NCBI GenBank assembly: GCA_037443845.1
Contig: JBBINO010000002.1
Coordinates: 26,468-90,439 of the forward strand
DNA from: Acidobacteriota bacterium
Lineage (GTDB): Bacteria > Acidobacteriota > UBA4820 > DSQY01
DNA: 63,972 nucleotides
Direction: 5' to 3'
Shown here: positions 1 to 63,972 of the stretch, in pieces
How the letters are laid out: every line of letters starts with the position of its first letter
Position numbering within the stretch: the stretch's first letter is position 1
The notes under the pieces: generated by a model
What the model saw: the letters and a program-made list of their open reading frames with translations, nothing else
What the model was told of the DNA's origin: nothing
Database searches by the model: none
Made by a program: the position numbers and the translations under genes

Positions 1-675
1 GCGCTGGGTTCAGGCGCCGGAGTCGTCCTCTTCTGGCTTCTGGCCGACTACTTGCCGGCCCAGCCTTTGACCCACGACCCGATGCTAGCCGGCATTTTCG
101 GCGGGCTCATCAGCGGGCTTGGCGCCGCGATCGCCCTTAGAAGCGGCGCGTCGCTCGGCGGGTTTGACATTCTTGGAGTGGTCCTCAACCGCCGATTCAG
201 CCTCGGCGTCGGCGAAGCCGGGCTCTTTCTCAACGGCGCCATCATCGTCGCCGCCGGCCTGCTTGAAAGCCCCGAGATGGCTATGTACACGCTCATCGGG
301 ATCTACGTGGCGAGCAAGACCGTTGACGCCATTCAGTCCCCCCGCCCCCGGAAGGCCGTACTAATCATCTCATCGCGCTCTATGCAGATCCGGGAGAAGA
401 TTCTCTTCAAGATGGGCAGGGGGCTGACGGTCCTGAAGGCGGAAGGCGCCTACGAAGGCGCCCGGCAGGAGGCCCTCCTGTGCGTCATAACACGCTTCGA
501 GCTCAGAGAGCTGCGGGATCTCATACGAGAGGAGGACCCCGGCGCCTTCGTCACCGTTCTTGAAGCGAGCGACGTCATAGGCAGGTTCAAGAAACCGACG
601 GCCTACGCCCTATGGCAAAAACTCCGCCTCGGCGGTGTGGCACCCCCGGCGGCCAATAGCCTCCCTAAAGAATAA
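1..675 (+). CDS. YitT-family membrane protein with C-terminal DUF2179-type module (5' end lies off-window)
   Basis: The frame-1 ORF is open from the window edge. It has Gly-rich TM segments (AGIFGGLISGLGAAIALRSGASLGGFDILG) followed by a soluble tail (LTVLKAEGAYEG...ITRFELRELRDLIREEDPGAFVTVLEASDV) typical of YitT/DUF2179 proteins. Confidence 0.75.
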   Translation, partial: ALGSGAGVVLFWLLADYLPAQPLTHDPMLAGIFGGLISGLGAAIALRSGASLGGFDILGVVLNRRFSLGVGEAGLFLNGAIIVAAGLLESPEMAMYTLIGIYVASKTVDAIQSPRPRKAVLIISSRSMQIREKILFKMGRGLTVLKAEGAYEGARQEALLCVITRFELRELRDLIREEDPGAFVTVLEASDVIGRFKKPTAYALWQKLRLGGVAPPAANSLPKE

Positions 676-695
676 GCCCCGCCTTGCGGCGGGGC
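676..695. terminator. GC-rich hairpin between yitT-like gene and tRNA (possible bidirectional terminator)
   Basis: GCCCCGCC-TTGC-GGCGGGGC is a perfect 8-bp stem that starts 1 nt after the stop codon. It is followed by CGTTT, so the T-tract is weak. Confidence 0.5.
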
Positions 696-708
696 CGTTT
701 CAACCTGG

Positions 709-783
709 TGGTGGGCGATGCTGGATTCGAACCAGCGACTCCTACCGTGTGAGGATAGTACTCTTCCGCTGAGTTAATCGCCC
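709..783 (-). tRNA. tRNA-Val (anticodon CAC)
   Basis: I hand-folded a cloverleaf on the minus strand. The acceptor is GGGCGAT/ATCGCCC and the D stem is ACTC/GAGT. The anticodon stem is CTATC/GGTAG with loop CTCACAC (T33, CAC, A37). The variable loop is 5 nt (GAGTC) and the T arm is GCTGG-TTCGAAT-CCAGC. The discriminator is A and CCA is encoded. Confidence 0.9.
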
Positions 784-894
784 ACGGAGGGTTATTCTAA
801 AGGACAACGCCCGGCGCGTCAAGCGTCCTGCTGACAGCGTCCTGCTGGCACGCTTCCAGTTTAGGCATTACAATTTCCTCAGGAGGTGATTACG

Positions 895-1332
895 ATGCCG
901 CGCTGGGAAACGATTTTGTGCCCGGTTGACTTTTCCGATGTATCAATGACGGCCCTGCGGTACGCCGCGGACCTCTGCCGCGAGTGCCAGGGCAAGCTGG
1001 CGCTCATCCACGTGGTTGAGCCGATCGTCGCGCCTTCGGACTTCTCCTTCGGCCCCATGACGCTGACTGAGGTCGAGGACTCCCTGCTTAGCCGAGCCAA
1101 GACGGCAATGGAAGAGACCGCCTCGAAGCTCGGGCTTCAAGGCCGAACAAGCGTCATCGTCTCCAGGGGCAGAGCCTCCGACGAGATCGTCAGGACCGCC
1201 CAAGAGATCAACGCCGGCCTCATAGTGATGGGCACCCACGGCAGAACCGGCTTTTCCAGGACGCTTTTGGGCTCCACGGCCGAACGGGTCGTGCGCAAGG
1301 CGGCCTGCCCGGTCTTGACGCTCAAGGCCTGA
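895..1332 (+). CDS. universal stress protein (UspA family)
   Basis: The sequence ILCPVDFSDVSMTALRYAADLCRECQGKLALIHVVEP...LIVMGTHGRTGFSRTLLGSTAERVVRKAACPVLTL carries the Usp ATP-binding motif G-x2-G-x9-GS. AGGAGG at 881-886 favours the ATG at 895 over the GTG at 886. Confidence 0.85.
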   Translation: MPRWETILCPVDFSDVSMTALRYAADLCRECQGKLALIHVVEPIVAPSDFSFGPMTLTEVEDSLLSRAKTAMEETASKLGLQGRTSVIVSRGRASDEIVRTAQEINAGLIVMGTHGRTGFSRTLLGSTAERVVRKAACPVLTLKA

Positions 1333-1445
1333 CAGGATGGACGCGACTTCTCGCTTCCCAAGAGTCAATCGCGTGGTATCATTGTGCCCTTAGCCAAGCT
1401 GCGCGCCCGCATTCGCCGGCGCCGGAGAGGCGTTAAGGAGCTCAC

Positions 1446-2216
1446 ATGGAAGACGCGATCGTCATAGCTGGCCGGAAATTTCGTTCGAGGCTTTTCCTCG
1501 GAACAGGAAAGTACAAGGATAACCAGACGATGGCTAGGGCGCTCGACGCGTCCGGCGCAGAGGTCATCACAGTGGCCGTCAGGCGAGTCGAGCTCGACAG
1601 GAGCAAGCCCTCCCTTCTTGACGCGGTAGACCCGAAGCGCTATTTTCTGCTTCCGAACACGGCCGGATGTTTCACGGCCCAGGAGGCCATTCGCGCCGCG
1701 CGGCTCGGGCGTGAAGCGGGCCTTTCGGAATGGGTCAAGCTTGAAGTCATCGGCGACCAGAAAACGCTCTTTCCCGACAACGAAGGGCTGCTGGAGGCGA
1801 CGAGGGTGCTGGTGAAGGAGGGATTCACCGTCCTGCCTTACACCAACGACGACCTCGTCAACGCGAAGAAGCTTGTTGACGCCGGGGCCAGCGCGATCAT
1901 GCCGCTGGGGGCGCCGATAGGCTCCGGACTCGGGCTCCAGAACCGCCATTCCATCGAAATTATGAGGGAGTTTATCTCTTTGCCGCTCATTTTGGACGCC
2001 GGCGTCGGCACCGCCAGCGACGCGTGCGTGGCTATGGAACTGGGCGCCGATGGCGTGCTGATGAACACTGGCGTCGCGGAGGCATCTGACCCGGTGGCGA
2101 TGGCGGAGGCCATGCGAAAGGCGGTAGAGGCCGGACGCCTGGCTAGAAAGTCGGGCCGGATGGCGGCTCGCAGGTACGCCTCAGCCTCAAGCCCCGCACA
2201 CGGAAAAGTCCAGTAG
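1446..2216 (+). CDS. thiG: thiazole synthase ThiG
   Basis: FRSRLFLGTGKY..., KLEVIGD, LPY and IMPLGAPIGSGLG are typical ThiG blocks. An AAGGAG RBS lies upstream. Confidence 0.93.
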   Translation: MEDAIVIAGRKFRSRLFLGTGKYKDNQTMARALDASGAEVITVAVRRVELDRSKPSLLDAVDPKRYFLLPNTAGCFTAQEAIRAARLGREAGLSEWVKLEVIGDQKTLFPDNEGLLEATRVLVKEGFTVLPYTNDDLVNAKKLVDAGASAIMPLGAPIGSGLGLQNRHSIEIMREFISLPLILDAGVGTASDACVAMELGADGVLMNTGVAEASDPVAMAEAMRKAVEAGRLARKSGRMAARRYASASSPAHGKVQ

Positions 2217-2268
2217 GCAGCCAGGTCGAGCTGGCCTCGCGGGCCGGTTGCCGCCGCGGGCCGTCCCG

Positions 2269-2829
2269 CTACATCTTTTTCAGGTAGGCGCCGCTTCTCG
2301 TGTCCACCATCACGGTGTCGCCGACGTTCAGGTGGAATGGCACGTTCACCACGCACCCGGTGGAGCACTTGGCCGGCTTGCCACCGGTCACCGTGTCGCC
2401 CTTGAAACCAGGGTCGCATTCGACGATCTGGACGAGAATGAAATTCGGAAGCTCGATGCCTAGCGCTTCCTCGCCGTGAAACAGCACATTGACCTCGGTG
2501 TTGTCCGGCAGGTAAAGCGCGGCGTCGCCGACGACTTCCGGCGATATCATCGCCTGGTCATAGGTCTGCTGGTCCATGAAATGGAAGCCGTCCGCGTCGC
2601 GGTAGAGAAACTGCATCTTTCGTTCTTGCGTTTCGGCGGTCTCGACCTTGTCGCCAGCTTTGTACGTTTTCTCAAGGACCTGGCCTGTGCGGAGGCTCTT
2701 GACCTTGGCGCGTGCAAACGCGGAGCCCTTGCCCGGCTTCACGTGGTCCACGTCAACGACTACGTAGGCCTGTCCGTCTATGAGCAGCTTCGTGTTTTTC
2801 CGGATATCGTTCGTGTTGATGACGCCCAT
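2269..2829 (-). CDS. efp: elongation factor P
   Basis: The 186-aa product reads MGVINTNDIRKNTKLLIDGQAYVVVDVDHVKPGKGSAFARAKVKSLRTGQ..., a canonical EF-P N-terminus with KPGKG. An AAGGAGAG RBS is present. Confidence 0.95.
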   Translation of the reverse strand: MGVINTNDIRKNTKLLIDGQAYVVVDVDHVKPGKGSAFARAKVKSLRTGQVLEKTYKAGDKVETAETQERKMQFLYRDADGFHFMDQQTYDQAMISPEVVGDAALYLPDNTEVNVLFHGEEALGIELPNFILVQIVECDPGFKGDTVTGGKPAKCSTGCVVNVPFHLNVGDTVMVDTRSGAYLKKM

Positions 2830-2849
2830 TTATCGTCTCTCCTTAGTTT

Positions 2850-3212
2850 CTAAGCTAGTTGGGCCATGAATAGGTGGGCAAGCCTTTTTATCTCGTATCG
2901 CGCCTTGCCCGTGGGTTGGGATGCATCCGTAATGGCAAGGATGAACAGCTCGGGGGAGAGGCGGAACATCAAAATGTTCTCCTCCGTCGTCCTGATGGTC
3001 ATTTCTTCAAGCGCCCCGATGCCGATCTCGGACTGCAACCGGTCAAGGTTTCTCAAGACGCCGTTAAGTTCCGCGCCAAGAACCTCGTGGGGAAGCTCTG
3101 AACGGATCCAGGATTCTATCTCAATGCCGTCGCTGCCCACCACGGCCGCGGCGCGAAAGCCGGGAAGCGCCCCTTCGAGGCGCTGGAATACGTCGTCAAA
3201 CATGCCGCTCAT
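2850..3212 (-). CDS. Roadblock/LC7 (MglB-like) domain protein
   Basis: The product is 120 aa. The pattern LPGFRAAAVVGSDGIEIESW...MTIRTTEENILMFRLSPELFILAITD is typical of Robl/LC7/MglB-fold proteins. The gene overlaps the upstream TPR gene by 8-17 nt, depending on whether the start is M1 or M4. Confidence 0.7.
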   Translation of the reverse strand: MSGMFDDVFQRLEGALPGFRAAAVVGSDGIEIESWIRSELPHEVLGAELNGVLRNLDRLQSEIGIGALEEMTIRTTEENILMFRLSPELFILAITDASQPTGKARYEIKRLAHLFMAQLA

Positions 3213-4431
3213 ACCGAACCCTCCGAAGCCATCCCTCCAGCAACTTAACCCTGCGCTGCCTCAGCGCCATGCGGACATCCTCTTGGCGCACCTCGGGAAT
3301 TTCTGGCGCGTCCCCGTCCATGCGCCGCATCAGGCCGCGAATGCGCTGCTTCACCTCTTCATTTTCCGGGTTTGACAGAAGAATCCTCTGGTATATCTCG
3401 ACCGCCTTTTCCGGGAAACCCTGCTTGGCGTAAAGTTCAGCCAAGGTTGCGGTGTTGAGGCCGGACGATCCTTCCTCTCTCAGAGGCTCGGCAGGCCGAA
3501 GAACTTCCGTCACATGAGGCGCCGCGGCCACCTCGCCGGGCGCCACCTCCTCTTCCTCCGGCGCGCCCGAACCGCCAGTCATCGCCTCCCCAACATCCGT
3601 GGTGCGACCTGCGGACTTATTGTCGCCAAGCGCCTCCCCGGAAGAAAGCGATTCTTCCGAAAGAACGGAGAGCTCCTTGCCGTCACCCAGCGTATCGAGA
3701 AGATCCTCGCCCCCCTCCTCCATCAAAGGCTCGCCTTCAAGCGGCAACTGGGAAACGGTCCTAACAGTCTCCTGCTGATGAGGCGTCGCTGCCGGCTCTT
3801 TCCAGGCCGTCATTTTGATTGTACCGGCCGGATCAATGCCACTCCCGCCCGCCTTTTCGAGGGATGGTGCGTCCTGGGACGGGAAAATATCCTCCGGAGT
3901 GCCGGCACCATCGGGCTGCTTGGCTGGCTCGCCCGGAATCCCGGCATCATCACCAGCGATTGGCGCTGCGGCTGCCGGGCCCTCCGCTGGGGCCACGTTG
4001 AGCACGGCATCAAGGGCTTCAGATGCACCGCCTGCCGGCGAAGTCAACTCCTCGATCTTTTCGGAGACGCCCGGCCTGCCCGGCTCAAACAACTCGACAA
4101 TCTGGTAATGCCTCAGCGCCTTTGGCCTCTCCTCCAGCGCGTAATAAATATCGCCGGCCAAGTGGTTCGCCGCGACGTGGTCGGGCAAGGCCATCAGGAT
4201 GCGGTCAACAGCCTCCCTCGCTTCCTGAAGCTTTCCCTTCGCTACGTAGATCTGCGCGAGAAGCAGCCTGGCCTGCCACTGGTTCGGGTACCGCGCCAGC
4301 CCCTTCTGGCAGAGAGCCTCAGCCTCTTGGAGCCTGCCAACGCGCTGGTACTCCCGCGCCAGATCACCGAACCTCCTAGACCCCGGATCGCGCTTGAGCT
4401 CGGCTTCGAGGGCGGCGAGGTCCGATGCCAT
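3196..4431 (-). CDS. cytoplasmic TPR-repeat protein with a long acidic/Pro-rich central linker
   Basis: TPR-like helices occur at the N-terminus (EYQRVGRLQEAEALCQKGLARYPNQWQARLLLAQIYVAKGKLQEA) and at the C-terminus (LAELYAKQGFPEKAVEIYQRILLSNPENEE). There is no signal peptide. The start overlaps the upstream stop as TAATG. Confidence 0.7.
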   Translation of the reverse strand: MASDLAALEAELKRDPGSRRFGDLAREYQRVGRLQEAEALCQKGLARYPNQWQARLLLAQIYVAKGKLQEAREAVDRILMALPDHVAANHLAGDIYYALEERPKALRHYQIVELFEPGRPGVSEKIEELTSPAGGASEALDAVLNVAPAEGPAAAAPIAGDDAGIPGEPAKQPDGAGTPEDIFPSQDAPSLEKAGGSGIDPAGTIKMTAWKEPAATPHQQETVRTVSQLPLEGEPLMEEGGEDLLDTLGDGKELSVLSEESLSSGEALGDNKSAGRTTDVGEAMTGGSGAPEEEEVAPGEVAAAPHVTEVLRPAEPLREEGSSGLNTATLAELYAKQGFPEKAVEIYQRILLSNPENEEVKQRIRGLMRRMDGDAPEIPEVRQEDVRMALRQRRVKLLEGWLRRVRYERHV

Positions 4432-4961
4432 TACTGCCCCTGCAAGGTAAAAGACCAGGTAACTGGAAACGTCTTCTGAAAGCCGTCGCTGTTTCGATGG
4501 GCCTTGAAGGTGACATTGAGCGTAATCGTAACGATATCGCTCGTGCCGACCAAGCTCTGCACCTCTGGTGCGGCCATCCAGTCTTTGGAGACAAGCGTCA
4601 CGGAGTACCTTGTTGACATGGAGGAGGTCACCTGGGTAGGGGCGGTTATGTTTATGGCCGGCAGCGGCGCTATGTTGTGGCCGTTAGGGTCGCTGATAGT
4701 GAAGCCTCCCGTGCAACTGTCTATCGTCCAGGCGTCTTTCGGCAATAGAGAAATATTCGGATCGTTGATCGTAATGTGAAAGTCAAAATACTCCAGATGC
4801 GTGAGCGCGGGACTGACGACAATAGCCTGTGTCGCCGGGTCCGGCCCGTCGTAAATTAAATCCGAAAGCGGGTCCAGCTTTTTATCGTGCCCGCAGCCCA
4901 AGCAGAAAAGAAGGGCCAGGGCAATCGCCCCGACCCCTAGAAACTTTGATGTGTGCGTCAT
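4431..4961 (-). CDS. small lipoprotein of unknown function, immediately downstream of pilQ
   Basis: The N-terminus MTHTSKFLGVGAIALALLFCLGCGHDKK is a lipoprotein signal with lipobox L-G-C. The mature part looks beta-rich. G+C is visibly lower than in neighbouring genes: hand-counted lines give 38-57%. Confidence 0.6.
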   Translation of the reverse strand: MTHTSKFLGVGAIALALLFCLGCGHDKKLDPLSDLIYDGPDPATQAIVVSPALTHLEYFDFHITINDPNISLLPKDAWTIDSCTGGFTISDPNGHNIAPLPAINITAPTQVTSSMSTRYSVTLVSKDWMAAPEVQSLVGTSDIVTITLNVTFKAHRNSDGFQKTFPVTWSFTLQGQ

Positions 4962-4964
4962 AGC

Positions 4965-7454
4965 CTACCTTACGATTTTGGGCGTGAGGAAGATCAGTAG
5001 CTCCTCGTTCGTCCTTGTCTTTTGCCTGTTCTTGAACAGCCAGCCAAGCACCGGGATCTTCGAGAAGAAGGGCAGGCCGTTCTGCGAAATTCCCTCGTTC
5101 GTAACAAATATTCCGCCTATGACCGCCGTCTGCCCGTCCCTCACCTTCAAGACCGTCTTCGCTTCCTTCTTTAAGATCGGCGGTGGACCGGTAGGAAGGG
5201 CGTTCTTGAAGTCGACCGAATCGTTCGTGATGTCAACGGTCATGTTGACGTTGCCGTCCGCGCTGATTTGAGGCGTTACTTCCAGCTTCAACGTCGCGTT
5301 GACAAAAACTACGGTGATTTGCGTCGCCGTGGCAACCTGGATCGGTATCTGCCGGCCGGACTCGATGCTGGCCTTCTCGTTGTCCTGCGTGAGAATGCGT
5401 GGAGCGGAGAGGATTCGTCCGCGGCCCTGGTTCTCCAGTGCGGCCAGTCGGACGTCAAGCAGGAAACTGCCAGACAGGTTGCCCAGCATGAGATCAATAA
5501 ATCCATTCGAGGCCGTTGGAGGGAGGTTCACGGCGAAGTCGCCCTGGTAGTAGTTTGGCCATCCGTTTGCCTGCAATGGCTTAACGGGATAGCCGCCGCC
5601 GCCGGGCGCATTGGAGTTGGTCCACGTCGTGCCGGTTCCGGTCTGCCCCAGCGTTCCGGGCCCGGTGTACCAGTTGCCGCTCCAAGTTATGCCAAACTCC
5701 TGCGTCCAGCTTACGCTCGTCTCGACGATGCGCGCCTCGATCAGAACCTGCGGCGTCGCCGTGTCAAGCGTATCAATCAGCTTCACCAGAGAATCTTTCT
5801 TCGAAGGGACCTCTTGAATTATCATCGTGTTCGTGCGGGCGTCGGTAATGATTTTCCCTTTCTTGGACATGAAGGAATCGACAATTCCCTTCATCGTGTC
5901 GGCTTTAGCGTAAGAAAGCCGCTTTGTGAAGGTGATGGTGTCCTCGGCCGCCAGCCTTTCGTCCTGGAGTTTCTGCTGCTCGGAGAACTTACGCGAAATC
6001 TCCGAAGCGGGGGCGACCCAGATGACGTTGTTTTCGTAAACATAATCGAGCCCATTGTTCTTGAGAACGATGTCCATCGCCTGGTCCCACGGGACGTTGA
6101 CCAAGTCAACCGTCACCTTCCCTGAAACGGCGGGATGGACCACGATGTTCATCTTCGAGATATCGTGGAAAACGCGAAGGACATCCTTGATGTCGGCATC
6201 TTTCAGTGAAAGCGAGATCGGCTCTCCAGTGTATTTGCTGGTGCCTCCCGATATCGTCCTCTCCTTGAAAGAGAGCGGAACTACCGGGGCGGCGGCCGTC
6301 TTTCCTTCCGCGGCAGGTGCTGAACTGTCCTGTGCCACGAAGAGGTCTTCGTACCCCTTGAACTCCTTGTTTGCAGAGGGATCCAGAGGCTTCAGGTCAA
6401 CTTTGACCTGATCGGCCTTGGGCTTGGAAAGCTCCGGCTGTTCGGCCTGGACGGGAGGAGGCTCCGGCTGCGGCGTTTTGGCGGCGACCTCCGCTGTGGC
6501 CTTGCTAGGCTCTTCGGCGGGCTTGGCGTCTTGCGCCACGGCTGGCGCCGGTTGTTTGTCGGCCGTCTCGGCCGCTGAGCCCAAGCGCACGACGATCTCA
6601 TTCCCAGACGCGGCGACGTTCCACTTCGGCTGGTTCCTCGCGAGATCCACAACCACCCTGGTAACAACAGGGTCAGACTGGAAAAGGCTGACACGGACCT
6701 GCTGAACCTCGCCTTGCCCAGGGACACGCGCCGGAACGGTTCCCTTGCCAACTCCGGGAAGGTCAAGAACAATGCGCTCTGGGTTTGGCAGCGAGAAGTA
6801 TTTGGGCTTGGCGGTCCCATCGGTGCTTATGGTGATCGCCGAGCCGTCGGGCGAGACGGAAACGCCCACCACGTTGCGCGCCAGCACCACCGGACTTTGG
6901 GAGACGGCAGCATGTTCCGCGGGTCGGTCTACACTTGGAGCGCTCTGGGCCGGCGCCGCAGTGGTGGCGGCCTTAGCCTGAGGAGCCGCTGCAGGGGCGG
7001 GCGCGGGCGACGGCACTGGAGCGGAGGCCTGTGGAGCCTCTTGGGAGCCCACCACGCGCACCATCAGCTTGTTGCCCTCAGTCGAGACCAGGCACTTCGC
7101 AAGATAGGCTTTGTGGATCTCGAGCTTGGCGAGCGAGCGCCCCTTCGCCCGGTTCACAGGTTCCACGTTGACCGTGGAGACTGCGCCGCTATTGACGTCC
7201 AGCACCTTCGGAATCTGCGACACGTCCACGTCGGCCAGGTCAACGACGAAGGTCTCCGGATCGTAGTCGTAGTAGGTGTAATCAAGGATCGGGTAGGTGC
7301 CAGTCAGACCGATGACCACGGACCCGTCCCGGTTGGCGCTGTTAAGCTCCTTCAGGACGTTCAGGGTCCCGGGCTGCGCCTCTTCCGCCATGGCCGGGGC
7401 CAACACGGCCAGGCAGAGCAACACCGTCAGCAGCATGACTACGCGCTTGTTCAT
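4965..7454 (-). CDS. pilQ: type IV pilus secretin PilQ with two N-terminal AMIN domains
   Basis: The product is 829 aa with a signal peptide (LAVLAPAMA). Two AMIN-like modules are separated by Ala/Pro linkers. The C-terminal secretin core contains VLIEARIVE..., LAALENQGRGRILSAPRILT, GGIF..., IPVLGWLFKNR and ELLIFLTPKIV. Confidence 0.9.
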   Translation of the reverse strand: MNKRVVMLLTVLLCLAVLAPAMAEEAQPGTLNVLKELNSANRDGSVVIGLTGTYPILDYTYYDYDPETFVVDLADVDVSQIPKVLDVNSGAVSTVNVEPVNRAKGRSLAKLEIHKAYLAKCLVSTEGNKLMVRVVGSQEAPQASAPVPSPAPAPAAAPQAKAATTAAPAQSAPSVDRPAEHAAVSQSPVVLARNVVGVSVSPDGSAITISTDGTAKPKYFSLPNPERIVLDLPGVGKGTVPARVPGQGEVQQVRVSLFQSDPVVTRVVVDLARNQPKWNVAASGNEIVVRLGSAAETADKQPAPAVAQDAKPAEEPSKATAEVAAKTPQPEPPPVQAEQPELSKPKADQVKVDLKPLDPSANKEFKGYEDLFVAQDSSAPAAEGKTAAAPVVPLSFKERTISGGTSKYTGEPISLSLKDADIKDVLRVFHDISKMNIVVHPAVSGKVTVDLVNVPWDQAMDIVLKNNGLDYVYENNVIWVAPASEISRKFSEQQKLQDERLAAEDTITFTKRLSYAKADTMKGIVDSFMSKKGKIITDARTNTMIIQEVPSKKDSLVKLIDTLDTATPQVLIEARIVETSVSWTQEFGITWSGNWYTGPGTLGQTGTGTTWTNSNAPGGGGYPVKPLQANGWPNYYQGDFAVNLPPTASNGFIDLMLGNLSGSFLLDVRLAALENQGRGRILSAPRILTQDNEKASIESGRQIPIQVATATQITVVFVNATLKLEVTPQISADGNVNMTVDITNDSVDFKNALPTGPPPILKKEAKTVLKVRDGQTAVIGGIFVTNEGISQNGLPFFSKIPVLGWLFKNRQKTRTNEELLIFLTPKIVR

Positions 7455-7990
7455 TGTCCCTCCCCTTCTTGGCTCCTGATCTTGAGCGGCAGGTCACGGT
7501 AGGGTTTAATGGCAGTTGGGTCGTTCAGCTCCTGCTGGACGACGACTTCTCCATCCTCATAAGAAATGCTCATCACGACGCCGTCGGCGAACCTCTCGCC
7601 GGTGGCCGCCTTGTAAGGCTTGGCGTCAGGCCCCTGGAACCATGCGACGGTCCCCTGGGAGGTCTTGATGATCGCCTCCAGGGAACATGACTCTACCGTG
7701 AACCTGGCAAGGCCAGTGGTGCCAGGGTTGACTTTGACCAATCCCCCCTCCGCTGTCGCTCCCCTGACCAGAGGCGAAAAAGGATCCCGCTCGCCCGTGT
7801 GGCGGTAGAGGCTCTCGCCCTCCTCCAGCATGTTGTCGTCGCTGGGAGTGACAGGGGCGTTCGCCGCCGGCTGTCCGGCCGCAGCCTGCGGCCCGGAGGC
7901 CGGAGGCGCGGTCTGTGCCATCATTGCCAGCGCCAGCCCTAGGGCGAAAGCGACTAGCGCCGCAGCATAAAGTGCCCTGCGCTCTCTCAT
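7451..7990 (-). CDS. pilP: PilP-like pilus assembly protein
   Basis: The call rests on its position between pilO and pilQ with ATGA overlaps on both sides. It also has a signal/anchor segment, a Pro/Ala linker and a C-terminal beta domain (RDPFSPL...LEAIIKT...WFQGPDAKPYKAATGERF). Confidence 0.65.
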   Translation of the reverse strand: MRERRALYAAALVAFALGLALAMMAQTAPPASGPQAAAGQPAANAPVTPSDDNMLEEGESLYRHTGERDPFSPLVRGATAEGGLVKVNPGTTGLARFTVESCSLEAIIKTSQGTVAWFQGPDAKPYKAATGERFADGVVMSISYEDGEVVVQQELNDPTAIKPYRDLPLKIRSQEGEGQ

Positions 7991-8571
7991 GGCTTCTTCT
8001 CCATCGCCTGGAACGCGTCCGGGTTTTGCATGTATACGATGGACTGGAATTTCGCCGTTATAGTGGCGCTTCCCTTCGGCTGGCTTATACCTTTGATATC
8101 CAGGTTGGCCACGTTGACGATGCGCCTCATGTGAGCGAGCTTGTCAAAGAACATGGCGAGGTCGTGGTAGCCTCCTGCCACCTCCACCGTGTACGGCTGC
8201 TGGGAGTACAACTCCCCCTTCGTCACGTTGGCCGGAGATATGGCCTGGATGTCGAGGTTCTGGTCCCTCGCGAAACTCTGGAAAACTCGCAAAAGCTTGC
8301 CGGTCTCTGGCTCGACCGGGATGATGGACTTCACGACCTCCAACTCGCGGAGAATCAGATCAATCTGGCGCTGGAGCTCATCGGCGCGGCGCTGCGCCTC
8401 CTGGCCCTGCCTGATTTGAGTCTGAAGATCCTGGCTCTGCTTCGTAAGCGACGCCAGAGTCTGGCGCTGCCCTTTAATCACCCCGTACCAGGCGGCCACC
8501 ACCAGCACCACTCCCAGAGCAAGGGTGGCCAAGTACTGGCCCCAGCGTGGAAGCTTAGCAAACTGCTCCAT
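7987..8571 (-). CDS. pilO: PilO
   Basis: The product has a single N-terminal TM segment, a coiled coil (LQTQIRQGQEAQRRADELQRQIDLILRELE) and a ferredoxin-like C-terminus. It sits in the canonical operon position. Confidence 0.8.
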   Translation of the reverse strand: MEQFAKLPRWGQYLATLALGVVLVVAAWYGVIKGQRQTLASLTKQSQDLQTQIRQGQEAQRRADELQRQIDLILRELEVVKSIIPVEPETGKLLRVFQSFARDQNLDIQAISPANVTKGELYSQQPYTVEVAGGYHDLAMFFDKLAHMRRIVNVANLDIKGISQPKGSATITAKFQSIVYMQNPDAFQAMEKKP

Positions 8572-8586
8572 GGCTCCCTCCTTACC

Positions 8587-9222
8587 CTATATTCCGGCTC
8601 GCGCCGGAGCCTTGTTGGCCTGGGCCGGCTGACTCCCGGCAGGCTGATACGTGAAGGTCATCGTGAAGCTGTAAACCTCCGTCTTACTGGACGCCTGCTT
8701 GATATTGCCCATCTGCGGGTTGACAAAGTCCGGAAGGGCGACCACGTTGTCGTAGTAAGTCGAGATCGTCTTGATGCTGCGCGCCATCCCGTCAACCTTG
8801 ATCTGGCCGCTTCCCGCCTGGCTCACGGACGTGTACCAGGCGCCATCCGGGAGAACCTCGACCAGCCTGTTCATCAGGCGGACCGGCAGGCTCTGCTGCT
8901 CTTTGAGCTGCCTGATCTGGTCCAGCTTCTGAGAAAACTCCGCTTTCTTCTTCTCGAGGTCCGCCACCTTCTGGCGAGCGTTTTCGTATTTCTTCAGCTC
9001 GATCTTCTGGGCGGCGATAGTGTTCTCCATTTTGGTGTTGCGGATGAAGTAGTAGGTCATGGTCAAGAGGGCGGCCGCCACGAACAAGAGAAGTATCACC
9101 CCAAGCAGCACGTATGGCGGCGCTCCTTCAGCCGATTTCGGCGCTCCTGCAGCCGTAGGGACGAAAGCGCCTGGCTTACCCTTCTTAACCCGCTCCTCGC
9201 CGAGCAAGTTGATGCGGATCAT
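8587..9222 (-). CDS. pilN: PilN (fimbrial assembly protein)
   Basis: The N-terminus MIRINLLGEE is the conserved PilM-binding INLLP-type motif. It is followed by a TM segment and a coiled coil. Confidence 0.8.
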   Translation of the reverse strand: MIRINLLGEERVKKGKPGAFVPTAAGAPKSAEGAPPYVLLGVILLLFVAAALLTMTYYFIRNTKMENTIAAQKIELKKYENARQKVADLEKKKAEFSQKLDQIRQLKEQQSLPVRLMNRLVEVLPDGAWYTSVSQAGSGQIKVDGMARSIKTISTYYDNVVALPDFVNPQMGNIKQASSKTEVYSFTMTFTYQPAGSQPAQANKAPARAGI

Positions 9223-10281
9223 CTATTCCCCCATCTTTCGAAGGGCCAGGCCCACGGCGACGGCAAAACTCGGGGCCAGGCGGTTAATGGTGTCGACCGG
9301 GAACTCCCGCTCTGAAACCGTTATATTCTGGAACGGGTTCATGATTTCCACTGGAATCCCGAAGAACTGCGAGAGGTAACGGTCGAGGTTAGGGACTTTG
9401 GTCCCTCCGCCGGACAGAATGACTTTGTGGATGGTGTTCTCGCCGGTAGTCACCCTGAAAAAGTCAATGGTCTTCTTCAGTTCGGCGCCAAACTCCTCGG
9501 TCACGGCATTCAGAATGGGTACCGCCTGCTCGGCGCGGACGCCTTCCGATCCTTCGCCCTTCTTGATCGCTTCCGCCTGGTCGAAGGTCAGGCTCATCTC
9601 GCGCTGCAGGGTATCGGTGTAGTTGTTTCCACCGGCTTGAATGTCGCGCCAGAAGAGAGGCGTCGTCCCCTTCATGACGCTGAGGTTCGTCGTGCTGGCG
9701 CCCACGTTGACGAGCACGGTAACCTCGTTGCCATTGATGGGATAGTTGTTTTCGTAAGCGTTCTGGACGCAGAAGGAGTCAATGTCAATCGCCGAGGCGT
9801 TAAGCCCGGCCTGCCCCAGGATGGAGGAATACTCGCCGATCAGATCCCGCTTGGCGGCCACCAGGAGGACGTTAAGATTGCCCGTGGCGGGATCACTGTC
9901 CAGGACCTGGTGGTCAATCTTGACCTCCTCCAGGTCGAAGGGGATGTACTGGCCCGCCTCCCACTGGATGGCCTCGGCAAGCTCCGCCTCGCTCATGGCG
10001 GTCATCGTGATCCGCTTCGTGATCACGGAGTTGCCATCCACGGAGGTCGCGGCATTGAAGTTCTTGACCCCTCCCTCCCTTACGAGCTTCTGGATGGCGG
10101 CTATGACGGCGCCGGAGTCCATCACGGTCCCGCCGACCACGGCTTCAGGGGGAAGCGGCTCTATGCCGAACGCCTCCAGCTTGAAACCCTTGCCCTTGCC
10201 TAGATCCTTGAGCTCCACCATCTTGACGGCGGAAGACCCAATGTCCAGTCCCAACAGGTTCTTGCTTTTTGAGAAGAACAC
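9223..10281 (-). CDS. pilM: PilM (actin-like ATPase of the T4P alignment complex)
   Basis: LGLDIGSSAVKMVEL..., VNVGASTTNLSV and ILSGGGTKVPNLDRYL are actin/FtsA-fold phosphate motifs. The start is GTG with a GGAAGGGGAG RBS. Confidence 0.92.
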   Translation of the reverse strand: MFFSKSKNLLGLDIGSSAVKMVELKDLGKGKGFKLEAFGIEPLPPEAVVGGTVMDSGAVIAAIQKLVREGGVKNFNAATSVDGNSVITKRITMTAMSEAELAEAIQWEAGQYIPFDLEEVKIDHQVLDSDPATGNLNVLLVAAKRDLIGEYSSILGQAGLNASAIDIDSFCVQNAYENNYPINGNEVTVLVNVGASTTNLSVMKGTTPLFWRDIQAGGNNYTDTLQREMSLTFDQAEAIKKGEGSEGVRAEQAVPILNAVTEEFGAELKKTIDFFRVTTGENTIHKVILSGGGTKVPNLDRYLSQFFGIPVEIMNPFQNITVSEREFPVDTINRLAPSFAVAVGLALRKMGE

Positions 10282-10337
10282 CGTAGGCTCCCCTTCCTAA
10301 GGCGTCTAAGCGCCCCCGAAAACTAATCCACTACTTT

Positions 10338-10366
10338 AAGATATCCCTCTTAAAGCCAAAAGTCAA
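10338..10366 (-). promoter_or_regulatory. candidate sigma70-type promoter for the pil operon
   Basis: On the minus strand I read TTGACT (10366-10361), a 17-nt spacer, then TATCTT (10343-10338). This lies about 55 nt upstream of the pilM GTG. It is a pattern match only. Confidence 0.35.
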
Positions 10367-10521
10367 GTGCAAAAACAAGCTACCCCTTTCCAAGCCGCTT
10401 ACCTCCCGCTCCACGCTACAGTGGCAGCTGCCCTGAAACTCCCGCCGGTAAAGCATTACAGCTATCGGAGCCGGCTCTGATTGAGCCTTTTGCGCAGCCG
10501 GCGCCGGACCCTCTGGAAGTA

Positions 10522-12024
10522 GTGTACCCCACTTCCGGGGAGGCTTGTCAATGCCCCCCCCGAAGTGGTACCTTTATCACCTCGCCGCAAACGGCGGTGA
10601 CACCCCCGGAGGCCCCTTTGGCGCACCAGGAACCTTACCACGCCCCGCAAGCGCCTTCGCGTCACATTGACGACCTGCTCGCCAAAGAAGGGTTGCCGGC
10701 GAACTTGGAAGCGGAACGCGGGCTATTGGGCGCTATCCTTCTCAACAACGCCCTCCTTGATGAAGTGGGACCGGCCCTCCACGAAGATGATTTCGCCTTC
10801 CCGGCCCACAAGAGGATCTTCAGGGCGCTCGGCGACCTGCGCCAGAAGCAGCAGGCGATGGACCTGGTGACCGTCACCGACGCGCTCCGGCAGAGAGGCG
10901 AACTTGAAGCCGTTGGCGGCGCCGGCAAGCTTGCCGAGCTGATCGAGGGGGTGCCCCTCCTCGAGTCGGGGGAGCACTACAGCAGAATCATCAGGGACAA
11001 GGCGATTCTCCGGAGGCTCATCCAGCAGGCATCAACGATCATCTCCAACGCCTACGCCTCGCCGGGCGACGCCGAGGGCGTCCTTGCTCAAGCCGAGCAG
11101 GCCATCCTTGACGTCGGCGAAAGAATGGTCACGCGCAGTCTTGTCAGCCTGAAAGACTTCGCGCCCCAGGCGATGGAGACTCTGCTCGCCCTCAGCAAGA
11201 GGGACGAGCACGTGACCGGCGTCTCCACCGGCTTCGGCCAGCTCGACAACCTGACGTCCGGCTTCCAGAAGTCCGACCTTATAATCGTCGCCGCGCGCCC
11301 ATCCGTCGGCAAAACCGCTTTCGCGCTGAGCCTCGCGATTAACGCCGCGCACGCCGGCCATTCGGTGGCGCTATTCAGCCTCGAGATGAGCGCCGAGCAG
11401 CTCTTCTTCAGGCTGCTGAGCATGGACAGCCACGTCGAGCTGAGGAGGATCAGAACCGGCCGAATACCGAAGGAGAGACAGACGGAAGTCTCGAAATCGC
11501 TCGTGCGGCTGGAGCGCCTGCCCATATATATAGATGACAGCCCGCTTTTGAACCTGCTTGAAATGGGCGCCAAGCTGAGGCGCCTTAAAGCCTCCAAGGG
11601 GCTTGACGTGGTGATAGTGGACTACCTCCAGCTCATGCGCGGCGCCGGCAAATTCGAGAACAGGAACCAGGAGGTCTCCTCGATTTCGCGCGGGCTGAAG
11701 GCCCTGGCGAAGGAGCTGAAAGTTCCGCTCATAGCGCTCTCCCAGCTTTCGCGCGCTCCCGAGAAAAGGGGCGAGGGAAAAGAGCCAATACTCTCCGACC
11801 TTCGCGACTCGGGCTCTATCGAACAGGACGCCGACCTCGTGATGTTCCTGCACAGGAATACAAACCCCAGGGCCGAGGAATCCGAATCCAGGGGACGCGC
11901 CAAGCTGATAGTGGCGAAGCAGCGCAACGGCCCGACCGATACGGTCACCCTCACCTTCCTTGAAGAAGAGGTCCAGTTCGCCAATTACACTCCCGGCTTC
12001 GGCGAGGGCGAAGCGGATGGCTGA
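10522..12024 (+). CDS. dnaB: replicative DNA helicase DnaB
   Basis: NLEAERGLLGAILL, Walker A (AARPSVGKTAFAL), Walker B (VVIVDYLQLM), SRGLKALAKELKVPLIALSQLSR and IVAKQRNGPT are DnaB blocks. The true start is uncertain. The longest ORF starts at GTG 10522, but GGAGG-N7-TTG at 10618 would give a more typical N-terminus. Confidence 0.93.
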   Translation: MYPTSGEACQCPPRSGTFITSPQTAVTPPEAPLAHQEPYHAPQAPSRHIDDLLAKEGLPANLEAERGLLGAILLNNALLDEVGPALHEDDFAFPAHKRIFRALGDLRQKQQAMDLVTVTDALRQRGELEAVGGAGKLAELIEGVPLLESGEHYSRIIRDKAILRRLIQQASTIISNAYASPGDAEGVLAQAEQAILDVGERMVTRSLVSLKDFAPQAMETLLALSKRDEHVTGVSTGFGQLDNLTSGFQKSDLIIVAARPSVGKTAFALSLAINAAHAGHSVALFSLEMSAEQLFFRLLSMDSHVELRRIRTGRIPKERQTEVSKSLVRLERLPIYIDDSPLLNLLEMGAKLRRLKASKGLDVVIVDYLQLMRGAGKFENRNQEVSSISRGLKALAKELKVPLIALSQLSRAPEKRGEGKEPILSDLRDSGSIEQDADLVMFLHRNTNPRAEESESRGRAKLIVAKQRNGPTDTVTLTFLEEEVQFANYTPGFGEGEADG

Positions 12025-13159
12025 CCCTCAAATCAAGACTCGTCCCACCGTCCTTGAAGTCAATCTGGACGCGATCTGCAGGAACGCCGAGAAGCTGAAA
12101 CGCCACGCCGCGGGAGCCTCCCTTCTGGCCGTCGTCAAAGCGGACGCGTACGGCCACGGCGCCGTGAAAGTCGCCTCGGCCCTGGAACGCTCGTCCCTGG
12201 CGGAGTGGTTCGGCGTGGCGTTGCTGGAGGAAGCGGCCACACTGAGAGAGGCCGGCATCAAGAGCCCGATCCTTATGCTCGGCCCGCTGCACCCCTCGCA
12301 AGCCGAGGCGGCCCTCCGCCAGAGGCTCACGCCGGCGATCTACAACCTGGAGATACTGGAAGCCGTCGCGCGAGCTTCGAAGGGAAAGCCAACCTCCATC
12401 CACCTGAAAGTTGACAGCGGCATGGGGAGGCTCGGCTTCAGGCCGGACGAACTGCCCGCCGCGCTCGAAGCCTTGCGATCGAGCCCGTGGCTCAAGGTCG
12501 AGGGCATTTTCTCGAACCTCGCCAGCGCGGACGATCCGGGCTCGCCTCAAACCGCGTCCCAAATCGCCTCGTTCAAGCAGATGCTTTCCCTGGTGCGCGC
12601 CTATGGCCACGACCCCGAGTGGATTGACCTCGCGAATTCCTCCGGGCTCCTCGCCCATCCGGAAAGCAGGTTCAAGATGGTCCGTCCCGGCCTGACGCTT
12701 TATGGCCTCCGGCCGTCCACGAAGCTACCGGACATCTCCCTGGAGAAAGCCGCCACGTTCAAGACCATCGTCATCCAGGTGAAGAACCTGCCGGCCGGCG
12801 TCCCGGTAGGCTACGGCGCCTCTTACGTCACTCCGAAGCCGCAGAAGATAGGCATTCTCCCCGTAGGATACGCCGACGGCCTGCCAAGGTGCGCCGGGAA
12901 CGGGCGCGGCCACGTTCTCGTGCGCGGCAAGCGCTGCGCGCTTCTTGGAAGGATCAGCATGGACCTCTGCGCCATTGACCTCGGCCCGGCGGAAGACGCG
13001 GCCTATGGCGAGCCGGTCATCCTGTGGGGCAGGGACGGCGACGAAAGCCTTACCCCCGCGGATTGGGCCGACTGGTCGGGGACTATACCGTACGAAATCA
13101 CGACGCACGTCAATACCCGCGTCACCAGGCGTTACCTCCTCGGCGGCCAGTGGATATGA
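12017..13159 (+). CDS. alr: alanine racemase
   Basis: AVVKADAYGHG is the PLP-Lys motif. The C-terminal barrel contains VGYGASY and GRISMDL. The ATG at 12017 overlaps the dnaB stop (ATGGCTGA). Confidence 0.92.
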   Translation: MADPQIKTRPTVLEVNLDAICRNAEKLKRHAAGASLLAVVKADAYGHGAVKVASALERSSLAEWFGVALLEEAATLREAGIKSPILMLGPLHPSQAEAALRQRLTPAIYNLEILEAVARASKGKPTSIHLKVDSGMGRLGFRPDELPAALEALRSSPWLKVEGIFSNLASADDPGSPQTASQIASFKQMLSLVRAYGHDPEWIDLANSSGLLAHPESRFKMVRPGLTLYGLRPSTKLPDISLEKAATFKTIVIQVKNLPAGVPVGYGASYVTPKPQKIGILPVGYADGLPRCAGNGRGHVLVRGKRCALLGRISMDLCAIDLGPAEDAAYGEPVILWGRDGDESLTPADWADWSGTIPYEITTHVNTRVTRRYLLGGQWI

Positions 13160-13329
13160 CGCGGTAGGAAACGGGCCACTGCTGCCGTGCCTTGCCGTGG
13201 CGGGGAATCCTCCAACGGATGGAACCAAGCTGTTTTGTCCGAAGCGCGCGGATGGCCGCCGGGCCAAGCCCGCCTTCCGCTGGCTCTCAAGAGTTCGCTG
13301 GCTTATACTATGGGCGTGGGAGGTCGGCC

Positions 13330-14607
13330 ATGGAATTGTCGCGCCGCAGTTTTTTCGCGCTTGTGATCGCCGCCGTGCTTGCCATTCTCGCCGCGGTTGG
13401 AACGCTGGCGGCCCCGGCCGCCGTCCTGGTTGACACCTCCAGATCGGTCCCCAAGGCCCGTTTCGAGGAAGCGAAGAAGGCACTGTCGGAGATGATGCCA
13501 GCGTTGGCGGCGCAAGGGCCGGTCTGCCTTTACGCCTTCAACGACTCCCCGGTGAAGGTGACCGATTTCACGACCGACGCCTCCGAGCTTCAGGCCGGCA
13601 TATCCAGGCTGGAACAGGGGGGCGACTACACCCTCCTCTACGACTGCGTTTTTTTCGCCGTGAAAGCGCTGGCCGAAAAGAAGGAGCCCGGCGTCATCCT
13701 CCTCGTGACCGACGGGAAGGACGAGAATTCGGCCGTGACGCTGGAGGACGCAGCGTCTCGCGCCGTCGAGGCCCACGTGGGCATAGTCACCGCCGGGCTT
13801 GGCTCGTCGCTGGACCTCAAGGCCCTGAGGCGGCTTGCCACTTTGACGGGAGGCCAGTACGCCGGTGAGATCCCCGGCGCCGATTTGCGCCAGCCCTTCG
13901 CCCAAACCGCCTCGTCGCTGGTGCCGTTCCCGCCTCCGCCCGCGCCGCCAAAGCCCGCGCCGGTTCAACCCCCGGTCCAGCAGCCCAAGCCGCAGGCGGG
14001 CAACATGACGGCGATCCTTCTGGTCATCTTGGCCGTCCTCGTCGTCGGGCTGGCGGTCCTGGCGGCGATCATCCTAAGAAGGACCAAGAAGCCCGAGGAG
14101 CGCGCCTGCGAGGAGTGCGGCCACCTCCTCAACATCTGGGAAACGGAGTGTCCCGTATGCCTGGCGAAGAAGCTCGCGATAACCAACCCGGGCGTGTCGC
14201 CGCAGACGCCGGCGGCCCCTCCGCTTCCCGACATTGACCCGGCGCTGATGAAGAAGGCCCCTCCGAGCGAGCTTCTGGACCACACGATGGTGCTGGACGA
14301 GATTCCAGTTCTGGTGCTGAAGAGGCCCGGCGGCCCGCCACGCGTGTTTCAGCTTCCTCCTAACCAAGTCGTCTCTGTGGGAAGGGATAAGGTCAACACG
14401 ATCCAGGTCGCCGACCAGACACTATCGGGACAGCACTTCAGGGTCATTCCGAAGGAGGGCACCTACTACGTCGCCGACCTCCAGTCCACGAACGGCACCT
14501 TCCTGAACGGCGAGAGGGTCACCCTCAAGGAGCTCAAGCCCGGCAGCGTCATCCACGTCGGCCAGTGCGAGTTCACATTCCGCCTCGAACAGAAGAGGCT
14601 CAACTAG
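13330..14607 (+). CDS. membrane protein: extracytoplasmic VWA domain, TM, CxxC..CxxC zinc ribbon, C-terminal FHA domain
   Basis: The VWA MIDAS-like start is VLVDTSRSV, followed by LLVTDGKDENS. A Pro-rich linker leads to a TM segment (ILLVILAVLVVGLAVLAAIIL). The zinc ribbon is CEECGHLLNIWETECPVC. The FHA motif is VGRDKVNTIQVADQTLSGQHFRVI...ADLQSTNGTFLNGERV. The start was chosen at ATG 13330 after GGGAGG. Confidence 0.75.
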   Translation: MELSRRSFFALVIAAVLAILAAVGTLAAPAAVLVDTSRSVPKARFEEAKKALSEMMPALAAQGPVCLYAFNDSPVKVTDFTTDASELQAGISRLEQGGDYTLLYDCVFFAVKALAEKKEPGVILLVTDGKDENSAVTLEDAASRAVEAHVGIVTAGLGSSLDLKALRRLATLTGGQYAGEIPGADLRQPFAQTASSLVPFPPPPAPPKPAPVQPPVQQPKPQAGNMTAILLVILAVLVVGLAVLAAIILRRTKKPEERACEECGHLLNIWETECPVCLAKKLAITNPGVSPQTPAAPPLPDIDPALMKKAPPSELLDHTMVLDEIPVLVLKRPGGPPRVFQLPPNQVVSVGRDKVNTIQVADQTLSGQHFRVIPKEGTYYVADLQSTNGTFLNGERVTLKELKPGSVIHVGQCEFTFRLEQKRLN

Positions 14608-14617
14608 CGACGCATAA

Positions 14618-14940
14618 GTCGTGAGCAGTGAGACGTGGGACGTGAGCAGTGAGACGTGAAGGATGCAAGAGAGGCGCGGCGCGAAAAGAATGCTCACCAC
14701 GAAGTCCACAAAGGGCACAAAGGGAAAGATTGAACCACCGAGGCGCCGAGGCACGGAGGGAGGATTATGGTTGCGTCACATGCGCGAAGGTCACGGAGGA
14801 AAGGAAGTGTTTGGTGTTTAGTGTCTGGTGTTTTGTCGGCCCGTCGTTGGCTTGCGCCGCCCGTAGTTCGCGTGGTAGGCGGGCAACAGAGGCGAGGCGG
14901 GTTTTGAGTTATGAGTGAGGAGTTTTGAGTTTTGGGTTGG
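14618..14940 (+). repeat. mosaic of short strand-asymmetric (C-depleted) word repeats in a 557-bp noncoding gap
   Basis: GTGAGCAGTGAGACGTG occurs twice at a 21-bp period (14621 and 14642). Further word modules are CCACGAAGTCCACAAAGGGCACAAAGGG, CCACCGAGGCGCCGAGGCACGGAGGGAGG, TGTTTGGTGTTTAGTGTCTGGTGTTTTG and GTTTTGAGTTATGAGTGAGGAGTTTTGAGTTTTGGGTTGGGGG. A GC box at 14665-14688 is shared with 62825-62848. Confidence 0.6.
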
Positions 14941-15164
14941 GGGAAACTGACGCGGCGCAGCGACAGGCGCCTTCTGGTTCCGGAGAACCCTCCTACAGAC
15001 GATCCATTTGCAAAAACCACGGGCCGCCGTTGTAGGAGGCGTCTCCAGACGCCGATGCGCTGGGAGTGAGCGGCGAAGTTCGCAATTCAAAATTGGGCCG
15101 CGCCTCGGTGTCTCCGTGGTTCACACTCTTTTCTTTGGTGGCCTGGATGAATCGGATCGGCGCT

Positions 15165-16001
15165 TCACCCGCCCCAGTCGCGCGGATAGCGGAAGTCAAT
15201 GCCGACGGTGCGCTGGGAGAGCTTCGCGATGATCGGGAGGCGGCGCTTGTACTGGCTGCGCTCGACGCGCTTGATGATCTCCTTGACCTTCTCAACCGAG
15301 AAGCCAAGCGCGGCGACCTCCTCGACGGTGTAACGCTCGTCAACGAGGAGATAGAGGACGGCATCGGCCTCGGCGTATGTCAGCCCCATCTCGCCCTCGT
15401 CGGTTTGCCCCGGCCATAGGTCCGCGGAGGGTGGCTTGTTAATGATCTCCTCCGGGAGGTTCAGGTAGCGCGCCATCTGCCACACCTGCGCCTTGTAGAG
15501 GTCGCCTATGGGATTGAGCGATGAAGCCATGTCGCCGTACCACGTGCCGTAGCCAAGAAGCAGCTCTGTCTTGTTGCTGGTCCCGAGCACCAGGGAGCGG
15601 CGCTGCATCGAAAGATCAAATAGCACGGCCATGCGGACGCGCGCCATGAAGTTGCCGCGCCTCAGGTGCGTCGCCTTCTGGTCCGGCTTGAAGTAGCTTT
15701 CCACCATCGGGGTGATATCAACCCGCTCCAACGGAAGGCCGAAGAGCGAGGCCATTTTCATGGCGTCGCCGGCCGAGGATGGGTTGCTCTTCTCGTGAGG
15801 CATGGCGGCGCAGAAGACTTTTTTCACCCCAACGGCTTTCGCCGCGAGCGCCGCTGCGACGGCCGAATCAACGCCTCCAGACAGCCCGACGACGAACCCG
15901 TCAAGGCCGGTCTTCTCCAGTTCCTCCTGCAAGAACCGCGAAATCATCGTAAGCGCGACGCCGGTGTTCACGAGCGGCGGATATCCCTTGGTTTCGCTCA
16001 T
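15165..16001 (-). CDS. nadE: NAD+ synthetase (NadE, synthetase/ATP-pyrophosphatase module)
   Basis: GFVVGLSGGVDSAVAAAL is the SGGxDS PP-loop. Other blocks are LVLGTSNKTELLLGYGTWYGD and NPIGDLYKAQV. The start was set at ATG 16001 (MSETKG). The longer track ORF to 16319 only adds an Arg/Gly-rich read-through into the upstream gene. Confidence 0.9.
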   Translation of the reverse strand: MSETKGYPPLVNTGVALTMISRFLQEELEKTGLDGFVVGLSGGVDSAVAAALAAKAVGVKKVFCAAMPHEKSNPSSAGDAMKMASLFGLPLERVDITPMVESYFKPDQKATHLRRGNFMARVRMAVLFDLSMQRRSLVLGTSNKTELLLGYGTWYGDMASSLNPIGDLYKAQVWQMARYLNLPEEIINKPPSADLWPGQTDEGEMGLTYAEADAVLYLLVDERYTVEEVAALGFSVEKVKEIIKRVERSQYKRRLPIIAKLSQRTVGIDFRYPRDWGG

Positions 16002-16858
16002 GGCTTTTCTCCCGCCATCCGGGCCAGATGCTCCAATATGAGGTGTGGTTTTTCGTCCCTCAGAAGCGGCGTTAGCGTTCTCGCCCTGCGCAGGGCCGAG
16101 TATGGCGTCTCGACCAGATAGACCGCCTCCGTGTTTTCGGCGCCGTCCAGAAGCAGGTTGCCGAACGGGTCGGCGACGTAGGAACCGCCCGCGAAAGCCA
16201 AACCGTCCTCGTATCCAACCCTGTTGACGTAAACCCAGTAGGTCGTCAAAAACTGGCTCAGCACCTGTCCAGCTCTCTCCCACGTCTGCACCGAAGCGAC
16301 CGGGCCGCCTCCGGCCCATCCGCGCCCGGGGCTTCCCGACAGGACCAACAGGACGCGCGCCCCTTGCAGCGATAGCAAGTACGACGACGAGAGATGCCAG
16401 GCGTCCTCGCAGATAAGAATGCCTATCTTCCCGAAGCGGGTCGAGACGACGTCAAACCTGTTGCCGGGGGCGAAGTAGCGCCCCTCGTCGAACATCCCGT
16501 ACGTCGGGAGGTAGACCTTGCGGTGGACGTGGCGCACCTCCCCGCCCGAAAGGTAGACCGCCGAGTTGTAGAAGAGGAAGTCGTTGCTCTGCTCCACCAG
16601 GCCGACCACGATGTCGCGCTCCCTGCTCTCGTTCAAAAGCGGCGCAAGGCACGGGTGATTTCGCACCGGCGCTCCGACTTCGGCCACGAGGTCCTGCAAG
16701 AGGTATCCGGTCAGAGACAATTCCGGAAAGACGACGATGTCCGCCTTTCGGGCCTCGGGCTTCGCAAGCCACTCTAGGTGGGCTTCGAGGTTTCTCTCCA
16801 CGTTCCCCAGCGCCGGCGCCATCTGTACCAAAGCTATTTTCGGAGCCTCTTCCATCAT
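15998..16858 (-). CDS. carbon-nitrogen hydrolase (nitrilase superfamily), probable glutaminase partner of NadE
   Basis: IALVQMAP...ADIVVFPELSLTGY holds the catalytic Glu. GILICEDAWH holds the catalytic Cys. The stop overlaps the nadE start as ATGA. An AAGGAGG RBS sits directly before the ATGATG at 16858/16855. Confidence 0.85.
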   Translation of the reverse strand: MMEEAPKIALVQMAPALGNVERNLEAHLEWLAKPEARKADIVVFPELSLTGYLLQDLVAEVGAPVRNHPCLAPLLNESRERDIVVGLVEQSNDFLFYNSAVYLSGGEVRHVHRKVYLPTYGMFDEGRYFAPGNRFDVVSTRFGKIGILICEDAWHLSSSYLLSLQGARVLLVLSGSPGRGWAGGGPVASVQTWERAGQVLSQFLTTYWVYVNRVGYEDGLAFAGGSYVADPFGNLLLDGAENTEAVYLVETPYSALRRARTLTPLLRDEKPHLILEHLARMAGEKP

Positions 16859-16973
16859 GCCTCCTTGAAGGAATATACCACCATGAGAAGGTGAGGCCAA
16901 GGCCTCGGCCTGGAGACGATTGGCCACAGCCGCCGGTGAAGCGTGTTGGCGGCAAGCCGTCAGGACCGCCAGC

Positions 16974-17005
16974 AAAAAAAAGCGGCCCGGGTCGCCCCGG
17001 GCCGC
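16974..17005 (-). terminator. rho-independent terminator downstream of gdhA
   Basis: On the minus strand I read GCGGCCCGG-loop-CCGGGCCGC (a 9-bp stem) followed by T8 (the plus-strand A-run at 16974-16981). It lies about 70 nt after the gdhA stop. Confidence 0.7.
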
Positions 17006-17072
17006 AATGCTTTCAATCCAAATATTTCAGCGGAGCCTGCCTTCTCAGGGCCACAGGCGCCGCTTTATCTCG

Positions 17073-18359
17073 TCACACCCAGCCGCGCTTCTTGCAGGCT
17101 TCGGCGACGCGGCCAATGGCGATCATGTAGGCGGCGTCCCTGGTGTAGACCTTCTTTTTACGGGCAAGCTCCGAGACGGCGGCGAAAGCGCTCGTCATCT
17201 TGTCGTCGAGCTTCTGAAGAACCTCTTCCTTCGTCCAGAAGTAGTTCATGTTGCACTGCACCTGCTCGAAGTAGGAGCAGGTCACGCCGCCGGCGTTGCA
17301 CAGGAAGTCGGGGATCAGGAAAATGCCCTTCTTCTTGATGACCTCGTCGGCCTCAGGGGTCGTCGGGCCGTTCGCGCCTTCGGCGATGATCTTTACGGAG
17401 GACTTGATCTTGCCAACGTTCTCGGCGTTGATCATGTTCTCCTGGGCGGCGGGGACGAGGACGGTTACATCCTGCTCGATCCACGCGTCGCCGGGGAGCT
17501 TTTCCCAGCCGTACGACTTGGCCTTGGCCTGGTCAATGGTGCCGAACTTGTCAACGGCGGCCATCAGCTTGTCGAAGTTGATCCCGTCCTTGCACTTGTA
17601 GGTGTAGGCCTTCTTGTCCTTCTGGTCCCAGCAGGCGATCGCCACGACCTTGCCGCCGAGCTGCGAGAAGAGATCCAAGGTGTACTGGGCGACGTTTCCC
17701 GAACCCTGAATGGCCGCGGTCGCGCCCTTGATCTTGATGCCGCGCTCTTTCATAGCCTCGCGGATGTGGTAGACGACGCCGTATCCGGTCGCTTCGGTGC
17801 GGCCGAGGGAGCCGCCGAGGCCCACCGGCTTTCCGGTGATGAAACCGGGGAGGTGCTCGCCGCGGATCTTTTCGAGCTCGTCCATCATCCAAACCATGTG
17901 CTGGCCGTTGGTCATGACGTCGGGCGCCGGAACGTCCTGCAGCGGGCCGACGTTGCGTGCGACCTGGCGCACCCATCCGCGGCAGATTCCCTCCTGCTCG
18001 CGGTCGGAGAGGTTGTGCGGGTCGCAGATGACGCCGCCCTTGCCGCCGCCGAGCGGGATGTCAACCACGGCGCACTTCCAGGTCATCCACGTGGCGAGCG
18101 CGCGGACGGTGTCAACGGTCTCCTGGGGATGGAAGCGGATGCCGCCCTTGGCCGGCCCTCTCGCGTCGTTGTGCTGGACCCTGAATCCCCTGAAGACCTT
18201 CACCTTGCCGTCGCCCATACGGACCGGGATCGTGAAGTGGTATTCCCGCATCGGATTGCGCAAAAGCTCCCTGGTGCCCTGGTCCAGGCCGAGCTTCTCG
18301 GCCACGTTGTCGAACTGGGCCTGCGCCATCGCGAACGGGTTGAAGTTTTTCTTCTCCAT
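17073..18359 (-). CDS. gdhA: glutamate dehydrogenase (Glu/Leu/Phe/Val dehydrogenase family)
   Basis: The product is 428 aa. RVQHNDARGPAKGGIRFHP and IPLGGGKGGV are catalytic-Lys region blocks. IQGSGNVAQY is the Rossmann GxGxxA/G motif. Confidence 0.93.
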   Translation of the reverse strand: MEKKNFNPFAMAQAQFDNVAEKLGLDQGTRELLRNPMREYHFTIPVRMGDGKVKVFRGFRVQHNDARGPAKGGIRFHPQETVDTVRALATWMTWKCAVVDIPLGGGKGGVICDPHNLSDREQEGICRGWVRQVARNVGPLQDVPAPDVMTNGQHMVWMMDELEKIRGEHLPGFITGKPVGLGGSLGRTEATGYGVVYHIREAMKERGIKIKGATAAIQGSGNVAQYTLDLFSQLGGKVVAIACWDQKDKKAYTYKCKDGINFDKLMAAVDKFGTIDQAKAKSYGWEKLPGDAWIEQDVTVLVPAAQENMINAENVGKIKSSVKIIAEGANGPTTPEADEVIKKKGIFLIPDFLCNAGGVTCSYFEQVQCNMNYFWTKEEVLQKLDDKMTSAFAAVSELARKKKVYTRDAAYMIAIGRVAEACKKRGWV

Positions 18360-18698
18360 AACCGCTCTCCTTTGATATCTTGCACCGGAGGCCTTGCAGA
18401 GGCCATACCCAAGACGGGCAGGGACTCCCCTGAAGGCTTGCTCCGAAACTTGCGGCTGCCACCCTAACGCCCGCGGAATTGTATTATAGAACCTTCTTTC
18501 CGCCGGTTCACCACAGGTGATAAAGATAACAAACGCGCGCTTTGGCTGTCAAGAAACCGGGAAGCACCCCGCTTACGTGGGGCATTCCACCCAAGAAGCC
18601 GCGGTAGCCGTTCGCCGACCCGTACTCTTCATTTTGTGACCTTCGTCATGGATTATTGACCTCCTGGTTGCTATACTTGGCCGCGAGAGGAGGACGCC

Positions 18699-19835
18699 AT
18701 GCGCAAACGAAACTACCTGGCGCTGGCAGGATTGGTTCTGGCCCTCATCGTGACCGTGCTCGCTCAGGACGAGGGACCGTACCATCCTTACCGCCAGAAG
18801 CTGCCGGATGGAACCGTAAGCTGGTACGAGGGATGGATCCAGACGCGCGCCGAAGTCCCGCTGATGAAGGGGATGCCGCGCAACCAGGCGCAAATCGAGG
18901 CGCAGCGCGTCGCGCTCATGAAGGCGCAGGCCGCCGCGCTCAGAATAGCGTTGAAGGTGCCGATGGACGCCGACCGCCGCCTCGAGGAGTTCGAAGCACT
19001 GAAGGTGAGGGTCAAGGGCGTAATCAGGGGAGGCAAGGTCATCAACGAGGGCCTTTCCGGCGATACCTACGCGCTGACGCTGGAAGTCCCAATTTCAGGC
19101 GTCAATGGAATAGTCTCCGAAGCTTACCCGGTGATGGTCCCGGCCGAAGAGGCCGCGGCGCCGGAACAGGCCTCAACGGCGAACCCGCCTCCGCGAAACG
19201 AGGTGGCCGCGCCCAGCGAGGCAGGCGCCTCGGCGCCGCCTGAGCCGCAGACCAAGCTGCCTCCTGTTCATCCATCGAAGCCCGCCCCGGAAGGCAAGCC
19301 CGAGAAGCCCAAGGTCTCCTCCTTGAGCTCGTTCGCCGCCGTCAGGATAGATGCAACCGGCGCCGGCGCCAAGCCCGCACTGTTCCCAAAAGTGAAGGAT
19401 GACAAGGGCCAGGCGGTCTACAGCGTGGCGAGCGTGCAACCGGACGTTGCCAAACGCCAGACGATCGCCAGGTACGTGAGCCCCTCCGGCGGCTCCGAGA
19501 AGACCCAGTCGCGCCCCTCCATGATGCCGTCGTTTCTGCCCCTGGCGGTCGTTGATCCGAGAAGCTTTCTTCTTGCCCAGGGAGCCCCGCCTCCAAAGAG
19601 GCCTCACGGAGAGGAAAATGTCCTCACGATTCACGCCGTCCGGGCGGAAGGAAAGCTTCAAGCCGACCTCGTCATAACTCAGGAGGACGCCCAGAAGCTC
19701 AGGGAGGCGGAGGCGGCCAACGGCGTGCTTTCTTCTGGAAACGTCGTGGTCGTGGTCAGGTCCGACGTGGGCGGCGTCGAGAGCCGCAAGCTGACCGACA
19801 AAGACGGCGGGGAATTCCTGCTCGGCAGGCGATGA
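18699..19835 (+). CDS. secreted protein, N-terminal LPP20-like module + Pro-rich linker + unknown C-terminal domain
   Basis: It has a signal peptide (LALAGLVLALIVTVLAQ). The N-terminal pattern (QAQIEAQRVALMKAQAAALRIALKV...VKGVIRGGKVINEGLSGDTYALTLEVP) resembles LPP20/FlgO-type lipoprotein folds. A GGAGG RBS is present. The family assignment is tentative. Confidence 0.5.
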   Translation: MRKRNYLALAGLVLALIVTVLAQDEGPYHPYRQKLPDGTVSWYEGWIQTRAEVPLMKGMPRNQAQIEAQRVALMKAQAAALRIALKVPMDADRRLEEFEALKVRVKGVIRGGKVINEGLSGDTYALTLEVPISGVNGIVSEAYPVMVPAEEAAAPEQASTANPPPRNEVAAPSEAGASAPPEPQTKLPPVHPSKPAPEGKPEKPKVSSLSSFAAVRIDATGAGAKPALFPKVKDDKGQAVYSVASVQPDVAKRQTIARYVSPSGGSEKTQSRPSMMPSFLPLAVVDPRSFLLAQGAPPPKRPHGEENVLTIHAVRAEGKLQADLVITQEDAQKLREAEAANGVLSSGNVVVVVRSDVGGVESRKLTDKDGGEFLLGRR

Positions 19836-19839
19836 ACCA

Positions 19840-21693
19840 ATGAAGTATGGCTCGTGGCGCCCCCAAAAGCCGTTGGCACTTTTGGCGCTGGTGCTCCTGC
19901 CGGGCGCGGCTGTGGCGCTCGCCCTGGCCGCGGGCCTCGCGGTTCCGGCCGAGCGCGTGATATACGACCAACTTCTCAGAGCCAGGCCCCTTCCGCCGGC
20001 TCCACCCGTGCTCATCGTCGCCATTGACGAGAAGACCTTCGCCTCGTTGAACCACCGGGCGCCGGACAGGGCGGAACTGGCTCGGGCGATTTCTTCCATA
20101 TGGGAGAAGCACCCCGCTCTCATCGGCATTGACCTGCTTTTTTCATCCACGAAGGATGAAGCCTCGGACGCCGCGTTTGAAAAAGCGCTCGCCTCTTCGG
20201 ACTGCGTCCTGGCTTGCAGCCCCGCCCAAAGCGCCTATCCCATTCCCCGCTTCCGCAAAGAGGCCGCTGGACTGGGCTCCATAGACCTACTGCTGGACCG
20301 CGACGGAATACTGAGAGGACTGCCGCCTCCATACACGTCGCTTCAAGACGGCCGCATGGTCATCGAGCGCCTTCCGTTCGCTCTCGAGTGCGCCAGCCTC
20401 GTATGGTTCCCCGCGGCCCAGCCGCCGGCCGAGGCGGCCAAAGGCGGATTGAATATCGGCGGCCACTCCTATCGGTTGAGCGGCGGACGGTGGCTTATTC
20501 CCTACCGCGGCGGAGACGGGACGCTGCCGCGCGTTTCTTTCATTGACGTGCTCAACGACCCCTCCACTGCTCTGGGGGACCTGTCGGGCAAGATCGTACT
20601 CATTGGGAACACGACGGCGGCCGGGCAGGATTACAAGTCGGTCCCCCTGCCGGCCGTGGTCCGCCAGATCGCCGGGATGAAGACGGTTTCGACCCATTCC
20701 ATGGCCGGAGTGGAGATTCATGGCCAGGCCGTCGCGGCGTTGATGCAAAATATCTCGATCGCGACGCTCCCTTCGAGCGAGTTGGCGTGGCTCTTCTTGA
20801 TTCTCGGCGCGGCCTCCGCCTCGGCAGCCCTTTTCCCGCTTCGCCCCTTGTCCGCGGCGCTGCTATGGTCAACAGGGGCGCTGATTCTTCTAGTCATCGG
20901 CGTCGTTGCCATGAGGCACGGCCTGGCGCTGCCGCTCTTCTCCATGCTCCTGCTGTGGGGCGCCTACGCCGGAAGCTCGTTCGCCTACCACCGCTACAAG
21001 GACCTCTCGGCGCGCCGGGACATAGAGAGGCTATTCGGGCGCTACGTCTCTCCCAACATCGCCCTAAAGCTTCTGAGCGACCCGAGCCTGGTGCACGCCG
21101 GAGGGCGAAAGAAAACCCTGACCATACTGTTTTCCGATATAAGGGGGTTCACGAGCCTTTCCGAGCGGCTGCAGCCAGAGCAGGTCACCGAGATATTAAA
21201 CCTCTACTTCACCGAGATGATGGAGATACTGTTCGCCCACGACGGCACCTACGACAAGTTCATAGGCGACGCCCTGCTCGCCTTCTTTGGCGACCCGGTG
21301 GACCAGCCGGACCACGCCGCGCGCGCCCTGGCGTGTGCCGTCGAAATGCAGGAAGGCGCGGCCCGCCTGAGAAAGCGTTTCCAAGAGAAGGGGTTGCCGC
21401 CCCTTCACATCGGCGTGGCCATAAACACCGGGCCCGTGGTGGTGGGCAACCACGGCTCCAAGGAGAGCTGGACCTACACCGTCATCGGCGACGCGGTCAA
21501 CCTGGCCTCAAGGCTCCAGGGGCTCGCGCAGCGAGACGACGTCATCCTGTCCGAGCAGACGGCGTCTGCAATAGGCGGAATCGAGCTCGAATACGATACG
21601 GAGAAGATGGAACCGGTCATGGTTAAAGGCAAAAGCGCGCCCGTCCCAATAATAAGGGTGTCGGGCCGAAAGAAGGAGGCTGAAAATGCGTAA
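19840..21693 (+). CDS. CHASE2 sensor-domain adenylate/guanylate cyclase (class III)
   Basis: An N-terminal TM segment precedes a periplasmic domain of about 300 aa (VLIVAIDEKTF..., GIDLLF, VLIGNT), which matches the CHASE2 pattern. Three TM segments follow. The cyclase core reads KKTLTILFSDIRGFTSLSERL...YDKFIGDALLAFFG...HIGVAINTGPVVVGNHGS...YTVIGDAVNLASRLQ. Confidence 0.85.
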   Translation: MKYGSWRPQKPLALLALVLLPGAAVALALAAGLAVPAERVIYDQLLRARPLPPAPPVLIVAIDEKTFASLNHRAPDRAELARAISSIWEKHPALIGIDLLFSSTKDEASDAAFEKALASSDCVLACSPAQSAYPIPRFRKEAAGLGSIDLLLDRDGILRGLPPPYTSLQDGRMVIERLPFALECASLVWFPAAQPPAEAAKGGLNIGGHSYRLSGGRWLIPYRGGDGTLPRVSFIDVLNDPSTALGDLSGKIVLIGNTTAAGQDYKSVPLPAVVRQIAGMKTVSTHSMAGVEIHGQAVAALMQNISIATLPSSELAWLFLILGAASASAALFPLRPLSAALLWSTGALILLVIGVVAMRHGLALPLFSMLLLWGAYAGSSFAYHRYKDLSARRDIERLFGRYVSPNIALKLLSDPSLVHAGGRKKTLTILFSDIRGFTSLSERLQPEQVTEILNLYFTEMMEILFAHDGTYDKFIGDALLAFFGDPVDQPDHAARALACAVEMQEGAARLRKRFQEKGLPPLHIGVAINTGPVVVGNHGSKESWTYTVIGDAVNLASRLQGLAQRDDVILSEQTASAIGGIELEYDTEKMEPVMVKGKSAPVPIIRVSGRKKEAENA

Positions 21694-22756
21694 GCTCGCA
21701 GTGTTTTTTGCAGTCATCGCCATGGCCTGGACCGCAGCCGTGGCCGCCCAGCAGACCATCACCGCGACGGGGAGCGCCGCGATCCTGAACAACGACTCCG
21801 CCCAGGCGCGCGACCGCGCGATCGAGTCCGCCCTGCGCTCCGCCGTCGAGCAGGTGATGGGGACGATGGTGGACTCGGAAAGCCTCGTCAAGAACAACGA
21901 GCTGCTATCTGACAAGATATATACCCAGACGGCCGGCTACATCTCCAGCTACAAGATCGTCTCCGAAAAGGCCGACAAGGACGCCAACATCTACAACGTC
22001 ACGATCGACGCCCAGGTCAACGAAGGGAACCTTGAGCACGACCTCAACTCCCTGGGCATCCTCATGCGGCGGATGAAGATGCCCAGAGTTGCCGTGGCAA
22101 TCAATGAAAGCGGCCAGGAGGCGTCAGCCACCCTGTTGCGGATGCTGAAGGACAAAGGCTTCAACGTCGTTGACACGGGCGACATCCAGGAGGGCTTCTA
22201 CGGAATGCAGGAGGGAGCCCAATCGGACCTCTTGAAGAAGTACGGGGCGGAAGTGGTGATCCTCGGCACCTTGAAGGGCGGGCCCGGAGGCAGCGTCGGC
22301 AATTCAAACCTCATCTCCTTCCAGGCGAGCCTTTCGCTCAAGGCCATTCAGACGGACACCCGCCACGTGCTAGGGACGTCGAGCGGCAGCGGCAAGGCGG
22401 TCCACGTCGGCGACGAGGGCATGGCCCAGGCCGCCCGCCAGGCCGCCACGGTGGCCGGCAACGACATCATCCGCCAGATTACCGCCCAGTGGTCGAAAGA
22501 GGTCTCCTCGACGAGGCAGCTGGTGCTCGTCCTCCAGGGCGCCTCCGCCGACGAAGCTTCGCAATTCGCAGCCAAGCTCCAAAAGGAGGGCCGCGGGATC
22601 CAGGACGCAGTTGTTCATTCGGCTTCCGGCGACAACGCCGAGCTCGAAGTCTCGATGCAGGGCGACGCATCCGACCTCGCGCAGGAAGCAAAGAAGCTCT
22701 TCCCCGGATGGCGCGTCGTTTCACAGACAGCCGCCCGTTTGACATTGTCGAGGTAA
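21686..22756 (+). CDS. secreted FlgT-like/LPP20-like three-module envelope protein
   Basis: It has a signal peptide. The N-terminal module (ATGSAAILNNDSAQARDRAIESALRSAVEQVMG...YNVTIDAQV) is LPP20/FlgT_N-like. The middle module (PRVAVAINESG...VVILGTLKG...LSLKAIQTDTRHVLG) is CsgG/LpoB-like. The gene overlaps the cyclase stop by 8 nt and has a GAAGGAGG RBS. Confidence 0.55.
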   Translation: MRKLAVFFAVIAMAWTAAVAAQQTITATGSAAILNNDSAQARDRAIESALRSAVEQVMGTMVDSESLVKNNELLSDKIYTQTAGYISSYKIVSEKADKDANIYNVTIDAQVNEGNLEHDLNSLGILMRRMKMPRVAVAINESGQEASATLLRMLKDKGFNVVDTGDIQEGFYGMQEGAQSDLLKKYGAEVVILGTLKGGPGGSVGNSNLISFQASLSLKAIQTDTRHVLGTSSGSGKAVHVGDEGMAQAARQAATVAGNDIIRQITAQWSKEVSSTRQLVLVLQGASADEASQFAAKLQKEGRGIQDAVVHSASGDNAELEVSMQGDASDLAQEAKKLFPGWRVVSQTAARLTLSR

Positions 22757-22789
22757 AGAAGTTATTCTTGGAACGTGAGGGAGCAGACC

Positions 22790-23683
22790 ATGAAGAAGAC
22801 GATAGCTTTGGTTGCTTTGGTGGTGCTGGCGCTTGCGGCGGTCTCGGCCGCGGCCCAGCAGAAGCCCAGGATCGCCGTTATCAAAATGGAAAACAAGTCC
22901 CCTTACGGCGGAGCAAACCTCGGGCCCGCCCTCGAAGACTGGCTCGTCCAAGGGCTGGTTCAGTCGGGTAAATTCCGCGTCATGGAGCGCAAGGACCTGG
23001 ACACGGTCCTGAGCGAACAGAGCCTGTCGCTCTCGGGAGCGGTTGACGAAAAGACGGCCGTTCAGGTCGGCAAACTTTTGGGCTGCCAACTGGTGGTGAT
23101 CGGGGCGATCACCGACTTCTCGAAGCACAAGACCGAGGCGCACGGCCTCTTCAAGCTCGGCTTCGACGTCGGCAAGACCACCGCTGAAGGGACCGTCAAC
23201 CTGAAGCTAATCAACACGACCACGGCCGAAATCGTCTACACTGGACAGGAACAAGGCAAGCACTCTTTTGCCAACGTCTCGGTCGCGAGCTTTGGCGGCG
23301 GCGTCGAATGGGACGAATCGCAGGCCCGCCAGATCTTCGAGCCCGCCGTGAAGCGCCTGGTTGACGCCATCGTCCAAAAGGCCGGTGACATACAAGAGAG
23401 CTTGGGCTCCGCAGGAGCGGTTTCAGGCAAGGTTGCGAAGGTCGGCGACGGCAAGGTTTACATCAGCCTGGGCTCCGTGGACGGGATCAAGGCCGGGGAC
23501 ACCATGACGCTGACCCGCGTCGGCGAGACGATAACCGACCCCGACACCGGCAAGGTCCTGGGGCAGGAGAAGACCAGCCTCGGCACCTTCACCGTCACCA
23601 AGATCGTCGGGGACCACCTTGCGATCGGCGTGGCGAACAGCAGCGTTCACCCGCAGGTCGGCGACGTGGTCGAGAAACAGTAG
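22790..23683 (+). CDS. CsgG-family (curli-transport-like) periplasmic/outer-membrane protein with C-terminal beta-barrel extension
   Basis: PRIAVIKMENKSPYGGANLGPALEDWLVQGLVQSGKFRVMERKDLDTVLSEQSLSLSG...LGCQLVVIGAITDFS matches the CsgG family pattern. The signal peptide has no Cys, so it is not a classical lipoprotein. The start was set at ATG 22790, with GTG 22775 as an alternative. Confidence 0.7.
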   Translation: MKKTIALVALVVLALAAVSAAAQQKPRIAVIKMENKSPYGGANLGPALEDWLVQGLVQSGKFRVMERKDLDTVLSEQSLSLSGAVDEKTAVQVGKLLGCQLVVIGAITDFSKHKTEAHGLFKLGFDVGKTTAEGTVNLKLINTTTAEIVYTGQEQGKHSFANVSVASFGGGVEWDESQARQIFEPAVKRLVDAIVQKAGDIQESLGSAGAVSGKVAKVGDGKVYISLGSVDGIKAGDTMTLTRVGETITDPDTGKVLGQEKTSLGTFTVTKIVGDHLAIGVANSSVHPQVGDVVEKQ

Positions 23684-23773
23684 CCTCATGGAATCTCATC
23701 GGGCGCTCCGCGCTGCATCTGGCGCGGGGCGCCTTCGGGCGTCAATCTCAATGGCATATTTGGCGAGGAGAGC

Positions 23774-24325
23774 TTGACCGTAGCCAATTTTCTCAGCATC
23801 CTTCGCATGGGCCTCATCCCATTCTTTCTCATGGCCATGGTTTATGGCCACTACGCGGTTGGGCTCTGGATATTCGCCGGTTCCGGCATAACCGACGCGC
23901 TAGACGGCTTCATCGCGCGCTTCTTCAACCAAAAGACGCCGCTGGGGGCGTTCCTCGACCCGATGGCCGACAAGCTGATGCTTACTGCCACCTACATCGC
24001 CTTGGCGCTTCAAAACATAGGCCTGCCTTACACGATTCCCGTTTGGATTCCCATCATTACGATCTGCCGCGACGTGGTCATCGTCTTGGTGGCCCTGCTT
24101 CTTTATCTCCAATCAAACGTGACGAAGTTTCCGCCGAGCTGGCAGGGCAAGCTCACAACTTTCTTCCAGATAGCATTCGCGGTAGCCTGCCTTGTCAAAA
24201 ACGCCTACGGTTTTCCCGAAACTTTTCTGGAAATCCTTCTCTGGGTGGCGGTCTTTTTCACGGCATATTCCGGGATTCACTACCTGTGGCGGGCAAAGTC
24301 ACTCATCGGCGCCGACGAGACATGA
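23774..24325 (+). CDS. pgsA: CDP-alcohol phosphatidyltransferase (PgsA-like)
   Basis: The signature D-G-x2-A-R-x8-G-x3-D-x3-D is present as DALDGFIARFFNQKTPLGAFLDPMADK. The product has multiple TM helices. The start is TTG. Confidence 0.8.
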   Translation: MTVANFLSILRMGLIPFFLMAMVYGHYAVGLWIFAGSGITDALDGFIARFFNQKTPLGAFLDPMADKLMLTATYIALALQNIGLPYTIPVWIPIITICRDVVIVLVALLLYLQSNVTKFPPSWQGKLTTFFQIAFAVACLVKNAYGFPETFLEILLWVAVFFTAYSGIHYLWRAKSLIGADET

Positions 24326-24813
24326 GAATCAATATACCGGCGGTTCTTGCCCTGATTCTAGTCGCGGCTTTTGCCGCCTGCGGCGAATCAACGGCGCCGG
24401 CGGCCAGCGCGGAGTCCCCCGTCCAGGCGCCAGCGCAAACCCCAATCGTGATTTTCCCGGACGGCCACAGGGTGAACGTCGTCCTGGCGACCGATCCCGA
24501 GTCGCAGGCGCGCGGCCTGATGTTCGTCGCCCGCCTGCCGGACGACCAGGGAATGCTCTTTCTCTTCAACGACAATTCCATCCGTTCGTTCTGGATGAAG
24601 AACTGCGAGATGGCCATAGACATGATCTGGCTCGACGGCGCCAACAAGATCGTAGACATCACCGACAGCGCCCCGCCGTGCCAGAGCGACCCGTGTCCCG
24701 AGTACAAGCCGAAGGCGCCGTGCCGCAACGTCCTCGAAGTGCGTGGCGGCCTGGCGAGGGAACACTCCCTCCACCCCGGCGACACGCTTATCGTTGTCAA
24801 TGCAAATGGATGA
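24322..24813 (+). CDS. DUF192-family secreted lipoprotein
   Basis: The lipobox is AAFAAC. The pattern VVLATDPESQARGLMFVARLPDDQGMLFLF...SFWMKNCEMAIDMIWLD is typical of DUF192. The ATG overlaps the pgsA stop as ATGA. Confidence 0.75.
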   Translation: MRINIPAVLALILVAAFAACGESTAPAASAESPVQAPAQTPIVIFPDGHRVNVVLATDPESQARGLMFVARLPDDQGMLFLFNDNSIRSFWMKNCEMAIDMIWLDGANKIVDITDSAPPCQSDPCPEYKPKAPCRNVLEVRGGLAREHSLHPGDTLIVVNANG

Positions 24814-24819
24814 CCGCAC

Positions 24820-25374
24820 ATGAAGCCAGGCAAGCTTCACGTCTACACCGGCGACGGCAAAGGTAAGACGACCTCCTGCATAGGACTGGCCGTGCGGGCC
24901 GTTGGCGCGGGCAAGCGGGTCATCATCATTCAATTCGACAAGGGATTCGACGGGAAGAACGAGCACTACTCCGAGCGGAAGGTCTTAAGGACGCTCGGCG
25001 GGCTACGCCTTGAACCGACCGGCCTCGAACGAATCAAACCCGACGGGACCTTTCGCTTCGGCGTCCTTCCCGGCGACGTGGAGGAGGCCACGCGCGGCCT
25101 CGGCCTCGCGGCGCGCGCGGCCGCATCCGCGGAATTCGATCTCGTGATTCTCGACGAGATTCTTTCGGCGCAGCAATACCACCTGATAAGCGAGAATGAC
25201 CTTCTCAACGTCATCGAGCGTTGGGAAGCGGCCGGACGCCCCTGCGAGCTCGTCCTTTCCGGAAGGACGCGCCTGAAGTCGGTCGTGGAGCGCGCCGACC
25301 TCGTCACCGAGATGAAGAAGGTCAAGCATTACTTCGACCAAGGCCTCGAGGCCCGGGAGGGAATCGAATTTTAA
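24820..25374 (+). CDS. cobO: cob(I)yrinic acid a,c-diamide adenosyltransferase (CobO/BtuR type)
   Basis: HVYTGDGKGKTTSCIGLAVRAVGAGKRVIIIQFDKG contains the P-loop. LVILDEI and LVLSGR are further family blocks. Confidence 0.88.
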   Translation: MKPGKLHVYTGDGKGKTTSCIGLAVRAVGAGKRVIIIQFDKGFDGKNEHYSERKVLRTLGGLRLEPTGLERIKPDGTFRFGVLPGDVEEATRGLGLAARAAASAEFDLVILDEILSAQQYHLISENDLLNVIERWEAAGRPCELVLSGRTRLKSVVERADLVTEMKKVKHYFDQGLEAREGIEF

Positions 25375-25872
25375 ATGGCGAAATCTAGGCTCCAGGAATT
25401 CTTCTTCCCGAGCCTCACTCCCAAGTTCATTCTACGGGCCGCGGCCGTCGCGCTGGGCGCTTACCTTTTTTTCGGCCACCTCCTCGTGCCGATGTTCATA
25501 AAGGGCAGGAGCATGGAACCCACCTACAAAGACGGCGGTTTCACCTTCTGCTGGACCATGAGCTATCTCTTCCACCAGCCCGAGCGGTTCGACGTTGTGG
25601 CCGTTAAGCTGGCCGGAAGCAAAGTCGTCTACCTGAAGCGCGTCGTGGCGCTGGAAGGCGAGGAGGTCGAATTTCGCAACGGCCTTCTTCTCGTTGATGG
25701 AAAACCGCTCGATGAGCCTTACGTGAAGTACCGTTTTCCCTGGGATCTTCCGCCTCGAAAAGTGGGAACAGGCTGCGTCTATCTCGTCGGAGACAACCGC
25801 GGGATGCCGATCGAGGAGCACGACTTCGGCCAGGCGCCGATCTCCCGAATCCTCGGCAAGCCGGTATGGTAG
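25375..25872 (+). CDS. signal peptidase I-like (S26 family) protein
   Basis: It has an N-terminal TM segment. GRSMEPT carries the catalytic Ser box, LKRVVALEGEEV the Lys box, and VGDNRG the third box. The product is short (165 aa) and lacks the usual S-x-DSR tail, so it could be a specialised paralogue. Confidence 0.72.
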   Translation: MAKSRLQEFFFPSLTPKFILRAAAVALGAYLFFGHLLVPMFIKGRSMEPTYKDGGFTFCWTMSYLFHQPERFDVVAVKLAGSKVVYLKRVVALEGEEVEFRNGLLLVDGKPLDEPYVKYRFPWDLPPRKVGTGCVYLVGDNRGMPIEEHDFGQAPISRILGKPVW

Positions 25873-25885
25873 GAATTGTCCGGCC

Positions 25886-26434
25886 TTGACGAAGGCTGGC
25901 CGTCTATCGGAGAAGCTTATGCAACCACCAGCAGCCCGAAATAATAAGAGGCTCCTGGCCGGGGCGGTCCTGGCCCTCCTGGCGCTATTTTCGCTCTACT
26001 GCTTCGCCCACATCGAGGAGTGGCGCGTGAAAGGACGCTTCAAGGCGCTTGCCGAATGGGTGGACAAAGAGCCGGGCGAACAACCGATGGATGCCCTCTT
26101 GAAGGCCGCCGGCGCGCGAAAGATTTTCGCCGACCCGTGCGAATTCGAGATCGAGTCATACAAAGTCTCCGCGAAGGTGTCGCTGCAGGAGATCATGGGA
26201 TACGCCGCCAAGGGGAGGGAGCGTTTCTCCCAACTCGCCTTGAAGTTCTACGACATCACCGTCGTCTTCCCCCAAAAGGGCGAGGCCTCGGTGACGGCCA
26301 CCGCCCGCCTGACGGGCAAGAAGGCCGGCGGCGAAGCGGTCAACGAAACACATGAAATCGAGTGCAACCTCAAGAAAACGGACGACGGCTGGCGCTTCAC
26401 CAAGATCAAAGCCGTCGAGGTGCTAGTGAAGTAG
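25886..26434 (+). CDS. membrane-anchored hypothetical protein (NTF2/SnoaL-like fold guess)
   Basis: It has a TM anchor (LLAGAVLALLALFSLYCFA). The C-terminus (VTATARLTGKKAGGEAVNETHEIECNLKKTDDGWRFTKIKAVEV) resembles DUF4440/NTF2-like cone proteins. The start could be TTG 25886 or ATG 25919. Confidence 0.45.
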   Translation: MTKAGRLSEKLMQPPAARNNKRLLAGAVLALLALFSLYCFAHIEEWRVKGRFKALAEWVDKEPGEQPMDALLKAAGARKIFADPCEFEIESYKVSAKVSLQEIMGYAAKGRERFSQLALKFYDITVVFPQKGEASVTATARLTGKKAGGEAVNETHEIECNLKKTDDGWRFTKIKAVEVLVK

Positions 26435-26481
26435 CATCCGAAAGATGGCACTTTACGCCGGCGCCGCCATCTTCCGCTCTA

Positions 26482-27021
26482 TCAGTCCCCGCCTTCCATG
26501 ATGGCGCTGACGAGGGAGCGGGCGAAGTCGCGGGCGATCACGTCGTAGGCGGCGGCTTCATCGGATATATAGGCCGACGGCAGGGCGGAGCGTTCGTAAA
26601 GCTCCTCGAACATGAATCCGTCGGACTTGAAGAGCACCTTCCCCGCCGAATCGGTGACGGTGACCCTCGCGGCCATCTGGACGCGGTAGCGGTTCGCCAG
26701 GCCGGTCGCCGGGTCGTATGAAACCGGGGAGGACGAATAGGCTGTCAGCGTCCCTTTCAGCACCGCGTCGGCGCCGGCTGAGGTGGACTGGACCTTTATT
26801 CGAGCCCGCTGCACGAGTTCTCGCGTTACCGCTTCGGTGACTCGCTGGTCCAACTCGAGAACTGGAATCTGCCTGTCAAAGGGAAGAACGGCCATCGTCT
26901 TGATGGCTGGCGGAAGCGCCCCTCCCCTGCCCTGTAAGTGGTAGCCGCAGGCGGCGAGAAGAAGAAGGGCCGCGGCGCAAACCGGAGAAATCACGAAATG
27001 GTTCTTAAAGAAGGTTGGCAA
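26482..27021 (-). CDS. lptE: LPS-assembly lipoprotein LptE
   Basis: It sits immediately downstream of leuS, which is the conserved leuS-lptE order. The lipobox is LLLAACGYHLQG. The body reads like an LptE fold (TMAVLPFDRQ...AVLKGTL...RYRVQMAARVTV). No good ATG exists. TTG 27021 and GTG 26994 are candidate starts. The track ORF to 27486 runs into leuS and is rejected. Confidence 0.6.
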   Translation of the reverse strand: MPTFFKNHFVISPVCAAALLLLAACGYHLQGRGGALPPAIKTMAVLPFDRQIPVLELDQRVTEAVTRELVQRARIKVQSTSAGADAVLKGTLTAYSSSPVSYDPATGLANRYRVQMAARVTVTDSAGKVLFKSDGFMFEELYERSALPSAYISDEAAAYDVIARDFARSLVSAIMEGGD

Positions 27022-27086
27022 ACCGAGGAAACGACCTTGCCTCTCATCGGGTCTCAACTTCCCGCCTCCTTGCCCCTCTGAAAAGT

Positions 27087-29546
27087 TCACCCCTTCACCA
27101 CCAGGTTGACGATGCGCTCTTTGACAACGAGTTCTTTCACGATCGCCTTGCCTTCGATGTGGGCTTTGACCTTGGGATTCTCTTTGGCCGCGGCCAACAC
27201 CTCTTGGTCGGAAAGGCCGCGAGCCACCGTAATCTGCCCCCTCAGCTTTCCATTGACCTGGACGGCCAGCGTGACCTCGTCTTCCGTCGCGATCTTGGCG
27301 TCGAAGGAGGGCCATGGCCCGAGGACGAGAAACCCTTCGTGGCCGAGCTTCTCCCACAGCTCGTCGCAGAGGTGCGGAGCGAACGGCGAGAGCATTGTGA
27401 CGAGGGCCTCCACCGATTCCTTGAGTGCGAAGCGCTCTTCCGGCGTCTGGCGGAAGCCGGAAAGAAAGGCCTGCTGGGCGTTGCAAAGCTCCATCAGCGC
27501 GGCTATGGCGGTGTTTAGTTTCAGCCGCTCGGCAAGCTCGGCCGTCACGCGCCCCACCGTCTGGTGCGTCTTCCTTCTGAGCGCAAGCCCCTCGCCGTCA
27601 CGGGGCGGCGTCACTGGCCCGCCAAGGTAAGGGAGCGCCTCTTCCACGACGTCATAAACCCTGTTCAGAAAGCGCGCCGCCCCTTCGGCCCCGGACTCCT
27701 TCCAGTCCAGCTGGTCCCACGGGGGCGAAAGGAAAAGGATGTTGAGCCTTACGGCGTCGGCGCCGTAGCGCTCTATCATGGCGTCCGGGTCAACGATGTT
27801 GCCGAGGCTCTTGGACATCTTGGCGCCGTCCTTGATGACCATGCCCTGGCACATGAGCCTCCTGGCGGGCTCTCCGAATGGAATCAGCCCCAGGTCGCGA
27901 AGCACCATGGTGAAGAAGCGGAAGTAGATGAGGTGCATCGTGGCGTGCTCGATGCCGCCGATGTAAAAGTCTATCGGCGCCCAGTAGCTGGCCGCCTCCT
28001 GGCTGAAAGCCCGTCCTTTTTCCTTGGGGCTGGTGTAGCGAAGGAAGTACCACGAAGAGTCAACGAAGGTGTCCATCGTGTCGGTTTCGCGCTTGGCTGG
28101 CCCGCCACACTTGGGGCACTTGGCGTTCACGAAGCCGGCGACACGCGCCAGCGGGCTTTCGCCTTTGCCCGTGAGCGGGACGTCGTAGGGGAGAAGGACC
28201 GGAAGCTCCTTTTCCGGGACCGGGACGGTTCCGCACGATTCGCAGTTGACCACGGGAATCGGCGTCCCCCAGTACCTCTGGCGGGAAATCCCCCAGTCCT
28301 TCAGCCTGAAGGTGACGGCGGCCTCGCCAAACCCTTCGGCGGCCGCCTTGGCGGCCATCACCTTCATCGCCTCCCTGTTGTTCATGCCCGTGAACGGGCC
28401 GCTCTCTTCAAGAAGCCCGTCCAGCGGGGAAGCCTCTTTCATCCCCTCAACTGTAAGCCCGCCAGGCTGCACGACGACTCTCACGGGCAAACCGTACTGG
28501 CGGGCGAACTCGAAGTCGCGTTGGTCGTGCGCAGGGACGCTCATGATCGCGCCCGTGCCGTATTCCATCAGGACGAAGTTGGCCAGGTAGACCGGTATCC
28601 TCTCTTTCGAGAACGGATTCACCGCGAACGATCCGGTGAAGACGCCCTTCTTCTCCTTGGAAGTGGCCCTATCGTGGGTGCTCTGTCCCCTCATGGCCGC
28701 CTTGAAGGATTCGACCTCGCTCTTTTGCGCGGCGCTCGCCAGCGCCGAAGCCATCGGGTGCTCCGGCGCGAGGACGACGCAAGTGGCGCCGTAGATGGTG
28801 TCTATCCTCGTGGTGAATACCTTTATCTTCTCCGGACGCCCGTCAACGGCGAAGTCAACGTAGGCTCCCTCCGAGCGGCCGATCCAGTTCCTCTGCATCG
28901 CCACGACTTCCGCTGGCCACTCCGGCAAAGAGGCGAGTCCCCCAAGAAGCTCGTTCGAGTAGTCGCTGATTCTCAAGAACCACTGTTCCATCTCTTTCAA
29001 TTCGACGGCGCTGTGGCATCGCCAGCAAGTTCCGTCCTCCACCTGCTCGTTGGCAAGCACCGTCTTGCAACCGGGGCACCAGTTGACGCGGCGCTTTGCC
29101 TTGTAGGCGAGGCTGCGCTCGAACATCTTGAGGAAGAACCACTGGTTCCACCGGTAGTACTCTGGCTCGCAGGTCCTGACCTCGCGCCCCCAATCGTACA
29201 TGAGGCCCATCCTGTCGAGTTGGACTTTCATGGCCGCGATATTCGAGTCGGTCCACTCCTTCGGGTGCGCCTGGCCCTTGATGGCGGCGTTCTCGGCGGG
29301 AAGGCCGAATGCGTCGAAGCCCATCGGGTGGAGCACGTTCTCCCCGCGCATCCTGTGAAACCTCGCCACCACGTCGCCTATCGTGTAGTTGCGGACGTGC
29401 CCCATGTGAATCCGCCCCGACGGGTACATGAACATTTCGAGGCAATAGTACTTCGGAACCCCCGGCTTTTCTTCCATCTTGAAGAGGTTCGCGCCGCGCC
29501 ATTTTTCCTGGACGCGAGCCTCCGTGTCGTGCGGATCGTAAACCAT
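27087..29546 (-). CDS. leuS: leucyl-tRNA synthetase
   Basis: The product is 819 aa. The HIGH motif reads PSGRIHMGHVRNY and the KMSKS motif reads GAKMSKSLGN. A CP1 editing domain and Zn-type Cys pairs are present. Confidence 0.97.
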   Translation of the reverse strand: MVYDPHDTEARVQEKWRGANLFKMEEKPGVPKYYCLEMFMYPSGRIHMGHVRNYTIGDVVARFHRMRGENVLHPMGFDAFGLPAENAAIKGQAHPKEWTDSNIAAMKVQLDRMGLMYDWGREVRTCEPEYYRWNQWFFLKMFERSLAYKAKRRVNWCPGCKTVLANEQVEDGTCWRCHSAVELKEMEQWFLRISDYSNELLGGLASLPEWPAEVVAMQRNWIGRSEGAYVDFAVDGRPEKIKVFTTRIDTIYGATCVVLAPEHPMASALASAAQKSEVESFKAAMRGQSTHDRATSKEKKGVFTGSFAVNPFSKERIPVYLANFVLMEYGTGAIMSVPAHDQRDFEFARQYGLPVRVVVQPGGLTVEGMKEASPLDGLLEESGPFTGMNNREAMKVMAAKAAAEGFGEAAVTFRLKDWGISRQRYWGTPIPVVNCESCGTVPVPEKELPVLLPYDVPLTGKGESPLARVAGFVNAKCPKCGGPAKRETDTMDTFVDSSWYFLRYTSPKEKGRAFSQEAASYWAPIDFYIGGIEHATMHLIYFRFFTMVLRDLGLIPFGEPARRLMCQGMVIKDGAKMSKSLGNIVDPDAMIERYGADAVRLNILFLSPPWDQLDWKESGAEGAARFLNRVYDVVEEALPYLGGPVTPPRDGEGLALRRKTHQTVGRVTAELAERLKLNTAIAALMELCNAQQAFLSGFRQTPEERFALKESVEALVTMLSPFAPHLCDELWEKLGHEGFLVLGPWPSFDAKIATEDEVTLAVQVNGKLRGQITVARGLSDQEVLAAAKENPKVKAHIEGKAIVKELVVKERIVNLVVKG

Positions 29547-29558
29547 GACTCCTTCCCC

Positions 29559-30704
29559 TTACTGTCCAAGAAGCGACCGGGCGATGACCATTCTCTGGAC
29601 CTCGCTGGTCCCCTCGTAGATCGTGGTCACCCGGACGTCCCTGTAAAACCTTTCCACGGCGTACTCGGCGCTGTAACCGTAAGCGCCGTGAACTTGGACG
29701 GCGGCGTCGCAGACCCTCTTGGCGGCTTCGCTCGCGAAAAGCTTCGCCATGCTCGAGGCGCGCGAGAGGCCATGCCCCTTCGCGTCCCTCAAAGCCGCGG
29801 CCTTCATGGTCATCAGGCGCGCCGCCTCTATCTCCGTCCCCATCTCGGCGATCATGAAGCCTATCGCCTGGTGTTCCTTCAAGGGCTTTCCGAACGTTTC
29901 GCGCTGCCCGGCGTACTTCGCCGCCTCCTCGAAGGCGCCTTGCGCAATACCAACCGACTGCGCGGCGATGCCGATCCGCGACCCGTCGAGCGTCGTCAGC
30001 GCCACGCGCAGCCCCATGCCCTCGTTGCCGAGCAGGTTCGCGGCCGGTACTTCGCAATCCTCGAACGATATCCCCGAGGTGACCGAGGCCCTGAGCCCCA
30101 TCTTGTGCTCGACCGGAAGAAACTCGAAGCCCGGAAATGACGGCTCGACGATGAAAGCCGAGACGCCCTTCGGCCCCTTCGAGGGATCCGTAGCGGCGAG
30201 GACGACGAAAACCTTCCCGTAATGGGTGTTCGTTATCCAGGCCTTCGCGCCGTTGAGGATGTACTTGTCCCCCCGCTTCTCGGCGCGCGTCTTCAACGCC
30301 CCGGCGTCCGAGCCGGAACCAGGCTCGGTCAGGCCAAACCCGCCAATCCGCTCGCCCTTCGCCAATGGTGGCAGGTATTTCTTCTTCTGCTCCTCGTTTC
30401 CAAACATCAGGATCGGATCCTGGCAAACGGAATTGGTCACCGATACGGTCACCGCCGTCGAAGGGCAGACGCGGGCAAGCTCCTCGATGGCCAGCGCGTA
30501 AGTGACGTTGTCCAGACCCGCCCCGCCGTATTTTTCAGGGACGAGCATCCCTAAAAGGCCAAGCTCCGCGAGGCCCGGGAGCAGCTCTTCAACGAAGCGC
30601 CCCTCCTGATCACGCTTCATCACGCCCGGACGGATCTTCGTTTCGGCGAAATCGCGAACCATGCCGCGAATCATCTGTTGGTCTGAATTGAGCTCGAAAT
30701 CCAT
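29559..30704 (-). CDS. acyl-CoA dehydrogenase (short/medium-chain type)
   Basis: GGFGLTEPGSGSDAG, KAWITN, QVHGAYGYSAEYAVERFYRDVRVTTIYEGTSEVQ are canonical ACAD motifs. The start was set at ATG 30704 after GGAGGAGAAAGG. Confidence 0.93.
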   Translation of the reverse strand: MDFELNSDQQMIRGMVRDFAETKIRPGVMKRDQEGRFVEELLPGLAELGLLGMLVPEKYGGAGLDNVTYALAIEELARVCPSTAVTVSVTNSVCQDPILMFGNEEQKKKYLPPLAKGERIGGFGLTEPGSGSDAGALKTRAEKRGDKYILNGAKAWITNTHYGKVFVVLAATDPSKGPKGVSAFIVEPSFPGFEFLPVEHKMGLRASVTSGISFEDCEVPAANLLGNEGMGLRVALTTLDGSRIGIAAQSVGIAQGAFEEAAKYAGQRETFGKPLKEHQAIGFMIAEMGTEIEAARLMTMKAAALRDAKGHGLSRASSMAKLFASEAAKRVCDAAVQVHGAYGYSAEYAVERFYRDVRVTTIYEGTSEVQRMVIARSLLGQ

Positions 30705-30929
30705 CCTTTCTCCTCCGCGCGCCCGCCAACCCGCGCCATCGCGCCTATTGTACACGCGAACCGATTGCGATGCACACCCGGCCCGGCGCGCAGGCTACGG
30801 GGCGCCGCGGCCTCGTGGGTGACTTTTGTCTTGCCCGGAGCTAGAATCTGCTCTTCCGGCGCCGCTTTTCTGGCGCCGCAGTCCGGCAGTCGCGGCCGAG
30901 GGATCGCGGCATCGAAAGGATGGATCGAG

Positions 30930-32909
30930 ATGCTCAGGAGGAAATCTGGAATCCCGCTGGCCGGCGCAATGGCGCTGGCGCTGGCGGCCGCGCCGCTTTT
31001 GGCATTCGGCCAAAAGCCGCCCGAGGCGCTCTCCAAGGTCACGGCCGAGGCATACCCGGGCGCCGGCGCCGTCATCGTCAATGACGAGACGAACGTTGAC
31101 GTCGAGGAGAGCGGCCTCTCCCACGTCACGAAGACGAAACTCGTGAAGGTTCTCACGGACGCAGGGGCGGCAAGCTATGCTTCGATCAGAACCGACTACG
31201 ATCCGGCCTCCTCGTTCGCCGAGGTCAAGAGCGCCACGGTTTACAGGGCGGACGGCAGGATCGAGCACCTTCCCCTCTCCACCGTTCTCGACCTGCCACA
31301 GCCACAGGATATGATCTATTGGGGGCCCAGGATGAAGCTGACCCCCGTCCCTAAGCTGGAACCGGGCGACGCCGTCGAGATCACCACCGTTTCCAAGGGG
31401 TTCGTCATCGCCTATCTTCGCGACGGAGGCGACGGTAGCGACGAAAGGTATATCCCTCCGATGCGCGGCCACTACTACGACGTCGTGCTCTTCCAGGCCG
31501 ACCTTCCCATAGTCCGCAAGTCGTACACCATAACGCTGCCCAAAGACAAGCCCATCAACGCGAAGGTCTACCACGGCGAGCTTGGCTTCAGCTCCTCCTT
31601 CAGTGACAAGGGACTGACTTACTCGTGGTGGAAGAACGACGTGCCGGCGATCGAGCGCGAGCCCAGGATGGTTGACGACGGCGATGCGATGCCCAAGCTG
31701 GTGCTGGCGACGGTCCCGGACTGGCCGGCGAAGAGCCGGTGGTTTTACAAGGTAAACGAGGAGGCGAAGGCGTTCGAATGGAACGATGCCATAAAGCGCA
31801 AGGTCGCGGAGCTTACCGCCGGCCTCAAGACCGACGACGAGAAACGGGCGGCGCTTCTGGACTGGGTGGCGAAGCAGATCCGCTATTCAGGAATCTCGAT
31901 GGGCAAGGGGGAAGGCTACACGCTCCATCCCGGAATCATGACTTTCAACGACCGCTGCGGGGTCTGCAAGGACATCGCCGGGATGCTCATAACGATGTTC
32001 AGGGCCGCGGGCTACACAGCCTACCCCGCCATGACGGAGGCGGTGGCCAAGGTCGAGGAGGTTCCGGCCGACCAGTTCGACCACTGCGTCGTCGCCTGCG
32101 AGATCAAGCCTAACGTCTACAAGCTCTACGACCCGACCTGGTGCCCTTTCAGCTCCGAGATATGGTCCAGCGCCGAGAAGCCGCAGGACTATGACATCGG
32201 CTCGCCCAGGGGCGAGGAACTGATGCAGACGCCACCGGCGCCGCCAGAGGACAACTTCGTCAAGGTCGTATCGAAGGCTGCACTCTCGGTCTCCGGCGAT
32301 TTGGAAGGAACGTTCACCATTACCGGCGGCCACTACAGCGAGACCAACCTTCGATGGAGCGTCGTCAACAACAACGCCCGCAACGTAGGGCCAATGTTCG
32401 AGGAGTGGCTGAGCCGCCTGTCGCCAAGGGCCGAGTTGGTCTCCTACAAGACGACGGACGCCGTTGATGTGAAGACGCCATTCGTGATAACCCTTGCCTA
32501 CCGAGTGCCCGGCTACGCCATGGCTTCAAGCGGCGCCCTGTACTTCAAGCTCCCCGTCGCCCAGAACATAGTCAGCAACAGGCGGCTGACCGACTTCGCC
32601 GCGGCGGCGACTCCAGTGAAAAAGAGAAATTACGGCCTCTTCCTCAGGTCTTCGAGGCAATTCATCTTCGAGGAGACGCTCTCGCTTCCGCAGGGGTACA
32701 AGCTCGGATCGGTTCCCAAGGCCACGGCCAAGGACGGCGCGGCGGCCTCGTTCGATGGCTCCGCCGCCTTCAAGAACGGTTCAGTCGTGACGAACGAGAA
32801 GCTCACCGTCAAGAAGAAGATAATCCCGGCCGATGAACAGCCGAGCCTTGCGGAGGCGTGGGAAGCCATGAATGCATTCGGCGGCGAGCTTTGCGCCGCG
32901 GGAAAGTGA
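30930..32909 (+). CDS. secreted DUF3857 / transglutaminase-like / DUF3858 protein (paralogue 1)
   Basis: It has a signal peptide (ALALAAAPLLAFG). The N-terminal beta domain shows the DUF3857 pattern (YPGAGAVIVNDETNVDV). The transglutaminase core has the Cys box GVCKDIAGMLITMFRAAG and the downstream HCVV...YDPT. Confidence 0.72.
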   Translation: MLRRKSGIPLAGAMALALAAAPLLAFGQKPPEALSKVTAEAYPGAGAVIVNDETNVDVEESGLSHVTKTKLVKVLTDAGAASYASIRTDYDPASSFAEVKSATVYRADGRIEHLPLSTVLDLPQPQDMIYWGPRMKLTPVPKLEPGDAVEITTVSKGFVIAYLRDGGDGSDERYIPPMRGHYYDVVLFQADLPIVRKSYTITLPKDKPINAKVYHGELGFSSSFSDKGLTYSWWKNDVPAIEREPRMVDDGDAMPKLVLATVPDWPAKSRWFYKVNEEAKAFEWNDAIKRKVAELTAGLKTDDEKRAALLDWVAKQIRYSGISMGKGEGYTLHPGIMTFNDRCGVCKDIAGMLITMFRAAGYTAYPAMTEAVAKVEEVPADQFDHCVVACEIKPNVYKLYDPTWCPFSSEIWSSAEKPQDYDIGSPRGEELMQTPPAPPEDNFVKVVSKAALSVSGDLEGTFTITGGHYSETNLRWSVVNNNARNVGPMFEEWLSRLSPRAELVSYKTTDAVDVKTPFVITLAYRVPGYAMASSGALYFKLPVAQNIVSNRRLTDFAAAATPVKKRNYGLFLRSSRQFIFEETLSLPQGYKLGSVPKATAKDGAAASFDGSAAFKNGSVVTNEKLTVKKKIIPADEQPSLAEAWEAMNAFGGELCAAGK

Positions 32910-32920
32910 GCGGGGCCAAG

Positions 32921-34807
32921 ATGAGAAGGAAAGCGTTCAACCTGATCTTCGCGGCGGCTGCCGGCATGGCTCTTATGGCTTTCGCCCAGGCCTCCAAGTA
33001 CGCCGGCGCGCCCGGAGCCAAGGAGTATCCCTCCAGCGACGCGGTCATCCTTTCGGAGACGATCGAATACACGATGGAGCCGGACGGCCGGGTCACCGAG
33101 AACTATTTCAGGGCCGAAAAGGTCCTCACCTACCAGGGAATGGACCTGATCGGCGATCCGAAAGTGGCGTTCAACAAGGAGAACCAGGAACTGAAGGACT
33201 ACTCGCTGACGACCTACACCCCGGACGGGCGCATCGTCGAGGCGAAGGCAAACTCCTTCAACGAGATGACTCCTTTCGAGCTTGAGAAGGCCCCGGCCTA
33301 CATGGCGTGGCGCCAGATGGTGATGACCAAGGTGGGCCTAGACCTAGGCGCCGTCGTCGAAACTCGCTACGTGCTCAGCGACAAAATACCCTGGCGCCAT
33401 TTTTTCGAAGGCGAAACCTATTTCGCCGGCCCATTCCCGTGCGTCAACCGGGTGGTTAAGATCTCCGTCCCGAAGGGAACGGTCTTGAACTACGCCTTTG
33501 AGAACGGCCATCTGAAGCCGGAGGAGAACGATTCAGGCGCCTTCACAACCTACACGTGGAAAATGGAAGGGGCTAGACAGTACACCCTGGCGCGCTCAAC
33601 CGCCGCGGAAATCGCCGCGCTGCCGCACCTCGTATTCACCACCTGCAAAAGCTGGAAGGAGGCGAACGAGTACGCCGGTGGCCTCGTTGACAAGGCCGTA
33701 GGCCAAAGCTCCAGGGAGCTTCGGAAGAAGGCCGCCGAAATTACCGCAAAGTCGTCAACAGCATTCGAGAAGGCCAGCGCGATAGAAGACTACGTGGCGG
33801 ATGACATTCCGCAGGTCGAGTGGCCCGTTTACCTGACTGGCTTCGTCCCGCGAGCCGCCGCCGAAGTTTTCGAGAGCGGGTACGGCACGCAGCTGGACAA
33901 GGCCGTCTTGCTCTGCGCCATGCTGAGAGAGGCCGGCATCGCCGCCGCGCCCGCCGCCTGCGGCTTGGCCATCCCCGGAATCGAGGAGGCCGGGGACGCC
34001 CCTTCGCTTTCCAGGCTCGACCAGATCATCGTCCGAGCCACCGTTGACGGGAAGGCTCTCTGGCTCGACCCGTGCGCCAGGCTAAGCGAAAAGTCACAGC
34101 GGAATTTTCAGGACTGCAAGGTGCTGCCACTCACCGCCGGCCATGGCGAGCTTGAAGCGCTGGCGCCCGCCGGTGACACGAGCAGCCTCGGCTCCGACCT
34201 TCACGTCACTCTGGCGAAGGATTTCTCCTACTCCGGCGAAGGCACCTTCGTCTTCTCTGGAAACTACTCCACCTATTACGCCGCGCAAGGCTCCGGCAAG
34301 GCGCTGAAAACAGCCGTGGAGCGGTGGCTCGCTTCCGCCCTGCCGGGAAGCGAACTGGTCTCTTCGAGCGTCAACACCATGTCACCCGAGAAAGTGAGCG
34401 TCAAGGTCACCTTCAAGGGAGAGGCGAAGAAGGCGGGCAAGGGGCTGCGCTCGCTGGAACCTGGCCTCCCTCCAGGCTCCCTGCTCGCCTTTGCCGGCCG
34501 GATGTCAAGCCAGGAGCGCGGCCTTCCGCTACTGCTCCCTTTCCCCGGCCACGAGGAAGCCGTGTTCACGCTTGAGATTCCCGGCGGCCTCAAGCCCGCC
34601 TACGTTCCCGGCCCCCTGAAGAAAGGCGGCGCCGGCGCGGCGGCGGCGCTCGACTGGACCGGCGGCGGCAAGGAGGTTAGAATGCGATTCGTGGCCGACG
34701 TTCCGGCCCGGGTGGTAAGGCCGGGCGGTTACCCGGCGTTCAGAAGCCTTTGCGCGGCCCTCTCGGCCGAAAGCTCCAGGACGCTCCTTTTCAAAGAAAC
34801 CGATTGA
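32921..34807 (+). CDS. secreted DUF3857 / transglutaminase-like protein (paralogue 2, catalytic Cys box not evident)
   Basis: The architecture matches the upstream gene (YPSSDAVILSETIEYTM...). The transglutaminase-like region reads GTQLDKAVLLCAMLREAG, which lacks the G-x-C-x-D/H box. It starts 12 nt after the paralogue-1 stop. Confidence 0.68.
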   Translation: MRRKAFNLIFAAAAGMALMAFAQASKYAGAPGAKEYPSSDAVILSETIEYTMEPDGRVTENYFRAEKVLTYQGMDLIGDPKVAFNKENQELKDYSLTTYTPDGRIVEAKANSFNEMTPFELEKAPAYMAWRQMVMTKVGLDLGAVVETRYVLSDKIPWRHFFEGETYFAGPFPCVNRVVKISVPKGTVLNYAFENGHLKPEENDSGAFTTYTWKMEGARQYTLARSTAAEIAALPHLVFTTCKSWKEANEYAGGLVDKAVGQSSRELRKKAAEITAKSSTAFEKASAIEDYVADDIPQVEWPVYLTGFVPRAAAEVFESGYGTQLDKAVLLCAMLREAGIAAAPAACGLAIPGIEEAGDAPSLSRLDQIIVRATVDGKALWLDPCARLSEKSQRNFQDCKVLPLTAGHGELEALAPAGDTSSLGSDLHVTLAKDFSYSGEGTFVFSGNYSTYYAAQGSGKALKTAVERWLASALPGSELVSSSVNTMSPEKVSVKVTFKGEAKKAGKGLRSLEPGLPPGSLLAFAGRMSSQERGLPLLLPFPGHEEAVFTLEIPGGLKPAYVPGPLKKGGAGAAAALDWTGGGKEVRMRFVADVPARVVRPGGYPAFRSLCAALSAESSRTLLFKETD

Positions 34808-34840
34808 CGCCGCCCGCGCAGCGGGCGCGATGAGGAGCAG

Positions 34841-34872
34841 GAGGCCGGCGGCGGCAGCCCGCCGCCGGCCTC
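34841..34872 (+). terminator. very strong GC hairpin between transglutaminase paralogue 2 and pcm
   Basis: GAGGCCGGCGGCGG-CAGC-CCGCCGCCGGCCTC is a perfect 14-bp stem. It is preceded by a second hairpin, CGCCCGC-GCA-GCGGGCG (34810-34826). There is no T-tract, so it is not a canonical intrinsic terminator. Confidence 0.4.
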
Positions 34873-34884
34873 TCCGGAATTGAA

Positions 34885-35529
34885 ATGGCCGCCACCCCCG
34901 ATCTCAAGCGAATGGTGCGCGAGCAGATTGCGGGCGGGGGGATACGCTCCCGCCGAATCATTGGCGCCTTTCTTCGCGTTGACAGGGCGCTCTTCGTGCC
35001 TCCGGAAGCTGGAGCGCGCGCGTACGCCGACGGCCCTCTCGCCATAGGTTATGGACAGACTATAAGCCAGCCGTTGATGGTGGCGGAGATGCTGGAATCC
35101 ATCGGCCTGCGTCCCGGGCAGAAGCTCCTTGAAGTGGGCGCCGGTTCAGGGTACCTCCTCGCCCTGGCGGCGGCCATGGGCGCCCGCGTCTACGGCATCG
35201 AGCGGATCGAGGAGCTCGCCGCTCAAATCCCGGCGCGATTCAATTTGCTCGGCCTTCCCCCGCCATTACTGCGGATTGGAGATGGAAGCCTAGGCTGGCC
35301 CGACTGCTCGCCGTTCGACCGGATCGTCGTCTCGGCCGCCTGTCCCAAACCGCCGCCCGCCTTGATCGGGCAGCTTTCGGACGGGGGCGTCCTCGTCGTC
35401 CCCGCGGGAGGCCGCCGCCTGCAGAGGCTCCACCGCATTCAGATGCTTGGCGGCACGGCGTCAATCCAGGTCTCAACCCACTGCGTCTTCGTCCCTCTGA
35501 TCGGAGCGGGCGGATACGAGGAAGGATGA
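34885..35529 (+). CDS. pcm: protein-L-isoaspartate O-methyltransferase
   Basis: GYGQTISQPLMVAEMLE and LLEVGAGSGYL (the SAM motif I) are present, along with DRIVVSAA and the LVVP block. Confidence 0.92.
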   Translation: MAATPDLKRMVREQIAGGGIRSRRIIGAFLRVDRALFVPPEAGARAYADGPLAIGYGQTISQPLMVAEMLESIGLRPGQKLLEVGAGSGYLLALAAAMGARVYGIERIEELAAQIPARFNLLGLPPPLLRIGDGSLGWPDCSPFDRIVVSAACPKPPPALIGQLSDGGVLVVPAGGRRLQRLHRIQMLGGTASIQVSTHCVFVPLIGAGGYEEG

Positions 35530-35539
35530 CCGGCTTCGC

Positions 35540-36244
35540 TCACCACCCGGCGCCGCGCGGATCTTTGGCCAGCGTGATGCCGAGCTCGACGAACGAGGCC
35601 AGCGCTTCGGGATTATCAATTTCCTCCCCCAGCGAAAGAACCATCCCTTCGTCGCTCCAGAGGACCCAAAGCGCCCTTGCCCTGATTCGCCCCCCCATCG
35701 TGGCTGGAATGTATTGCATGAGCGCCCGGCGCTTGTCGGCCGTGACCACGCTCTTGGCGATTGACTCGTCCGTCGCCAAAACGGCGAAGCGCTCTTTGAA
35801 TTCCCCGTCGCCCAAATCGGGCTCGCAAAAGTTCTCCATGAGCCTTTTCAGCGGACCGGTCCCCAAACCCAATGCATCGCCGATGTTCCATCCCCACCCG
35901 GCGACCGTGCGGCCCATCGCGGACCTGAATATCTTCGCCATGTCGGCCGCGCAGATATACGCTATGCCTCCGCCGGCGGCCGCGCCCTTGCAGAAGAAGG
36001 TGGTCTGGCCACCGGAATTCTTCCTCCTGAACCGGCACTCCACGCGCCAGCCGCCCACGCCCTCGTCGCCCTCGACGTTGTACTTGACGCCCCGGCCGCC
36101 GCCTCCGCCGTAGCGCCAGCCCCTCAACAAGGCCATCTGAGCACGAGCCGCCGCGCGCTTCTTATCCTGCCTCGCTATCATAATGACGAGCGCCAGAATC
36201 CCGGCGACCACCAGCCCGGCTATAAAGAGACGACCGTTTTCCAT
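35540..36244 (-). CDS. membrane-anchored hypothetical protein
   Basis: The ATG at 36244 gives MENGRLFIAGLVVAGILALVIMIA (a TM anchor) followed by a Gly/Trp-rich soluble domain. I recognise no family. Codon usage is consistent with the backbone. Confidence 0.5.
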   Translation of the reverse strand: MENGRLFIAGLVVAGILALVIMIARQDKKRAAARAQMALLRGWRYGGGGGRGVKYNVEGDEGVGGWRVECRFRRKNSGGQTTFFCKGAAAGGGIAYICAADMAKIFRSAMGRTVAGWGWNIGDALGLGTGPLKRLMENFCEPDLGDGEFKERFAVLATDESIAKSVVTADKRRALMQYIPATMGGRIRARALWVLWSDEGMVLSLGEEIDNPEALASFVELGITLAKDPRGAGW

Positions 36245-36393
36245 GACGGCACCCCCGCTTCGAGTATAGCACGCGGCGACCCAATCCACCGCCGCGAGCT
36301 TCCGGCCCTATAGAGCCTTGAGGGCCGAGAGTAAACGGTGCCTCGCATTTTTATTCTACCTACGGCTACCGCTCCTTGAGCTCTATTCTCTTT

Positions 36394-37818
36394 TCAGCCG
36401 CCCTTCTGGCCGTGGGACCGAAAGACGAGCTTGTCCATGGCCAAAAGAACGCAGAGCGCGACGAAGGCGAGCGCGCAATAGTAATACCAGATGTAATGGG
36501 CGTGGCCGTATAAAGCCGCCAGCTTGCCGGGAGCCAGCGATGGAAACTTGGCCGGGTCCGGACAATACCTGTCCAGGAGGTATCCAGACGAGACGAAGGC
36601 GACGATGGAAGCTATGGTCGTGTTGAGGTTCGAATAGCCCATGTAGAGCCCCTCCTCCCCTTTCGGGGCCTGGAGGCTGGCGAACTCGAGGTACCTCGGG
36701 CTCATGAAGCATTCGGCGACGCCCTGAATGGCTATGCCAGCTACCATCATGAGGGTGACCGGATGGACGGCCACCGAGAAGATTGAGACGGGGGCGTTGA
36801 ACAGAGCCGAGAGTGACATAGTGAAGGATGAAATCATCAGCAGGACAAACGAGACGGCTATCGAGCCAACTGGGCTCACTTTCTTCGCCAGGGCGGTCAG
36901 TGGCACGACTGCGAGGACCACTACGAGCGGGTTGACATTGGCGTACCATTCCGGGCTCGCGTCCTTTCCCATGAGCCTGATCACGTACTTCGGAAGCGTC
37001 GCGTAAAGCTGCTGCTGGATCGCCCAAAAGGCGCCGGTTATCACGATAAGCGACGTGAACTTGAGGTTTTTAAGGACGCGCGCCATCCCGCGAAAAGTCT
37101 CGGCGACCCCCTTGCCGGGGCCATCGCCGCTTCGCGCCGCCGGGAAATAAAGCGCGCTTACAAGAACGAGGGCCAGCAGCGCGAGCGCCGCCGAATAATA
37201 TGGGATGTACTCGATCCCAAGGCACGTCCTTAGGGGCTTGGCTATGCTCTTGCCGGCGAAAGAACCTATGTTCACCGTCATGTAGAAGAGGCTGAAGGCC
37301 CTCGCCCTCATCTCCTCGGAGCTGCTCTTGGCGACCGTTCCAGTGACGACGGGCTTTACGAACGAGCCGCCAACGGCCACCAGCGCGAGGAAGAATAGGA
37401 CGGAGATCTTGTAAGGAAACGCCCCAATGCCGAAGTATCCGGCCGACAGAAAGGCGAAGGCGAGGATAAGGGAGAGCCTGAAACCTATTTTGTCGGCGAT
37501 GGCGCCGGTGAAGAGCGGAAGAAAGTAGATGAGAGCCGAAAAGAGCCCGCCGATCCACCCGGCTTCAATGTCGTCAAAGCCAACGATGTTCGTGAGAAAC
37601 AGCACCAGCGCTATGAAGGCGCCGTAATAGGCCGCCCGCTCGAACAGCTCGATCCCGTTCGCGACCCAGAACGTCTTGCCGAAGCTCCATTTCCCCCGCT
37701 CCACCGGTTCCCCCATGAGGACAAGTATAACCGATTTGCGGCCGCCCATCCCGAGGCGAGACCGCAATCGCTCCTGCGATCGCTCCTTGACAAGCTGGAA
37801 AGCTGGGGATAGATTCAT
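36394..37818 (-). CDS. proton-dependent oligopeptide transporter (POT/PTR2, MFS)
   Basis: ELFERAAYYGAFIALVLFL is the ExxERFxYYG-type POT signature. GAIADKIGFR is also present, and there are about 12-14 TM helices. The start is uncertain between ATG 37818, 37749 and 37716, and none has a clear RBS. Confidence 0.85.
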   Translation of the reverse strand: MNLSPAFQLVKERSQERLRSRLGMGGRKSVILVLMGEPVERGKWSFGKTFWVANGIELFERAAYYGAFIALVLFLTNIVGFDDIEAGWIGGLFSALIYFLPLFTGAIADKIGFRLSLILAFAFLSAGYFGIGAFPYKISVLFFLALVAVGGSFVKPVVTGTVAKSSSEEMRARAFSLFYMTVNIGSFAGKSIAKPLRTCLGIEYIPYYSAALALLALVLVSALYFPAARSGDGPGKGVAETFRGMARVLKNLKFTSLIVITGAFWAIQQQLYATLPKYVIRLMGKDASPEWYANVNPLVVVLAVVPLTALAKKVSPVGSIAVSFVLLMISSFTMSLSALFNAPVSIFSVAVHPVTLMMVAGIAIQGVAECFMSPRYLEFASLQAPKGEEGLYMGYSNLNTTIASIVAFVSSGYLLDRYCPDPAKFPSLAPGKLAALYGHAHYIWYYYCALAFVALCVLLAMDKLVFRSHGQKGG

Positions 37819-37847
37819 TTTAGGGCGGTTTCGCCTGGGAGGATGCC

Positions 37848-38381
37848 ATGAAGGGAATCGCCATTTGCATGGGCGCTCTTGTGATTGGCCTGGCCGCGGC
37901 CGCTCAAGATGCCGCACCGGCGAAACCTTTTCCCCGGTACGAAGGAAAAGTCCTTTTCCAGGACGTCGTCCCGGTTGACAAGGCTTCGTCGCCCAAGCTC
38001 TACGCGAGGGCGAAGGCGTGGATCGGGGCCGCGTTCTCCAAATCCGCCATGGCCGTTCAGATAGACGACCAGGCGAACGGCGTTCTGGTCGCGAGGGTGA
38101 CGCACGACGAATATTACGGCGGCAGGCTTCCAGTCGGGTTCAACTTCACGATAACGATCGAAGTGCGGGACGGCCGCTACCGCTGGAGCTTCGACCAGAT
38201 CGAATACGACCCGGGCACATACAGCGCTCCGATCGAGGCCGAATTGACGCCAGGCGGCACCGGTGTTTATGGGCGCGAAGAGATATTTGAGTCCTTCCGC
38301 CAGTACCTGGCCGCCCTGGCCACCGACCTTGAGGCGGCGATGAAACGGCCTCCTCCCGTTCAAGCTGGCGGCGCAATCTGA
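37848..38381 (+). CDS. DUF4468-like (TBP-fold) secreted protein
   Basis: It has a signal peptide. The pattern YEGKVLFQDVVPVDKASSPKLYARAKAWIGAAF...ITIEVRDGRYRWSFDQIEY matches my memory of the DUF4468 consensus. Confidence 0.6.
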   Translation: MKGIAICMGALVIGLAAAAQDAAPAKPFPRYEGKVLFQDVVPVDKASSPKLYARAKAWIGAAFSKSAMAVQIDDQANGVLVARVTHDEYYGGRLPVGFNFTITIEVRDGRYRWSFDQIEYDPGTYSAPIEAELTPGGTGVYGREEIFESFRQYLAALATDLEAAMKRPPPVQAGGAI

Positions 38382-38470
38382 CGAGGCTTTGCCGGCGGGA
38401 TCTCTTTCCACGAATCTCTTGCACGGTTTCATGGCGGCGCCGCCGTGCTAAAATTGGCGAAGGAGGCGAG

Positions 38471-39277
38471 GTGGAGAAAGTTACCGCCGTCATCCCGGCA
38501 GGCAACGAGGCGCACCAGATAGTGGACGCGGTTCGTTCGGTCCTTTGGGCCGACGAGGTCTTCGTGGTCGTTGACGCCGCGTCGAACGATGGCACCCTTG
38601 AGGCCGCCGGGACCGTTCGCGAGGCTAACGTCCGAATCGTCTCTCACGAGTTCAACTACCCGGCGGCGCAGAAAAACTGGGCCATCCCGCAGGCCTCTCA
38701 CCCATGGGTCTTTCTTTTGGACGCCGACGAGCGGCCGGAGCCGGAGCTGGTTTCGTCAGTTAAGAAGCTCCTCGAAGGGTCCCCGAAGGCCGACGCATAT
38801 TGGGTCAAGCGCCGAAACATTTACTTCGGAAGGGCAATGCGCTTCGGCGGGCTGGACAACGACAAGGTGGTGCGCCTTTTTAGGCGGGAATGCAGGTACG
38901 ACGACGTGAAGGTCCACGAGGAGATCGCCCTCAACGGATTGAATGTTGGCGTGATCGGCCAAGGGCGCCTCGTTCACGACACCATCCGTGACTGGCCTCA
39001 CTACCTAGCAAAGAACGAACTCTATTCGCGCTGGGGAGCCGAACAGCTCTTCATGGAAGGCAAGGGCGCGGGCCTGGTCTCAATCCTCCTGAGGCCACTG
39101 CACAGGTTCCTCAAGCAGTATTTTCTTCGCCTGGGATTTCTGGACGGCGTACCCGGCGCAATCGTAGCCTTCACGTCCGCCTACTGCGTCTTCCTCAAAT
39201 ACTCGATGCTCTGGACGATGCGGAAGGGATGGCCTGCCGGCGAGGAAGATGCCGCGGATGGGCAGACGAGGCGCTAG
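38471..39277 (+). CDS. family 2 glycosyltransferase (LPS-core/WaaE-like)
   Basis: VTAVIPAGNEAHQI...VFVVVDAASNDGT...FLLDADERP shows the GT-A fold with a DxD-like DAD motif. The start is GTG. Confidence 0.85.
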   Translation: MEKVTAVIPAGNEAHQIVDAVRSVLWADEVFVVVDAASNDGTLEAAGTVREANVRIVSHEFNYPAAQKNWAIPQASHPWVFLLDADERPEPELVSSVKKLLEGSPKADAYWVKRRNIYFGRAMRFGGLDNDKVVRLFRRECRYDDVKVHEEIALNGLNVGVIGQGRLVHDTIRDWPHYLAKNELYSRWGAEQLFMEGKGAGLVSILLRPLHRFLKQYFLRLGFLDGVPGAIVAFTSAYCVFLKYSMLWTMRKGWPAGEEDAADGQTRR

Positions 39278-39400
39278 CAGGCTGTTGAAAGATTCGCATG
39301 GGCCGCGCGCAAGAGGCTTGGGGGCCATCTGCGTTGTTCCGGCTCCTAGAAATGGGATCCACCCTGTCATCGCCCCCCGTCCCCTCAACGCTCCGCCAGC

Positions 39401-39429
39401 TTGACAGGCGTTCGCCCAATCGCCATACT
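39401..39429 (+). promoter_or_regulatory. candidate sigma70-type promoter for the nfeD-stomatin operon
   Basis: I read TTGACA (39401-39406), a 17-nt spacer, then CATACT (39424-39429). This lies 27 nt upstream of the nfeD ATG. It is a pattern match only. Confidence 0.4.
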
Positions 39430-39455
39430 AAAGCCGTTAGAGAAGGGCGGAAGGC

Positions 39456-40835
39456 ATGAAACGGCTTGCTTTCGCGGTTTCCGTGGCCACTCTCCTGCTG
39501 GCGTCGCTGCCCGCGGCGGCTCAGGCCGTTTATAGAATTATCCTCGACCAGCCGATCACTCCCGTCACGCAGGAGTACGTCGTCAAGTCCATTAACAAGG
39601 CCAACTCAAGCGGCGCCGCCCTGATTATCTTGCAGATAGACACGCCTGGCGGCTTCGTCAACAGCGTCGAGGCGATCCAGCGGGCGATTCTCGAATCGAA
39701 GGCGCCCGTCGCGGCCTACGTGGCTCCCGTCAACGCGAGAGCGGCTTCGGGTGGGGCGCTCGTGGCGCTCGCCTGCGACGTGATCGCCATGGCGCCTGGG
39801 ACCGCGATTGGGGCGGCTCACCCCGTCAGCGCGATTCCCTTCGTCCCCATGCCCACGGCGCCGGAGCAAACGCCGCAGCCAAGCGGCGAAGCGCCGAAGC
39901 AGGGCCAGAAGCAGCCGGGCGAGGACGTGATGCTGCAGAAGGTTCTCAACGACCTCTCGGCCCACGCGCGCTCCCTTGCGGAAAGGCGCGGGCGCAACGC
40001 CGCGGCTTTCGAGAAGATGCTTCGCGAGAGCATCTCCCTGAGCGAAAAAGAGGCCCTCGACCAGCACGTCATCGAGCTTGTCGCCAACAGAGAGAGCGAC
40101 GTTCTCGGCTACGTGAGAAGCCACCAGATCAAGCGGTTCGACGGCGCGGTCCAAACCGTCGCCCTGCCGGTCAGCCCGGAGGTCATTCAGATCAATCCGA
40201 CGCTTCTGCAGAAGTTCCTTTTCGGACTGGCCAATCCCAATTTGACTTTGGTCCTGTTGCTCCTCGGAATCGCCGGGCTCTACGTCGAATTCAAGGCGCC
40301 GGGGCTCATCTTTCCAGGAATCATCGGAGGAATCTGCATCCTTCTCTTCGCCCTGTCAACCCAGATGCTCCCCATAAACATGGTCGGGCTCCTGCTCATA
40401 CTTTTGGGCGTCGCTTTTCTAATCCTTGAATTGAAGGTGGTCTCCTATGGTATGCTTGGCATCGGCGGAGTGGTTTCCCTTTTGATCGGAAGCCTTTTGC
40501 TCTACCGCAACAGCCCTATTCCGGAGTTGAAGGTGTCTCTATTGTTCGTCATTCCGGTGGTTCTGGCCTTTGCCGCGATACTGATCTTCCTCGTGACCCT
40601 GGCCGTGCGGGCATTCAAGAACCCCGTGATGACCGGCGACAATTTGCTGGTCGGAAAGTCCGGGACCGTGAGCCAGCCGGTAGGCCCTGGAAACAAAGGC
40701 AAGGTCTTCGTGGCCGGAGAGTATTGGGACGCCGTCTCGGAATCGCCACACGGCGAAGGCGAGGGGATTGTGGTCACCGCTGTCAAAGGAATGGTTCTGG
40801 AAGTCACGTCCGCCCCGAATGGAGGTAATCCATGA
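39456..40835 (+). CDS. NfeD-family membrane-bound serine protease (ClpP-class N-domain, TM block, C-terminal OB/NfeD domain)
   Basis: It has a signal peptide. The ClpP-like region contains [22 protein letters not shown] and GAAHPV. It is followed by 4-5 TM helices and the C-terminal segment [14 protein letters not shown]. Confidence 0.85.
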
Positions 40836-41599
40836 TCCAGTTGCTGAGTTTTCCGGCCCTTTTCGTGGTTTTCGTTTTCATCGCGTGGCTCTTCTCGTGC
40901 ATCAACATCTTGAGCGAGTACGAGCGCGGCGTCATCTTTCGGCTGGGGCGCGTGCTTCCGTTTCCAAAGGGGCCGGGGCTAATCTTCGTTTTCAAGCCAT
41001 TTGACAGGCTGGTGAGGGTGCCCCTCAGGACGGTCGTCCTGGACGTGCCCCCGCAAGACGTCATCACGAAGGACAACGTCTCGGTCAAAGTCAACGCGGT
41101 CGTTTACTTCAGGGTGTCGAACCCGCTCAACGCCATACTCCAGGTCGAAAATTACATCTATGCCACCTCGCAGCTCTCCCAGACCACGCTGCGCTCGATC
41201 CTCGGGCAGGCCTCCCTGGACGAGCTTTTGTCGGAGCGGGACAAGCTCAGCCAGGAATTGCAGACGGTCATTGACCAGCACACCGACCCGTGGGGCATCA
41301 AGGTTTCGCAGGTCGCCATCAAGCAGGTGGACCTTCCTCAGGACATGCAGAGGGCGATGGCGCTACAGGCTCAGGCCGAGAGGGAAAAGAGGGCGAAGAT
41401 CATAAACGCCGACGGCGAGTTCCAGGCGTCGAAGCAGCTCTCGGAGGCGGCCGCCGTCCTGGCCAACAACCCGCTCACGATACAGCTCCGCTACCTTCAG
41501 ACGCTCACCCAGATCGGCGCGGAGAACAGCACGACGGTCGTCTTCCCCGTGCCGATAGATTTGCTGAGCGCCTGGGTAAACAAGCAGCCGAAGCCGTAG
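40832..41599 (+). CDS. SPFH/stomatin-family protein (slipin)
   Basis: [11 protein letters not shown]..., [23 protein letters not shown] and [18 protein letters not shown] are stomatin blocks. The ATGA overlap with nfeD gives the classical NfeD-stomatin pair. Confidence 0.93.
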
Positions 41600-41608
41600 G
41601 AGCCGAAG

Positions 41609-42664
41609 ATGGAGAGGAGGGCCAAGCGCCCCTCGCAAGGGCTCGAACTGGCGCTGTACAAGGACTTGGCGCGCACCTTCCGCTCGTTCGACCTGAACAC
41701 CGTAGCCGAGGAGATGCTCGACGTTCTGCGCCGCGACCTGGGTGTGAACTACGGCTCCCTTCTGATCCTTTCCGACCACGGCCAGTACGTCGAGAGGCTC
41801 TTCAGGACCGGCTTCGGCGCCGAGCGACACGTGGCCGACCGTTTCGGCCTGACGAAGCTCGAAATTGAAGGCCTCGTCAGGGACATGATCCCGAAATACA
41901 AGGATTTCGCGGCGACGAGCGCCGCCCCCGGCGCGCTGCCGCAGGTTGACGGGAACAAGATCGAAGTGCTGGCCATGTTCCCGTTCCAGCTCGTCTACGA
42001 GTACGATGGCCTTCTTCTGCTCGCCAGCATCACCGAGCGGCAGGCCGGGCAGGGGCTGGACAGGGACAGGTTCAGGCTTTTGGAAAGCGTCGTCCCCGAA
42101 TGCGCCTTCGCCATCAAGAACGCGCTCACCGTGCGGCGGATGACCGAGCTTATCACTAAGGACGATCTGACCCTCTCGTACAACAGGCGTTTCTTCGAGG
42201 AGCACCTTTCCCAGGAGTTGGAGCGCGCCCGCCGTTACAACAGCCCTCTCTCGCTCATCTTCCTCGACCTCGACGGCCTCAGGGAGGTAAACAACCGCTT
42301 CGGTCACGCCATGGGATCGAGGACTCTCCAGGAGGCGGCGGCGCGCATAATGAACGCCGTCAGGACGATAGATAAAGTGGTTAGGTACGGCGGCGACGAG
42401 TTCTGCATCATCCTGCCCGAAACCGACTGGAAGGGGGCCATGGAAGTGGCCGAGCGAATCCGCCAGCGGCTGGCCGGCTCGCCGTTCCTGGTCGAGGAGA
42501 CGGGCGGGATAGAAATCACCGGCTCATTCGGCGTCGCCTCCTTCCCCACCCACGCCCTGAGCAAAGAGGAACTCGTCAAGAAGGCCGACGAGGCGATGTA
42601 TATAATCAAGGCTCAGGCCAAAAACGACATCCAGGTCGCCCAGCCTCTCAAGAGGTTCCCGTGA
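41609..42664 (+). CDS. diguanylate cyclase (GAF-like N-domain + GGDEF with intact I-site)
   Basis: YNRRFFEEHL, SLIFLDLDGLREVNNRFGH and RTIDKVVRYGGDEFCIILPE are present. The last block shows RxxD 5 residues before GGDEF. Confidence 0.88.
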   Translation: MERRAKRPSQGLELALYKDLARTFRSFDLNTVAEEMLDVLRRDLGVNYGSLLILSDHGQYVERLFRTGFGAERHVADRFGLTKLEIEGLVRDMIPKYKDFAATSAAPGALPQVDGNKIEVLAMFPFQLVYEYDGLLLLASITERQAGQGLDRDRFRLLESVVPECAFAIKNALTVRRMTELITKDDLTLSYNRRFFEEHLSQELERARRYNSPLSLIFLDLDGLREVNNRFGHAMGSRTLQEAAARIMNAVRTIDKVVRYGGDEFCIILPETDWKGAMEVAERIRQRLAGSPFLVEETGGIEITGSFGVASFPTHALSKEELVKKADEAMYIIKAQAKNDIQVAQPLKRFP

Positions 42665-42698
42665 TGGAATCCGCTACAGGCCGCTTGGGGACGGAGCC

Positions 42699-43784
42699 GT
42701 GAACGAGGGCCTCACCCTATCTGGCGACCTCTCTGAAATCAACCTGCCCTCTATTTTGATGTCGCTGTACCGAGAGCGCGAGACCGGAAGGCTGACGATC
42801 AACGACGGCCCAACGGTCAAGTCGCTCTACCTGCGAGACGGCAGCGTGGTTTTCGCCTCCTCATCCGACCAGGACGAGAGGCTCGGAGAATGCCTTCTGC
42901 GCAGGGGCGTGATAACGGTGGCCCAATACCTGGAATCGGCGCAACAGATAAGGCCCGGGCGCAGGCAGGGCGAGATTCTGGTGGACATGGGGGCCATCTC
43001 GCCGGAGGAGCTGGTAGAAGGCGTAATACAGCAGCTCTACGACATCATTTTTTCGCTCATTCCCTGCTCTTCCGGCTCATACAGGCTTGAACTCGAAGAC
43101 TTTCCGACAGAGGACTTGATCACGCTCAACGTCTCGATGCCTGTTCTTCTCTGCAGAGGGATGGAGCGCGTCGCGAGGTGGAGCAGCATCTACCCGGTCG
43201 TCGGCGCTCCCGACAACAGGATACGAAGGGCGCCGCTCATGCCCGCCTTCTACCACGAGCTGGAACTGACCTCCGACCAGGAGCACGTGCTCGGGTTGTG
43301 CGGCCAGGGCATTTCGATCAAGTCCCTCCTCGACGCCAGCTACCTTAATTCGTTCGAAACCTACCGTCTTCTCTGGATCGGCATAACGTTGGGCCTAGCC
43401 GAGCGCCTGATGGAAGGACGGCAGGGCGCCGAGGCAGCCCAAAACCTCGAAAGCGTCATAGACCAGTATAACGACATGTACTCGTACCTTCACCACGCGC
43501 TCGGGGAAAAGGCCGCCGAGTCGGCCACCGAGGCCATGGCCGCCGTCTCAACGGCTTACCCGGCCCTCGCGGACAACCAGCCGGGGCTGGTCCAGTATGG
43601 GCTTCTCGACGTGGACAGGCTCCTCGACGCTCTTCGCACGGGAGCCGGCGGAAACGAGGAGGCGCTGCGGCGGTTCCTCGACGAAGTTCTTTACGCCTTC
43701 GCCTTCGCCGCCCAGAAACACCTCGAACCGTCGCGCCTGCAAGCCTTCCATGCTTACGTCCAATCGCACCGGACTCAAGCCTGA
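42699..43784 (+). CDS. DUF4388 (PATAN) domain protein
   Basis: GDLSEINLPSILMSLYRERETGRLTINDGPTVKSLYLRDGSVVFASS is the typical DUF4388 opening. The start is GTG. Confidence 0.65.
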   Translation: MNEGLTLSGDLSEINLPSILMSLYRERETGRLTINDGPTVKSLYLRDGSVVFASSSDQDERLGECLLRRGVITVAQYLESAQQIRPGRRQGEILVDMGAISPEELVEGVIQQLYDIIFSLIPCSSGSYRLELEDFPTEDLITLNVSMPVLLCRGMERVARWSSIYPVVGAPDNRIRRAPLMPAFYHELELTSDQEHVLGLCGQGISIKSLLDASYLNSFETYRLLWIGITLGLAERLMEGRQGAEAAQNLESVIDQYNDMYSYLHHALGEKAAESATEAMAAVSTAYPALADNQPGLVQYGLLDVDRLLDALRTGAGGNEEALRRFLDEVLYAFAFAAQKHLEPSRLQAFHAYVQSHRTQA

Positions 43785-43801
43785 GGCTCACCGGAGGGAT
43801 C

Positions 43802-44470
43802 ATGTCCCCGAAAGCGGCTAGCGCCACCGCCCTGAGACAGCTTCTATGGATCGTCTGCGGAGTGGTCCTGCTGACTACGCTCGTGATCACGGTATCCTGG
43901 CTCTTTTCAGGAGGCTCCAGAGAGCCGGCGGCCGAACAGCAGGCGAAAATGACGACGACGGAAACGCAGACCAGGCCGGCCTTCCAGCCAGAGGCTCCCG
44001 TTCCCGGTTCACAGCGCGGCGCGCCAGTCGCCGCGCCCCAGGCTGAAGCGGAGCAACCGCCTTCGCCAACCCTGGCGGAGCCGGAGAGCGAGCCGGGGCA
44101 ACAGGCCGCCGGCGTTCCAAGCCGAAGCGAGCCGCCTTCCGCGGCTACAGGTTCAGAGGCCGTTCTCCAGAACAGCGCGCCAACAGAGACGGGCGGCACC
44201 ACGGAGGCGCAGGCGGCCGCGGCCAGCCCGCCGGACCAAGCTTCCCAGCATGGCTATGGCGTCCAGCTAGGCGCCTTCGGGGAGGCGGCAAACGCAAGGG
44301 ACCTGGCCTCAAGGCTGAAGGCACAGGGATACAAGGCCGCGCTGGAACCAAAGGGAAAGGTCACGAGAGTGATAGTCACCGGCCCGAAGACGCGCTCGGA
44401 AGCCGAGGCTCTGCGCGACGCGCTGAAGAAGAAGGGATTCCCCCAGGCCACGGTCGTGCCGCTGCCATAA
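43802..44470 (+). CDS. SPOR-domain peptidoglycan-binding protein
   Basis: It has a TM anchor and a Pro/Ala/Glu linker. The C-terminus YGVQLGAFGEAANARDLASRLKAQGYKAALEPKGKVTRVIVTGPKTRSEAEALRDALKKKG shows the SPOR fold pattern. Confidence 0.8.
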   Translation: MSPKAASATALRQLLWIVCGVVLLTTLVITVSWLFSGGSREPAAEQQAKMTTTETQTRPAFQPEAPVPGSQRGAPVAAPQAEAEQPPSPTLAEPESEPGQQAAGVPSRSEPPSAATGSEAVLQNSAPTETGGTTEAQAAAASPPDQASQHGYGVQLGAFGEAANARDLASRLKAQGYKAALEPKGKVTRVIVTGPKTRSEAEALRDALKKKGFPQATVVPLP

Positions 44471-44492
44471 CCTTTTTTGCTTCCCCCCCCTT

Positions 44493-44521
44493 CCGGCCCC
44501 ATTACATGGTCACGGGGCCGG
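44493..44521. terminator. hairpin in convergent intergenic region
   Basis: CCGGCCCC-13 nt-GGGGCCGG sits between the SPOR gene and the convergent 731-aa gene. The loop is long and there is no clean T-tract. Confidence 0.3.
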
Positions 44522-44563
44522 CGTGCCTAATCGCTCAAAAGCGAAAGATCGAACCAGGCCGCT

Positions 44564-46759
44564 CTATATTCCCTTGTTGAAGAAAACGCATCCCTCTACG
44601 CCGGCGCCCACCTTTCCGGCCTTCACTCCGGCGGTGCCTTTTATCCCGAACCCGCACTTGCTGTCATATACGAACTCGACCTTCTCGCTTATGCTGGCCG
44701 GGCTTTCAACGCCGGTGGCGTCCTTTATGACTGAAGCGGTGTCAACGCCCACGCCCACCGAAACGGCGTAGCTGCCGTCAGTGGGGTTGAACTCGGCCGA
44801 ACCCGTGAACATCCCCTTGGAACCCTCCGCGCTGATCTTGCCTGACGTATCCACGTTGATGGAGTCCGTGCCGATCTTGGTGGTCGTTTCGTCCTGCGTT
44901 TGCACCTGGCCATCCTTGCTGGAGAAGGTCTTTGAAGCCTCCACGGTGACCCCTTCATGAGGCGACATCGAGACCTTGGTCTTGATGTACTCGCTGGCCG
45001 GGCACTTCTCCTCCTTGGGCTTGACGTACTTGCAGTCCGGCGTAATCGGATCGTTGCTCTTTACGATATAGGCCTGGTAATGAACCCGGCGGATCAGCTT
45101 GTCCCCCAGGTTCAGCCACTGGTCAACCCTGATCGCGGGCCCCGACTTCTTTTCGGTTGCGAGGGTCATATGAAAGGGCCCGCGCATGGCGGGGCCCGGG
45201 GCGTCCGGCGGCAATGGCGACCAGGTTTTGATCTTCTGGACCTTTCCCACGTTTATCAGGTCAAGGTCCTGCTCGGGAATTCCCCGGATCTCGACGTTGC
45301 CATCTGGGTCCACCGTGCCGCTGAAGCTCCAGTCCCTGATCTGGTATCCTCCCTTCAGGTCGGTGGCGAAGCCGCCCTGGCCTACCATCGCGAAGGTCGG
45401 CAGCAGCCCCATGGCGGGGTTGACCGCCTTTCCCTGATAAACGTACATGACCTTGCCGTGGCCGCTGATGTGCCCGGTGGACGAAATGTCCATCGAAAAC
45501 TCCTTGGCGCAAGCAAGCGTCTGGAGGTTGACGTTCGTGCCAATCATTCCCTTCCCGAATTGGGTGTTCGCCTCCTTGGCGTTTTCACCAGAACGCGCTC
45601 TCACGTATTTGGCCTCGTAGTGGCCAACCCACTCGGGCGGGAACTGCCTCTGCTTCGCCCCGCCCGAATCGCGGTTACCCGGCTGGCCGCCATGCCCGCC
45701 CGGGCGCTCCGGGGAACCCGGAATGCCGGAAGATCCGCCAGGCGCCCCGCTCCCCGAAGAGCCGCTGGCTCCGGACCCGCTTCCACCGTTTTCGCCCTCC
45801 CCGGCTCCGGGCTCGCCTTCTCGGCCGGACCCTGGGAAGCCCTTTTCCCAGGCGGCGACGTAATACCGCTTGGCCTCTTGCTTGCGCCCCATGCAGGCGA
45901 GCGCCTTGCCGTAAGCGTATGGATAAATCCCGGTGTCGGGGGAGAGCCTCATCGCTTTTTCCAGAAGTGGCATGGCCTTGGAGCACTTCTGGCCCTTGAC
46001 GTAGGCTACTCCAAGATTTCCCAGGGGCGCGTCCAAGTTCGGAAACCACTTCGTCACCCAGGTCAGGATCGAGACGGCGTCGTCGTACTTGTCAAGCTCC
46101 ATAAGAACCATGGAGAGGTTGTTAAGGTAGACGGCGTTGTTGGGCTGGAGGCTTGAAGCCTTGGCGAAGCCATACCAGGCTTCATAGTAGTAGTTCTTCA
46201 GAAAGAAGATATTCGCCTGGACGTAGTACGCCTCGGCGAGGCCGCCCTTCACTTCGGGGGCCGTCAGTACGGCCAGATGGTCGAGGTTGCTTCTCTGCTG
46301 TTGGTTATCCTGCTGCTGAGATTCGCTCAATGTTCTGGCGATCACGCCCGCGATGTCCTGCGGCGCGCCGGGAGGATTTTCGTCGTTCAGGTCGGCCGCG
46401 CTGGTCCACGTCGAAGCGCCTGGGCCGTCGCTGAGCATCTTGAACGGCAGCGTCAGCACCGGGCCTTGCAGGGAGTACTTCTGGTTCATGCAGCCCTTGT
46501 CCATGGCCTCGAAGTGCATGGTCATGCGTCCGCCTGAAGCCCTGTAGGTGCCACTGTCCTGGAAAGTCTGGCCTGGCTGGACGGCCGAGAGCGAAACCGA
46601 GCCGTCTGCGCCGAGCATCAGCTTTATGACCGCCCCGCTCTTCGGCTTCGTCCCGTCGCTGTCCCCCACCAAGCTGTAGGTTCCCGGCAGGGACTGCGCC
46701 AGCAGGCCCATCGAAAACAGCGACAACAGAAAGACGAGCACCACCCTTCTCACCTTCAT
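44564..46759 (-). CDS. large secreted protein: N-terminal small beta domain, TPR block, Gly/Ser/Pro low-complexity linker, ~350-aa unknown beta-rich C-terminal domain
   Basis: It has a signal peptide (LLSLFSMGLLAQS). TPR-like helices occur around YYEAWYGFAKASSLQPNNAVYLNNLSMVLMELDKYDDA. The linker is GEPGAGEGENGGSGSGASGSSGSGAPGGSSGIPGSPERPGGHGG. I recognise no family for the C-terminal domain. Confidence 0.6.
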   Translation of the reverse strand: MKVRRVVLVFLLSLFSMGLLAQSLPGTYSLVGDSDGTKPKSGAVIKLMLGADGSVSLSAVQPGQTFQDSGTYRASGGRMTMHFEAMDKGCMNQKYSLQGPVLTLPFKMLSDGPGASTWTSAADLNDENPPGAPQDIAGVIARTLSESQQQDNQQQRSNLDHLAVLTAPEVKGGLAEAYYVQANIFFLKNYYYEAWYGFAKASSLQPNNAVYLNNLSMVLMELDKYDDAVSILTWVTKWFPNLDAPLGNLGVAYVKGQKCSKAMPLLEKAMRLSPDTGIYPYAYGKALACMGRKQEAKRYYVAAWEKGFPGSGREGEPGAGEGENGGSGSGASGSSGSGAPGGSSGIPGSPERPGGHGGQPGNRDSGGAKQRQFPPEWVGHYEAKYVRARSGENAKEANTQFGKGMIGTNVNLQTLACAKEFSMDISSTGHISGHGKVMYVYQGKAVNPAMGLLPTFAMVGQGGFATDLKGGYQIRDWSFSGTVDPDGNVEIRGIPEQDLDLINVGKVQKIKTWSPLPPDAPGPAMRGPFHMTLATEKKSGPAIRVDQWLNLGDKLIRRVHYQAYIVKSNDPITPDCKYVKPKEEKCPASEYIKTKVSMSPHEGVTVEASKTFSSKDGQVQTQDETTTKIGTDSINVDTSGKISAEGSKGMFTGSAEFNPTDGSYAVSVGVGVDTASVIKDATGVESPASISEKVEFVYDSKCGFGIKGTAGVKAGKVGAGVEGCVFFNKGI

Positions 46760-46769
46760 TGCGACCTCC

Positions 46770-48056
46770 CTACTTGCCTGGATTGCTTTCGGCTTCGCGC
46801 GCGAGCGCCTGGGCCTGTGCGTTTCCTGGCTCCAAGGCCAGCGCCAGCCTGGCCTCCATGCCGCCTTCCTCTTTCTTCCCCATGGCTATCAGAAAAGAAG
46901 CGAGCGTCAAATGGGCTTGCACGTTGCTTGCTTCCAAGTCTTTGGCCAGCCTCGCCTGCTCCACGGCCTTGTCCCTCTCGCCGAGCCCCCACAGAGCCCC
47001 GGCAAGATTGAGGTGGGCTCGCGAATATGACGGAGAAATGTCTATCGCCCTCTCCAAAAGGGACTTCGCCTCGGCAAAACGATTTTGCTCAAGGTAGAGA
47101 ATGGCGAGATTGTTCAGCGTCTCCGGCTTGTTGGGCGACAATTCGAGGGATTGCTCATAACAGCGCCTCGCCCCTTCGCGGTCGCCCTTGCCGTAGGCCT
47201 CCACGCCCCTTTGGAAAAGCGCCTCTGCCTCTTTGGACACCTCCGGAACCTTCGCCGCGTCCCTCGCCGCCCCAGACTTCAACGAGGACATCAGCGGCCC
47301 GGCGCTTGACGCGGAATCCGGCGGGTTGCTCTGGCTGGCCGGAGGAGCGTTCTGGCTGACCGGTGGTCCGAGATACCTTACCGCGCCCGCCGTTCCTAGT
47401 GGTGGCCGCCCTTCGGCCGGCTTCGGAGCTTCACCGGCCTTGCTTTCCACCGGCGGCTTGGCGGTCAAAGGCGCCGCCTCTGAAACTGCCACCCCCGTCT
47501 CGGCCGGAAAGCAAAGGCCGTCCAGCTCGAAGGGGAAGGGCTTGTACTTGAGAAACTGCTTCTGAATCGTCCTCAATTTCAGCGTCGCGCCCCTCCTGCT
47601 GGAGGCCAGCGAGAAGCAGACCCTGTAACACGGAGCCCCGTTGTATTCCTTCTTTAGCACGAAGACCGGCGCGCCCTGGGCCTTTTCGAGCTTGGCTACG
47701 AGCGGCTCCACGGCCGCTTTGTCGCAGACCAGGGAGACGCTGACGCTCCAGTACGGGAGGCCGTTTTTCGCCTTCGGAAACATCGAACAGTAGGTACCCG
47801 CGGCATCGTCAAGCCTGCCAGCTTTCAACGCGGCCGAGGCTTTAGCGTACAACACCGCGTCGTACTTCGCCGCCGCGGCCACCCCGGAGGCTGAGGGCTT
47901 AGCGGCCGGATGCCGTTTCTTCACCCGCGCGCCCGGCGCGATCGCCGCCGATACGAGCACCGCAGCAACCAGGAACGCGGCGCCCCGCTTTCCGCCAGGC
48001 CAGACTCGCTTTTGGAGGCTCGCAGCCATCCCGCTCCCCCTTTTTGCCCGTACCAA
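46770..48056 (-). CDS. secreted protein with SPOR-like module and C-terminal TPR repeats
   Basis: It has a signal/anchor segment. The middle segment (YWSVSVSLVCDKAAVEPLVAKLEKAQGAPVFVLKKEYNGAPCYRVCF) is SPOR-like. The C-terminal TPRs read EALFQRGVEAYGKGDREGARRCYEQSLELSPNKPETLNNLAILY... The start is either 48056 or 48029. Confidence 0.6.
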   Translation of the reverse strand: MVRAKRGSGMAASLQKRVWPGGKRGAAFLVAAVLVSAAIAPGARVKKRHPAAKPSASGVAAAAKYDAVLYAKASAALKAGRLDDAAGTYCSMFPKAKNGLPYWSVSVSLVCDKAAVEPLVAKLEKAQGAPVFVLKKEYNGAPCYRVCFSLASSRRGATLKLRTIQKQFLKYKPFPFELDGLCFPAETGVAVSEAAPLTAKPPVESKAGEAPKPAEGRPPLGTAGAVRYLGPPVSQNAPPASQSNPPDSASSAGPLMSSLKSGAARDAAKVPEVSKEAEALFQRGVEAYGKGDREGARRCYEQSLELSPNKPETLNNLAILYLEQNRFAEAKSLLERAIDISPSYSRAHLNLAGALWGLGERDKAVEQARLAKDLEASNVQAHLTLASFLIAMGKKEEGGMEARLALALEPGNAQAQALAREAESNPGK

Positions 48057-48146
48057 TCCTAAACCAGAGGCGCCCGCTTGTCCAGCAAAAACAATTTCTT
48101 CGCCGGGCCGTAGTACAATATTTTATCAGGAGGAGGGAGCGACCTC

Positions 48147-49067
48147 ATGAATGCTCTGGCCTACAGCAGGGTTGCAAAGACGTTCGGCAACGTTGAAGCG
48201 GTCAAGCCGCTTGACCTTGCCATCCCAGCGGGTGGCATCTTCGGCCTTCTGGGCCCCAACGGCGCGGGAAAGACGACACTCATAAGGATGACGATGGGCA
48301 TCTACCTGCCCGACGATGGAGAGATCACGGTCCTGGACAGGCCGCGCGGACAGGAGACTGGCGCCATGCTCGGCTACCTGCCCGAGGAGCGCGGGCTCTA
48401 CCCGAAGATGAAGGTGGGAGAGCTCCTGCGCTTCTTCGGCTGCCTGCGCGGGCTCCGTTCACCGGAGGCCGCGAAGCTGGCCTCCGCCGGGCTCAAGCGT
48501 CTGGGCCTTTCGCAATGGGAGGAGAACAAGGTTGACGAGCTCTCCAAGGGAATGCAGCAGAAGATTCAACTTCTCGTCGCCATCCAGCACAGGCCCAAAA
48601 TTGCCATCCTCGACGAGCCTTTCTCCGGACTCGACCCGGTGAACGTGGAGTTGTTCATGGAGGTCATTCAAGAGGCCGTCAGGGACGGGATGACCATAGT
48701 GCTCTCGACGCACCAGATGGAACAGGTGGAAAAACTCTGCCATTCGATCGCCCTGATCAACAAAGGCGAGATCGTCCTCAAGGGCGACGTCGGGGAGATC
48801 AGAAAACAGTATGGCGCGAGAGCCGTCAGGGCCGAGTTCTCCGACGGGGCGACCCTTTCCCCCGCGGACTTCGCCTCGATCTCAGAGAAAAGCATCCTCC
48901 ATCCCAACGAAGCCCGATTCTTCCTCCGCCCCGAGGCGCACGCGGGCATGGTCCTGAAGCGGCTGTTGGAGCTTCACGTGAAGGTCTCGAAGTTTGAGGA
49001 GGCACAGGCTTCCATGCACGATATTTTCGTCAAGGTGGTCACGGGGGAGGACGACCATGCGAACTGA
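48147..49067 (+). CDS. ABC transporter ATP-binding protein (ABC-2/NatA-like)
   Basis: Walker A is GLLGPNGAGKTT, the signature is LSKGMQQK, Walker B is IAILDEPFSGLD and the H-loop is STHQM. A C-terminal accessory domain is present. Confidence 0.93.
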   Translation: MNALAYSRVAKTFGNVEAVKPLDLAIPAGGIFGLLGPNGAGKTTLIRMTMGIYLPDDGEITVLDRPRGQETGAMLGYLPEERGLYPKMKVGELLRFFGCLRGLRSPEAAKLASAGLKRLGLSQWEENKVDELSKGMQQKIQLLVAIQHRPKIAILDEPFSGLDPVNVELFMEVIQEAVRDGMTIVLSTHQMEQVEKLCHSIALINKGEIVLKGDVGEIRKQYGARAVRAEFSDGATLSPADFASISEKSILHPNEARFFLRPEAHAGMVLKRLLELHVKVSKFEEAQASMHDIFVKVVTGEDDHAN

Positions 49068-50349
49068 CTGGGGAAATATCTACGCCATCGTCAAGCGCGA
49101 ATTCCTCGAACGGGTCCGCAAAAAGTCGTTTCTCGTGACCACGCTTGTAACGCCGCTAATCTTCGGAGTCCTGATGTTCTTGCCGGTCATCCTGCAAGTC
49201 GTGCAGACGGGCAAGCCGGCTTCCGTCATGGTGCTCGACAAGACCGGGTGGGCGGGCAGCGCCGTAATCGCCGCCTCGGCGAAACCGCGTGGCGCCTCGT
49301 CCACGATCGAGGGCCAGGCAGAGCGCGGCGCGATGAACGCGGCCACCTTCAAGGCCGCGCCCGGTGATGCCAACCTTGACCAGATCAAAATTGAAATCGG
49401 GGACGGCAAGGTTGACGGGCTGCTCTTGCTCGAGAACGACCCATCGAACGAGTTGAAAGCAACCTATTACGGCCAGAACGTCTCCAACCCCCAGCTTTTG
49501 CAGATGCTTGACAGCCGCTTGAATTCAGCGCTCATGGAGCACCGCATCGAGGGCTTGGGCCTCGACAAGGCCCTCTCCGAGAAGCTGAAAGGGCGCGCTG
49601 AGGTTGAAACCATCAAAGTCGAGAAGGGGGGCAAGACGCGCAAGGGCTCGATCATGGACTTCCTGATGCCCATCGCCCTGGCGCTGGTAATCTACATGAT
49701 GATTATCATGTACGGCGTCGCCATCATGAACGGCGTGCTTGAAGAGAAGAACAACAAGGTTGTCGAAGTGATCCTTTCCGCGGCCCGGCCCTTCGAACTG
49801 ATGATGGGGAAGATAGCCGGAATAGCCGCCGTCGGCCTTCTGCAATACGCCATCTGGTTCGCCCTGGGCGCCGGCCTCTACCTGTCGAACCCCATGAACT
49901 TCCAGTCCCATGTCGAAGGCCCCATCATCAAGCCCCTCCAGTTGGCGCTGCTCGTACTCTACTTCCTTTTGGGGTTTATCTTCTATTCGAGCCTTTACGC
50001 GGCCGTGGGCGCCACTTGCACCACGCAGCAGGAGACTCAGCAGTGGCAGATGCCCATAACCTTCGGCTTGGTCATACCCTTCGTTCTCATGATGCCAACG
50101 CTCCAAACGCCGAACGCGTCGTGGGTAGTCTTCCTGAGCCTTTTCCCGGTTTCCTCTCCCATCACGATGCTGTTGCGCACTGGAGCGGTGGAAGTCCCCT
50201 ACTGGCAGCTCGCGGCAAGCCTGGCGCTTTTGGTTTTTGGAACAGTCGCCGTAGCGTGGGCGGCGGCCAAGGTTTACCGCGTCGGCATCTTGATGACGGG
50301 CAAGCGTCCGAGCATACCCGAAATTATCCGCTGGATACGCCAAGCCTGA
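49057..50349 (+). CDS. ABC-2 family permease (NatB-like)
   Basis: The ATG at 49057 follows GGGGGAGG and overlaps natA by 11 nt. The product has an N-terminal TM segment, a large extracytoplasmic loop and 5 C-terminal TM helices, which is ABC-2 type topology. The last 29 codons plus the stop form the left copy of the 88-bp direct repeat. Confidence 0.85.
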   Translation: MRTDWGNIYAIVKREFLERVRKKSFLVTTLVTPLIFGVLMFLPVILQVVQTGKPASVMVLDKTGWAGSAVIAASAKPRGASSTIEGQAERGAMNAATFKAAPGDANLDQIKIEIGDGKVDGLLLLENDPSNELKATYYGQNVSNPQLLQMLDSRLNSALMEHRIEGLGLDKALSEKLKGRAEVETIKVEKGGKTRKGSIMDFLMPIALALVIYMMIIMYGVAIMNGVLEEKNNKVVEVILSAARPFELMMGKIAGIAAVGLLQYAIWFALGAGLYLSNPMNFQSHVEGPIIKPLQLALLVLYFLLGFIFYSSLYAAVGATCTTQQETQQWQMPITFGLVIPFVLMMPTLQTPNASWVVFLSLFPVSSPITMLLRTGAVEVPYWQLAASLALLVFGTVAVAWAAAKVYRVGILMTGKRPSIPEIIRWIRQA

Positions 50350-50350
50350 G
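50263..50350 (+). repeat. left copy of perfect 88-bp direct repeat (putative attL)
   Basis: I compared this base by base with 54771-54858: GCGGCCAAGGTTTACCGCGTCGGCATCTTGATGACGGGCAAGCGTCCGAGCATACCCGAAATTATCCGCTGGATACGCCAAGCCTGAG. I saw no mismatch. Confidence 0.92.
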
Positions 50351-50494
50351 GGCGGTGGCGACGGCGCTGTTGCCACGTTGAAAGCAACGCGTAACGATTG
50401 TGCCCGCTACTGGGCGGTACATGCTGCCCCCTCTTTTTGCTTCAGTGGTAAGCGCGCCATTTCCGCCGCGAGCGCCCCTCTGATTTTCGTTGTT

Positions 50495-50524
50495 TTGACA
50501 GATCGCCTCTTTTATTGCTAGCAT
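50495..50524 (+). promoter_or_regulatory. candidate strong sigma70-type promoter inside the islet
   Basis: I read TTGACA (50495-50500), an 18-nt spacer, then TAGCAT (50519-50524). The predicted transcription start falls about 6-11 nt upstream of, or at, the tRNA-like 5' end. Confidence 0.4.
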
Positions 50525-50534
50525 ATTCAGCCGG

Positions 50535-50561
50535 GCCGAAGTGGTGGAATTGGCAGACGCG
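50535..50561 (+). pseudogene. tRNA-Leu 5'-half-like fragment (acceptor 5' strand + D arm only)
   Basis: GCCGAAGTGGTGGAATTGGCAGACGCG is nearly identical to the canonical bacterial tRNA-Leu 5' end (acceptor GCCGAAG, U8-G9, D arm GTGG-AATTGGCAGA-CGCG). I could not fold any anticodon arm, T arm or complementary CTTCGGC acceptor strand downstream. Confidence 0.6.
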
Positions 50562-50911
50562 ATTTGGATGAGTGGGGAGGATCGCGGCGGTCGTTGGCCT
50601 GTTGAACCAAACAAGCGGCATGGAGCTTATGATTGAGTTTTGGAATCTGGTACTCTAGCAAGCTCGCTCCGCGGTCCGCGTTGCTCACGTGCTACGCGAC
50701 TGCTCGCCTTCGCGGGCGGGGCATATCCCCCCCCCCCCGCAGGGGGGCCCTGTGGGAACCCACAGCGGCTCCCTGCGACAGGCTACGGGGAATAGGAAGT
50801 ATCTCGTCCACAAATGGCCTCTCTAGGGGGCCCCCTTTGCAAAGTAGAAGCATGCGGGATCCCGTTGTTCTTCAAGAAAGGCATTCACCAAGCGAAAAAG
50901 GAGGGTAAATC

Positions 50912-51790
50912 ATGAATTTAAAAGGACGTTCAATCTGGACTCTCTGCTTATGCTTGCTGGCTATTTCCATTCCCTTCTTGGCCATGAAATGTAGCGCTTC
51001 AGCAAGTGCCAAGGTTACACACGACTGGCAGTGCCACCAGGGAACAGAGGTCGGGGGGAGCGTTACTGGCAGCTGGCTTGTGGAGCCCAATCTTTCCGAG
51101 GTAGGTATCGTCGTAGTTCCTCCCAGTTGGTTGGAGTACCAGGACGTCAGTTCTCAAGCCACACTGTCGTTGCAGGGGCAAGACGCCTCCGGCAACACGA
51201 TTATCCAAACTGTAGTAATGCCATTAGCGGCTCCAGGAAGGAATGTTGTGGCGCCGTCACCGGGCTCGCTCAGTTATGACTTGACACCTACCGCCGACCA
51301 GCAAAACAGCTATAACAGTTTCACAGCAGCCGTTGAGCCATCGAGTTCGGTTGATTTCACGTGCAATTTCTCTGTTGGGGATGAGCGAATTCTCCAACTG
51401 TCAAGGGCTGTGTATCAACCCTATAGCGTCCAAGTGAGCATTTACAAGGCCGGGACGGATGTAGGCGACTTCACTCTCACGCAATCGCTTTCCGCAATTT
51501 GGAAAGGGTATTTGCTTTCAGCAATTTCTCAGGTTCCCCCGCAGGCTTGGGCTACTGGCAAGCCATTCAAGCCCACGTACCAGACCTTGCTTCAAAACGC
51601 CGTCAGACAAAGCATGGCCGAATGGGATGGGGAGGATCCAGTTTCCGCTAACCGGAATCTGCTCATCGCTATGGATCACCTGAATCAATATATTTCGGAT
51701 CCTGCACAGAGGGACAACTTGTACAGCATTTTCCTTAAGGTGCAGCAGCACGTGCAGAACGTCGCCAGTAGAGTGCCCGAGACCCCATGA
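50912..51790 (+). CDS. secreted hypothetical protein (islet cassette gene 1)
   Basis: An AAGGAGG RBS sits 7 nt upstream. The signal peptide is IWTLCLCLLAISIPFLAMKCSASASA. The N-terminal half is beta-rich and the C-terminal half is helical. I recognise no family. G+C is low. Confidence 0.65.
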   Translation: MNLKGRSIWTLCLCLLAISIPFLAMKCSASASAKVTHDWQCHQGTEVGGSVTGSWLVEPNLSEVGIVVVPPSWLEYQDVSSQATLSLQGQDASGNTIIQTVVMPLAAPGRNVVAPSPGSLSYDLTPTADQQNSYNSFTAAVEPSSSVDFTCNFSVGDERILQLSRAVYQPYSVQVSIYKAGTDVGDFTLTQSLSAIWKGYLLSAISQVPPQAWATGKPFKPTYQTLLQNAVRQSMAEWDGEDPVSANRNLLIAMDHLNQYISDPAQRDNLYSIFLKVQQHVQNVASRVPETP

Positions 51791-52944
51791 ATCCTTGCGT
51801 ACATAAGAGTAGCCTAAAGGCGGGGGGCACGGCCCCCCGCCTCGTCTGGCAACCAATACAACTGCTCTTATGCCTCATTCTGGTTGGGACAATGGCGTCT
51901 TGCGCAACTCATTTTGCGCATCTTGCAGACAGGGGGCCCAAATCCATGGATGGCGAGAGTGGTTCAGCTTCCACCGACATCACCAAGCTTGCGTTGGAGA
52001 ACTGTCACCCCGTTTATTCCGAGACAATGCGTAACGGCAAGGAGTTGAGGGTCTTTGCTTCGGATGGCTTTCATCTAAATTATCCGGCGCTATTAGCCGA
52101 CTGCAATCGCATGATGGAAGTCCTCGCGGAATTCTCGCCTCGACCGCTTCAGAAAAACCTTGCCCTTTTCTATTTTGCCACCGACAAGGCTCCGGACGGC
52201 TGGCGCTGGTCCATGCCGGTGACTGATACGGTGAACTTCATATTGGTTTTTTCGAATGGCCAGGGAAATAGCGACAAGCCGAGTTTCGGCGCAGACAAGG
52301 GCCATGACTGGAACACCACCTCAGGGGAGTGCGCCATTGCGGGGTTCCTCTGCCATGAGTTGACGCATCTTGTTGCTCCGGTCTTCTTCATGAACGCTCG
52401 CGGGATGATGCACCGGCACGCGGGGAGTGGCTGGTTCGGGGAAGGCTTGGCGGAGTACGCAAACTACCTAGCTTGGGATGGAAGCGACCTTTGCACTTGG
52501 CAGAGGGCGGACGCTTCCTTCGCGCTTCTGGCGTTTGAAGATCGATCCCGGCGGAAGCATCTTTGGCGCTGGCAATCCGGGATCAAAAATGACTGGAATG
52601 CGTATGCGGCGAATAATAACGGAGAGGAACATCCGACTTGGCCGGATATCACGAGCGCCTCCCGAGCCACATTTATGGCCCCCGACTACACCACGGCACT
52701 CGGAGCTTTTCTCTTTATGGAACGGATAAAAGGGCGGAAGGAACTGCTGGAGAGCATTCAGCGTATCGTCGCCGGGCAACACTTCCAGGGGCAATCTTTC
52801 TATGACAGCCTCCATAGAGAACTAGGCTTTGATATACGGGAAATCACGTCAAAAGAGATACGTCAGATGGCCGCATGTGCCAACCGGGACGGTTCCTGCT
52901 CTGGTTCGCCAATATTTCCCGAAGGCGGCAAAACTAGGGAATGA
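51787..52944 (+). CDS. lipoprotein-type zinc metallopeptidase, gluzincin / peptidase-MA-like (islet cassette gene 2)
   Basis: It overlaps gene 1 as ATGA. The lipobox-like sequence is LILVGTMASC. HELTH (an HExxH motif) is followed 23 residues later by WFGEGLAEYANY. That HExxH...EGxAEY arrangement is characteristic of MA-clan (Peptidase_MA_2-type) domains. Confidence 0.62.
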   Translation: MNPCVHKSSLKAGGTAPRLVWQPIQLLLCLILVGTMASCATHFAHLADRGPKSMDGESGSASTDITKLALENCHPVYSETMRNGKELRVFASDGFHLNYPALLADCNRMMEVLAEFSPRPLQKNLALFYFATDKAPDGWRWSMPVTDTVNFILVFSNGQGNSDKPSFGADKGHDWNTTSGECAIAGFLCHELTHLVAPVFFMNARGMMHRHAGSGWFGEGLAEYANYLAWDGSDLCTWQRADASFALLAFEDRSRRKHLWRWQSGIKNDWNAYAANNNGEEHPTWPDITSASRATFMAPDYTTALGAFLFMERIKGRKELLESIQRIVAGQHFQGQSFYDSLHRELGFDIREITSKEIRQMAACANRDGSCSGSPIFPEGGKTRE

Positions 52945-53465
52945 AAATGCTATCCTACGCTCCGCCGCATTTTCGGGGTCTCTCTATACTATGCGGGATG
53001 GGAGCTTCCCTTTTTTCTTGTCAGTTTCTTTCTCTCTGGATGCAATATCTAACGCGCTACAAGCCTGCCATGACGCTTGGCAATTGGTTCTTATGGGGAC
53101 GGGTTCTTAGCAAGGGATTCTTAGTGGCGAACATCTTTCCCAACACTAGAGTCTGGCAGGAAGCTTCACGAACGTTTTTCTTGGCAATCGCCTGCTTTGC
53201 TGCTTTCGTCGTATGGAGGCGCACCAGGAAGAATCTGGACTGCGTCTTTCTTGGAGTGTCGTTGGGAGCGGCCACATCTACCCTTGTGGATTTACTCCGT
53301 TTGGGGGCCGTAGTTGACTATTGGCTTCTGCATGTCCCTTCCCTTGGGTTTGCGGTCGCCTTCAACCTCCCAGACATACTCATTTCGATGGCCACCCTCC
53401 TGCTAGCATTTCGTCTTTCGTGTAAGAAGGTTGTGCCCAGCGATGATCACACCACCAGTGAATGA
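52941..53465 (+). CDS. divergent signal peptidase II (LspA, A8 aspartic peptidase)-like membrane protein (islet cassette gene 3)
   Basis: It overlaps gene 2 as ATGA and has about 4 TM helices. The C-terminal half LGVSLGAATSTLVDLLRLGAVVDYWLLHVPSLGFAVAFNLPDILISMATLLL aligns by eye to E. coli LspA [47 protein letters not shown]. Both Asp positions are retained (xLxD and FNLxD). The N-terminal N-x-G-A-A-F box is degenerate (SKGFLVANIF). Confidence 0.45.
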   Translation: MKMLSYAPPHFRGLSILCGMGASLFSCQFLSLWMQYLTRYKPAMTLGNWFLWGRVLSKGFLVANIFPNTRVWQEASRTFFLAIACFAAFVVWRRTRKNLDCVFLGVSLGAATSTLVDLLRLGAVVDYWLLHVPSLGFAVAFNLPDILISMATLLLAFRLSCKKVVPSDDHTTSE

Positions 53466-53915
53466 GGGTAGCAGAGGCAATGCTATGCCCTTGACTGCGT
53501 GTTTAGGGAGCGATACCTGTGCCGCAGGTGGGTTGTTTGAAAGACCGGTAGGTTGCTGGTGAGCGGGGGAGGCTCATTGGGGCGTTGCGTTGATGCGGTT
53601 GCAAATTCGCGGCGCTTGTCCGCCCTTGGCGGGAGGGGCGCGTCTCTCTTCGCGAGCGGTGCGCTTGGTGATCGCAGGGAGACGTCCAGCGCTCCTGGCC
53701 GCTCCGTCATGACTCCTACTCGTCGTTTCGTGATCTTTGCCGGCTTTGGGGCGGCTGGTGACGGCATGGCTGAGGTTCCTAACTGGCTTTCGGTTGTTCC
53801 GGCTTGTTCGTTCGCTCTTCCTACTGTAGTGTCTCTGAATCGAGTTTACCTGTTTGATCCACCATGTGCAGATATCTTAGGCTGTCATGCCGGTCAAGCT
53901 ATTTGCGAGACACTA

Positions 53916-54204
53916 CACTACCGGCCCGATTGAAGCTCCTACGCGGCCATCCGTTGTCCCTACGCGCCTTTCTATCGCTCCTTCCGGCTGTTTCAGGACT
54001 CCTGCGATGGTAGGAAGGGCGGGCGGGCCTGTAGGGATGATGGACGGCCTTGTAGGAATTATGAGAAGGTTCGTAGGAGCCATAAGCGGGCCAGCGGGAA
54101 CACCAAACAGGCTTGTAGGAATGCCAGGCGTGCCGGTAGGAAGTTCAGGCTGGCATGTAGGAATGACGAAATGGCCTGTAGGACGCACAAACGTCCCGGT
54201 TGAA
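53916..54204. repeat. strictly 21-bp-phased array of a TGTAGGA(A/G) core: about 9 copies in one orientation abutting about 4 inverted copies
   Basis: GTAGGA-type cores start at 54010, 54031, 54052, 54073, 54094 (degenerate GCGGGA), 54115, 54136, 54157 and 54178. Inverted TCCTAC-type cores start at 53937, 53958, 53979 and 54000, with a weak one at 53916. The arrays meet at TCCTGC-GATG-GTAGGA. Confidence 0.85.
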
Positions 54205-54329
54205 AGGTTGAACGTCCATCGAGAAATCTCTTATGTCTCGGCCCGGTCGGCGGGCTGGGGTCTGCCGTTTCAAGTCGTGCCAGAGGGTTTGTTTCATTGG
54301 GCCAGTTTTTCGGAGAGGAGGTTGTGCAG

Positions 54330-54857
54330 ATGTCGAAACCGAAGTCGGGAATTTCGGAGAGGCTTGGCGGAGCGAACGTGGGGATATCGAACACGATGCC
54401 GGCTCCGATTCCGCTCTTCCTGATGATGGCGGCCGCGCTTTTCGACAACGCCAGCCACACCGAGGCCATCGCCGCGCGGCTCGCCGATTTCGGGTACACC
54501 CAGCAGAAGCTTTCGGACGAGCGGTCGAAGATAGCGGAGATGTCCGCCGCCGTCGCGGCCCACGAGTCGGCTTCGGGGGCGGCCCAGCAGGCCACCTTCG
54601 AGCAGAACCGCGCGATGGAGGCGCTCGGCTCCTGGATGAGCACCTTCGTGAAGGTCGCGAAGGTGGCCCTCAGAGAAGAGCCCCAGCTTCTCGAAAGGCT
54701 CGGTATTCTCAAGCGCAACGGCAAGACTGCCGCGCAGCGCAAGGCGTCCTCCAGAACCGCCGCGACCCGCGCGGCCAAGGTTTACCGCGTCGGCATCTTG
54801 ATGACGGGCAAGCGTCCGAGCATACCCGAAATTATCCGCTGGATACGCCAAGCCTGA
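54330..54857 (+). CDS. hypothetical helical protein whose last 29 codons lie in the right 88-bp repeat (C-terminus identical to the ABC-2 permease)
   Basis: A GGAGAGGAGG RBS lies 9 nt before ATG 54330. The body is Ala/Glu/Gln-rich and helical ([28 protein letters not shown]...[26 protein letters not shown]). G+C matches the backbone. The tail [28 protein letters not shown] is identical to the permease tail. Confidence 0.5.
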
Positions 54858-54858
54858 G
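54771..54858 (+). repeat. right copy of perfect 88-bp direct repeat (putative attR; displaced original 3' end of the permease gene)
   Basis: It is identical to 50263-50350. Confidence 0.92.
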
Positions 54859-54864
54859 CCGGCC

Positions 54865-54895
54865 GAGCCCATCCCCTTCCCGGGATGGGCTCTTT
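54865..54895 (+). terminator. rho-independent terminator-like hairpin right after the right repeat
   Basis: GAGCCCATCC-CCTTCCCG-GGATGGGCTC is a 10-bp stem followed by TTTG. It starts 7 nt after the repeat ends. Confidence 0.6.
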
Positions 54896-55036
54896 GCCCC
54901 GCCCTGTTTGGGCGCCACCCGCTCCGATTGACAGCGGCCCGCCCCGAAGATATATTTCGATCATAGGGGTTTGTTCGCTCGCAGTTCTGCCGGTCTTGTT
55001 TTGCCTGCGCGGGAAGACATTCAGGGAGGTGCCGCA

Positions 55037-56404
55037 ATGAAGAGAGCAGTCTGGATAATCGTTGCCGTAGCCGTCGTCGCAGCACTGGCAATTCCTATCG
55101 TGAACCTCGTCAACGGCGGACCCAAGAACACGCCCATGGCCACGTGCGTTGACCCGAAGGGCGCTCCGGTGACGGCGCGCCTCGAAGCCAAGTGCGCCAA
55201 CTGCCACGCCGACGGAACGCCGCTGCCGTTTTGCGCCCACTGGCCCATAGCCAACTCTCTCGTCTCCGCGGACGTGAGCAGAGGGCTCAAGTGGGCCGAT
55301 CTGGGACGCGAGTTGAACAGGCAGGATCCTCCCACCGTCAGCGAAGCCACTCTGGCCAAGCTTGAAAGGGTGGTTTCCATGGGCACGATGCCCCCGGCGC
55401 GCTTCGTCGCGCTCCACTGGAGTTCCTCTCTCTCGGAGGCCGACAAGGCCGCCGTCCTGGGATGGATCCACGAAACAAGGCGCTCCATGGCGCAGGCCAG
55501 CTTGCCCGACTCTATGGCCACGCTGGCGGTCGCACCCATTCCCGCCCACGTCGAAGTTGACGCCGCAAAGGCGGCCCTCGGCGAGAAGCTTTACAACGAC
55601 CGGCGATTATCGGGAGACGACACCATAAGCTGCGCCTCCTGCCACGACCTTGCCAAGGGCGGAACCGACAATCTGCCGGTCAGCGACGGCATACGCGGCC
55701 AGAAGGGGGGAATCAACGCCCCAACGACGTTCAACGCCCTTTGGCAGTTCAAGGATTTCTGGGACGGACGCGCCGCGGACCTCAAGGAACAGGCCGGAGG
55801 GCCGCCGCTGAACCCCGTGGAGATGGGCGCAACTTGGGATGGAATCGTGGCGAAGCTCGATGCCGACAAGCCTTTCGCCGCGGAATTCAAAGCCTCCTAT
55901 CCGGAAGGTTTCAACTCGGACTCGATCACCGGCGCGATCGCGATTTACGAGAAGACGCTGTACACTCCGAACAGCAAGTTCGACCGCTATCTCGCCGGAC
56001 AGAAAGACGCCCTTTCGGCGAACGAGCAAAATGGATGGGCCAGGTTCCAGGAGCTTGGCTGCGCGACATGCCACGTGGGCAAGCTGCTCGGAGGCACCAG
56101 CTTTGAACTGATGGGCAGGGAGGGTGACTATTTCGCGGACCGCGGGCGGCCGACGGACGCCGATCTGGGCCGGTACAACCACACGAAGAATCCAGCCGAC
56201 AAACATTTCTTCAAAGTTCCCACTTTGCGCAACGTCGCCCTAACTTTTCCCTACTTCCACGACGCTTCGGCGCCGAACCTTGCAACGGCTGAGAAAACAA
56301 TGGCGCGCTACCAACTTGGCGTCAACCTGTCCGAGCGGGACACGGCGGACATAGAGGCTTTCCTTCGGAGCCTTACGGGAGAGTTTCAAGGCAAGCCGCT
56401 TTAA
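55037..56404 (+). CDS. cytochrome c peroxidase (CCP/MauG family) with extra N-terminal haem-binding domain (tri-haem)
   Basis: The N-terminal TM segment is followed by CANCHADG...MPPARFVALHW, a Haem_bd-type domain. The CCP core has CASCHD and CATCH motifs plus FKVPTLRNVALTFPYFHDAS. A GGGAGG RBS precedes ATG 55037. Confidence 0.9.
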   Translation: MKRAVWIIVAVAVVAALAIPIVNLVNGGPKNTPMATCVDPKGAPVTARLEAKCANCHADGTPLPFCAHWPIANSLVSADVSRGLKWADLGRELNRQDPPTVSEATLAKLERVVSMGTMPPARFVALHWSSSLSEADKAAVLGWIHETRRSMAQASLPDSMATLAVAPIPAHVEVDAAKAALGEKLYNDRRLSGDDTISCASCHDLAKGGTDNLPVSDGIRGQKGGINAPTTFNALWQFKDFWDGRAADLKEQAGGPPLNPVEMGATWDGIVAKLDADKPFAAEFKASYPEGFNSDSITGAIAIYEKTLYTPNSKFDRYLAGQKDALSANEQNGWARFQELGCATCHVGKLLGGTSFELMGREGDYFADRGRPTDADLGRYNHTKNPADKHFFKVPTLRNVALTFPYFHDASAPNLATAEKTMARYQLGVNLSERDTADIEAFLRSLTGEFQGKPL

Positions 56405-56415
56405 CGATTGTCGCG

Positions 56416-56892
56416 TCAGACGTTGCCAGCGCCGCCCTGGTCCTTCCGGGGCGGCGGTTCTTTTGGGAGGCTTTCGGGAACGGAAGGCGCCACCGGCGGC
56501 GGCTCCCCTTTCAGGACGGTCGTCTTTCCGCCCGTCTCCAGCGTGGCGGCTACCACTTGCCACGGTTTGTCCGGCAGCTTCTCGAGCGTGACAACCGCTT
56601 TCCCCTCACCCTTGTCGCCCTTCAATGAATAATGCAGCTCGGCCCTGCCGCTGCCGTTGTTGATGTTGACCGACCCCTGCGGAAAGAGGCCGAAGCTGCT
56701 TATCGTGCCCACTTGGGCCTGAACTTGCGGGTCGGCCTTGAGGAAGGCCTTGGCCGCGTCCTGCGCGCCGTTCTTCATCAGGAATCCGAACGGAGACATA
56801 ACCACCGCCACTATGCAGCACAGGCAGAGCAGTACCACGAGGACTATGCCGCCGATCACGCCGAGAAAAAACTTGTCGGTGCCTTTGTTCAT
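56416..56892 (-). CDS. Coa1-like (cytochrome oxidase assembly protein 1 family pattern) membrane-anchored protein
   Basis: A TM anchor is followed by AKAFLKADPQVQAQVGTISSFGLFPQGSVNINNGSGRAELHYSLKGDKGEGKAVVTLEKLPDKPWQVVAATLE. This matches the recurrent bacterial Coa1/DUF pattern that I remember. The C-terminal tail is Pro-rich. Confidence 0.5.
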   Translation of the reverse strand: MNKGTDKFFLGVIGGIVLVVLLCLCCIVAVVMSPFGFLMKNGAQDAAKAFLKADPQVQAQVGTISSFGLFPQGSVNINNGSGRAELHYSLKGDKGEGKAVVTLEKLPDKPWQVVAATLETGGKTTVLKGEPPPVAPSVPESLPKEPPPRKDQGGAGNV

Positions 56893-58511
56893 GCGCTCCC
56901 CTCCACCACCTCTTCCAGCCTCTTGCCGAAGGTACGGCAGAAGTGGAACGGGTCGTGCTGCGAGAATATATAGTGTTTGAGGTCCTCGCCGGACAGCTCC
57001 GCCTCGTTGTACGAACTGTAGAGCCCTTCCCCTAGCTGGAACCCGATCTGCTCGGAAAGGCCGTAAAGCGTTTCGACGTCCAGCTTAAGGTAGCGCTGCA
57101 TCTCCATCCCGGAAAGGCGGGAGCAGCCGCCGGCCTTGTCCATGTCGCTGAAAAAGTCGAGCGTGCCCTTCAGCACGCTGAGGTGCCGCTGCGCGTAGGC
57201 CCGCTCCTTGGCCGTGCGAAGGCGCCCGAAGTCCTCGACCGCGCGGCGCATCTGCTCGCGCGTGCGGTAGTGGCGCATCGGGTTTATGAGCTTGGACGCG
57301 ACAAACCCGCTGGCGAAATAGTGGAGCCGGCGGATGAACGCCTCCCCGCCTTTGCCCACGTCCAGATCAACCCCCATTAGGTAATGGGCCGCCTCCTGAA
57401 CGGTTCTGTTCACGTCGAGCATGGGAATATAGATTATGTTTCCCTGCTTGATGAAGAGCGCCCGCCCGTCCTCGATGATCTTCGCCTGCGTGCGGCCGGG
57501 CTCCTTTCTGAAATAGGGCCCGTTCAGAAATTCCAAATCCCTCATCGTGAAGACCTGGAAGTCGTCATCTCGCTTCAGCTTCAACGCGAAAAGGTCCTTG
57601 AGCACCCTGATGTACTCGCGGAGGCTTTCGGTCAAGTCCGGCGCGTCGTCGAGGTCGCCGCCTCCGGAGCGGTTGGGCTTGCAGTACCCTTGCATCGCGC
57701 AGAGCCCCTCGCCGCCGTGCTCAAGCCAGGAAAGGTTCGTCTGCACCTTGATCCACGGAGCAGTGTTGTTTACAAGGTACCTGTTTTCGTCAATGCGGAA
57801 CCAGCCGAACGGCTCCGCGCCGGCGCGCAGCCTCCGCATGATGACGGATTCGCTGTTTTGAAATAGGAGCACTGGATGGAAACCCCTCGCCTCGAGTTCC
57901 AGCGGCAGATGGCGCGGGCCGAGGTGGAGGTCGCCTGCCAGCGCGACGACCAGCGCCCCTGGGTTCTCGCTTTTGATCTCGGCGAGTCTTTTCGCCATGA
58001 AGACGTCCCGCGCTTTGAGCCCCCCGCTCGCGTTTATTCCATGGGCCTTGAGCTTGGCCGAACGGGCGAAGGAGAGTATGGGCTTGTAGTGGGAAAAGTC
58101 GAATCCCCAATGGGCGAAGAAGCCTATCTTTTCGAGGAAGGTCCCCTCGTCCTCGATCTCGCCGCTCAGGTATTCCGCCAGCGCGCCGTCGTGGGCGGCC
58201 TGGACCATCTCCAAGGCGAGGACAGGCCGGTGGCCGGCGTCGCAAAGCGCCCTTATGACTTCGAGGTACTGCCTCTGCGCCTGGTCAAGCGTGTGAAAGT
58301 CGGCGACGAGCGCCAGCCCGGCCGCGGCGGCGCTTTCGATGAATTCGTCGCGGCTGCATGGCTCGGGCTTGGCCCTTTCCAAAACGGAAGCGTAGGAACG
58401 GTAGTAGCGCCTCAAGTCACGGGGCTCTGGCCCCTCGATCTCGCGCACCTGCCTTTTGAGCCCCTTTAGGAGCTTTCTGAAGAAGGCGAACCCGGTCAGC
58501 TTGCGCGCCAT
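56889..58511 (-). CDS. ChaN/Tiki-superfamily (haem-binding uptake-like) domain protein with unknown ~270-aa C-terminal domain
   Basis: LALVADFHTLDQAQRQYLEVIRALCDAGHRPVLALEMVQAAHDGALAEYLSGEIEDEGTFLEKIGFFAHWGFDFSHYKPILSFARSAKLKAHGIN follows the ChaN pattern (GExH...EMf...W...Y.pl..fAr). It has no signal peptide. The start was set at ATG 58511. It overlaps the downstream gene as ATGA. Confidence 0.6.
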   Translation of the reverse strand: MARKLTGFAFFRKLLKGLKRQVREIEGPEPRDLRRYYRSYASVLERAKPEPCSRDEFIESAAAAGLALVADFHTLDQAQRQYLEVIRALCDAGHRPVLALEMVQAAHDGALAEYLSGEIEDEGTFLEKIGFFAHWGFDFSHYKPILSFARSAKLKAHGINASGGLKARDVFMAKRLAEIKSENPGALVVALAGDLHLGPRHLPLELEARGFHPVLLFQNSESVIMRRLRAGAEPFGWFRIDENRYLVNNTAPWIKVQTNLSWLEHGGEGLCAMQGYCKPNRSGGGDLDDAPDLTESLREYIRVLKDLFALKLKRDDDFQVFTMRDLEFLNGPYFRKEPGRTQAKIIEDGRALFIKQGNIIYIPMLDVNRTVQEAAHYLMGVDLDVGKGGEAFIRRLHYFASGFVASKLINPMRHYRTREQMRRAVEDFGRLRTAKERAYAQRHLSVLKGTLDFFSDMDKAGGCSRLSGMEMQRYLKLDVETLYGLSEQIGFQLGEGLYSSYNEAELSGEDLKHYIFSQHDPFHFCRTFGKRLEEVVEGSA

Positions 58512-58687
58512 GAGGACTCCCAAGGCCTGAATTATACTCCACCTTGAAAGCTCTCTTGGGACACCGTCGTACTTCAACGCTCGAAAACCGGCCTCCACCG
58601 AATATCATACCGCCGCGGGCGATTTTGGGAAAAGACTGGCTCCACGCGCTTTTCCTCTCGATGTGGTATCTTTGGCCCGGAGGGTGA

Positions 58688-59938
58688 ATGGCTCAAGAAC
58701 GCGTGGTCCTGGCCGCGGTGGCACTGCCGGGAGTTGGCTCCGCCCTTGTTGACGATTATCTTGGCGAGCTCGCGGAGCTGGTGGCCACCGCCGGAGGCGA
58801 AGTGGCCGAGCGCTTCGTGCAGCCCAGGGAGCGCCTCGACCCGGCGAGCTACATCGGCGCCGGCAAGGCGGCGGAGATATCGGCCTTCTGCCGCGAGAAC
58901 GACGTGCGCACCGTTGTTTTCGAAGGCGACCTGACGCCGGCCCAAGTCCGAAACCTCGAGAAGATATTCGAGCGAAAGGTCATGGACCGCACGGCCGTCA
59001 TCCTCGACATCTTCGCCCGCCGCGCCAGGAGCCGCGAGGCGAAGACGCAGGTGGCGCTCGCGCAGTACACCTACCTCCTGCCAAGGCTCACCCGGGCGTG
59101 GTCGCACCTTTCGCGCCAGGCGGGCGGCATAGGCACCAGAGGCGTCGGCGAGACCCAGCTCGAAACGGACCGGCGCGTCATAAGAAGGAAGATATCCCAA
59201 CTCGGCAAGACGCTCGCCGAGATTTCAGCCCACCGGGAGGTGCAGAGGCGCAGGAGGCGCGAGACCTTTGAAGTGGCGCTCGTCGGGTACACCAACGTGG
59301 GGAAATCGCTCCTCCTGAACAGGCTCGCCTCGGCGAGCGCCCGCGTCGAGGACAAGCTCTTCGCCACGCTGGACACCACCTACAGGCGGCTTCCCCTCGA
59401 ATCCGCCGGACGTCAGGCTCTGGTAATTGACACCGTTGGCTTCATCAGAAACCTTCCGCACCACCTCGTCGCCTCGTTTCGCTCCACGCTGGAGCAGGCC
59501 AGAGAGGCGGACCTGCTCCTGCACGTCGTGAACGTCAGCCATCCCCTCTTCGAGGAACAGGCCGCGGCGTCCAGAAAGGTCCTCTGCGAGCTTGGCCTCG
59601 ACTCGGCCCCCGCGATAACGGTGCTCAACCAGATCGACCGCGCGCCTCAGGGGCTTATTGAAAGAGGACGAGGCCTATACCCGGAGGGCCTCTTCGTTTC
59701 GGCGATGACCGGCCAGGGGCTTCCCGCGTTGAAGGAGGCCATCGCCTCCCGCATCCGCCAGTCCTCCGATGGCACGAAGCTTTTCATTCCCTACTCCAAC
59801 TGGCCCGATTTTCTCTCCATTCGCCCGGCGGTGCGCATCATGCACGAGTCGTACGGAGACGAAGGGGTTGAAGTGGTCATACGGGCCCCGGAGGGGATTA
59901 TCGCCCAGGCTCGCGCCATGGCGGCCGGCAAGCCTTGA
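58688..59938 (+). CDS. hflX: GTPase HflX
   Basis: The N-terminal HflX domain contains IFARRARSREAKTQVALAQYTYLLPRL and GETQLETDRR. The G domain contains VALVGYTNVGKS, DTVGF and LNQID. Confidence 0.93.
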   Translation: MAQERVVLAAVALPGVGSALVDDYLGELAELVATAGGEVAERFVQPRERLDPASYIGAGKAAEISAFCRENDVRTVVFEGDLTPAQVRNLEKIFERKVMDRTAVILDIFARRARSREAKTQVALAQYTYLLPRLTRAWSHLSRQAGGIGTRGVGETQLETDRRVIRRKISQLGKTLAEISAHREVQRRRRRETFEVALVGYTNVGKSLLLNRLASASARVEDKLFATLDTTYRRLPLESAGRQALVIDTVGFIRNLPHHLVASFRSTLEQAREADLLLHVVNVSHPLFEEQAAASRKVLCELGLDSAPAITVLNQIDRAPQGLIERGRGLYPEGLFVSAMTGQGLPALKEAIASRIRQSSDGTKLFIPYSNWPDFLSIRPAVRIMHESYGDEGVEVVIRAPEGIIAQARAMAAGKP

Positions 59939-60053
59939 TTTTTCGCGCGCTTGGCGTGAAAATGGCTCACTTGAGAAGCCGTGCCCGGCGCCTGGCCGTC
60001 AGCCCGATGGCGGTGCCATGCACCTTAAATCCGCCGCTAGAGGGGAGTCCGAC

Positions 60054-61586
60054 ATGACGGTTCAGATTGACGGGGAAAATCTTAAGATCGAAGAAGTGGT
60101 ACGCGTAGCCAGGCACGGGGAGAAAATCGAACTGGCGCCACGCGCCATCGAAAAGATCAAGCGGTGCCGGGCCATGCTCGAAAAGAAGATCGGCGCCCAC
60201 GAGATCATGTACGGCGTCAACACCGGCATCGGCGAATTCTCCGAAGTGGTCCTGACCGACGAGCAGGTAAAGCAGTTCCAGCGCTACCTCATATACAACC
60301 ATGCCGCCGGGATAGGCGATCCCGCCCCAATCGAGCACGTCCGCGCCGCGATGACGAGCAGGATCAACGTCCACGCCAAGGGCTTTTCCGGCTGCCGCCC
60401 GGAAATACCCCTTACCTACGCGGCGATGCTGAACGCCGGCATCACGCCCGTCGTCTGCGAGAAGGGCTCCGTCGGCGCGTGCGGCGACCTTGCCCCCATG
60501 AGCCAATGCGCGCTCTCGCTTATGGGCGAGGGCGAGTGCTTTTACGAAGGCCGGAGGATGGCCACGCGCGAGGCGATGGAAAAAGCGGGCGTTCCCATAC
60601 CGGGCCTGATGGCCAGGGACGGACTCGCCGCGATAAACGGCTCGAACCTCATCACCGGCATGGCCTGCCTCGAACTATACGACGCCGAGCGCTGGACAGC
60701 CCAGGCCGAGATAGCGTGCGCCATGAGCCTCGAAGCGCTCCTCGCGAACATGCGTCCTTACGAACCACGAATACACGAGCTGCGCGGATTCAAGGGAGCG
60801 ATGACCTCGGCCACCAACATCAGAAAGGTCACGGCGGGCTCCGACCTCGTCACCGGAAAGCTCAAGGTCAAGGTTCAGGACGCCTACTCCATGCGCGCCA
60901 CGCCCCAGGTCATAGGCACCCTGAGGGACCAGTTGGCCCACGCGAGAAAGCAGATCGAGACGGAGCTCAACGGCGTCGCCGACAATCCGATTTTCGCCCC
61001 CGACGAGGACAAGGTCTACACCGGAGCGAACTTTCAGGGAACGCCGGTAAGCCTTCCCCTCGACGTAGTGGGAGCGGCGGTCACGATGGTCAGCGTTCTT
61101 TCGGAGCGCCGCCTCAACCGCCTCCTCAACCCCGCGTTGAGCGTCGGCCTGCCCGCCTTTTTGACGAAGGGCGCGGGGATGTTCTCCGGCCACATGCTGA
61201 GCCAGTACACGGCGGACATGCTCGTAGTCGAGCAGAGGATTCTCTCCGCGCCGAGCTACGTGCAATCCATCCCCGCCGCCGCCGACCAGGAGGATTTCGT
61301 CTCGATGGGCATGAACGGAGCCCTGAAGACCAGACAGATTCTCGACAACGCCAGCGGCGTGCTGGCCATAGAGATGATCGCCGCCGCGCAGGGGCTGGAC
61401 TTCCGTGACTTCAGCTTCGGCGCGGGCACGAAGGCGGCCCACCAAGCCGTCCGTAAGGTCGTCGCCCACCTCGAGACCGACAGGCCGCTTTTCAAGGACC
61501 ACAACGCCATGAAGGCTGCTGTCTCCGCCTGCTCGGTGCTGGAGGCGGTCCAGGCTGAAATAGGCCCGCTGGCCACCTCGTGGTGA
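60054..61586 (+). CDS. histidine/aromatic amino-acid ammonia-lyase family enzyme with Ala-Cys-Gly in place of the Ala-Ser-Gly MIO triad
   Basis: YGVNTGIGEF, NHAAGIG, GSVGACGDLAPM, QDAYSMRATPQV, NPIF, GANFQGTP and DQEDFVSMG are all HAL/PAL-family blocks. The start was set at ATG 60054 after AGGGGAG. The longer track ORF merely extends into the hflX 3' region. Confidence 0.9.
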   Translation: MTVQIDGENLKIEEVVRVARHGEKIELAPRAIEKIKRCRAMLEKKIGAHEIMYGVNTGIGEFSEVVLTDEQVKQFQRYLIYNHAAGIGDPAPIEHVRAAMTSRINVHAKGFSGCRPEIPLTYAAMLNAGITPVVCEKGSVGACGDLAPMSQCALSLMGEGECFYEGRRMATREAMEKAGVPIPGLMARDGLAAINGSNLITGMACLELYDAERWTAQAEIACAMSLEALLANMRPYEPRIHELRGFKGAMTSATNIRKVTAGSDLVTGKLKVKVQDAYSMRATPQVIGTLRDQLAHARKQIETELNGVADNPIFAPDEDKVYTGANFQGTPVSLPLDVVGAAVTMVSVLSERRLNRLLNPALSVGLPAFLTKGAGMFSGHMLSQYTADMLVVEQRILSAPSYVQSIPAAADQEDFVSMGMNGALKTRQILDNASGVLAIEMIAAAQGLDFRDFSFGAGTKAAHQAVRKVVAHLETDRPLFKDHNAMKAAVSACSVLEAVQAEIGPLATSW

Positions 61587-61587
61587 A

Positions 61588-62727
61588 ATGATGCGGGGCT
61601 TCTCGCTTCTGCTTCTTCTCGTCTTCTTCGCGGGGCTGCGCTTCGGCGCCGAGACATCCGCTCCCCCAACGCTGGAGGAGGTCCGCAAGCAGATGGGCAT
61701 CCCCTCCTCCGGAAGCGAGCGCGGCCAGGTGGATGCCGTGGGCTTCGCCTCCAACAAGGCTCAGATGGAGGCCGTCTTCAAGGCGGCCGAGGTGCCGCCC
61801 CTTCCCAAGTTATGCGCTAGCCTTGCGCCAAGCGCCGGGATCGGCGAGGCCGTGGCGGGCGTGATCTGCCCGCACGACGACTACGTTTACGCAGGACGCG
61901 TCTACAGGATCGTCACGCCGCGCGTCACCGCCCCGCTCGTAATAATCGCCGGGGTATTTCACCACTACCGCCAGTTCGCCTGCACGAACCGTCTGGTCTT
62001 CGAGGATTACACTACCTGGAGAAGCCCCGACGGCCCCATCACCGTGTCGCCTCTTAGAAACGCTCTGCTGGAGAAATTGCCTCCCGCCGATTACACCGTC
62101 AGCGACGCGATGCACGACTCGGAGCATTCCGTCGAGGCGATCGCCTACTGGATCAAGCACCAAAACCCGAAGGCCGAAATCCTCCCCTTCCTGGTCCCCG
62201 AGATGGGCCCGGCGAGAATCAACGAGGTCGCGGGCGAGATGAGCCGCGCTTTCTCCGCCATCGCCGCCGCAAAGGGACTCGTGCTCGGAAAGGATTACCA
62301 GGTGGTGATTTCGGCGGACGCCGTCCATTACGGCTCCGATTTCGACTACACGCCTTTCGGGGAGGGCGGCGCCGAAGCGTATACGAAGGCCGTCGCGCAG
62401 GACCTTGCGATCATGCAAGGGCCGCTCAAGGGAACCTTGAAGCCGGAGGCCGTCTTCGCGGCCATGAACGACCCCGAGAAACCGGAGCGCCGCCGCGTCA
62501 CCTGGTGCGGAAGATTCTCCATTCCCTTCGGCCTCGCCTTTCTGCAACAGTTGGCCCAACGGTCCGGCGCGAACCTCGAAGCGATCCCGGTTGCTTACTC
62601 CACGTCAGTCGGCTGGCCCGAGCTGAAGCCCGGCAGCGGCGGCCCCGGCCGCACCGCCCCCTCGAACCTATACCACTTCGTCGGCTACCCCGGCGTCGTC
62701 ATCACGATGACACAAGGCCATCCCTGA
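61588..62727 (+). CDS. secreted Memo/AmmeMemoRadiSam-B-like (LigB-superfamily) protein
   Basis: The signal peptide is FSLLLLLVFFAGLRFGA. ICPHDDYVYAG, VIIAGVFHHY, DSEHSVEAIAYW and VISADAVHYG parallel the Memo motifs PHAGYxYSG / GPxH / EHSxE / DxSH. It starts 1 nt after the lyase stop. Confidence 0.65.
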   Translation: MMRGFSLLLLLVFFAGLRFGAETSAPPTLEEVRKQMGIPSSGSERGQVDAVGFASNKAQMEAVFKAAEVPPLPKLCASLAPSAGIGEAVAGVICPHDDYVYAGRVYRIVTPRVTAPLVIIAGVFHHYRQFACTNRLVFEDYTTWRSPDGPITVSPLRNALLEKLPPADYTVSDAMHDSEHSVEAIAYWIKHQNPKAEILPFLVPEMGPARINEVAGEMSRAFSAIAAAKGLVLGKDYQVVISADAVHYGSDFDYTPFGEGGAEAYTKAVAQDLAIMQGPLKGTLKPEAVFAAMNDPEKPERRRVTWCGRFSIPFGLAFLQQLAQRSGANLEAIPVAYSTSVGWPELKPGSGGPGRTAPSNLYHFVGYPGVVITMTQGHP

Positions 62728-62785
62728 CCTTCGCCCCGCCGCCGCCTCGAAAAGCTTTTTCACCAGGAAGCATGGATGGAAAGGA

Positions 62786-62850
62786 TGAGATGGTTTGGGT
62801 TATGAGTCTTGAGTTGTGAGTTGAGCAAGACAGGCGCGGCGCGAGAGGGA
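62786..62850 (+). repeat. second copy of the C-depleted word-repeat + GC-box element
   Basis: GATGGTTTGGGTTATGAGTCTTGAGTTGTGAGTTGA is followed by GCAAGACAGGCGCGGCGCGAGAGG. The GC box matches 14665-14688 at 21 of 24 positions. GTTATGAGT is shared with 14908-14916. Confidence 0.55.
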
Positions 62851-62941
62851 CGACGTTTTCTCCGCTTCGCTTCGAAAGCCAATCCGTCCCCGCCGCTGCA
62901 CAGATTCTCGATACGAGCCTCTATTATTTTGGGGGTGAGTA

Positions 62942-63850
62942 CTATTGCGGCCCTCCGGCGGGCTTTTTCCTTACCGAAGGTCCCTGCTCAAGGGCGCGCA
63001 CCGCTTCTTTAAGGTACTCCTCCGCGAGTTTTTTCTCGGCCTCGGGATCCTCAGCTTCGCCAAGGGCTTCGGCGGCCTTGGCGGTCTCGCCCTCTTCCAG
63101 CGCTACAAGTACGACGAGAAGGCAGCGCTTCTTCACGGCGGCGACGGAGCGGGCAACCGAAGCGTAGGCCCGCGCAACATCAGGAATCTCCAGCCCGCCG
63201 ACGCCACAGCCGAGAAAGGGAACGGCAACGGAGGAAACGCCGCGCTCGATGGCCGTTTCGAGTACCTTCTGGAAGGCGGCCTCCACGCTGCCTAATTCGG
63301 TGCGGGTCATGTGGTGCTGGTCAATGACAACCGCGTGGTAGATTTCCTTTGCCCTCAGGCGCCCGGCGCCGGTTAGGACTATTTCTCCCTGAGGGGCCGG
63401 GGCGTGCATGCGCGCCTCCTTTTCCAACTCGATTCCGCCGCGCCCGCGCAGGGCGCCGGCCACGCCACCACCCATCCAAAGTCCTTCGTTTGCGGCGTTG
63501 ACGATGACTTCGGTAGCGCAATCGGCGATGTTGCCCTGCGCCAGCGCGATGATGATGTCGCCGGCGCAAAGAAGGGCTTGCGCGGCGGGCGGGCCTTCGC
63601 CGCCTCCTCGCAGCGGAAAGCCAGCCGCCGCAAGCTTCTGGCGAATCTTCGGCAAGTCGCTTTTTCCGGGCTTGCCGAGGATGAACGCGGCATAGAGCCC
63701 GCTCATGAGGTGATAGATGGCGTCTTCCCTGCCCTTGAGAATGGCCACCTGCGAGCTGGGAAAACAGGGCAATTCCTCCCCTCTCGCTAAGGTGACGCCC
63801 AGCCCGGCCAGGTCGCGGGCGAGCCTGATCGTCGTGAGCTCGAACATCAC
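62942..63850 (-). CDS. macro-domain (ADP-ribose binding/hydrolase) protein with ~95-aa N-terminal extension and acidic helical tail
   Basis: GDIIIALAQGNIADCATEVIVNAANEGLWMGGGVAGAL...IYHAVV...SSVAVPFLGCGVGGL carries the macro-domain N-x6-GGG-V and G-x-G motifs. Confidence 0.85.
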   Translation of the reverse strand: MMFELTTIRLARDLAGLGVTLARGEELPCFPSSQVAILKGREDAIYHLMSGLYAAFILGKPGKSDLPKIRQKLAAAGFPLRGGGEGPPAAQALLCAGDIIIALAQGNIADCATEVIVNAANEGLWMGGGVAGALRGRGGIELEKEARMHAPAPQGEIVLTGAGRLRAKEIYHAVVIDQHHMTRTELGSVEAAFQKVLETAIERGVSSVAVPFLGCGVGGLEIPDVARAYASVARSVAAVKKRCLLVVLVALEEGETAKAAEALGEAEDPEAEKKLAEEYLKEAVRALEQGPSVRKKPAGGPQ

Positions 63851-63865
63851 TAATCCTCCCGTTTT

Positions 63866-63893
63866 ATTCTACCATGCCCGCGCCTTTCGCAAG
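63866..63893 (-). promoter_or_regulatory. candidate promoter for the macro-domain gene
   Basis: On the minus strand I read TTGCGA (63893-63888), a 16-nt spacer, then TGG-TAGAAT (the -10 at 63871-63866, with an extended TGn). GGGAGGA then follows before the ATG. It is a pattern match only. Confidence 0.35.
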
Positions 63894-63972
63894 AAAATAG
63901 GCTCGCCGCGACGGCGGCAGGCGGACGGCGGAGGGCAGGCGTGGCAAAACGCCCTGGCATACAACAAAGAGG

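Follow-up and report, generated by a model that had tools for sequence, protein, structure and literature searches.

Background

The e14 element and phage 21, both of which occupy icd of E. coli, are integrase-encoded elements that replace the 3' end of the gene they enter. In elements of this type the integrase is encoded beside the att site, and the replacement 3' end tends to resemble the original without matching it exactly. A second class, the cis-mobilisable elements (CIMEs), consists of att-flanked elements lacking recombination and conjugation genes, an example being those that occupy the fda 3' end in Streptococcus thermophilus; their flanking repeats are att sites of about 27 bp that belong to a cognate ICE family known from the same species. 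CIMEs are recorded as a class in ICEberg 2.0 (PMC6323972).

Sequence can also be gained through the recombination machinery of the recipient itself. Single-crossover (Campbell-type) integration and homology-facilitated illegitimate recombination are known in Acinetobacter, S. pneumoniae, P. stutzeri and E. coli (PMC3240628; de Vries and Wackernagel 2002 as cited in PMC5361080). Among 60 insertions selected in E. coli as candidate illegitimate events, 56 were single crossovers of a circular molecule, 14 of which were sequenced and had the homologous segment duplicated over 109-950 bp (PMC3240628). Recombination of the homology-facilitated illegitimate type has also been proposed for the displaced 3' ends found in toxin loci; at the Rhs, CDI and T6SS loci a new variable gene end arrives on the incoming DNA together with an immunity gene, and displacement recurs (PMC5361080).

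Here a 4.4-kb insertion behind an ABC-2 family permease gene is analysed in the window, that is, in the whole 63,972-nucleotide stretch of an Acidobacteriota bacterium contig. The first-pass annotation took this insertion to be a site-specific element carrying a replacement 3' end for its target gene. The insertion, the intact target and the lack of a recombinase all stand; the att interpretation is undercut by a microhomology fusion at one end, by a mosaic composition that includes a damaged gene, by the want of a second copy together with the rarity of the cargo family, and by a terminator-like hairpin behind the left repeat copy. The insertion looks like a one-off recombination product rather than a new kind of mobile element, and with moderate confidence it is interpreted here as a passive, recombinase-less acquired patch, captured by the general recombination and repair of the host and not by a dedicated site-specific system.

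Results

The duplication and the empty site

When compared base by base, the two copies of the repeat (Table 1) agree at 88 of 88 positions, and they form the sole direct or inverted repeat of at least 35 nt and high identity in the window; in a shuffle control, two matches were found in 0 of 100 shuffles. The perfect direct repeats that had been reported are thus confirmed. The left copy is codon-aligned with the permease ORF and includes 28 of its codons, not the 29 first counted, and the duplication keeps the target gene whole.

Relatives of the permease that are 64-90% identical occur in Acidobacteriota MAGs, and the DNA 3' of the permease is variable among them. In the closest relative, L001 (permease 90% identical), the site is empty: the permease is followed by the same hairpin, the same TTGACA/TATATT promoter and the cytochrome c peroxidase gene, with nothing between. 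Relative to L001 the block is thus a genuine insertion, hairpin and promoter being colinear, and no occupied site was found among 12 related permease loci. The hairpin reported behind the right copy is real and is kept in L001; it was not listed by the terminator scan because its tail is only TTT. The left copy, which had been described as lacking any such structure, is also followed by a hairpin with a T-run, located within the insert. No terminal inverted repeats pair the two insert ends, and the length of the duplication lies outside the short target-site duplication range (2-15 bp) of IS elements and transposons.

Table 1. Features of the insertion and its flanks (window coordinates)
Feature	Position	Strand	Remarks
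ABC-2 family permease gene (target)	49057..50349	+	Pfam ABC2_membrane_3, 2.5e-48; intact after insertion
Left 88-bp copy	50263..50350	+	Last 28 permease codons, stop (50347-50349) and 1 nt
Inserted DNA (4420 bp)	50351..54770	+	Absent from L001 (alignment to empty site)
Terminator-like hairpin and T-run	50412..50439	+	62 nt past permease stop
Promoter-like site 5' of cargo operon	50495..50524	+	TTGACA, 18 nt, TG-TAGCAT; 10/12 matches
c1, 292-aa protein	50912..51790	+	N-terminal signal-like segment; no known family; GC3 0.58
c2, 385-aa putative lipoprotein	51787..52944	+	HExxH and downstream GWFxEGxAEY motif conserved in very rare family; GC3 0.62
c3, signal peptidase II (LspA) paralogue	52941..53465	+	Pfam Peptidase_A8, 7e-11
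Phased 21-nt repeat array	53916..54204	+	About 4-5 units with TCCTAC-like cores, then 8-9 units with GTAGGA cores
PQLLE-family gene	54330..54857	+	NCBIfam NF052641; first domain missing; last 5-8 codons replaced in frame by right repeat copy
Right 88-bp copy	54771..54858	+	Identical to left copy
Right-junction microhomology (GCGGCCAAGG)	54771..54780	+	Codons Ala-Ala-Lys; common to PQLLE family and permease
Native hairpin 3' of permease	54865..54895	+	-28.9 kcal/mol, z = -4.4; conserved in L001
Promoter-like site of peroxidase gene (native)	54928..54956	+	TTGACA, 17 nt, TATATT; conserved in L001
Di-haem cytochrome c peroxidase gene, native right-hand neighbour	55037..56404	+	Pfam CCP_MauG, 7.8e-56; 455-aa product called on Logan contig L034

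Searches for recombinases and further copies

A six-frame Pfam scan of the inserted DNA returned Peptidase_A8 as its sole match, with no recombinase, transposase or Rep family, and searches of PHROGs, NCBIfam and PADLOC yielded no mobility families; the earlier statement that no recombinase is on board is confirmed. Nor does a recombinase occur among the ten lowest-GC3 ORFs of the window. Of the features that define integrase islands, the locus has the flanking direct repeats and the empty site, and lacks an internal tyrosine or serine recombinase gene. An IS or transposon with a DDE, HUH, serine or tyrosine transposase was considered and rejected, there being no transposase in any frame, no terminal inverted repeats and a duplication as long as 88 bp.

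Neither a second copy of the insert nor a related element turned up among 5.8 billion protein clusters and 1.84 billion representatives, in IMG/VR and PLSDB or at the 12 permease loci; likewise, no other copy of the cargo operon was found in the collections searched, and a degenerate pattern of the 88-bp repeat had no match in JGI metagenomes or IMG/VR. The strain apparently occurs in one environmental sample only (run SRR11582168), as fragmented contigs. Independent Logan contigs of this run match the cargo (50727-53768) and the right flank (55007-60227) with 100% identity, neither reaching a junction, and none of the permease, ATPase and fusion ORF is recorded in them as a complete gene.

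Composition and cargo

The insert is a compositional mosaic, in which a low-GC3 operon is joined to a host-like, damaged PQLLE gene. The three cargo genes have 53% G+C (GC3 0.56-0.62), as against 61.6-62.9% (GC3 0.75-0.85) for the host flanks and 58.9% for the permease alone, and the final 440 bp of the insert are host-like (65% G+C, GC3 0.86). Hence the contrast first reported (47-50% versus 62% G+C) is real, but it is smaller than claimed, is non-uniform and does not extend to those final 440 bp.

Judging from motifs, the cargo operon--which comprises a secreted protein, an MA-clan-like HExxH lipoprotein and a signal peptidase II paralogue--probably serves cell-envelope lipoprotein processing. 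The c2 family is very small (13 representatives among 1.84 billion), and the pairing of c2 with LspA is also found beside P0039.

The PQLLE gene and the right junction

The ORF at the right end of the insert scores 84.1 bits against the NF052641 cutoff of 80 and covers only positions 103-211 of the 211 in that model; by comparison, the full-length PQLLE homologue P0002 reaches 167 bits and covers positions 2-211. By this alignment the ORF appears to be an internally deleted and C-terminally fused PQLLE member. The right insert boundary falls inside the gene, 5-8 codons ahead of the normal stop, and DNA likeness to PQLLE homologues reaches position 54779, i.e., 9 nt into the repeat. At the junction position, ATR-AAK occurs in 14 of 31 PQLLE homologues and x-A-K in 22. 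Because the Ala-Ala-Lys codons (GCGGCCAAG) are present both in the PQLLE family and in the permease, the right junction is a microhomology join of 9-10 nt, GCGGCCAAG(G) being common to the PQLLE 3' end and the permease. The in-frame fusion at Ala-Ala-Lys is the signature of such a join rather than of a dedicated attP.

AlphaFold predicts an all-helical hairpin protein for the full-length homologue P0002 (pLDDT 88.8), and a PDB fold search with this model gave no match better than E = 0.036. A plasmid replicon (iterons plus Rep) was rejected as an interpretation of the locus: the PQLLE model lacks a Rep-like fold, and PLSDB contains neither PQLLE nor insert DNA. Other PQLLE loci and their arrays sit in chromosomal contigs of up to 2.7 Mb.

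The phased repeat array that precedes the PQLLE gene has counterparts upstream of 60 of 66 other PQLLE genes; before PQLLE genes of Acidobacteriota such arrays consist of up to 15-22 phased 21-bp repeats, the core of which varies by locus. A literature search found no paper on the PQLLE gene family. As a by-product of this analysis, the association of PQLLE with 21-bp arrays may be more important than the insertion itself.

Discussion

Origin of the insertion

What the donor was, and in which order the steps took place, can be inferred as follows. On the incoming DNA, a copy of the permease 3' end would have preceded the cargo and a PQLLE gene; this DNA may have been circular, with its closure at the PQLLE/permease microhomology, or else linear, derived from a conspecific strain whose permease had the cargo immediately behind it. 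This donor would have paired by homology with the resident permease tail, and the other join, of the PQLLE 3' end to the permease, would have formed at the 9-10-nt microhomology (GCGGCCAAGG), the crossover being either single (Campbell-type) or of the homology-facilitated illegitimate kind. Either type of event would necessarily leave the 88 bp as a perfect direct duplication and the permease intact, and would move the original tail, the hairpin and the peroxidase promoter downstream.

As such events require, the duplication runs from the microhomology to 1 nt past the stop codon, with a short-microhomology joint at one end. Its other end is the point at which alleles with differing downstream regions would lose homology, which fits capture by general recombination, as does the hairpin after the left copy, which would be expected if the left edge of the cargo was once a natural permease-downstream region. 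The source molecule is hypothetical, since neither a circular form nor a contig with the donor arrangement (the permease joined directly to 50351 and beyond) was found. Counting against this reading are the length of the homology, 88 bp being short for efficient RecA-dependent recombination, and the fact that a duplicated gene 3' end that spares the target is also a classic integrase-mediated outcome.

That outcome could, for instance, have come from a larger island with its own tyrosine or serine recombinase, which entered the permease 3' end through more than 88 bp of identity and later lost its recombinase module by a deletion between two occurrences of GCGGCCAAG, one in the PQLLE gene and one in the right permease fragment. 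Islands inserted by an integrase typically come with direct repeats of a gene's 3' end and with relatives in which the site is empty; moreover, the truncated and internally deleted PQLLE gene shows that deletions happened here, and the microhomology fits a deletion joint equally well. Such a history is nevertheless rather unlikely, as it needs an unusually long original att identity and a deletion endpoint inside a small segment, has left no recombinase remnant in any frame and finds no related intact island in the 12 related loci or in any collection searched. It is also unlikely, to a greater degree, that the insert is an intact non-autonomous integrative element (cis- or trans-mobilisable, or a satellite) whose 88-bp ends are the att sites of a recombinase elsewhere in the genome or on a helper, which was the main reading of the first-pass annotation. 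Perfect repeats, a preserved target, the lack of a recombinase on board and the empty site in a relative all accord with it, and the hairpin after the left copy and the cargo promoter give the insert a tidy, modular look; yet the Ala-Ala-Lys at the right boundary must then be due to chance, one end is a broken gene, no recombinase occurs among the ten lowest-GC3 ORFs, IMG/VR, the JGI metagenomes and PLSDB hold no further copy of the element, its cargo or the 88-bp sequence, and the cargo family has just those 13 representatives among 1.84 billion. Of the three options originally offered--a satellite mobilised in trans, a decayed islet or an unrecognised route--a decayed or passive islet comes closest, and the unrecognised route lacks positive evidence. 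A further reading would make the 4.5-kb unit a still-active non-autonomous integrative element, mobilised via the 88-bp sequence by the PQLLE protein and its phased 21-bp array, which together would form a hitherto unrecognised module for handling DNA (its maintenance, partition or recombination); this is highly improbable.

Two further explanations were weighed. Replication template switching (microhomology-mediated break-induced replication) within one cell would have synthesis leave the permease locus just past the stop codon, copy 4.4 kb from elsewhere in the genome and return at GCGGCCAAG, 88 bp upstream of its exit. It would account for the microhomology at the return junction, for a duplication beside a templated insertion, which is its expected outcome, and for the host-like composition of the PQLLE part; but it appears quite improbable, since the same genome would also have to house the low-GC3 operon at another place, the mechanism predicts a complete second copy whose PQLLE 3' end is intact, for which there is no evidence, and 4.4 kb is large for a templated insertion. 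Very improbable, too, is an assembly artefact, in which the site is really empty and a separate 4.5-kb circle sharing the 88 bp was threaded into the chromosome path. A de Bruijn graph with k < 88 does have equal topology for an integrated copy and for a free circle plus empty site, and the SRR11582168 contigs, although matching the cargo and right flank at 100%, stop short of the junctions and do not record the permease, ATPase and fusion ORF as complete. On the other hand, a circle without a recognisable replication gene could hardly persist unless it were an excision product of an integrated copy, and PQLLE genes and arrays are otherwise found in long chromosomal contigs (up to 2.7 Mb); besides, even then the PQLLE gene and the permease tail must be linked in some molecule, so that the biological conclusion would be little changed.

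If recombinase-independent capture is indeed what occurred, then this locus is a clean natural case of gene gain without mobile-element machinery, in which short homology and a microhomology join added an operon, spared the target gene and mimicked the footprint of an integrase. Such cases serve as a warning against calling every repeat-flanked insertion a mobile element.

Comparison with known systems

As in elements of the e14 and phage 21 type, the 3' end of the gene is duplicated here, the target remains intact and the original terminator has been moved to the far side; unlike them, the insert has neither an integrase nor an integrase remnant in any frame, and its two 3' ends are identical. 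CIMEs resemble it in their position at the 3' end of a protein-coding gene, in their direct repeats, in the lack of integrase and relaxase and in carrying cargo genes only. Here, however, there is no known cognate element or integrase, the repeat is 88 bp long, and one repeat is fused at a microhomology to a truncated, unrelated gene. The displaced 'orphan' 3' ends of Rhs, CDI and T6SS effector loci (PMC5361080) are alike in that recombination occurs through a conserved part of the gene, the old 3' end is displaced downstream and new sequence comes to lie behind an intact gene; they differ in that here the two tails are the same, the cargo has no relation to the permease and a single event is seen. 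The known cases of Campbell-type and homology-facilitated integration are laboratory events with duplications of 109-950 bp or with recipient deletions, whereas the present case is inferred from one natural genome, with 88 bp of homology and a hypothetical donor molecule. Yet like them it has an insert bordered by a direct duplication that coincides exactly with the shared homology, a short G+C-rich microhomology at one joint, no need for an enzyme encoded by the element and a preserved target.

An insertion behind a permease gene

The 88-nt segments at 50263-50350 and 54771-54858 are identical, as the first-pass annotation of this DNA had claimed, and they constitute the sole long, high-identity repeat of the 64-kb window. 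The left copy is codon-aligned with the ABC-2 permease gene and comprises its last 28 codons, the stop codon and one further base; the repeat is coding sequence, and it contains no obvious dif-like core of the kind that an Xer/dif-type (IMEX) reading would call for. A strong hairpin (-28.9 kcal/mol, z = -4.4) lies 3' of the right copy, where that annotation had placed one; its statement that no hairpin follows the left copy is contradicted by a hairpin with a T-run at 50412-50439. The cargo does differ in composition, as had also been proposed: the cargo genes (c1 to c3) have GC3 of 0.56-0.62 versus 0.75-0.85 in host genes. The difference is uneven, GC3 being 0.86 in the final 440 bp of the insert.

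The permease has its relatives in Acidobacteriota MAGs. The closest, on contig L001 (protein 90% identical), lies in the order ATPase, permease, about 170 nt, di-haem cytochrome c peroxidase, and two further genes colinear with the window. The intergenic region of L001 aligns to the window DNA beyond the right repeat copy, and both the hairpin and a TTGACA/TATATT promoter fall within the alignment. L001 thereby provides the empty site whose existence had been suggested as a check: it joins the permease directly to hairpin, promoter and peroxidase gene. Compared with the nearest known relative, 50351-54770 is therefore inserted DNA. Neither a second permease tail nor any cargo gene occurs at the related loci (0/12). 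The peroxidase gene adjoins the permease both in the window and in L001 (L001 2255-3634); it is missing from the related contigs L002, L006 and L007, where a 158-aa gene comes straight after the permease, and other genes lie downstream of the permease in more distant relatives. Given these differences, the region 3' of the permease is a variable spot.

Coordinates of features in the window and of 21-nt arrays on other contigs with PQLLE genes (L numbers)
Feature	Sequence	Coordinates	Remarks
ABC-2 permease gene	window	49057-50349	Pfam ABC2_membrane_3
Non-coding	window	50351-50911	with promoter-like site
c1	window	50912-51790	signal-like N-terminus, no known family
c2	window	51787-52944	putative lipoprotein; HExxH and downstream GWFxEGxAEY motifs
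c3	window	52941-53465	signal peptidase II (LspA) paralogue
Non-coding	window	53466-54329	contains phased 21-nt array
21-nt array	window	53916-54204	
Fusion ORF (PQLLE gene)	window	54330-54857	in frame into right repeat copy
21-nt array	L022	5480-5850	
21-nt array	L025	5930-6320	
21-nt array	L027	9450-9890	
21-nt array	L046	1000-1460	
21-nt array	L056	817-1150	
21-nt array	L058	200-515	
21-nt array	L065	1640-1930	

Content and distribution of the insert

A six-frame Pfam scan over the whole insert, in which stop codons were replaced by X, matched Peptidase_A8 only; that is, the profile search that had been recommended for 50351-54770 yielded no recombinase or transposase family. PHROGs, NCBIfam and PADLOC likewise revealed no mobility or defence family in the insert, and the earlier view that no recombinase is on board is upheld. 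No inverted repeat pairs the two insert ends, and no recombinase is found among the ten lowest-GC3 ORFs in the rest of the window.

The cargo genes form a rare operon (50912-53465) for a secreted protein, a putative HExxH lipoprotein and a signal peptidase II paralogue. The two c2 motifs, which appear MA-clan-like, are conserved throughout a very rare family (just 13 representatives in a set of 1.84 billion proteins), whose sole moderately close homologue of c2 (protein P0039; 44% identity) is likewise arranged c2-LspA. The stretch 50495-50567, upstream of the operon, combines a promoter-like site judged strong (TTGACA, 18 nt, TG-TAGCAT) with about 27 nt behind it resembling the 5' end and D-arm of tRNA-Leu. 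This segment, seen by eye at about 50541-50567 (GCCGAAGTGGTGGAATTGGCAGACGCG), is unsupported as a tRNA-Leu 5' stub by ARAGORN or Rfam; since neither program calls a tRNA at this position, a stub is the most that it can be, and Rfam matched nothing in the insert.

Searches of JGI metagenomes, IMG/VR and PLSDB turned up no further copy of the insert, of the cargo operon or of the 88-bp sequence, and a degenerate pattern of the repeat gave 0 matches in JGI metagenomes and IMG/VR. The cargo, like PQLLE, is absent from IMG/VR and PLSDB, and neither cargo genes nor permease occur at any of about 90 PQLLE loci. The window strain is seen in one sequencing run (SRR11582168), two Logan contigs of which (L033 and L034) match 50727-53768 and 55007-60227 at 100%, ending short of both junctions. 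Look-ups by exact protein sequence gave no record for any of four products (permease, ATPase, fusion ORF and the ORF that overlies the array), and hence no independent junction-spanning contig. The window has a 12-C homopolymer at 50727-50738, and L033 begins within the same run with 21 C (L033 1-21), a mismatch due either to variation in the length of the run or to trouble in sequencing or assembly.

The right junction

The fusion ORF is a member of NCBIfam NF052641 ('PQLLE family protein'), homologues of which are about 245 aa long and built of two internal repeats; the window gene is without the first. At window 54330-54420 about 90 internal codons have been deleted in frame, which has removed the first of the two homologous domains and joined the N-terminal 20 residues to domain 2. 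The family match ends after ...AATR-AAK, where homologues go on with K and 4-7 residues; ATR-AAK is present in 14 of 31 homologues and ATR-x-A-K in 22. Similarity to the homologues at the DNA level extends 9 nt into the repeat, and the permease at the corresponding point reads ...W-A-A-A-K-V-Y. Given the shared Ala-Ala-Lys and the DNA similarity past the boundary, the right edge of the insert is a 9-10-nt microhomology (GCGGCCAAGG) between PQLLE gene and permease, which also accounts for the in-frame fusion. The right junction resembles an illegitimate join and is unexpected for a dedicated attP. A search with the 40-aa tail found no candidates for other ORFs fused to the permease tail.

The PQLLE family and its 21-nt arrays

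A confident AlphaFold model of a full-length PQLLE homologue (P0002; pLDDT 88.8) consists of two long helical hairpins, for which a PDB fold search gave nothing better than E = 0.036; nor did the PQLLE sequence match solved structures. On this evidence the protein is not a hidden recombinase or Rep. PQLLE genes sit on chromosomal contigs, none being found in PLSDB or IMG/VR, and no direct repeats surround PQLLE modules at other loci, so there is no sign of mobility of the module itself. No literature on the family (NF052641, Acidobacteriota) was found.

Among the 66 PQLLE loci with enough upstream sequence, 60 have a self-similarity that peaks, within the 650 nt ahead of the gene, at a lag of 21 or 42 nt. 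These arrays comprise as many as 15 direct units, or else two half-arrays that converge and have 11 units each, and every array has a locus-specific core of 6-7 nt (GTAGGA, GAAGGA, CAAGGA, TCAAGCA, TTAGCA and others). Gene callers lay 140-250-aa ORFs over them; a heptad-repeat protein is nevertheless rejected, for none of the frames, counted from the core, stays open from one locus to the next, and some arrays show mirror symmetry. The arrays are therefore non-coding cis elements. A CsrA-sponge reading was set aside, several loci having GGA-free cores. The window array folds into a long hairpin (z = -4.8). On L027 (4796-6400 and 9211-9325), repeated 40-220-nt segments of 80-100% identity cluster beside a tRNA-Pro gene, and parts of them reappear just upstream of the PQLLE array on the same contig.

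Origin of the insert

The most economical reading, and one judged somewhat more probable than its negation, is that the insert was captured independently of a recombinase. Incoming DNA in which the cargo came after a permease tail would pair with the resident permease tail, and the second join would be made at the PQLLE/permease microhomology. The incoming DNA might be a circle, closed in a sibling genome by microhomology loop-out between the permease and a PQLLE gene downstream of it, or else a linear piece of a sibling genome of this kind. Integration of a circle by single crossover duplicates the shared segment exactly; homology-facilitated illegitimate recombination (HFIR) from a linear donor reaches an identical product in a single step. 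Of 60 events selected in E. coli, 56 were single crossovers of a circle, and the 14 of these that were sequenced had duplications of 109-950 bp (PMC3240628); HFIR has been put forward to account for displaced 3' ends of genes (PMC5361080). Capture would explain why the repeat ends one base past the stop codon (homology stops there between alleles with different downstream regions), why it starts at the microhomology, why a terminator-like hairpin follows the left copy, and why the insert is of mosaic make-up and includes a damaged gene. The weakness of this reading is that a donor arrangement, permease tail then cargo, was not seen.

The same microhomology could instead mark where an integrase island lost its recombinase by deletion; such decay is unlikely, for the original identity must have exceeded 88 bp and the deletion must by luck have ended at the right point. 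If the insert were an intact element mobilised in trans, similar to a cis-mobilisable element (CIME), the Ala-Ala-Lys match would need to be a coincidence, and no other copies were found; this is improbable. Template switching inside one cell is given still less credence, and least of all is given to an assembly loop through a free circle, which would call for a circle without a replication gene and would still require the PQLLE-permease-tail joint to exist.

Relation to known systems

The insert does not belong with integrase islands, having no recombinase, nor with transposons, as it is without transposase and inverted repeats and its duplication is 88 bp, nor with plasmid replicons. Its look is similar to that of a CIME or a decayed island, and its structure works like that of a Campbell or HFIR insertion.

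Follow-up and report, generated by a model that had tools for sequence, protein, structure and literature searches.

Background

In plasmid R388, the gene for the binding protein StbA is preceded by stbS, an array of short direct repeats. Ribbon-helix-helix proteins such as omega achieve readout by alternating residues of an N-terminal strand. Repeats of the ToxI type are near-identical units of ~35 nt, all direct, which are transcribed and then cut by the toxin, an endoribonuclease whose gene is preceded by a terminator. The parC site of plasmid R1 is composed of two sets of five 11-bp iterons around a promoter; ParR binds them cooperatively, with about one dimer per repeat, the array also serving as the operator through which the operon is autorepressed (PMC2241845). 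The parS sites of pSM19035 are formed by 7-10 heptads in mixed orientation that overlap promoters, and omega binds them as one protein unit per core, a single site having low affinity and multiple sites being bound cooperatively (PMC9499535). StbA is reported to need no plasmid-encoded NTPase and to be a regulator as well (bioRxiv 10.1101/2022.04.29.490116).

The locus considered here contains two opposed sets of phased short cores directly upstream of a gene of the PQLLE family. We consider it likely that the PQLLE-family protein encoded downstream binds this array, which would act in cis as a platform of double-stranded DNA, the binding itself being deduced from conservation and co-variation of the two.

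A phased, two-armed array in the window

The window (the whole analyzed stretch of 63,972 nucleotides from an Acidobacteriota bacterium) contains the following features relevant to the array:

50263..50350, + strand: first (left) of two identical 88-bp direct repeats, made up of the last part of the ABC-2 permease gene with its stop codon
53714..53824, - strand: three extra reverse-orientation cores, TCCTAC at 53714, TCCTAA at 53777, and TCCTAC at 53819
53930..54006, - strand: left, distal arm, four 21-bp units in the opposite orientation; the + strand reads TCCTAC-type
54000..54015, not stranded: arm junction TCCTGC-GATG-GTAGGA, an imperfect palindrome
54003..54204, + strand: right, gene-proximal arm, nine 21-bp units, 5'-GTAGGA-3' on the sense strand of the gene
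54205..54329, + strand: interval of 125 bp from the last unit to the start codon, with the Shine-Dalgarno-like GGAGAGGAGG at 54312-54321
54330..54857, + strand: PQLLE-family gene, truncated, 175 aa, recognized by its NF052641 match and codon-position GC
54771..54858, + strand: second (right) of the 88-bp repeats, in frame with the PQLLE gene, which it joins after ...ATRAAK

By direct reading of the sequence and by script, nine GTAGGA-type cores were located on the + strand, all at 54010+21n: exact GTAGGA at 54010, 54052, 54073, 54115, 54136, 54157, and 54178, GTAGGG at 54031, and a degenerate GCGGGA at 54094 that still keeps the phase. They face four reverse-complement cores at 53937+21n (TCCTAC at 53937, CCCTAC at 53958, TCCTTC at 53979, and TCCTGC at 54000). 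An earlier note on this DNA had described about nine cores facing about four inverted ones, with a 21-bp period and a head-to-head junction, and this observation was confirmed. The isolated copies that it had listed further to the left, CTCCTAC from 53713 and TCCTAC at 53819, are present as well. Together with TCCTAA at 53777 they are spaced by 63 and 42 bp, that is, in a mutual 21-bp phase, shifted by 8 bp from the main phase of the left arm; they probably represent a decayed extension of this arm, an intact equivalent of which is found in two related loci (L011 and L012). A possible fifth unit of the left arm, at 53916, has two mismatches and is doubtful.

Eight in-phase cores with at most one mismatch are observed in the window, whereas 100 window shuffles reached at most three (mean of the maxima, 2.1). 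Further, seven of the 16 exact + strand GTAGGA copies of the 64-kb window fall within one 170-bp stretch of the array. Conservation among the units is limited to the 6-7-bp core and a weak GGCC-like flank, the remaining ~14 bp being variable, which is why Tandem Repeats Finder, applied to positions 53000-55000, reported nothing at the array. The GC content of the region is 55-58%. The 21-bp-periodic repeat of the window is real and non-coding.

The adjacent PQLLE-family gene and the islet

The array ends ~125-150 bp upstream of the start codon of the 54330-54857 gene, whose GC content at codon positions 1, 2, and 3 is 0.59, 0.51, and 0.86, respectively. The 175-aa product matches the NCBIfam model NF052641, "PQLLE family protein" (a 211-position profile with a curated cut-off of 80 bits), at 84.1 bits (E = 1.1e-23) and thus passes the cut-off, covering only profile positions 103-211; full-length homologues, of ~215-245 aa, score 105-249 bits. 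The alignment shows that ~90 residues, corresponding to the first domain, are absent from the window protein, and that the N-terminal arm M-S-K-P-K-S-G-I and the second helical domain are retained. The C-terminal motif of the family, PQLLEK[LI]G, appears here as PQLLERLG. The last 28 codons plus the stop derive from the ABC-2 permease gene, whose 3' end is duplicated here. Given the loss of the first domain, the local module may be crippled, though its K-P-K arm and GTAGGA core match.

The PQLLE family comprises 3,265 representative clusters at E <= 1e-3 (more than 3,000 protein clusters at 50% identity). Its members are composed of two homologous helical domains, and the AlphaFold2 (AF2) monomer model (pLDDT 89.6) shows the helical domain twice, with helices of 56 residues, and leaves the N-terminal arm disordered. 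The family has no Pfam model, and we found neither a solved relative nor any literature on it, the term "PQLLE" retrieving only unrelated peptide strings. Searches of Pfam, PHROGs, PADLOC, and PDB sequences gave nothing informative, and Foldseek against the PDB returned generic helical bundles only (best E-value 0.026); no recognizable DNA-binding domain was detected by Pfam, the PDB sequence search, or Foldseek.

The two copies of the 88-bp repeat bracket a 4.5-kb islet of lower GC content, with the array and the PQLLE gene at its end. Exact-protein look-ups of the 175-aa, 186-aa, and 178-aa ORFs and of the ABC-2 permease yielded no record. The look-up of the LspA-like protein retrieved only a 3-kb Logan contig, which is identical to 50727-53768 and stops short of the array. 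Islet sequence identical to that of the window is present in the sequencing run SRR11582168. In the closest relative found (L095), which bears only indirectly on the empty site of the islet, the ABC-2 gene followed by that for cytochrome c peroxidase is kept, with a different 1.3-kb insert.

A promoter is presumed to lie in 54205-54329 or beneath the array. The sigma-70 promoter scan of 53400-54450 found none; the terminator scan of the same region gave chance-level results, with no intrinsic terminator recognized before the gene. Rfam at gathering thresholds detected only a tRNA-Val elsewhere in the window and nothing at the array.

Recurrence of phased arrays upstream of PQLLE homologues

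Autocorrelation was computed over the 800 bp upstream of each PQLLE gene, with 256 windows from the same loci serving as controls. The top lag was 20, 21, 41, or 42 bp in 61 of 73 PQLLE loci versus three of the 256 control windows. We define the PQLLE-associated phased array as at least eight short cores with a 20/21- or 41/42-bp period in the ~600 bp upstream of a PQLLE gene, the second part of the definition being a core of the form x1x2AGx5AA that follows the arm rule given below. The window array, with its nine plus four cores at a 21-bp period, belongs to this class on both counts. The array-bearing loci come from at least eight bacterial phyla, including Acidobacteriota, Chloroflexota, Bacteroidota, Ignavibacteria, Calditrichota, and Armatimonadota, and the pairing of array and PQLLE gene is conserved among them and apparently undescribed. 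The suggestion that the sites lie on one face of the helix is strengthened by this recurrence of phased arrays in many phyla.

The number of units per array ranges from eight to 29, and the period is 21 bp, alternating 20/21 bp (equal to 41 bp), or 20 bp, periods of 20 and 41 bp being found in L048, L074, L078 (the Sunxiuqinia dokdonensis DH1 copy), and L084. The Bacteroidota locus L020 has 15 very regular units, and the Acidobacteriota locus L012 shares the GTAGGAA core of the window. The core sequence varies by locus within x1x2AGx5AA. In many relatives, each unit contains a second short submotif, similar to GTAAC, 2 bp upstream of the core. Two opposed arms meeting at a palindromic junction are found in the Acidobacteriota clade, which includes the window, and the junctions of relatives are near-perfect palindromes, for instance GCTACCGTGGTAGC in L008 and TTCCTACTTCGGTAGGAA in L012. 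The gene-proximal arm nearly always has its core on the sense strand, and it ends at a median distance of ~115 bp from the start codon.

PQLLE is the sole gene conserved across the loci and hence the only cis-encoded candidate for the cognate factor: among 80 loci, no conserved neighbor was found beyond clade-specific Cas genes and a Y1-transposase-like ORF. The PQLLE genes are located on long chromosomal contigs, the longest reaching 11 Mb, and often several are present in one genome; the modules occur in variable or defense-rich neighborhoods with AbiJ, restriction-modification (RM), and Cas genes. For instance, the Marinilabiliales copies reside inside cas9-cas1-cas2 operons. Some family members, such as those in cas9 loci, have no basic arm, and their arrays are weak; L057 and L067 have strong arrays despite no obvious arm. 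No PQLLE match was obtained by tblastn in 72,556 plasmids (PLSDB) and 50,697 phages (INPHARED), nor by a search of IMG/VR.

Co-variation of the N-terminal arm and the core

The N-terminal arm of the PQLLE proteins has the consensus M-x-x-[K/R]-[P/S]-[K/M/V/H]-x-x-I. The residue five positions before the conserved Ile (-5) follows base 5 of the core: Arg is paired with C in 16 of 16 loci and Lys with G in 16 of 17, so that the rule holds in 32 of 33 loci, the remaining one having an alignment gap. This is the top pair among all comparisons of DNA positions with protein columns (first-pass Fisher p = 2e-7), and on a tree built without the arm the residue and the base switch coincidently ~9 times independently. 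The core of L042, on inspection TGAGGAA, conforms to the Lys-G pairing. Residue -3 tracks bases 1-2, with Lys at G-T or G-A, Met at C-A, Val at T-A, and His at G-G or T-G. Two 92% identical homologues from the same metagenome-assembled genome (MAG) illustrate both dependences: L029 combines R-P-K with GTAGCAA and L030 combines K-P-V with TAAGGAA, the flanking GAGTAAC submotif being common to the two. The window obeys the same code, with a K-P-K arm and a GTAGGA(a) core. For the second submotif and the second protein domain, co-variation is confounded by clade structure.

The observed pairings agree with canonical major-groove readout, in which guanine is contacted by Lys, Arg, or His and the methyl group of thymine by Val or Met. 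When G:C becomes C:G and Lys becomes Arg, a guanine stays in contact. The co-varying residues are two positions apart, a spacing compatible with a beta-ribbon, a structure that would not show in a monomer model; no ribbon-helix-helix or helix-turn-helix domain was matched. The array, its conservation, and the arm-core co-variation were computed directly; they single out the adjacent 175-aa protein, proposed in the earlier note as a possible binder, as the candidate for this role. An RNA copy of the array as the ligand would fit the co-variation equally.

Proposed mechanism and its implications

From these observations we infer that the protein physically binds the array, and that it does so on DNA, not on RNA. 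Every unit, 21 bp or two helical turns long, would offer one 7-bp core, x1-x2-A-G-x5-A-A, realized as GTAGGA(A) in the window. This core would be read by the short basic N-terminal arm of PQLLE, with residue -5 contacting base 5 and residue -3 contacting bases 1-2. With units spaced by whole numbers of helical repeats, protomers bound to them would align on one face of the DNA, and since the protein is predicted to be a long, entirely helical rod containing two helices of 56 residues, neighboring protomers could touch, possibly forming a filament. The opposed arms at the palindromic junction suggest that in the Acidobacteriota clade a head-to-head pair at the junction would nucleate assembly outward in both directions. 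The platform is probably autoregulatory, as suggested by its position: the proximal arm ends near the start codon, and feedback of array occupancy on transcription of the PQLLE gene itself would be the simplest outcome.

As a tentative extension, the PQLLE proteins and their arrays may constitute an unrecognized, widespread class of sequence-programmable DNA-binding modules, with a two- to three-residue arm code, one-face filaments on phased sites, several mutually orthogonal copies within a genome, and a branch recruited between cas9 and cas1 of type II CRISPR-Cas operons. If this is the case, the array would not be an ordinary operator but would serve a new kind of chromosomal nucleoprotein device (for example, an insulator, a silencer, an anchor, or a defense-linked switch) as its self-address. 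The co-variation provides a concrete, falsifiable recognition rule and a first functional handle on a large family that so far is only named (NF052641) and spans many poorly studied phyla. If confirmed, the reading would reveal a new DNA-binding architecture with swappable specificity and account for hundreds of odd "repeat ORFs" called upstream of PQLLE genes, and it would raise the question of why the modules are multi-copy, in variable or defense regions, and in Marinilabiliales cas operons. In annotation, the ORFs that span the array are better left out of the gene set.

Alternative explanations

The alternative that survives best, which we nevertheless regard as unlikely, is an RNA-level module similar to a type III toxin-antitoxin system or a protein sponge, in which a (GUAGGA N15)n repeat RNA would bind or sequester PQLLE or be processed by it, the period being the fixed length of the RNA unit. 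It would explain why the array lies directly upstream, on the same strand, of a stand-alone gene in variable, defense-rich settings with AbiJ, RM, and Cas genes, and the sense-strand bias of the proximal arm fits a transcribed array; arms in the reverse orientation, in contrast, would yield a different RNA. The window array folds better than its shuffles (z = -5.6), but the gap at the palindromic junctions is 2-4 nt, below the size of a hairpin loop, and the consensus common to all units suffices to explain the mirror complementarity of the arms. We rejected a selected structure in which both arms would pair as a long RNA hairpin or a cruciform: mirror-image comparison of eight two-armed loci gave only 9-14 matches per 21 bp, as the unit consensus accounts for. 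By eye, a terminator-like hairpin, which would fit a transcribed array, is visible just before the ribosome-binding site, downstream of the array, in L004, L009, and L010, where no co-directional upstream gene is present; a strict scan found a terminator between array and gene on the sense strand in only three of 80 loci, versus 12 on the antisense strand, and a ToxIN-like terminator was rejected as a general feature. The arm-core co-variation is compatible with readout of RNA, yet the Lys-G/Arg-C alternation is the pattern expected of guanine contacts on opposite strands of a duplex, and the 20/21-bp alternation suits B-DNA phasing. Moreover, in many arrays only ~7 of 21 nt are conserved, unlike the ToxI-type repeats, and neither Rfam nor PADLOC gave a match.

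Much less probable than an RNA module, and largely refuted, is the view that a small plasmid or other element integrated between the 88-bp repeats and that the array was its iteron-type origin of replication, its incompatibility locus, or its partition centromere. The earlier note had listed such sites, together with recombinase or recombination directionality factor arm sites and control arrays, as possible analogies; of these, the control array stands. The others are unsupported: the module has no linked gene for a Rep protein, a Par NTPase, or an integrase, and the family is absent from the plasmid, phage, and viral collections. Direct repeats at about two helical turns in opposed sets do resemble the layouts of iterons and of incA/incC, and the islet is bracketed by the direct repeat and has a lower GC content. 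The ORFs of this islet, however, include no Rep, ParA, ParM, or TubZ gene, and none is conserved beside the PQLLE genes: Pfam, NCBIfam, and PHROG contained no Rep match for PQLLE or the islet ORFs, and Par NTPases are absent from the 25 most frequent of the 145 Pfam families among 131 nearest-neighbor ORFs. The chromosomal, often multi-copy occurrence of PQLLE likewise argues against a replicon, and the protein is not a winged-helix Rep, its model being all-helical with no significant fold match in the PDB.

Slightly less probable still are arm-type sites for a recombinase or recombination directionality factor that would move the 4.5-kb islet. The array is near an islet end, and the repeat over the 3' end of a gene resembles an att layout, but the islet has no integrase or transposase, and the array travels with PQLLE, integrases accounting for only three of 131 nearest neighbors. 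At least 13 phased sites are far above the number in known arm regions, and the co-variation indicates PQLLE as the reader.

A heptad-repeat protein encoded by either of two ORFs noted earlier, 53887-54423 (+) or 53913-54188 (-), can be dismissed almost with certainty: both exist, are open across the array, and show the Pro-Thr/Val-Gly frame behavior, and similar ORFs were called by gene finders upstream of homologues (L002, L005, and L006), but the GC3 of the array frames is 0.49-0.54, lower than at codon positions 1 and 2, compared with 0.74-0.86 in real genes here. Of 61 arrays, 28 have no open frame, and in the rest more than one frame, or either strand, is open. Pfam gave no match. It is at the level of DNA that the orientation switch is conserved, the palindromic arm junctions also speak against a protein, and the 20- and 41-bp periods of some relatives allow no periodic peptide to be encoded. 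The last observation favors the view of the earlier note that the constraint acts on DNA; no repeat peptide is conserved in one frame among the homologous loci.

Comparison with known systems

The type III toxin-antitoxin systems (ToxIN and AbiQ) share with the PQLLE loci a tandem array immediately 5' of a single gene, the stand-alone organization, and the location in variable or defense regions. In contrast to ToxIN, the PQLLE arrays keep only a 7-bp core, their arms can invert, and a terminator is not general; PADLOC, Pfam, and NCBIfam contained no ToxN, AbiQ, or CptN endoribonuclease match for PQLLE (besides PQLLE itself).

The iteron origins (RepA, pi, and TrfA; P1 incC/incA) have repeats of ~17-22 bp phased at about two turns, in sets that can be opposed, and a locus-specific specificity matched to a cis-encoded protein, whereas PQLLE has no initiator fold or replicon context and is chromosomal, with several copies per genome. 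The StbA-stbS system is similar in that the array is located upstream of the gene for its binder and no plasmid-encoded NTPase is needed; StbA differs in being a helix-turn-helix protein of a conjugative plasmid, and no sequence or fold relation to PQLLE was found.

As in parC of R1, two sets of short phased repeats precede the operon of the binder. The R1 repeats, however, are 11 bp apart and all direct, whereas the PQLLE arrays have a 21-bp spacing and 8-29 units and can be opposed. ParR is a small plasmid-encoded ribbon-helix-helix protein with the actin-like ATPase ParM as a partner, whereas PQLLE is a two-domain helical protein, chromosomal and multi-copy, without an NTPase partner.

Finally, omega of pSM19035, a protein of ~71 aa, works with the delta ATPase and binds contiguous heptads with a 7-bp period, whereas the PQLLE cores are 21 bp apart and separated by variable filler. 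In both systems the 7-bp core is non-palindromic and occurs directly repeated as well as inverted over promoter regions (the promoter being presumed for PQLLE). The N-terminus of PQLLE, which is a disordered arm in the AF2 monomer, might by analogy adopt a ribbon-helix-helix fold, as we hypothesize: as in the readout by omega, its co-varying residues -5 and -3 are separated by two positions.

The array and its islet

The 21-bp-periodic array at 53916-54204 occupies part of the 860 bp that separate an LspA-like gene from a 175-aa ORF, within a 4.5-kb islet of lowered GC and GC3 that is bounded by two copies of an 88-bp repeat.

Features of the islet and the array (positions in the window)
50263-50350 and 54771-54858: 88-bp perfect direct repeat, the 3' end of an ABC-2 permease gene including its stop codon
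50912-53465: islet cargo, three co-directional genes with overlapping stop and start codons; gene 1 encodes a 292-aa secreted protein with a signal-peptide-like N-terminus, gene 2 a 385-aa protein with an HExxH (HELTH) zinc-protease-like motif, seen by eye in the translation
52941-53465: LspA-like gene, divergent signal peptidase II (Peptidase_A8, E = 7e-11)
53937 (TCCTAC), 53958 (CCCTAC), 53979 (TCCTTC), 54000 (TCCTGC): left-arm reverse-complement cores
TCCTGC-GATG-GTAGGA: arm junction
54010+21n, n = 0-8, + strand: right-arm GTAGGA-type hexamers, seven exact, n = 1 GTAGGG, n = 4 degenerate GCGGGA
54330-54857: 175-aa ORF

The layout described in the earlier note, with its cores, 21-bp period and opposed arms, matches the sequence, and the array is a genuine, non-coding feature well beyond chance expectation. 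Of the 16 exact plus-strand GTAGGA sites in the 64-kb window, seven fall within a 170-bp part of it, and its eight in-phase cores with at most one mismatch compare with three or fewer in every one of 100 window shuffles. Tandem Repeats Finder did not detect the array, because conservation is limited to the core and a weak GGCC-like flank. Three further reverse cores (53714, 53777 and 53819) share a 21-bp phase with one another, 8 bp off the main left arm, and look like its decayed extension.

Within the islet, three foreign-looking genes are followed by the array and then by the 175-aa gene, a truncated member of the PQLLE family (NF052641). The right 88-bp copy is fused to it in frame, at a boundary coinciding with a common GCGGCCAAG (Ala-Ala-Lys) microhomology; the duplication may be an assembly artefact. 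A 3-kb contig, L001 (SRR11582168), is identical in sequence to the islet-cargo region. The closest relative recovered, L095, keeps the order of ABC-2 permease and cytochrome c peroxidase with a different 1.3-kb filler between them, and the islet is therefore lineage-specific. A tract with 12 consecutive C (GGGGCATATCCCCCCCCCCCCGCAGGGG, 50714-50745), about 170 bp 5' of the gene for the 292-aa secreted protein, could be slippage-prone.

The PQLLE family

Proteins homologous to the 175-aa product have lengths of about 215-250 aa and score 105-249 bits against the NCBIfam model "PQLLE family protein" (cut-off 80 bits), compared with 84.1 bits for the window copy, which matches profile positions 103-211 only. 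By alignment, the latter lacks about 90 residues, the first of two homologous helical domains, through an internal deletion that removed about 90 codons in frame (gene region 54330-54770), and its C-terminal residues are swapped for the duplicated ABC-2 tail. The N-terminal peptide is kept, with an arm that fits the array core, and GC at codon positions 1, 2 and 3 (0.59, 0.51 and 0.86) gives a strong, host-like coding signature. Either this deletion is recent, or the gene is a one-domain variant that remains functional.

A profile search returned 3,265 representative clusters of the family at E <= 1e-3. No Pfam, PHROG or PADLOC model, sequence relative in PDB or literature on the family was found. 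The AlphaFold2 model, predicted with confidence (pLDDT 89.6), is all-helical, with two repeats, each containing a 56-residue helix, and eight disordered N-terminal residues; a Foldseek search against PDB gave generic helical bundles only (best E-value 0.026).

Arrays upstream of PQLLE genes

What is seen in the window holds widely in this large, uncharacterised family. Eighty PQLLE loci, from a scan of one genome per species, represent taxa including Acidobacteriota, Chloroflexota, Bacteroidota, Ignavibacteria, Calditrichota, Armatimonadota, KSB1, Verrucomicrobiota and Planctomycetia; three come from cultured strains (Mariniphaga anaerophila, Carboxylicivirga marina and Sunxiuqinia dokdonensis), and several MAGs hold multiple copies. 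A periodic upstream region, defined by a strongest 5-mer autocorrelation lag of 20, 21, 41 or 42 bp with at least 15 matches in 800 bp, is present in 61 of the 73 loci with enough upstream sequence, versus 3 of 256 control windows of the same loci. The median number of phased cores per array is 14 (range 8-29), and the median distance from the end of the array to the PQLLE start codon is 115 bp.

The cores vary by locus within a single motif family, x1x2AGx5AA (for example, GTAGGAA, GTAGCAA, CAAGCAA, TAAGGAA, GGAGCAA and TGAGGAA). A second submotif (GTAAC, GCAAC or TTGTAA) lies 2 bp 5' of the core in many loci of Chloroflexota and Bacteroidota, so that there the 21-bp unit is a composite site of about 14 bp with about 7 bp of filler. 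Two arms with a palindromic junction (GCTACCGTGGTAGC in locus L008, TTCCTACTTCGGTAGGAA in L012) are typical of the window's Acidobacteriota clade; outside it there is usually one arm, whose cores are in the sense orientation. The left arm of L012 (2611-2760) continues past eight TTCCTAC units into five TTGCTTC units; their reverse complement, GAAGCAA, is the core type of other Acidobacteriota PQLLE loci, and this array thus has two core types. In the Bacteroidota/Ignavibacteria GTAGGAA clade, where the gap between array and PQLLE start is 200-400 bp, there is a strong hairpin TCAGTCT...AGACTGA (5850-5895 in L020; about -133 to -99 from the start codon in L018).

Proposed recognition of the core by the N-terminal arm

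The proteins of 33 loci with cleanly defined cores were aligned, and each protein column was set against each position in the consensus of the 21-bp unit, arm residues being numbered backwards from the conserved Ile that starts the I-[AS]-x-[RQ]-L helix. The top-ranked pair is arm residue -5 and core base 5: Arg accompanies C in 16/16 loci and Lys accompanies G in 16/17, the other being an alignment gap (Fisher p = 2e-7 in the first pass). When mapped on a neighbour-joining tree from which the arm was left out, these characters show about 10 and about 9 changes, respectively, and the changes coincide. The match is not just shared ancestry, because loci L029 and L030 of the same MAG, 92% identical outside the arm and with a common GAGTAAC flank, combine R-P-K with GTAGCAA and K-P-V with TAAGGAA, respectively, and because L011 (K, GTAGGAA) is nearer L004 (R, CAAGCAA) than L012 (K, GTAGGAA). 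Residue -3 pairs with bases 1-2 (Lys with G-T or G-A, Met with C-A, Val with T-A, His with G-G or T-G), and the window, with a K-P-K arm and a GTAGGA core, conforms to this code.

The pairings follow the ordinary chemistry of the major groove, where Lys, Arg and His make contacts to guanine, and Val and Met to the methyl group of thymine. A Lys-to-Arg swap alongside G:C to C:G would leave a guanine available on one or the other strand. We hypothesize that the two-residue spacing of -5 and -3 reflects a beta-strand in the groove, as in ribbon-helix-helix proteins. The co-variation supports the prediction that the PQLLE protein reads the array core, and the earlier note's choice of the adjacent 175-aa protein as candidate binder gains from it; the result is a specific, testable protein-DNA recognition rule for the family.

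Since co-variation alone fits both DNA and RNA, other evidence was used to separate them, and it suggests that double-stranded DNA is probably the ligand. The period stays near two helical turns across phyla, 20/21 alternation included, the filler is variable, arms of opposite polarity abut at palindromes with a 2-4-nt gap too short for a hairpin loop, and the readout pattern fits duplex major-groove rules. Binding to an RNA copy of the array, which these features make unlikely, would agree with the bias of the proximal arm to the sense strand, with the folding of the window array better than shuffles (z = -5.6), and with a terminator-like hairpin directly before the ribosome-binding site in three loci (ACGGG-TAAG-CCCGT, then TTTTTCCTTTT, at 9955-9990 in L004 and the equivalent place in L009 and L010). 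However, such terminators are not general, a strict scan finding 3/80 loci in sense versus 12 in the antisense control, and mirror complementarity of the arms is no greater than the shared unit consensus predicts. L004 has no co-directional upstream gene for the hairpin to serve, so that in this subclade transcripts would start in or before the array.

A heptad-repeat protein is rejected on account of non-triplet periods (alternating 20/21 bp in L048, 20 bp in L078 and L074, mixed 20- and 21-bp spacings in L084 and L016), the lack of any open frame across 28/61 arrays, and inconsistent strands. The remaining arrays have several frames open at once, or frames on either strand, as expected because the repeated units are stop-free; in the window, frames across the array have GC3 of 0.49-0.54, lower than at positions 1 and 2. 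A peptide conserved in one frame, the outcome that the earlier note had set against a DNA site, was not found in the homologous loci.

Genomic setting and possible role

The PQLLE gene alone is conserved across loci. Its nearest neighbors are mixed and include type ISP/IIG restriction enzymes, a methylase-Mrr fusion, AbiJ, housekeeping genes, integrases and IS200-type transposases (IS200-type Y1, 2/131). This, together with the absence of family matches in 72,556 plasmids, 50,697 phages and IMG/VR, indicates a stand-alone chromosomal unit, which is often multi-copy, with specificities differing within one genome. The same blanks, and an islet containing no Rep, Par, integrase or transposase genes, speak against the replicon, partition and recombinase sites first entertained.

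In nine Marinilabiliales loci (L063, L069, L073, L074, L075, L077, L082 and L086 among them), PQLLE lies between cas9 and cas1-cas2 of a type II CRISPR-Cas system, in the order cas9 - PQLLE - (207-aa ORF) - cas1 - cas2 - CRISPR array. In the eight loci named, the protein has no basic N-terminal arm, and the array 5' of the gene is weak or has a 20-bp period. No description of PQLLE in cas9-cas1 operons was found in an uninformative literature search. The 207-aa ORF, often found 3' of the cas-embedded gene (6676-7299 in L075; homologues in L069, L074, L082 and L063), scores 45.5 bits against NF047646, REP-associated tyrosine (Y1) transposases, under the cut-off of 80.

Given the position of the array, its simplest role would be in autoregulating the PQLLE gene cooperatively. 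The array may also have a wider function, with a nucleoprotein filament serving as an insulator, silencer, anchor or defence-linked switch, which, if true, would have the greater novelty.

Comparison with known systems

The reading of the array as a DNA site, put forward from the window alone, is strengthened by the arrays of homologous loci, their non-coding periods and the arm-core co-variation. The closest functional analogues would be the arrays of plasmid partition that act as both operator and centromere. In R1 parC, two sets of five 11-bp iterons flank the promoter, and ParR binds them cooperatively and also autorepresses (PMC2241845); pSM19035 parS sites are runs of 7-10 contiguous 7-bp heptads, non-palindromic and of mixed orientation, which overlap promoters and each bind one omega dimer (PMC9499535). 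Two-turn phasing is common to the PQLLE array and iteron origins. Nevertheless, the array does not group with iteron origins as judged by an adjacent initiator and residence on plasmids or phages, with partition centromeres as judged by a linked NTPase, or with type III toxin-antitoxin systems as judged by a terminator before the gene and a known toxin family. It differs from partition and iteron arrays in its 21-bp period with a 7-bp core, its site number and opposed arms, a new protein fold, the lack of an NTPase or initiator as partner, and its occurrence on chromosomes of many phyla.
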